Source: Nitrospinota bacterium (GTDB lineage: Bacteria > UBA8248). From it: 17,801 bases of DNA. The notes beneath the pieces were generated by a model. It did not search any database, was not told the origin of the DNA, and saw only the letters and a list, made by a program, of their open reading frames with translations. The translations under genes and the position numbers were made by a program. Position 1 is the stretch's first letter, and every line of letters begins with the position of its first letter. The stretch spans positions 1 to 17,801 of the forward strand of contig JAYGFR010000045.1 in NCBI GenBank assembly GCA_046581755.1, read 5' to 3'. Below are positions 1-17,801 of this stretch, piece by piece.

Positions 1-148
1 GGGCAGGATAGGTTGGAATTTCAGCCACCCATTTTCGATGCCCGGCGCTTCGATCCCGTCCGGAGGACGGCCGGATGGAGTGGGACGGGAAGAGATGCCC
101 CTCCCGCGAACCTCCCCGCATTTCCTGTGGTGGTTCCCGGGGGCTCAT
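1..148 (-). CDS. Possible 5' portion of a gene running off the left edge (product uncertain)
   Basis: Minus-strand frame from ATG at 148 (or ATG at 121) is open to position 1: MSPREPPQEMRGGSREGHLFPSHSIRPSSGRDRSAGHRKWVAEIPTYPA. It lies downstream of and co-oriented with thiI. The end (WVAEIPTYPA) loosely resembles N-termini of HisC-type aminotransferases but is not diagnostic. Confidence 0.2.
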   Translation of the reverse strand, partial: MSPREPPQEMRGGSREGHLFPSHSIRPSSGRDRSAGHRKWVAEIPTYPA

Positions 149-316
149 GCGCTAAATTTCCCCGAAGTGGAAATTGCGCCACGGAAATTGCGGATGGAGA
201 GCCGAGACGATGATGGGGACAGCGGAAAGATGGACGGCGGGCGCGGGGGCATTAAATGGGCGCGCAGCCCATTCGGGTTTCCAGGGTTTGAGGGAGTTTA
301 CCGCGAACTCGTTCTA

Positions 317-1576
317 TTAAGGTTCCGCGCCCTCTTTCACCGCTTCCGGATGGACCTCAAAGAACGGCCTGGTGACGGCCCGTTTTCCAGGGGCGATTTC
401 GAGGACCTCGCTCTCGGCGAGCGCGCGGCCGATCATGGCGTCCACCGGCATTGCCGATTCGATGCGGCGAAGGTGTACGGCCTTGGAGCGGGTGGCCGGG
501 TGTTTGGGCACGAACAGGGAGCAGCAGTCCTGGTCGGGCTCGATGGAGATTTCGAAGCTGCCCATCGCCTTGGCCTCGGCGATGATCTCCTCCTTGTCCA
601 TGCCGACGAGGGGCCGGAGCATGGGGATCGAGACGGCCTCCTCGATGGCGGCCATGTTCGAGAGGGTCTGACTGGCGACCTGGGCGAGGCTCTCGCCGGT
701 GACGATGGCGGTGGCGCCCTCGAGGGCGGCGATGCGCTCGGTGATGCGGGCCATGAACCGCCTGTAGAGGACGACGCGCTCGGCCCCCGGGGACGTGAGC
801 ACGATGTCTTTTTGCAGCGTGCCGAAGGGGATGAGGTAGAGGCGGCTGCCCATCTGGTGGGCGTCGAGTATCTCGGCGAGGTCGAGGGCCTTCTCGGCCG
901 AGACGCGGCTCAGGTAGGGCGCGCCGTGGAAGTGGACGAAGACCACCTCGCAGCCGCGCTTCATCATCCGGCGGACGGCGACGGGGGAGTCGATCCCCCC
1001 CGAGAGCATGGCGGCGACCTTGCCGCTCGACCCGACGGGCAGCCCGCCCGGGCCGGGGATCTTCTCGGCGTAGACGATGGCCCGATCCCGGAGGGCCTCG
1101 ATGCGGACGGTGAGGGCGGGATCGCTCAAGTTCACCGGTAGGTGCCGGCGCGCCTGGATGCGCGCGCCGATGGCGGGGTCCCACTCGCGGGCGCTGGCCC
1201 GGACGCCTTTGTGCTCCCGGCGGGTGCGCACGGCAAAGCTCGTAATGCGCATCGGTGCGATCATGCCCAGGACGCCCTCGGCCACCGTGTCCAGGTCGAG
1301 GGTGAACTTTTGGGCCCGGGCGAAGTAGGCGAGCCCGAACACGCGGCCCAGCGCATCGCGCAGGCCCTCCCAGTCGGTGTCTTCGTTCATTTCGAGGAGG
1401 AGGCGCCCGGAGAGCTTTTGGACCCGGCCGGTTCGGTGCGGCCGCGCGGCCTGCTCGACCCGCCGGACGAGGCGCTGGATGAAATGGGGGCGATTTTTCC
1501 CCTTCAGGCCGATCTCGTTGTAGTGGAGGATGACGCAGTCGGCCGTCCTGTTCGCGGACGAGGGTTCCTGGTTCAT
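317..1576 (-). CDS. thiI: tRNA 4-thiouridine(8) synthase ThiI (THUMP + PP-loop, no C-terminal rhodanese domain), 419 aa
   Basis: HYNEIGLKGKNRPHF N-terminus, GPGGLPVGSSGK, PP-loop SGGIDSPVA, GESLAQVASQTL, RPLVGMDKEEII and DQDCCSLF. Start reassigned to ATG 1576 (MNQEPSS), which overlaps the upstream gene's stop (ATGA). The ORF-track extension to 2017 is spurious. Confidence 0.95.
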   Translation of the reverse strand: MNQEPSSANRTADCVILHYNEIGLKGKNRPHFIQRLVRRVEQAARPHRTGRVQKLSGRLLLEMNEDTDWEGLRDALGRVFGLAYFARAQKFTLDLDTVAEGVLGMIAPMRITSFAVRTRREHKGVRASAREWDPAIGARIQARRHLPVNLSDPALTVRIEALRDRAIVYAEKIPGPGGLPVGSSGKVAAMLSGGIDSPVAVRRMMKRGCEVVFVHFHGAPYLSRVSAEKALDLAEILDAHQMGSRLYLIPFGTLQKDIVLTSPGAERVVLYRRFMARITERIAALEGATAIVTGESLAQVASQTLSNMAAIEEAVSIPMLRPLVGMDKEEIIAEAKAMGSFEISIEPDQDCCSLFVPKHPATRSKAVHLRRIESAMPVDAMIGRALAESEVLEIAPGKRAVTRPFFEVHPEAVKEGAEP

Positions 1577-1950
1577 TCGACTCTCTCGATGCGGATTTCG
1601 GCGCCGCCCGGAACGCCGAGGAAGGCTTTCGCGTCCCCGGCGACCCGCCCCAGGGGGTTCACTGGGCTCGCCGCGCGGGGGGCATCGCCCGTGCTGGCCG
1701 GGGTTTTGCCGAAGAAGATGCAAAAGGCCTTGCCCGGGGGCCAGTAGGCGATCTCGCCCGGCTCCATCTCCTCGCGGGCGGAGGGCTCGGCGGGGGCCTC
1801 GAGGGGGATGGCGAAGTAGATCTCCTCGCCCCAGAGGCTGGCCCGGCCCTGGATAGGCAGGGTCTCCCAGAGCAGGGCGGCCGTGGGGGCCTCCAGAAGA
1901 TGGGCCTCCATTTCGACCTCTCCGGCCGTGATTCGAATTTTCTGCGTCAT
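1573..1950 (-). CDS. Cyclophilin-like fold protein (TM1367/AF2241-like), 125 aa
   Basis: Characteristic APTA..LWETLPI, WGEEIYF.IP, GEIAYWPPGKAFCIFFGKTPAS and AASPVNPLGRV motifs. Confidence 0.85.
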   Translation of the reverse strand: MTQKIRITAGEVEMEAHLLEAPTAALLWETLPIQGRASLWGEEIYFAIPLEAPAEPSAREEMEPGEIAYWPPGKAFCIFFGKTPASTGDAPRAASPVNPLGRVAGDAKAFLGVPGGAEIRIERVE

Positions 1951-2046
1951 GACTTCTTTCCCGGTTGGCCGCGGCGAAAGTGGCTGGTAATGTAGCGGAC
2001 ATGGGGCGGGGAGTCACGCTGGGGAGGATGGGCCGCGCGGGCGGCC

Positions 2047-2075
2047 TTGACAGCGTTCCCTTGCGCTTTGAAAAT
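2047..2075 (+). promoter_or_regulatory. Candidate sigma70 promoter for the ispB-like gene
   Basis: Perfect TTGACA (2047-2052), 17-bp spacer, then GAAAAT (2070-2075; weak -10), within the divergent intergenic region 1951-2157. Confidence 0.35.
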
Positions 2076-2157
2076 GCCCGGCTTGTGTGTATTTATGCGG
2101 CCCAGGGCGATTTTCACTTGATATTTTTGGCTGGGGTTTTGGGGCTCCGGAGGAACG

Positions 2158-3135
2158 ATGAAGTTTTTCGAAATTGTTGAAAACCTCTCCGCCGATTTGG
2201 AGCGCGTCGAGGAGGCCATCCGGGATAATTTCCGGTCCGACGTTGTCCTGATCCCGGACGTTAGCGGCCATCTAAGCGGTTCGGGCGGAAAGCGCATCCG
2301 GCCCCTATTGCTGCTCCTCGCCGCGAGGGCCTGCGGCTACGAGGGCCCGCGCGCAATCATCCACAGCGTCGTCGTCGAGTTCATCCACACGGCCACCCTC
2401 CTGCACGATGACGTGGTGGACGGGGCCGAGGTGCGGCGGGGAAACCTTTCGGCGAACTCGAAGTGGGGAAACGAGGCCAGCGTCCTGGTGGGCGATTTTC
2501 TTTTCGCCCGGAGCTTTTCGATGATGGCCCAGGACGGAAACGCCGAGATCATCAAAACCATGTCCGACGCCTGTACGCTCCTCTCGGAGGGCGAGGTGCT
2601 TCAGCTCGTCAACATGTACAATGTCCGGCTCACCGAAGAAGATTACCTGGATGTGATTTACCGCAAGACTGCCGCCCTGATCGCGTCGTGCTGCCGGGTG
2701 GGTGCGCTGCTCGGGGAGGGCTCGCCCCCGATCGTGGACGTCATGAATCAGTTCGGCTCCAAGGTCGGCTACGCGTTCCAGCTGGTGGACGATGCGCTGG
2801 ACTACATGGGCGATGAAAACAAGACGGGCAAGGAGGCCGGGAAGGATCTGCGCGAGGGAAACGTCACGATGCCCCTTCTTCGCCTGTGCGCCTCGGCCAC
2901 ACCGGCCGAGTTCGAACGGGTCAGCCAGTTCGTCGTCCATTCCGATGCCATCACGCCAGAGGATTTCAGCGATGTCCTCGGGTTGATTGAAAAATACGGG
3001 ACGATTTCCTACACCCTCGACAGAGCTAGAAGCTACGTCGAGGCGGCCAAGTCGGCGCTCTCGGCCCTTCCCGACTCCACCCACGTCGATGCCCTCCGTG
3101 CCATCGCCGACTACATCGTGGAACGGGATTATTAA
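2158..3135 (+). CDS. ispB: Long-chain trans-polyprenyl diphosphate synthase (octaprenyl-diphosphate synthase-like)
   Basis: GGKRIRP, first Asp-rich motif ATLLHDDVVD..RRG with a small residue at -5 (long-chain type), VLVGDFL, KTAAL, second motif FQLVDDALD and GKDLREG. GGAGG RBS upstream. Confidence 0.9.
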   Translation: MKFFEIVENLSADLERVEEAIRDNFRSDVVLIPDVSGHLSGSGGKRIRPLLLLLAARACGYEGPRAIIHSVVVEFIHTATLLHDDVVDGAEVRRGNLSANSKWGNEASVLVGDFLFARSFSMMAQDGNAEIIKTMSDACTLLSEGEVLQLVNMYNVRLTEEDYLDVIYRKTAALIASCCRVGALLGEGSPPIVDVMNQFGSKVGYAFQLVDDALDYMGDENKTGKEAGKDLREGNVTMPLLRLCASATPAEFERVSQFVVHSDAITPEDFSDVLGLIEKYGTISYTLDRARSYVEAAKSALSALPDSTHVDALRAIADYIVERDY

Positions 3136-3191
3136 ACCCGCACGGTGAACATCCTGTCTTTTCTCGCAGCGATACAACCCCGGAAACCGAA

Positions 3192-3791
3192 ATGATCGAG
3201 ATGCATCGTCCGCTCGTGTTGGCCTCGGCCTCACCCCGCCGCAAGGAGCTATTGGAGAGCGCTGGAGTTTCCTTCGAAGTGGTGGCGGCGCCCCCTGGAG
3301 AAGAAGACGGCGTGGACCCTTCCCTTTCGCCGGGAGAGGGGGCGGCGACGCGCGCGCTGGCCAAGGCGTCCTGGGCGGCCGCCCGGAGGCCGGAGGCCGC
3401 GGTGCTGGGAGCGGACACCGTGGTCGTGCTGGAAGGGGAGGTGCTCGGAAAGCCCGCCGATCCTGCGGACGCCCGCCGAATGCTCGCCCGCCTGTCCGGA
3501 CGTACCCACCGGGTTCTGACCGGCTTCGCGGTGGTGGTGAACTGTTCGGGCCGGACCTGGGTGGTCGAGACCGATGTGAGCTTCCGCGCGTTGGACGAGG
3601 CATCCATCGGACGCTATGTTGATGGCGGAGAATCCATGGACAAGGCGGGCGCCTATGCGATTCAAGGCGCCGGAGGCCACCTCGTCGATCGGGTGACGGG
3701 GAGCTACACGAATGTCGTCGGGCTTCCCCTCCCCGAGGTGCTGGCGGCGCTGGCCGATTGCGGTGTGCTGACCGGTCCCGGCACCGGCTAG
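3192..3791 (+). CDS. maf: Maf family nucleoside triphosphate pyrophosphatase (YhdE-like, dTTP/UTP)
   Basis: LVLASASPRRKELL, GADTVV, LGKP, LSGRTHRVLTG, DKAGAYAIQG and GSYTNVVGLP. The start could alternatively be ATG 3201. Confidence 0.93.
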   Translation: MIEMHRPLVLASASPRRKELLESAGVSFEVVAAPPGEEDGVDPSLSPGEGAATRALAKASWAAARRPEAAVLGADTVVVLEGEVLGKPADPADARRMLARLSGRTHRVLTGFAVVVNCSGRTWVVETDVSFRALDEASIGRYVDGGESMDKAGAYAIQGAGGHLVDRVTGSYTNVVGLPLPEVLAALADCGVLTGPGTG

Positions 3792-3803
3792 AAGGAGGAG
3801 AGG

Positions 3804-4973
3804 ATGCGTTTCGCAGGGCGAATGGATTTGCTGAAGACGGAAAGCTCTTTCGTCGTCCTGGCCAAGGCCAAGGAACTCGAGCGCCAGGGCCGCGATATCG
3901 TCCATCTCGAGATCGGCGACACCGACTTCGATACCCCGGCGAACATCGTCGGCGAAGCCTACGCCCAGCTTCAGGCCGGGCAGACGCATTACGCCCCTTC
4001 GGCCGGGTTGCTCGAGCTGCGCGAGGCGTGCTGCGAGTTTTTCAGGCGGATGGGCCGGGGTGAGTACGCGCCCGATGAGATCGTCGTCGGAACGGGCGGC
4101 AAGCCTTTCCTCTACTATACGATCATGGCTTTCGCCGGCCCGGACGACGAGGTCATCTACCCCGACCCCGGTTTCCCGGTGTATGAATCCGTCACCCTCT
4201 ACGCCGGGGCGAAGCCGGTTCCCCTGCCCATCCTCGAGGAGAACGACTTCCGTTTCACGACCGCCGATCTTCGCGAGCGCGTCACCGGGCGCACCCGGTT
4301 GCTCATTCTCAACTATCCGCACAACCCGACGGGCGGCACCCTAGCGCAGGCGGAGCTGGAGGAGATCGCCGAGATCGCCGTCGAAAACGATCTCATCGTT
4401 CTCTCCGACGAGGTGTACGCCCACATGCTCTTCGAGGGGGAGCATGTATCCCTCGCCACTCTTCCCGGGATGCGGGAGCGGACGATCATGCTCGAGACGT
4501 TCTCGAAGACCTACGCGATGACGGGCTGGCGGCTGGGTTTTGTGGCGGCCCCGGCCGGGATTGCCGATAAGCTGACACAGCTCATCACCAACTCGGTGAG
4601 CTGCGTGCCCCCCTTCATCCAGCTCGCGGGCGCCAGGGCTATCCTCGGGGATCAATCCGAGAGCCAGGCCATGATGGCCGACTTCAAGCGGCGCCGGGAC
4701 TTGTTCATCTCGGGCCTGAACGAGATTCCCGGTATTTCGTGCAAATCGCCCGACGGCGCTTTTTATGCCTTTCCCAACGTGAGTCAGGTGCCCATGCGGG
4801 CCGAGGAACTGTCGGATCATCTGCTGGATACGGCGGGTGTAGCGACGCTGCCGGGCTCGGCCTTCGGGATCCACGCGGCCAATCACCTGCGGATGTGCTT
4901 CGCCACCAGCGTGGAAAACCTGGAGAAAGCGCTCGACCGGATCGGGAGCGCCCTCACGGCGCTCGGGAAATGA
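3804..4973 (+). CDS. PLP-dependent class I/II aminotransferase (aspartate aminotransferase subgroup Ib-like)
   Basis: LEIGDTDFDTP, THYAPSAG, TGGK, NYPHNPTG, SDEVY, PLP-lysine motif FSKTYAMTGWRLG, GAFYAFP and LRMCFA. AGGAGGAG RBS. Confidence 0.93.
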   Translation: MRFAGRMDLLKTESSFVVLAKAKELERQGRDIVHLEIGDTDFDTPANIVGEAYAQLQAGQTHYAPSAGLLELREACCEFFRRMGRGEYAPDEIVVGTGGKPFLYYTIMAFAGPDDEVIYPDPGFPVYESVTLYAGAKPVPLPILEENDFRFTTADLRERVTGRTRLLILNYPHNPTGGTLAQAELEEIAEIAVENDLIVLSDEVYAHMLFEGEHVSLATLPGMRERTIMLETFSKTYAMTGWRLGFVAAPAGIADKLTQLITNSVSCVPPFIQLAGARAILGDQSESQAMMADFKRRRDLFISGLNEIPGISCKSPDGAFYAFPNVSQVPMRAEELSDHLLDTAGVATLPGSAFGIHAANHLRMCFATSVENLEKALDRIGSALTALGK

Positions 4974-5977
4974 GCCCCTCCCGCAAGAAAGTTCTTCCTC
5001 TCGTGTATCTTTCCCGGCGGTTCCGGCCGGGCAACTTTGACAAGCTCCGTGCCTTCTCCGATCTCTGCGTCCACGACCGGACCTCCGCGCCATCGGCCGC
5101 CACCTACCGGCGTGCGGCGCGGGACGCCGTTGCCGTCATTCCCATGGTGACGGATCCGATCGACGGGGCGTTCATGGACGGCGCTCCGCGTCTGCGCCTG
5201 GTCGCGAATTTCGGTGTCGGGTTCGAAAACATCGACCTGTCCGCCGCAGCAGAGCGCGGGATTCTGGCCACCAACACACCAAGCGCGGTCGTGGGTCCCA
5301 CGGCGGAATTGGCCATGGGGCTGCTCCTCGCCGTATGCCGGAGGATTCCAGAGGCGGACGCCTTTACGCGCGCGAAAAGTTGGGGGGAGTGGACTCCCTA
5401 TCTTCTGGAGGGAAAGAGCCTCGCGGACGGAACACTGGGCATCGTGGGCCTGGGCGGAATCGGTTCGGCTCTCGCACGGATGGCGGGCGGGTTCGGGATG
5501 AAGGTCCGCTACTGGAGCCGGAGGAGAAGAACCCGAAAAGAAGAATCGGCGCTGGGGGTCCGGTATCTTTCGCTAGGCCGCCTTCTCACCGAGTCGGATT
5601 TCGTTTCGCTGCACGTTGCCCTGAACGAGGAGACGCGCCACCTGATCGGAGAGCGGGAGCTTGCCCGGATGAAGGAGGGCGCGATCCTCATCAACACGGC
5701 GCGCGGGGCGGTGGTGGATGAGCGGGCGCTTGTCCGCGCCCTGCGCTCCGGGCATCTGGGGGGCGCGGGCCTGGATGTCTATGAGCGGGAGCCCATTCAA
5801 AAATCCCCTCTCTTCGGGATGAAAAACGTTGTGTTGCTCCCCCATGTCGGCACATCGACCGGCAAAGGGATAGAAGACATGGCCGATCGGGTGGTGGCGA
5901 ACGTGCGCGCGTGTCTGTCCGGGAAGCGCCCGCCCGATCTCCTGAACCCCGCGGCATGGCGCGTGCGGCGGCGCTGA
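4970..5977 (+). CDS. D-isomer-specific 2-hydroxyacid dehydrogenase (glyoxylate/hydroxypyruvate reductase GyaR/GhrB-like), 335 aa
   Basis: ANFGVGFENID, TNTP, GIVGLGGIG Rossmann motif and catalytic residues in INTARG, LDVYEREP and PHVG. Start reassigned to ATG 4970 (ATGA overlap with the aminotransferase stop). WSRR after the second beta strand (no Asp) suggests NADPH preference. Confidence 0.92.
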   Translation: MSPSRKKVLPLVYLSRRFRPGNFDKLRAFSDLCVHDRTSAPSAATYRRAARDAVAVIPMVTDPIDGAFMDGAPRLRLVANFGVGFENIDLSAAAERGILATNTPSAVVGPTAELAMGLLLAVCRRIPEADAFTRAKSWGEWTPYLLEGKSLADGTLGIVGLGGIGSALARMAGGFGMKVRYWSRRRRTRKEESALGVRYLSLGRLLTESDFVSLHVALNEETRHLIGERELARMKEGAILINTARGAVVDERALVRALRSGHLGGAGLDVYEREPIQKSPLFGMKNVVLLPHVGTSTGKGIEDMADRVVANVRACLSGKRPPDLLNPAAWRVRRR

Positions 5978-5996
5978 TATCGAAAAGGCGGCAATC

Positions 5997-8033
5997 TTGA
6001 ACCGGAAAAACAGCGGAAAAACCGTCCGCATCGGGGTGGACACGGGCGGCACATTCACCGATTTCATTCTTGTCAGCGGAGGCCGGGTGCATGTGCACAA
6101 GGTGCCCTCCACCCCGGACGATCCCGCCCGTGCCATCCTTCAGGGGCTCTCCGACCTTGTCGGAGATGAGGATTTCCAGGCGATCGATCTTACCCACGGC
6201 TCCACCGTGGCGACAAACGCCCTCCTCACCCGGAAGGGGGCCCGTACGGCGCTGATCACCACCGAGGGTTTCGAGGATGTCATCGAGATTGGCCGCCAGA
6301 ACCGAAAAGAACTCTACAACCTCGCCTACCGCAGGCCCCCGCCTCTCGTCCCGAGGCGGCTGCGGTTCGGGGTGAGGGAGCGCTTGGACGAGCGTGGCGG
6401 GGTGGTTACCCCGCTGGAGCGGAACGGCCTGAAGCCGCTGGCCGAAAAGCTCAAAAAGGCGGGGGTGGAGACCGCCGCCATCTGTTTTCTCCATTCCTAC
6501 GCCAACCCGGCACACGAGGAAGAGGTGGCCGAGGCGATCCGCCGGGCGGGCATTTCGGTCTCGCTCTCGAGCCGGGTTCTTCCCGAATACCGCGAGTACG
6601 AGCGAACGAGCACCACCTGCGTAAACGCCTACGTCTCGCCCCTCATGAGCCGCTATCTGGGCGATCTCGAGCGCGAGATGGGTCCCGGCCGCCTGCGGAT
6701 CATGCAGAGCAACGGCGGGGTCATCTCGGCGGGGACGGCCTCGCGCGAGGCGGTGCGGACCATCCTCTCGGGCCCGGCGGGGGGCGTCGTGGGCGGCTAC
6801 GAGGCGGCGCGCCTCGCGGGGCATGAAAACGCCATCTCCTTCGACATGGGGGGCACGAGCACGGACGTCTCCCTCCTCCGGGCGAGGATCGGATTCACAT
6901 CCGAGACCGAGGTGGCCGGATGTCCCATCCGGGTTCCGGTGATCGATATCCACACGGTCGGAGCGGGGGGTGGTTCGATCGCCCGGTGCGATCCCGGCGG
7001 CGCGCTCACGGTGGGGCCCGAGAGCGCTGGGGCCGACCCCGGGCCCATCTGCTATGGCAAGGGAAGCGAGGTCACCGTCACAGATGCGAACCTTTTCCTG
7101 GGCAGGCTCGATCCGGATCGATTCCTCGGCGGGCGGATGCGCCTCGATTCGAAGGCTGCGGGACGGGGGATTTCGAAGCTGGCCGCCTCTCTCGGCCTCA
7201 CCCCGGCTGGGACCGCCGAAGGGGTGATCCGGATCGCGGATCAGCACATGGCCGGGGCCATCCGCCTTATATCGGTCGAGCGGGGCCATGACCCGCGCAT
7301 TTTCGCGCTCGTATCCTTCGGCGGGGCCGGAGGGATGCACGCCTGCTCGCTGGCGCGGATTCTGAACATCCCCACCGTGATCGTTCCCAAGGACCCCGGT
7401 ATTTTGTCGGCCAGGGGGATGCTGACGGCGGATGTGGTCAAGGATTACGCCCGGACGGTTCTTCTCCCCGCCGAGGGGGCGGACGAGAAGACGCTCGGCC
7501 GTCATTTCCGAGCGATGCGCGCCGAGGCGGAGCGCGAGATGCGGGCCGAGGGATTTTCGAGGACGCGAATCGATCGCTACGCGGACATGAGATATCTGGG
7601 CCAATCCTACGAACTCACCATTCCGTTTCCCCGGGCTGTGGGACACACACTGCCCGCGCGGCTTCGCGCGGCCTTCGACGCGGCCCATCAGGAGCGCTTC
7701 GGCATCTCGAACCCGGAGCGCCCGGCCGAGATCGTCACGCTCAGGCTCCGGGCGTCGGGGCGGGTCCAAAAGCCCGCCTCGGGCTGGGCGGCGGGCGGCG
7801 GGCGGGACGGCTCGAAAGCCCTCGCCGGGCGGCGCGAGATGATTTTCGAGGGCAAAAAAACGAGGGGGCGCCTCTATGAGCGTGACCTTCTCCGGGCGGG
7901 GGACTGCTTCTCGGGGCCGGCGGTCGTGACCGAGTTCAGCGCGACGACCGTGGTGCCTCCCGGGGCGGTCTGCCGGGTGGACGAGCGGGGAAACCTGGTG
8001 CTCGGCGTGCAGGGCGGAAGGAGGCGCGGATGA
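5997..8033 (+). CDS. Hydantoinase A/5-oxoprolinase-family ATP-binding subunit (HyuA-like)
   Basis: GVDTGGTFTD, HGSTVATNALL, EYREYERTSTT, SGPAGGV, DMGGTSTDV, GAGGGSI, GPESAGADPGP and FGGAGGMHA. TTG start. Confidence 0.93.
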   Translation: MNRKNSGKTVRIGVDTGGTFTDFILVSGGRVHVHKVPSTPDDPARAILQGLSDLVGDEDFQAIDLTHGSTVATNALLTRKGARTALITTEGFEDVIEIGRQNRKELYNLAYRRPPPLVPRRLRFGVRERLDERGGVVTPLERNGLKPLAEKLKKAGVETAAICFLHSYANPAHEEEVAEAIRRAGISVSLSSRVLPEYREYERTSTTCVNAYVSPLMSRYLGDLEREMGPGRLRIMQSNGGVISAGTASREAVRTILSGPAGGVVGGYEAARLAGHENAISFDMGGTSTDVSLLRARIGFTSETEVAGCPIRVPVIDIHTVGAGGGSIARCDPGGALTVGPESAGADPGPICYGKGSEVTVTDANLFLGRLDPDRFLGGRMRLDSKAAGRGISKLAASLGLTPAGTAEGVIRIADQHMAGAIRLISVERGHDPRIFALVSFGGAGGMHACSLARILNIPTVIVPKDPGILSARGMLTADVVKDYARTVLLPAEGADEKTLGRHFRAMRAEAEREMRAEGFSRTRIDRYADMRYLGQSYELTIPFPRAVGHTLPARLRAAFDAAHQERFGISNPERPAEIVTLRLRASGRVQKPASGWAAGGGRDGSKALAGRREMIFEGKKTRGRLYERDLLRAGDCFSGPAVVTEFSATTVVPPGAVCRVDERGNLVLGVQGGRRRG

Positions 8034-9649
8034 AGCGGGCCCGTGGCTACGATCCGGTTCTCCTCGAAGTCTTCCGCAACCTTTTTTTCGCGGCCTCGGA
8101 GGAGATGGGCGTCGCGCTCTGCCTGTCATCGTTTTCGCCCAACATCAAGGAACGGCGGGATTATTCCTGCGCCATCTTCGACAGGGAAGGAAAAATGGCC
8201 GCCCAGGCGGCTCACCTGCCCGCCCATCTGGGCTCGATGCCCATGTCGGTCGAGTACGTCATCGACACCATGGAGCTGGCCCCGGGCGATGTGGTGGTGT
8301 TGAACGATCCTTTTCGCGGCGGAAACCATCTGCCCGACATCACGATGATCTCGCCGGTTTACGCAAAGGGCGCGCGGGGAAAGAGCCGCCTCGTCTATTA
8401 CGTGGCCAACCGCGCCCACCATTCCGACGTGGGCGGCATTGCGCCCGGTTCGATGAGCATCACGACCGAGATTTTTCAGGACGGCGTCGTGATTCCCCCC
8501 GTGCGGCTCGTGCGGGAGGGGAAGATGGACGGGGATGTCCTCTCTCTGATTCTCGCCAACGTGCGCACCCCCGAGGAGCGGGAGGGGGATCTCGCCGCCC
8601 AGATAGCGGCCAACCGGGTGGGGGAGCGGCGGCTGCTCGAAATCACCGGGCGCCACGGCCTCTCGATGACCCTCCGCTACACCCGGGAGCTTCAGGCCTA
8701 TGCCGAACGGTTGACCCGCGCCGCCATCCGGAGCATCCCGGACGGCGCCTACCGCTTCGAGGACGCGATGGAGGACGACGGCTTCGGGAGCGGGCCCGTG
8801 CCAATCCGGGTCATGGTGACGGTCAAGGGAGATCGCCTGCGGGTGGATTTCACCGGCTCGGCGCCCCAGACGCGCGGCAGCGTAAACGCCGTGGAGAGCA
8901 TCGCCCGGACCGCCGCCTACTACGCGGTCCGGTGCCTGGTGCCCTACGACATTCCGAACAACTCGGGGTGTATGGACCCGATCGAGGTGATCGCGCCCGA
9001 GGGCACCGTGGTGAACAGCCGCTTTCCGGCGGCGGTGGCGGGTGGAAACGTCGAGACCAGCCAGCGCATGGTGGACGTGATCCTGGGGGCGCTGGCCAAG
9101 GCGTGTCCCGGGCTGGTCCCGGCGGCATCGTGCGGCACGATGAACAATCTCTCCATCGGCGGAATCGACCCCCGGCCTGGAGTGAGGCAGGGCAGGCCCT
9201 TCGCTTACTACGAGACGACCGGGGGCAGGATGGGGGGCGGCCCGGCGGGCCCCGGCGAGGACGCCATCCACACCCACCTGACGAATACGATGAACACCCC
9301 CATCGAGGCGCTCGAGCACGCCTATCCCTTCCGGGTGCGGCGCTACGGGGTGCGGCGCGGCAGCGGTGGCCGGGGCCAGCACCGTGGAGGGGACGGCATC
9401 ATCCGCGATATCGAACTGAGGACGGACGCAACGGTCTCGTTCATGACCGAGCGGAGGGAGATGGCCCCCTATCCGCTCGCGGGCGGGATGCCGGGGAAGA
9501 AGGGGCGGAATTCGATCCTCAGCGGTAAAAAAAGAATTCCCGTGTCCGGCAAGGCGCGCCTCGAAGTCCGGGCGGGAGATGTGATCTCACTCGAGACGCC
9601 GGGCGGCGGCGGATGGGGGAAGCGCCCCGCGAGGCGGAGGAAGAACTGA
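8030..9649 (+). CDS. Hydantoinase B/oxoprolinase-family metal-binding subunit (HyuB-like)
   Basis: SPNIKERRDYSCAIFD, HLPAHLGSM, NDPFRGGNHLPD, HHSDVGG, NVRTP, GNVETSQR, NTPIEALE and ETPGGGGWG. ATGA overlap with the A subunit. Confidence 0.93.
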   Translation: MKRARGYDPVLLEVFRNLFFAASEEMGVALCLSSFSPNIKERRDYSCAIFDREGKMAAQAAHLPAHLGSMPMSVEYVIDTMELAPGDVVVLNDPFRGGNHLPDITMISPVYAKGARGKSRLVYYVANRAHHSDVGGIAPGSMSITTEIFQDGVVIPPVRLVREGKMDGDVLSLILANVRTPEEREGDLAAQIAANRVGERRLLEITGRHGLSMTLRYTRELQAYAERLTRAAIRSIPDGAYRFEDAMEDDGFGSGPVPIRVMVTVKGDRLRVDFTGSAPQTRGSVNAVESIARTAAYYAVRCLVPYDIPNNSGCMDPIEVIAPEGTVVNSRFPAAVAGGNVETSQRMVDVILGALAKACPGLVPAASCGTMNNLSIGGIDPRPGVRQGRPFAYYETTGGRMGGGPAGPGEDAIHTHLTNTMNTPIEALEHAYPFRVRRYGVRRGSGGRGQHRGGDGIIRDIELRTDATVSFMTERREMAPYPLAGGMPGKKGRNSILSGKKRIPVSGKARLEVRAGDVISLETPGGGGWGKRPARRRKN

Positions 9650-9716
9650 TCGTACGCCGGGAAGGCGGGGCGGTTGAAGCCCGAAAATCCGCTCCCCACA
9701 ACGCGCCGGATCCATG

Positions 9717-9722
9717 TATAAT
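9717..9722 (+). promoter_or_regulatory. Candidate -10 element (TATAAT) driving a leader upstream of the class IV aminotransferase
   Basis: Perfect TATAAT in an AT-rich patch (9715-9739) of an otherwise GC-rich sequence. No clear -35 element. Confidence 0.45.
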
Positions 9723-9755
9723 AGAATGGTATTTAGAAAGGGAGCGAATGGACGG

Positions 9756-9800
9756 TGCGGCTGATCCCGTATGATTCGGGTTCGGCCGCATTTTGTTGTT
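9756..9800 (+). terminator. Intrinsic terminator-like hairpin (possible attenuator)
   Basis: Stem TGCGGCTGA-T-CCCG / CGGG-T-TCGGCCGCA (13 bp including one G-U pair, plus one mismatch), loop TATGATT, immediately followed by TTTTGTTGTT. Confidence 0.6.
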
Positions 9801-9830
9801 GTGAACCCTTTGGTTGTTGTGAATCCTTTG
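9795..9830 (+). repeat. Tandem 18-bp direct repeat (2 copies)
   Basis: GTTGTTGTGAACCCTTTG (9795-9812) and GTTGTTGTGAATCCTTTG (9813-9830), one mismatch. Confidence 0.9.
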
Positions 9831-9843
9831 AGGCTGGCCGGCG

Positions 9844-10767
9844 ATGGCTGATGGATGCGTGCTTTACCTGAACGGCGAAATCATCGAAGAGAGCCAGGCG
9901 CGCATTTCTCCATTCGACCGGGGGTTTCTCTGGGGAGATGGGGTGTATGAGATCACGCCCTGCTTCGATGGCCGCCTTTACCGGCTCGAAGATCATATCG
10001 ATCGGCTCTACCGCTCGCTCCGGTACGTGCGCATCGAACCGGGGATGACGCCCGGGGAGATGGAGCGGGCGACGCTCGACACCCACAGGGCAAACGAAGG
10101 CCGCCTGGAAGAGGGGGCCATGTACCGCGTCGGCCACTGGGTGACGCGGGGGGTGGACGATTTATCCATGGCGGCGGGCGCAGCGCCGAAGGCGACGGTT
10201 CTGATTTTCTGGCGGCTGGCCGACAGGGAGAAAGTCGCCCAAAACGCGCGCGAGGGCATCCGCCTCGCGGTGACGGCCACCCGGCGGACGCCGCCCGAAT
10301 GCGTCGAGCCCCGCGCCAAGGTCACGAGCAAGATGAACCAGATTCTCGCCGAACTCGACGCGGCGGCGAGCGGATCGCTCTCGCTCATGCTGGATATTCA
10401 CGGAAACGTCGCCGAAAACTCGGTGGCGAATTTTTTCATCGTCCGGGATGGCGTCCTCTGGACGCCCCCCGGGCGGAACATCCTCGAGGGGGTGACGCGC
10501 AAGTCCGTGTTCGAACTGGCCAGCCGGCTGGGCATTCCGGTCGAGGAGCGCAACTTCACGATGTACGATGTGGCACAGGCGGAAGAGTATTTTATTACCT
10601 CGAGCGCGATCTGCGCCATGCCGGTCAGGGAAGTGGACAGTTTCCGCCCCAAGGCAGGGTCGCCGGGTCCGGTTACGCGGCGGCTGATGGATGCCTTCAC
10701 CGAGGATACGGGCTACGATTTCCAATCGCAGCCGGCGGCCGGGGCGAAGGTCCGCCCGCAGGGTTAA
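9844..10767 (+). CDS. PLP-dependent class IV aminotransferase (BCAT/D-amino acid aminotransferase fold), specificity unclear
   Basis: YLNGE, ISPFDRGFLWGDGVYE, HIDRLYRS, VTRG, catalytic Lys in PRAKV, E...ANFF, ILEGVTR and AEEYFITSS. Confidence 0.92.
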   Translation: MADGCVLYLNGEIIEESQARISPFDRGFLWGDGVYEITPCFDGRLYRLEDHIDRLYRSLRYVRIEPGMTPGEMERATLDTHRANEGRLEEGAMYRVGHWVTRGVDDLSMAAGAAPKATVLIFWRLADREKVAQNAREGIRLAVTATRRTPPECVEPRAKVTSKMNQILAELDAAASGSLSLMLDIHGNVAENSVANFFIVRDGVLWTPPGRNILEGVTRKSVFELASRLGIPVEERNFTMYDVAQAEEYFITSSAICAMPVREVDSFRPKAGSPGPVTRRLMDAFTEDTGYDFQSQPAAGAKVRPQG

Positions 10768-10822
10768 ACAGGCTCCCGCGCGCCGTCCGGATCGGGCGCG
10801 GGACGATGGGAGAGAGGGAGCG

Positions 10823-11305
10823 ATGCCCCCCTATTACACGACGAAAGACAGCCTGGAGCGCATGAAAGAAAAGGTGGAGGGGATTCACCACCGCCTCAAA
10901 ACCGAAGTGGCCCAGGAGCTCGCCAAGGCGGCGGATTATGGAGACCGGAGCGAAAACGCCGAGTGGGATGCGGCCCTGGAACTCCAGTCCAACCTCAAGT
11001 ACGAGGCGATCCGGTTGATGGACAAAATTCAGGAGGCGGAACTCATCGAGGAATTGCCCATCGGCGGCGACCGCGTGACCATCGGTACCGAAGTGACCCT
11101 GCTCGATTTGGATAAGGATGAAGAGATCACCTACAAAATTCTCGGCGAGCAGGAGAGCGATTTCAAGAACGGAATCCTCTCCTTCCAGGCGCCCCTCATC
11201 CGCGGGCTTATGCAGAAAGAACCCGGCGATGAGGTGCTGGTGAAGCTTCCGGGCGGCACGCGGAATTTCGAAATCGTCGATGTGAAGAAAATCGATTTTT
11301 CCTGA
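10823..11305 (+). CDS. greA: Transcription elongation factor GreA/GreB family, 160 aa
   Basis: Acidic tip GDRSENAE, VTIGTEVTL, YKILGEQESD and GILSFQAPL..GDEV. Start reassigned to ATG 10823 behind a GAGAGGGAG RBS. Confidence 0.88.
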   Translation: MPPYYTTKDSLERMKEKVEGIHHRLKTEVAQELAKAADYGDRSENAEWDAALELQSNLKYEAIRLMDKIQEAELIEELPIGGDRVTIGTEVTLLDLDKDEEITYKILGEQESDFKNGILSFQAPLIRGLMQKEPGDEVLVKLPGGTRNFEIVDVKKIDFS

Positions 11306-11309
11306 GCAC

Positions 11310-12083
11310 ATGAAAAGGCCGGACCTCAGCGATCGTCTTCTTGCCTATCTCATCTTCGCGGCCGCCATCGTAATCGTTACCTGGTTCGCCCTCCTTCCGG
11401 ACCGTGCCCCGGCCTGGAAGCTGCCAGGAAGCCCGCGCCTTTACGTCATCGCCGTTGTGGGTTCGCTCCTCCTTTTGGTCTCGGTCCTGTTCGTGTTCGC
11501 CAAGCGGACCGGACGGTGGGGCTCCCCGGTGGGCTGGTTCACGGCCCATGTCGCGGCGGCCGCTGCGGGCAGCGTTCTCGTGGCGATCCATTCGGCGGGC
11601 TTTCTGCGTTACGTCCCGGCCCTCCTGCTGGTGGCCCTGCTGGGATTGGCCGCGCTCGGGGTCTGGGCGCGTATCCTGCTCTCCCGCCGGATATCGGCCA
11701 CCTTCGCCGAAAAGCACGAAAGCTTCGCGCCCGTCTCGGGTGCTGACCGGGAGCGCCTCGGGGCGATCATCCGGGAAAAAGAGGGCCTGCTCGAAAAACT
11801 CTCGCCGGGGGCGCGGGAAGGAACGTTTTCGCCGGCCCTGGGGCACTGGCTGGCGCGTCCGGGCCTGACGCGAGCCTATGCACGGCTCGTCCGGGAGGAA
11901 AGCGGCCTCCTGGGGACGCGGGGGATGGTCCCCGCCGCCCAGGCCTACTGGCGCCGGCTCCACATGGGACTGGCCGCGCTCTTCGTCCTGGGCCTCATCG
12001 GCCACATCGTCACGGTCACATTATTTGCCGGTTATGTCTCCGGGGGCGGAGTGGTATATTGGTGGCATCTCGCCGCGTGGTGA
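11310..12083 (+). CDS. Integral membrane protein, putative di-haem cytochrome b (ferric-reductase-like His pattern)
   Basis: About five hydrophobic segments. Two carry paired His 14 residues apart: WFTAH80...AIH94S and WRRLH218...IGH232I. A ~90-aa hydrophilic loop lies before the last helix. The gene sits directly upstream of the Fe-S/Mo enzyme. Confidence 0.7.
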   Translation: MKRPDLSDRLLAYLIFAAAIVIVTWFALLPDRAPAWKLPGSPRLYVIAVVGSLLLLVSVLFVFAKRTGRWGSPVGWFTAHVAAAAAGSVLVAIHSAGFLRYVPALLLVALLGLAALGVWARILLSRRISATFAEKHESFAPVSGADRERLGAIIREKEGLLEKLSPGAREGTFSPALGHWLARPGLTRAYARLVREESGLLGTRGMVPAAQAYWRRLHMGLAALFVLGLIGHIVTVTLFAGYVSGGGVVYWWHLAAW

Positions 12084-12124
12084 GTGGAACCGGCCCGGCA
12101 GCGCGCCGGGCAACGGAGGGCATC

Positions 12125-15097
12125 TTGGGCCAGCTATCCCTCATGATCGATCTGGAGCGCTGCTTCGGCTGCAAGAGCTGCGAGGCGGCCTGCAAGCAGG
12201 AGCACCGCCTCGGCCCGGGCGAGTACCGGAACAAGGTCGTCTGGCTGGGCGATGCCGATGAGGGCGGGCTCGATTTTCTCACGCTGACCTGCCAGCACTG
12301 CGAGCGTCCCGCCTGCCTCCGGGCGTGCCCGGTGAATCCCAAGGCTATCACCAAGGACCCCCTGACGGGGGTGGTCGAGGTCATCGAGGATCGGTGCACC
12401 GGCTGCGGGGAGTGTGTCATCGCCTGCCCCTACAGCGCGATGGGGTACGATCCGGCGGGACACCACGCCGTCAAGTGCGACCTCTGCCCGGACCGGCGCG
12501 CCGAGGGGCTGGAGCCTGCCTGCGCGAGCATCTGTCCGGGCCATGCCATTCAATTCGGGGAGCGGAGCAGCCTCCTCGATCGGGCCGCGCGCGAGGAGCG
12601 CACCGTTTGCGACCACGATCATTTTCTCCTGAAGCCCCAGACGATTTATCTCGAGCGCATCGGCGGCGGCGGAAACGCCGCGGGCGGAAATGGCGGCGGG
12701 GGCGGAAGTTCCGTCCATCCGCCCGCCGGGTTGGGACGGCGGCCCGCCTTCGCGGATGCACCCGGAGCCCAAAAAGTATTTGTGGAAAAGGGGCCCGCCT
12801 TTCCCTACGGCGAGGCCCGTGAAGATGCCACGCCGGATCGCGTCGAGGCGGGCGGATGCAACATCTGCTTCAATTGCTGCAGCGTGAAGTTTCATTTCCG
12901 GGGAAAGGAACTGGTGAAGATCACCGGCAACGAGGAGGACCCCGTCCTCAAGGGGAAGCTTTGCCCCAAGGCGCAGTTCACCCTCCAGATGTACCACAGC
13001 GAACACCGGCTCACCCGGCCCCTCAAGCGGGTTGGGAAACGGGGAGAGGGCCGCTTCGAGCCCATCGGCTGGGACCAGGCGCTGGACGAGATCGCAGATA
13101 AGCTTCGGGGCGTGCGCGAGAAATGGGGCGCGGAGGCCCTCGCCATGTTCGTTGGAACCCGGGCGGGCCTGATCACCAAAAGCGGCTACGCCCGCCTGTT
13201 CAGCCAGACGTGGGGAACACCCAACTTCGAGGGGACCGACCCCTTCTGCGCCTCGGGAAAATCCATCGCCTACGAACTCACCCAGGGTGCGGTCGGCAGC
13301 GGCAACAGCTACACCCCCGGCGACATGGGCAGCGCGGAGATGTACCTCTACATCGGGGACAATCAGGCCGAGACACGTCCGGTTTATTTCGGGATGATCA
13401 ACGACTGGCGAATCAAAAACCGCGCCCGGATGGTTGTCGTCGATCCCCGGCGCACCGTCACGGCCTCCAAGGCGGACACGTGGCTGCCCATCCGGCCGGG
13501 GACGGACATGGCCCTGGCGCTGGCCATGGCGGGCCATATTTTCGCGCGCAATTTGCACGATCAAAAATTCTGCGCGGAGTGGGTGCTGGGCTGGGAACTG
13601 TGGCGCGACTTTATCATCGAGAAGGGCTACACGCCCGAATGGGCGGAGCCGCTGACCGGCCTCCCGGCCGGGGATATCCGCGCGCTGGCCGAAGACGTCG
13701 CCCGCGCCGACGGGTGCGTCATCTTCGGGAGCCGGGGTCTGAACCAGCACACCAACGGTGCCCAGACGAACCGCGCCCTGATGTTCCTCGCCGCCATCAC
13801 GGGCAACTGGGGCCGGAAGGGCGGGACCTATTTCAACATGACGGCGGGGCCTCCCATCGCGCCGGACGCTCCCGGGGAGCGGAGGCCGAAGATCGCCAAG
13901 CCCCGCATTCGCCGGAGCCCTGCCGGCTGGATCGAGGCCATGCGGACGGGCGCCCCCTATCCCGTCCGGGCGCTGATCGCGTGCAACAATCCGATGGCGC
14001 AATGGCCGGGCCAAGACGATGCCCGCGAGGCTTTCGGGAGCCTCGACCTGTTGGTTCACATTGAATTATTCCAGAACGAAACATCGGCTTTCGCGGACTA
14101 CGTCCTTCCCGCCGCCGGGGGGATCGAAAAGGGCGAGGTCGGCCGGACGAACGACGACCGCCGCATCGTCTGGATCGATAAAATGATCGACCCGCCCGGG
14201 GAGGCCAAGCCGGACGGCTGGATCTGGATCGAGCTGGGCCGACGGCTCGGGTTCGGGGACGTGCTCAAGGAGGAGTACAAGGACCCACGCGTCTTCTGGG
14301 ATGAGATGTGTATCCAGAACGAGCAACTTCGGGGCGTCACCCAGAAGCGGCTGCACTCGGTCCCCTACCGCTGGGTGCGGTTTCCGGTGGCGAGCGAGGA
14401 TGCTCCCGAGCAGGAGACGCTCTATCTCGAGGGGACGACGGCGGTCGGCCAGCCCGAGGGACACCGTTTTCCCACCCCGAGCGGGAAGCTGGAATTCTGG
14501 ACCGAGGCGATGGAGGAGAAATTTAATGTCCTGGGCCTATCGGCTCTCCCCGAGTTTTACAGCGACCCCGAACAACTGGTCGATATGCCCTATGCCGAGC
14601 TGGCGCATGGCGATGACGAGTTGGGAGTGATCTCTCCGTTTCACAAAGCGGTGCCGACCGGGGCCTCGCCCTGCCGGATCGTTCCGGCCAGCGAAAACGG
14701 CCCGGGAGCGTCGGCCCGGGCCCGGGGCTTCGATACCGAACTCATCACCGGCCGCCCGCCCGCGCCCCATTTTCATAGCTGGACCCACTACTTCTGGCAG
14801 GCGCAGGAGATGTGGCCGGACCTGTTTTGCCAGATGCATCCCGAACGGGCGGAGCGCCTGGGGGTCGCGGACGGTGCCAGGGTGCGGGTGGAGACCCCGC
14901 GCGGAAGCATCGAGGCGGTCGCCTGGGTGAGCGCGGGCATCCGGCCGACGGCGGTGTTCATCCCCATCGGCTGGGGAGAAAAGCAGCCCTACCATCCCTG
15001 GCGCCCGGTCAACTTCCTGACCGACAAGAACCAGCGCGATCCGATCTCGGACCAGACCAATTTCAAGAGTCTGCTCTGCCGCGTATCGAAGGCGTGA
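12125..15097 (+). CDS. Fused 4x[4Fe-4S] ferredoxin (DmsB/PsrB-type) plus Mo/W-bisPGD oxidoreductase (DMSO reductase superfamily), ~990 aa
   Basis: N-terminal Cys groups CFGCKSCEAAC, CQHCERPACLRACP, CTGCGECVIACP and CDLC..PACASICP, then a Gly-rich linker. FS0 motif CNICFNCC..LCPK, RLTRPLKRVGKRGEGRFEPIGWDQALD, VVVDPRRT, PIRPGTDMAL, ETSAFADYVLPA and C-terminal LITGR..HFHS. Start chosen at TTG 12125 (GGAGG at 12115-12119); GTG 12080 is an alternative. Confidence 0.92.
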   Translation: MGQLSLMIDLERCFGCKSCEAACKQEHRLGPGEYRNKVVWLGDADEGGLDFLTLTCQHCERPACLRACPVNPKAITKDPLTGVVEVIEDRCTGCGECVIACPYSAMGYDPAGHHAVKCDLCPDRRAEGLEPACASICPGHAIQFGERSSLLDRAAREERTVCDHDHFLLKPQTIYLERIGGGGNAAGGNGGGGGSSVHPPAGLGRRPAFADAPGAQKVFVEKGPAFPYGEAREDATPDRVEAGGCNICFNCCSVKFHFRGKELVKITGNEEDPVLKGKLCPKAQFTLQMYHSEHRLTRPLKRVGKRGEGRFEPIGWDQALDEIADKLRGVREKWGAEALAMFVGTRAGLITKSGYARLFSQTWGTPNFEGTDPFCASGKSIAYELTQGAVGSGNSYTPGDMGSAEMYLYIGDNQAETRPVYFGMINDWRIKNRARMVVVDPRRTVTASKADTWLPIRPGTDMALALAMAGHIFARNLHDQKFCAEWVLGWELWRDFIIEKGYTPEWAEPLTGLPAGDIRALAEDVARADGCVIFGSRGLNQHTNGAQTNRALMFLAAITGNWGRKGGTYFNMTAGPPIAPDAPGERRPKIAKPRIRRSPAGWIEAMRTGAPYPVRALIACNNPMAQWPGQDDAREAFGSLDLLVHIELFQNETSAFADYVLPAAGGIEKGEVGRTNDDRRIVWIDKMIDPPGEAKPDGWIWIELGRRLGFGDVLKEEYKDPRVFWDEMCIQNEQLRGVTQKRLHSVPYRWVRFPVASEDAPEQETLYLEGTTAVGQPEGHRFPTPSGKLEFWTEAMEEKFNVLGLSALPEFYSDPEQLVDMPYAELAHGDDELGVISPFHKAVPTGASPCRIVPASENGPGASARARGFDTELITGRPPAPHFHSWTHYFWQAQEMWPDLFCQMHPERAERLGVADGARVRVETPRGSIEAVAWVSAGIRPTAVFIPIGWGEKQPYHPWRPVNFLTDKNQRDPISDQTNFKSLLCRVSKA

Positions 15098-15146
15098 GCG
15101 AAAAGCACCGGCCAGCGGATTTTTAATCCTATTTACCGGCAAACTT

Positions 15147-15176
15147 TCGGCCAACGTCTGGCAAACGTTGCGCCGA
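15147..15176. terminator. Hairpin between convergent genes (possible terminator)
   Basis: TCGGC-CAACGT / ACGTTG-C-GCCGA stem with a 7-nt loop in the 101-bp convergent gap. U-tracts are weak on both strands. Confidence 0.4.
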
Positions 15177-15198
15177 TGTCGCCTGAGGCGATGGATTA

Positions 15199-15660
15199 TT
15201 ACTCGATCGGGTCCGGGACGACGGGAAGGCACACTTCGGTGCGAAGCTCGGCCTCGGGCGCCTCGCGCGGGTCGTTCAGGTAGCGCTCGGCGACCGGCCC
15301 ATCCCCCCGGCGGAAGCCGCTGTGGGGAAGCCAGTCCTCCACCAACCGCTCCAGCGTCCGGCCGATCTCATCGTAGGCCCCCTCGTGGATCGCAACGGCG
15401 TACCAGCCGCCGGGCATCTCGGTTTCGGTGAGTCCCTCGGGGAGAGGGTTTCCGGGATGCAGGGTCCAGCAGGCTTCGTAGCTCTCTGTCCCACTCCGCA
15501 GCCCGAAGGGGGGCCCCGCGTCGGGCAGGCCTTCGCAGCGGAGATACAGCCTCCCCCAGAGTCGCCCGGTGCTCTCCGGAGTGATCGCCTCCTCGAGGGT
15601 CAGCCCTGCCCCCCGGGCGGGCTCCCGTTTTTCGACCCTGACGCCGGCCATTGATGTCAT
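15199..15660 (-). CDS. Stand-alone GyrI-like small-molecule-binding domain protein, 153 aa
   Basis: MPGGWYAVAIHEGAYDEI, DWLPHSG and ERYLNDPREAPEAELRTEVCLPV. Start reassigned to ATG 15660 behind a GGGAG RBS; the ORF-track extension overlaps the tauE-like gene. Confidence 0.88.
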   Translation of the reverse strand: MTSMAGVRVEKREPARGAGLTLEEAITPESTGRLWGRLYLRCEGLPDAGPPFGLRSGTESYEACWTLHPGNPLPEGLTETEMPGGWYAVAIHEGAYDEIGRTLERLVEDWLPHSGFRRGDGPVAERYLNDPREAPEAELRTEVCLPVVPDPIE

Positions 15661-15674
15661 GTGGCCATCTCCCG

Positions 15675-16037
15675 CTACCGAAAAAAGACCAGCCGCACGC
15701 CGGCGATGATGGCAATGAGGCCCGACGCCCGGCGGATGGCCAGGCCCGGAAGGTTCCGCAGCAGGTAGGCGCCGATGAAGCCGCCCACGATGGCCCCGGC
15801 GCCAATTAAGGCGGCGTATCTCCAGTGCATGTTTCCGTGGCGGATGTTTTCGATGGAGGCGGCCCCGACGTTGAACAGGGAGGCCATCATGGAGATGGCG
15901 ACCACCTGCTGGGCCTTGATGCCGGGAATGAGAAAAAGGGCGGGAACCGTGATGATCCCCCATCCTACGCCGGTCGAGGCCTGGAGGGTTCCCACTACGA
16001 GGCCGAGTACGACCAAGCCCACTGCGTAGATGTCCAA
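15675..16037 (-). CDS. Half-size TauE/SafE (TSUP) family membrane protein, 120 aa
   Basis: GLVVGTLQASTGVGWGIITVPAL (cf. TauE G.GGG...VP), VVAISM, RHGNMHWRYA and GAIVGGFIGAYL. About four TM helices. TTG start with AAGGA RBS. Confidence 0.82.
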   Translation of the reverse strand: MDIYAVGLVVLGLVVGTLQASTGVGWGIITVPALFLIPGIKAQQVVAISMMASLFNVGAASIENIRHGNMHWRYAALIGAGAIVGGFIGAYLLRNLPGLAIRRASGLIAIIAGVRLVFFR

Positions 16038-16050
16038 TGTGATTTTCCTT

Positions 16051-16124
16051 TCGGGTCTTGTTCCGGCAGAGCCCGGAGGCCCGCCTATCGGGTCTTGTTC
16101 CGGCGGAGCCCGGAGGCCCGCCTA
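16051..16124. repeat. Tandem 37-bp direct repeat (2 copies), each with internal dyad symmetry
   Basis: TCGGGTCTTGTTCCGGC[A/G]GAGCCCGGAGGCCCGCCTA at 16051-16087 and 16088-16124, one mismatch. Confidence 0.92.
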
Positions 16125-16952
16125 AATCGGATAAAAAATAGCCGGCAACAGCGCGCTCACCTTGGCGGCGTCGCCCTCGATCCGGAAGGCGCCGGAGTTT
16201 TTCTTCGCTTCGGCGTCGGCGCGCCCGGTGGACATCAGAAGGAAATCGCTGGCCGAGGCGAAGAGGGAGACGTCGAAATTCCCGGACAGATCGGTGAGGC
16301 CGGAGGCCTTTCCGTTCACGACCGATATCGCCCAGACGTGGCCCGTGTCAGTCGTCTCGAAGCGGAACCTGCTGTCCGGTTTGGGATCGGGCCGGGTGTT
16401 GTACATGATCGGAAAGCGAATGTGGAGATTCCCCGCCGCCACCTCCAGGGCATCGGGATGAAGCGAAGCCTCGGGCTCATTCCGGATGTCCCATTCGTGG
16501 AGGAGAAATTCGTATATCCGCTGGATGACGAAGTAACGGATGGGGATAACGCCGCGCCTGTGCCAGGCGGATTTATCGAAATCTCCGGGCTCCAGTGTCC
16601 GGTACAGCGCGATGAGCTCCTTCGTATCGCTCTCGAATTTGTCGACGAGCGCATTCCCATCTAGGGCCGCGACCTCGTTCATCCGCGAGGTGCGAATTTC
16701 CATGAACTCCTCCCGGGTGGAGGCCCCGAGGGGGAACCCGTGGTTGCCCTCCAGCCCGTTGCCGACGGTGGATGCGTAAAATTGCGCGCCCAGCGTCAGG
16801 TGGCCCACGATTTGGGAGGCGCACCAGTCCGGACAATAGGTCTCCCGCTTCCAGCAGGCCTCGCTGAATTCCCGAAAACGCGCGGCGAGGCGCTCGCATT
16901 CGGAGTTCGTGGTCGAAATCGTCAAATCCATCGCATCATCCTTTAGAGCCAT
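16122..16952 (-). CDS. DinB-superfamily maleylpyruvate isomerase-like (MDMPI_N) metalloprotein with C-terminal SCP2-like domain
   Basis: TYCPDWCASQIVGHL and RIYEFLLHEWDIR (His/Glu/His-Asp metal motifs). C-terminal DFLLMSTGRADA...GAFRIEGD. GGGGAG RBS. Confidence 0.82.
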   Translation of the reverse strand: MALKDDAMDLTISTTNSECERLAARFREFSEACWKRETYCPDWCASQIVGHLTLGAQFYASTVGNGLEGNHGFPLGASTREEFMEIRTSRMNEVAALDGNALVDKFESDTKELIALYRTLEPGDFDKSAWHRRGVIPIRYFVIQRIYEFLLHEWDIRNEPEASLHPDALEVAAGNLHIRFPIMYNTRPDPKPDSRFRFETTDTGHVWAISVVNGKASGLTDLSGNFDVSLFASASDFLLMSTGRADAEAKKNSGAFRIEGDAAKVSALLPAIFYPI

Positions 16953-17143
16953 GCAGTCTCCCCGTAATCAATCCGGTTTCGGTATGGGCATGGGCCCGGC
17001 GGGATTGTCCGCCCGGCACGGTTGTGCGAACGTGTGTGCTCGCAGCCATCATACACCACGCATTGGCGGACGGCCCGCCTGCCGGGCCACATCGGCGGGC
17101 CATCCCGGCGGGGCCGCCGGCCCGCGGGAGGAGAAATATAGCC

Positions 17144-17773
17144 ATGCTCTACGAGGTGCGGGCCTACACGTTTACGATAGGAAGCCTCGATGAGGCGGTG
17201 GAGGATTTCGGGAGCATCATCGAGGAGCGCACAAAGCTTTCCCGCTTGATCTGTTTTTTCCGTTCCGCCATCGGCGATCTGGACCGCATTTTTCATATAT
17301 GGGAGTACGAAAACGCGGCCCACCGCGAGCGCGTCCGGGCCGAGGCGCAGTCCCAGGCCTGGTGGCCGCCCCTCAAGGCCGAGAAAATCCTTTATCAGCA
17401 GACCCGGCTGATGACGGCCGCGCCTTTTCGCGCCTCCCCCCGCACCGGCGCCATGGGGAGCGTCTATGAGGTCCGGAGCGACACGATCCACACCGGGACC
17501 ATGGGAAAAATCAGCGCTGCCTGGGACACGCATCTTCCCGCCAGGGAGGAACTCTCTCCCCTCGCCGCCGCCTTCGCGAATCCGGCGAACGAGTTCGCCT
17601 CGGGCATCCTGAACGAGTTTTTGCACATCTGGCCCTACCGCGACCTGAATCACTGGGCCGAGGTGGACGAGGCCGCCAATCGGCTCGCCGGCTGGCGGGA
17701 TTGCTCCAACCCCTTTTTGAAGGCGCGCAAATCCGAGATCTGGGTTCCGGTGGAATACTCTCCCATGCACTGA
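17144..17773 (+). CDS. NIPSNAP family protein with two tandem NIPSNAP domains, 209 aa
   Basis: MLYEVRAYT...IGDLDRIFHIWEYENAAHRERVR and a second repeat VYEVRSDT...LNEFLHIWPYRDL; ends PVEYSPMH. Start reassigned to ATG 17144 behind a GGAGGAG RBS. Confidence 0.9.
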   Translation: MLYEVRAYTFTIGSLDEAVEDFGSIIEERTKLSRLICFFRSAIGDLDRIFHIWEYENAAHRERVRAEAQSQAWWPPLKAEKILYQQTRLMTAAPFRASPRTGAMGSVYEVRSDTIHTGTMGKISAAWDTHLPAREELSPLAAAFANPANEFASGILNEFLHIWPYRDLNHWAEVDEAANRLAGWRDCSNPFLKARKSEIWVPVEYSPMH

Positions 17774-17801
17774 GAAGGGTGCGCCTGAATATTTTTGGGT
17801 G

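Follow-up and report, generated by a model that had tools for sequence, protein, structure and literature searches.

A conserved gene pair encoding a fused, Tat-less molybdoenzyme and a likely di-haem cytochrome b anchor in aquatic bacteria

Introduction

MopB enzymes set which compounds microbes can respire. The window analysed here, the whole 17,801-nt stretch of contig JAYGFR010000045.1 from a Nitrospinota bacterium (assembly GCA_046581755.1), carries a membrane gene directly followed by a gene for a large molybdoenzyme. A preliminary description, made from the DNA letters alone, had read these two genes as a non-canonical redox module with an anchor outside the usual families. The locus raises three questions: whether the two genes form a unit, how their products would be built into a complex, and what such a complex would act on.

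Results

The two genes are kept together in distant hosts

The elements named in the preliminary description, namely an anchor with two H-x13-H helices, a gap of 41 nt (the anchor stop TGA lies at 12081-12083) and an enzyme fusing a 16-Cys domain to a Mo/W-bisPGD catalytic domain, were confirmed from the sequence (Table 1). Adjacency across taxa, which had been proposed as the check on the pair, was then found on every route. When loci were collected through the enzyme (the best 80 of 388), the anchor lay directly upstream in 76, and the four misses were cut by contig ends at 120 nt or less upstream. An anchor-first search of metagenomes gave 74 of 80 loci with the two genes adjacent, the remaining six being truncated, and within the phylum itself 26 of 30 loci had them within 400 nt and three at 437-471 nt, with one uninformative locus. 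Both genes were also found in 20/20 further regions. Pairwise identities of anchor and enzyme were closely correlated (Spearman 0.90, 110 pairs), a value to which host relatedness contributes, and the family spans 53-85% identity across distant hosts.

Table 1. Positions of the genes and predicted functional elements in the window.
Feature	Position	Strand	Remarks
greA/greB-family gene	10823..11305	+	ends 4 nt before anchor
Membrane anchor gene (gamma subunit)	11310..12083	+	257 aa; predicted N-in/C-out
H80-x13-H94, predicted haem ligands	11547..11591	+	anchor helix 3
Basic soluble insert, residues 121-216, predicted cytoplasmic	11670..11957	+	candidate Fe-S-domain docking site
H218-x13-H232, predicted haem ligands	11961..12005	+	anchor helix 5
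Shine-Dalgarno GGAGG (12115-12119) and TTG start (12125) of enzyme gene	12115..12127	+	sequence
Fused beta::alpha gene	12125..15097	+	990 aa; no Tat signal
16-Cys DmsB/PsrB/NrfC-type domain, four predicted [4Fe-4S] clusters	12161..12535	+	Pfam Fer4_11; 2vpw_B E 1e-23
FS0 cluster motif C245-x2-C248-x3-C252...C280	12857..12964	+	PF04879; 111/111
Active-site loop T-[DE]-P-F-C375-x3-K; C375 predicted Mo/W ligand	13235..13261	+	

The pair is thus a conserved two-gene unit in many water and sediment bacteria, and this conservation excludes a chance origin. The two proteins probably make up an inward-facing redox complex, one that is so far unstudied. At one locus (L235) an extra gene is inserted between anchor and enzyme, which would suit genes that are merely co-regulated neighbours, with a soluble enzyme; near-perfect reciprocal adjacency in distant hosts and in 40 different neighbourhood types makes that explanation very improbable. 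The 2-Mb genomes G043-G046 retain the pair. A cultured carrier, Pseudohalocynthiibacter aestuariivivens RR4-35, has it on a plasmid (G5B38_RS21590/RS21595), within a catabolic island containing amidohydrolase, Rieske, betB and betaine-type ABC transporter genes. The literature search, which did not extend to subscription journals or supplements, returned no description of the pair; the trees in the supplement of PMC10100899 might include members.

No third gene belongs to the module

No third gene was shared across the anchor-enzyme loci. The greA/greB-family gene that precedes the anchor is a lineage-specific neighbour outside the module, possibly co-transcribed with the anchor. The class IV aminotransferase, hydantoinase and GyrI-like genes, thiG/trmB/mutY and acetate-CoA ligase were likewise considered as module members and rejected as only lineage-specific neighbours. 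In agreement with the preliminary description, neither a TorD nor an NrfD/DmsC gene occurs among the neighbouring ORFs of the window; a TorD/NarJ-family gene is present elsewhere in the same genome (C266). A TOBE-domain gene lies directly downstream of the pair in four loci. A promoter and terminator scan stayed at chance level. Metatranscriptome contigs of low depth covered parts of both genes and, since they covered flanking DNA as well, give no firm evidence of expression.

The enzyme is a fused MopB protein that lacks an export signal

Close homologues of the enzyme start at the position equivalent to TTG 12125; an alternative start is offered by the in-frame GTG at 12080, which overlaps the anchor stop. 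The 16 Cys fall within residues 13-137, ahead of a Gly-rich linker, and all are retained in every untruncated alignment row. The catalytic part showed the features of the MopB/DMSO reductase superfamily, with PF00384, PF01568 and PF04879 over the cut-off and Foldseek matches to MopB-family structures at E values of about 1e-44 to 1e-32. C375 aligns with the Cys that ligates Mo in PsrA and in FdhF, and C375, K379 and D/E372 were each present in 111/111 pairs. R346 had been considered as a substrate-binding residue and was set aside because the equivalent position in FdhF is also Arg. For the fused chain, the AlphaFold model was of low confidence across the four-cluster domain.

The catalytic subunit and the four-cluster protein expected of a complex iron-sulfur molybdoenzyme are therefore both present, fused in one chain. 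This fusion is the norm in the enzyme family: Fer4 domains occurred in 119 of the top 120 homologues, the sole exception being labelled partial, and both motifs lay within one ORF at 135 of 140 loci. The earlier reading of an enzyme without an export signal also held, as the first Cys comes as early as residue 13, hydropathy over 19 residues peaks at 1.33, and a Tat-like motif was found in none of 139 homologous enzyme leaders. The sister clade is unfused and Tat-bearing, and the two nearest unfused relatives found were encoded on a Streptomyces plasmid and in Nostoc. The Streptomyces-plasmid protein (~33% identity, Tat-bearing) is encoded inside an acr3/arsO/arsC cluster, and an ArsC-family gene flanks one locus, which suggests that the same architecture might act on arsenic or antimony species. 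We regard this as distinctly unlikely, because the acr3/arsO/arsC context comes from a single cluster, no ars genes are annotated within 10 kb of the Nostoc sister, and ars genes were not recurrent among the scanned neighbours.

The anchor resembles a two-haem b-type cytochrome

Hydropathy and an AlphaFold model gave five membrane-length hydrophobic helices in the anchor (~8-31, 42-67, 73-94, 101-123 and 216-238), with a soluble helical insert of ~90 aa between helices 4 and 5. All four His (H80, H94, H218 and H232) were invariant in the 111 anchor-enzyme pairs; in distant anchor homologues H80 and H94 were retained in 72/74 and 71/74, and H218 and H232 in 70/74 and 64/74, the misses being mostly gaps. 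Two conserved His pairs on two membrane helices are the mark of a di-haem cytochrome b of the b561/FRE/DUF4405-like kind, and from its sequence the anchor is likely to be a two-haem b-type cytochrome, with haem binding predicted. Mean K+R was 22.6 in the segments predicted inside versus 3.4 outside. By the positive-inside rule, H80 and H218 would lie near the cytoplasmic face and H94 and H232 near the outer face, so that the anchor would hold a proximal haem and a distal one, like NarI or FdnI. The insert is basic (mean K+R 17.3 in alignment A1), its residues R121, K157, E170 and E197 were invariant in the 111 pairs, and we infer that the Fe-S domain would dock on it.

The window's own anchor had no significant Pfam match. 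Weak DUF4405 matches were obtained for 105/112 and 42/62 anchor-family members, and among those 62 weak matches to cytochrome b561 (6/62) and ferric reductase (3/62) also occurred; NrfD and NarI were absent from the listed Pfam matches of the anchor and its homologues. A profile search of PDB sequences with the anchor gave no significant match, and Foldseek with the anchor model found nothing in the PDB at E <= 0.001. In structural comparison haem-b bundles made up 8 of the top 20 matches, CybB, b561, SpNOX and STEAP4 included, at Z-scores of 7.5-9.2 that were tied with unrelated bundles, polycystin-2 ranking first. The anchor is a member of a wider unnamed four-His family, with a paralogue in the same genome, and paralogues of this family are located between Fe-S and multihaem cytochrome genes. 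Screening 7994 candidates for anchors in longer, fused form gave none, a result that carries little weight.

An anchor that, instead of serving quinone, connects through the membrane with a periplasmic electron donor or acceptor, in the manner of cytochrome b561, MsrQ and ferric reductase domains, would fit the structural matches to CybB, b561, SpNOX and STEAP4 and the paralogues adjoining multihaem cytochromes. It would also fit the placing of the His pairs on helices 3 and 5, each with 13 residues between its two His, which resembles that in ferric reductase/NOX domains. No gene for such a partner is conserved beside the module, and we consider this route unlikely. DUF4405, MsrQ, PepSY, cytochrome b561 and ferric reductase proteins share with the anchor a helical bundle that has four His at its centre and a weak profile and fold similarity, whereas DUF4405 has six helices against the anchor's five plus the 90-aa insert, and the partner of the anchor is a molybdoenzyme. 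Haem b binding by DUF4405 has been shown (PMC11334425). The claim of an anchor outside the usual families was thus right in that it is not of the NrfD/DmsC/PsrC type and has the look of a two-haem cytochrome b, but the anchor is not isolated.

The pair differs from each known system compared

Gene order is not fixed in complex iron-sulfur molybdoenzymes (e.g. ttrBCA). SoeABC and bacterial SreABC have a three-part alpha/beta/anchor design with separate subunits and a DmsC/NrfD-type anchor, the Psr anchor is NrfD-type, and the NarGHI anchor has five helices. None of the 25 best NCBIfam models reached its curated cut-off with the enzyme: scores were 257 bits for PhsA (cut-off 694), 305 for the FDH model (666), 212 for NasC (1100) and 148 for NapA (904). 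Among solved structures, the catalytic domain came closest to PsrABC/PhsABC of T. thermophilus (PDB 2vpw, E 1e-64), which shares the Cys ligand, FS0 and a matching four-cluster domain, although the structural alignment is only ~26% identical. Psr is periplasmic with separate subunits (PMC10100899), whereas the enzyme here is fused and Tat-less and has a four-His anchor.

NarG, SoeA and bacterial SreA appear in Table 1 of PMC10100899 as cytoplasm-facing membrane molybdoenzymes, among which SoeA and SreA combine a cytoplasmic location with a Cys ligand and a sulfur substrate; SoeABC and bacterial SreABC were compared by description only. NarGHI resembles the pair in its cytoplasm-facing MopB and four-cluster subunits and in its anchor, a b-type cytochrome that has a proximal haem (PMC10609526), but it has an Asp ligand, a dedicated NarJ chaperone and separate subunits, and the anchor here has no NarI Pfam match. 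The Cys ligand likewise sets the enzyme apart from DmsA/TorA/BisC (Ser). Fe-S domains and MopB in one chain are known from FdsA/FdhF-type FDHs and ActB, as described in PMC10100899, where FdsA has a hydrogenase-type [2Fe-2S]/[4Fe-4S] N-terminus and ActB is a catalytic-type subunit, its cofactor absent, joined to an electron-transfer subunit; in the present enzyme the catalytic domain is intact and follows a 16-Cys domain of the DmsB type. The Cys/Sec-His signature of FDHs is replaced by C375 followed by A/S/G/D in 111/111, the FDH active-site Arg (LRGQNN) is missing, and C-A stands in place of the Cys-Met motif of NapA/NasA. Overall, the preliminary interpretation was partly supported: its fusion proved to be the family norm, but cytoplasm-facing, fused and reordered molybdoenzymes have precedents.

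Discussion

With regard to architecture only, we consider it probable that the pair encodes a Tat-less fused molybdoenzyme on a likely di-haem b anchor, facing the cytoplasm and linked to quinone; cofactor binding and quinone coupling are what we infer for the pair. The fused chain would carry a Mo/W-bisPGD site, FS0 and four predicted Fe-S clusters and would be docked on the five-helix anchor, and the complex would exchange electrons with the quinone pool, comparable to SoeABC or NarGHI. A candidate substrate would be sulfite or sulfinate from organosulfur catabolism, which would be oxidised by oxo transfer from water, electrons passing from Mo through FS0, FS1-4 and the two haems to quinone, as in SoeABC.

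Oxidation of sulfite, or of a related sulfur(IV) compound, is our leading guess and a tentative one, the hints being a modest signal from the gene neighbourhoods and the sulfur substrates of SoeA and bacterial SreA. Of the 40 neighbourhood types, 11 have flanking genes that are sulfur-related or BisC-type, and TauD-family genes occur in 7. However, 29/40 types contain no sulfur marker, the TauD genes found nearby are for the most part non-orthologous (~28-39% identity) and belong to hosts with 7-35 TauD copies, Xsc over the cut-off was found in 0/51 genomes of the phylum, and AprA and sulfite-oxidase-family genes are already present in the organism's own genome. TauE was rejected as a sulfite clue, as it occurred in 2/40 neighbourhood types versus 3-12 copies per genome and was not enriched.

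The same complex might instead run in the reducing direction, drawing on quinol as NarGHI or SreABC do and acting on a cytoplasmic oxyanion or an S- or N-oxide; if so, with quinol oxidised at the outer haem, it would be electrogenic. PsrA as the top solved relative, BisC-type matches flanking 4/40 neighbourhood types and a Crp/Fnr-family regulator directly downstream of the pair in one betaproteobacterial group are consistent with a reductase. This direction is nevertheless doubtful, since several flanking clusters consist of oxygenase-type catabolic genes and the characterised S-/N-oxide reductases in Table 1 of PMC10100899 have Ser, and Nar has Asp, where the enzyme has Cys. An organic substrate that is hydroxylated, dehydroxylated or hydrated by the same architecture, as in acetylene hydratase-like clades, is a further and similarly questionable candidate. 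Acetylene hydratase was among the closest structures, the Atlas neighbours include a cluster of that name, an invariant acid (D/E372) stands beside the Mo-Cys, and the pair of the cultured carrier is surrounded by its catabolic island; no single catabolic pathway recurs over the 40 neighbourhood types, and Phe occupies the position in the FS0 motif that in acetylene hydratase belongs to the catalytic Asp (Asp13).

It is quite possible, if short of probable, that the pair represents a MopB family not yet described, namely a quinone oxidoreductase of two subunits that faces the cytoplasm, has a Tat-exported ancestor and a recruited cytochrome b, and carries out an unrecognised respiratory reaction. 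The ancestral Tat-exported catalytic subunit would have swapped its signal peptide for the fused four-cluster domain, and the cytochrome b would have come from an uncharacterised electron-conduit family. If true, the pair would be a second independent sulfite:quinone oxidoreductase or would bring new oxo-transfer chemistry, and its reaction would be widespread in freshwater, marine and sediment bacteria. The anchor would give a first functional handle on the wide four-His membrane protein family. Because the pair is plasmid-borne in a cultured strain, its substrate can be tested directly. A conserved family that fits none of the tested families would mean a missing reaction in common aquatic bacteria.

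Conservation of the anchor–enzyme pair

The fused enzyme matched 388 stretches of GTDB genomes, and adjacency was scored on the best 80: the anchor lay directly upstream in 76, and the remaining 4 ended at a contig edge. In the anchor-first view of metagenome loci, the enzyme was the next gene in 74 of 80, the other six loci being incomplete. Among 30 loci of the window's own phylum, the enzyme was within 400 nt of the anchor in 26 and at 437–471 nt in 3, and one contig was too short. Both genes were present in 20/20 further, mostly alphaproteobacterial regions, one of them with a gene inserted in between. The pairing proposed in the preliminary description thus held across taxa. No third gene common to the loci was found among the neighbours of the module.

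The enzyme matches came from Nitrospinota-labelled MAGs, Burkholderiales and Alphaproteobacteria. Of the own phylum's 51 genomes, 35 had strong anchor matches (37 with two weak paralogue-only matches included); the figures were 15 of 301 for one alphaproteobacterial order and 5 of 401 for the class. Across 111 complete, non-identical pairs, none departed from the four His, the FS0 Cys or C375, the predicted Mo/W ligand. The 16 beta Cys were retained in each row that was not truncated, and the identities of anchor and enzyme were correlated (0.90). The beta::alpha fusion was kept in 119 of the 120 top protein homologues and in 135 of 140 loci; among the five exceptions, locus L057 was split across frames.

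Coordinates of the module, its flanking genes and other loci mentioned
Feature	Position	Strand	Length	Remark
greA-family gene	window 10823-11310			span includes the anchor start; gene stops at 11305, 4 nt ahead of it
Anchor gene	window 11310-12083		257 aa	H80/H94, H218/H232
GGAGG	window 12115-12119			precedes TTG
Enzyme gene	window 12125 (TTG)-15097		990 aa	most likely start
Fer4_11	enzyme residues 50-147			Pfam
FS0 domain	enzyme residues 245-289			Pfam
Molybdopterin	enzyme residues 295-706			Pfam
Molydop_binding	enzyme residues 873-982			Pfam
Half-length TauE/SafE gene	window 15675-16037	-	120 aa	convergent with module
Redox cluster	L111:3270-10432			own genome, C399
Formate dehydrogenase-like genes	L115:898-5904			own genome, C140
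Plasmid island	L197:12995-34466			cultured Paracoccaceae strain
Sister molybdoenzyme	L198:9911-12427			
Sister molybdoenzyme	L199:9812-12337			
TauD-containing locus	L222:5771-14645			

Between the anchor stop and the enzyme start lie 41 nt. Because a Cys already stands at residue 13, the first in the chain, and a hydrophobic segment is absent (hydropathy maximum 1.33), the enzyme has no space for a Tat signal; a Tat-like motif was found in 0/139 leaders of its homologues, which agrees with the earlier reading that no export signal is present. The neighbours scanned in the window (greA, a class IV aminotransferase, hydantoinase/oxoprolinase genes, a GyrI-like gene and the half-length TauE) included no TorD or NrfD gene, as had also been noted for the adjacent genes. 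Most of the 18 loci sharing the window's neighbourhood type showed the greA–anchor linkage again, and short TauE-like genes recurred at the same downstream position within its genus.

The anchor and its proposed role

The anchor had no Pfam match. The structure model (pLDDT 85.6) and hydropathy both indicate five membrane helices, the last of which is separated from helix 4 by a basic insert of ~90 residues. NarI is also a five-helix anchor. Thirteen residues separate the partners in both His pairs. Lys+Arg counts (22.6 on the predicted inside vs 3.4 outside) favour an N-in/C-out topology. Both His-bearing helices would then point outward, placing H80 and H218 near the cytoplasm, where they are predicted to pair, and H94 and H232, the other predicted pair, near the outside.

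The four His were each retained in most of 74 anchor homologues, down to ~20% identity; H179 and H253 faded. Weak matches to DUF4405 were obtained for 105 of 112 homologues at E ≤ 1 (best 1.2e-5) and 42 of 62 at E ≤ 0.1, and others to cytochrome b561 (6/62) and ferric reductase (3/62). According to PMC11334425, haem b binding has been demonstrated for DUF4405. In a wide structural search, haem-b bundles (4D2, CybB, cytochrome b6, b561, Dcytb, FdnI, SpNOX and STEAP4) made up 8 of the 20 top rows; this likeness is suggestive only, because their Z-scores (7.5–9.2) were level with those of polycystin and talin. Distant paralogues on contig C399 of the own genome and in genome G038 aligned at the His pairs (HH probability 89% and 95%), each flanked by a cNMP-binding/Fe-S gene on one side and multihaem cytochrome genes on the other. 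The anchor is thus one branch within a larger family that is redox-associated and unnamed. The C399 cluster (FNR/2Fe-2S-like reductase, c554-like cytochrome, cNMP-binding/4Fe-4S protein, anchor paralogue and multihaem cytochrome) may form an uncharacterised conduit carrying electrons from NAD(P)H to the periplasm; the G038 cluster (L112) is similar.

On the model of NarGHI and SoeABC, the chain, which has no Tat signal, would quite probably be seated on the anchor's cytoplasmic insert, and an electron wire of FS0, four clusters and two haems would link Mo to the quinone pool.

The enzyme and its possible substrate

The closest solved relatives, each distant, were PsrA, FdhF-type formate dehydrogenases, acetylene hydratase (in which Asp13 is the catalytic Asp) and NapA, and none of the best 25 of the 60 NCBIfam models matched reached its cut-off. 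The ligand loop, T-[DE]-P-F-C-x3-K, lacks the His and Arg of FDH and the Met of Nap, and the ligand is neither Asp nor Ser. The closest relatives found without the fusion are encoded on plasmids of Nostoc and Streptomyces (~33% identity). They have no beta domain and start with SRRGF twin-arginine signals, which suggests, on an unrooted comparison, that the fusion took the place of an export signal. These two Tat-bearing, alpha-only sister molybdoenzymes (L198 and L199) were 65% identical to each other and carried the motif DVGPVCND; the Streptomyces copy is embedded in an acr3/arsO/arsC cluster, and its substrate may be arsenic or antimony. Elsewhere in the own genome, L115 holds a Tat-bearing formate dehydrogenase-like alpha gene and a beta gene, with an NrfD-like membrane gene farther along by eye.

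Among cultured strains, the complete pair was found in one, Pseudohalocynthiibacter aestuariivivens RR4-35 (53% enzyme and 38% anchor identity), where it lies in a catabolic island on a plasmid. Around the pair, the island (L197) holds amidohydrolase, Rieske, FNR-type reductase, betB, YeiH and desaturase genes, a BisC-type molybdoenzyme and a betaine-type ABC transporter; the first three resemble amidohydrolase-related oxygenases.

In Table 1 of PMC10100899, SoeA and bacterial SreA are the cytoplasmic Cys-ligand enzymes with sulfur substrates. A sulfur-related or BisC-type gene was present in 11 of 40 neighbourhood types and absent from 29: TauD-family genes in 7, BisC-type matches in 4, and cysteine dioxygenase, sulfatase, ComA, Sat or YeiH in a few. 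For TauD, ~2 neighbourhoods were expected as a rough estimate from copy numbers (7–35 per host, and 74 in G053), compared with the 7 observed, and catabolic genes cluster anyway; the TauDs adjoining the module were mostly non-orthologous. The alphaproteobacterial genome G053 (4.6 Mb, carrying L029) had 74 TauD-family matches, and 4 of 5 other hosts checked had 22–35. TauE was not enriched near the module, no Xsc scored above the cut-off in the own phylum, and AprA is present in the own genome. With these caveats, the SoeA/SreA parallel and the neighbourhood counts make sulfite or sulfinate oxidation the leading single candidate, a tentative prediction that is itself rather unlikely; the module may instead be a reductase, act on an organic substrate or arsenic, or pass electrons across the membrane. 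L222 and loci related to it combine the module with TauD, a CoA-transferase III and a cysteine-dioxygenase-family gene, a set reminiscent of mercaptopropionate/sulfinate catabolism.

Relation to known systems

Among known systems, ttrBCA is a described gene order, and the anchors are of NrfD type in Psr and DmsC/NrfD type in Soe. The module would work like a complex iron-sulfur molybdoenzyme but belongs to none of the families compared (Psr/Phs, FDH, Nap/Nas, Nar, Dms/Tor/Bis). The suggestion of an undescribed system stood in part: enzymes with a cytoplasmic orientation are already known, as are Fe-S::MopB fusions (PMC10100899, PMC10609526), and an N-terminal DmsB-type fusion paired with the four-His anchor family was not found in the open literature searched or in passages of PMC2500031. 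The two-gene module is real and conserved, and adds a new version to the known complex iron-sulfur molybdoenzymes.
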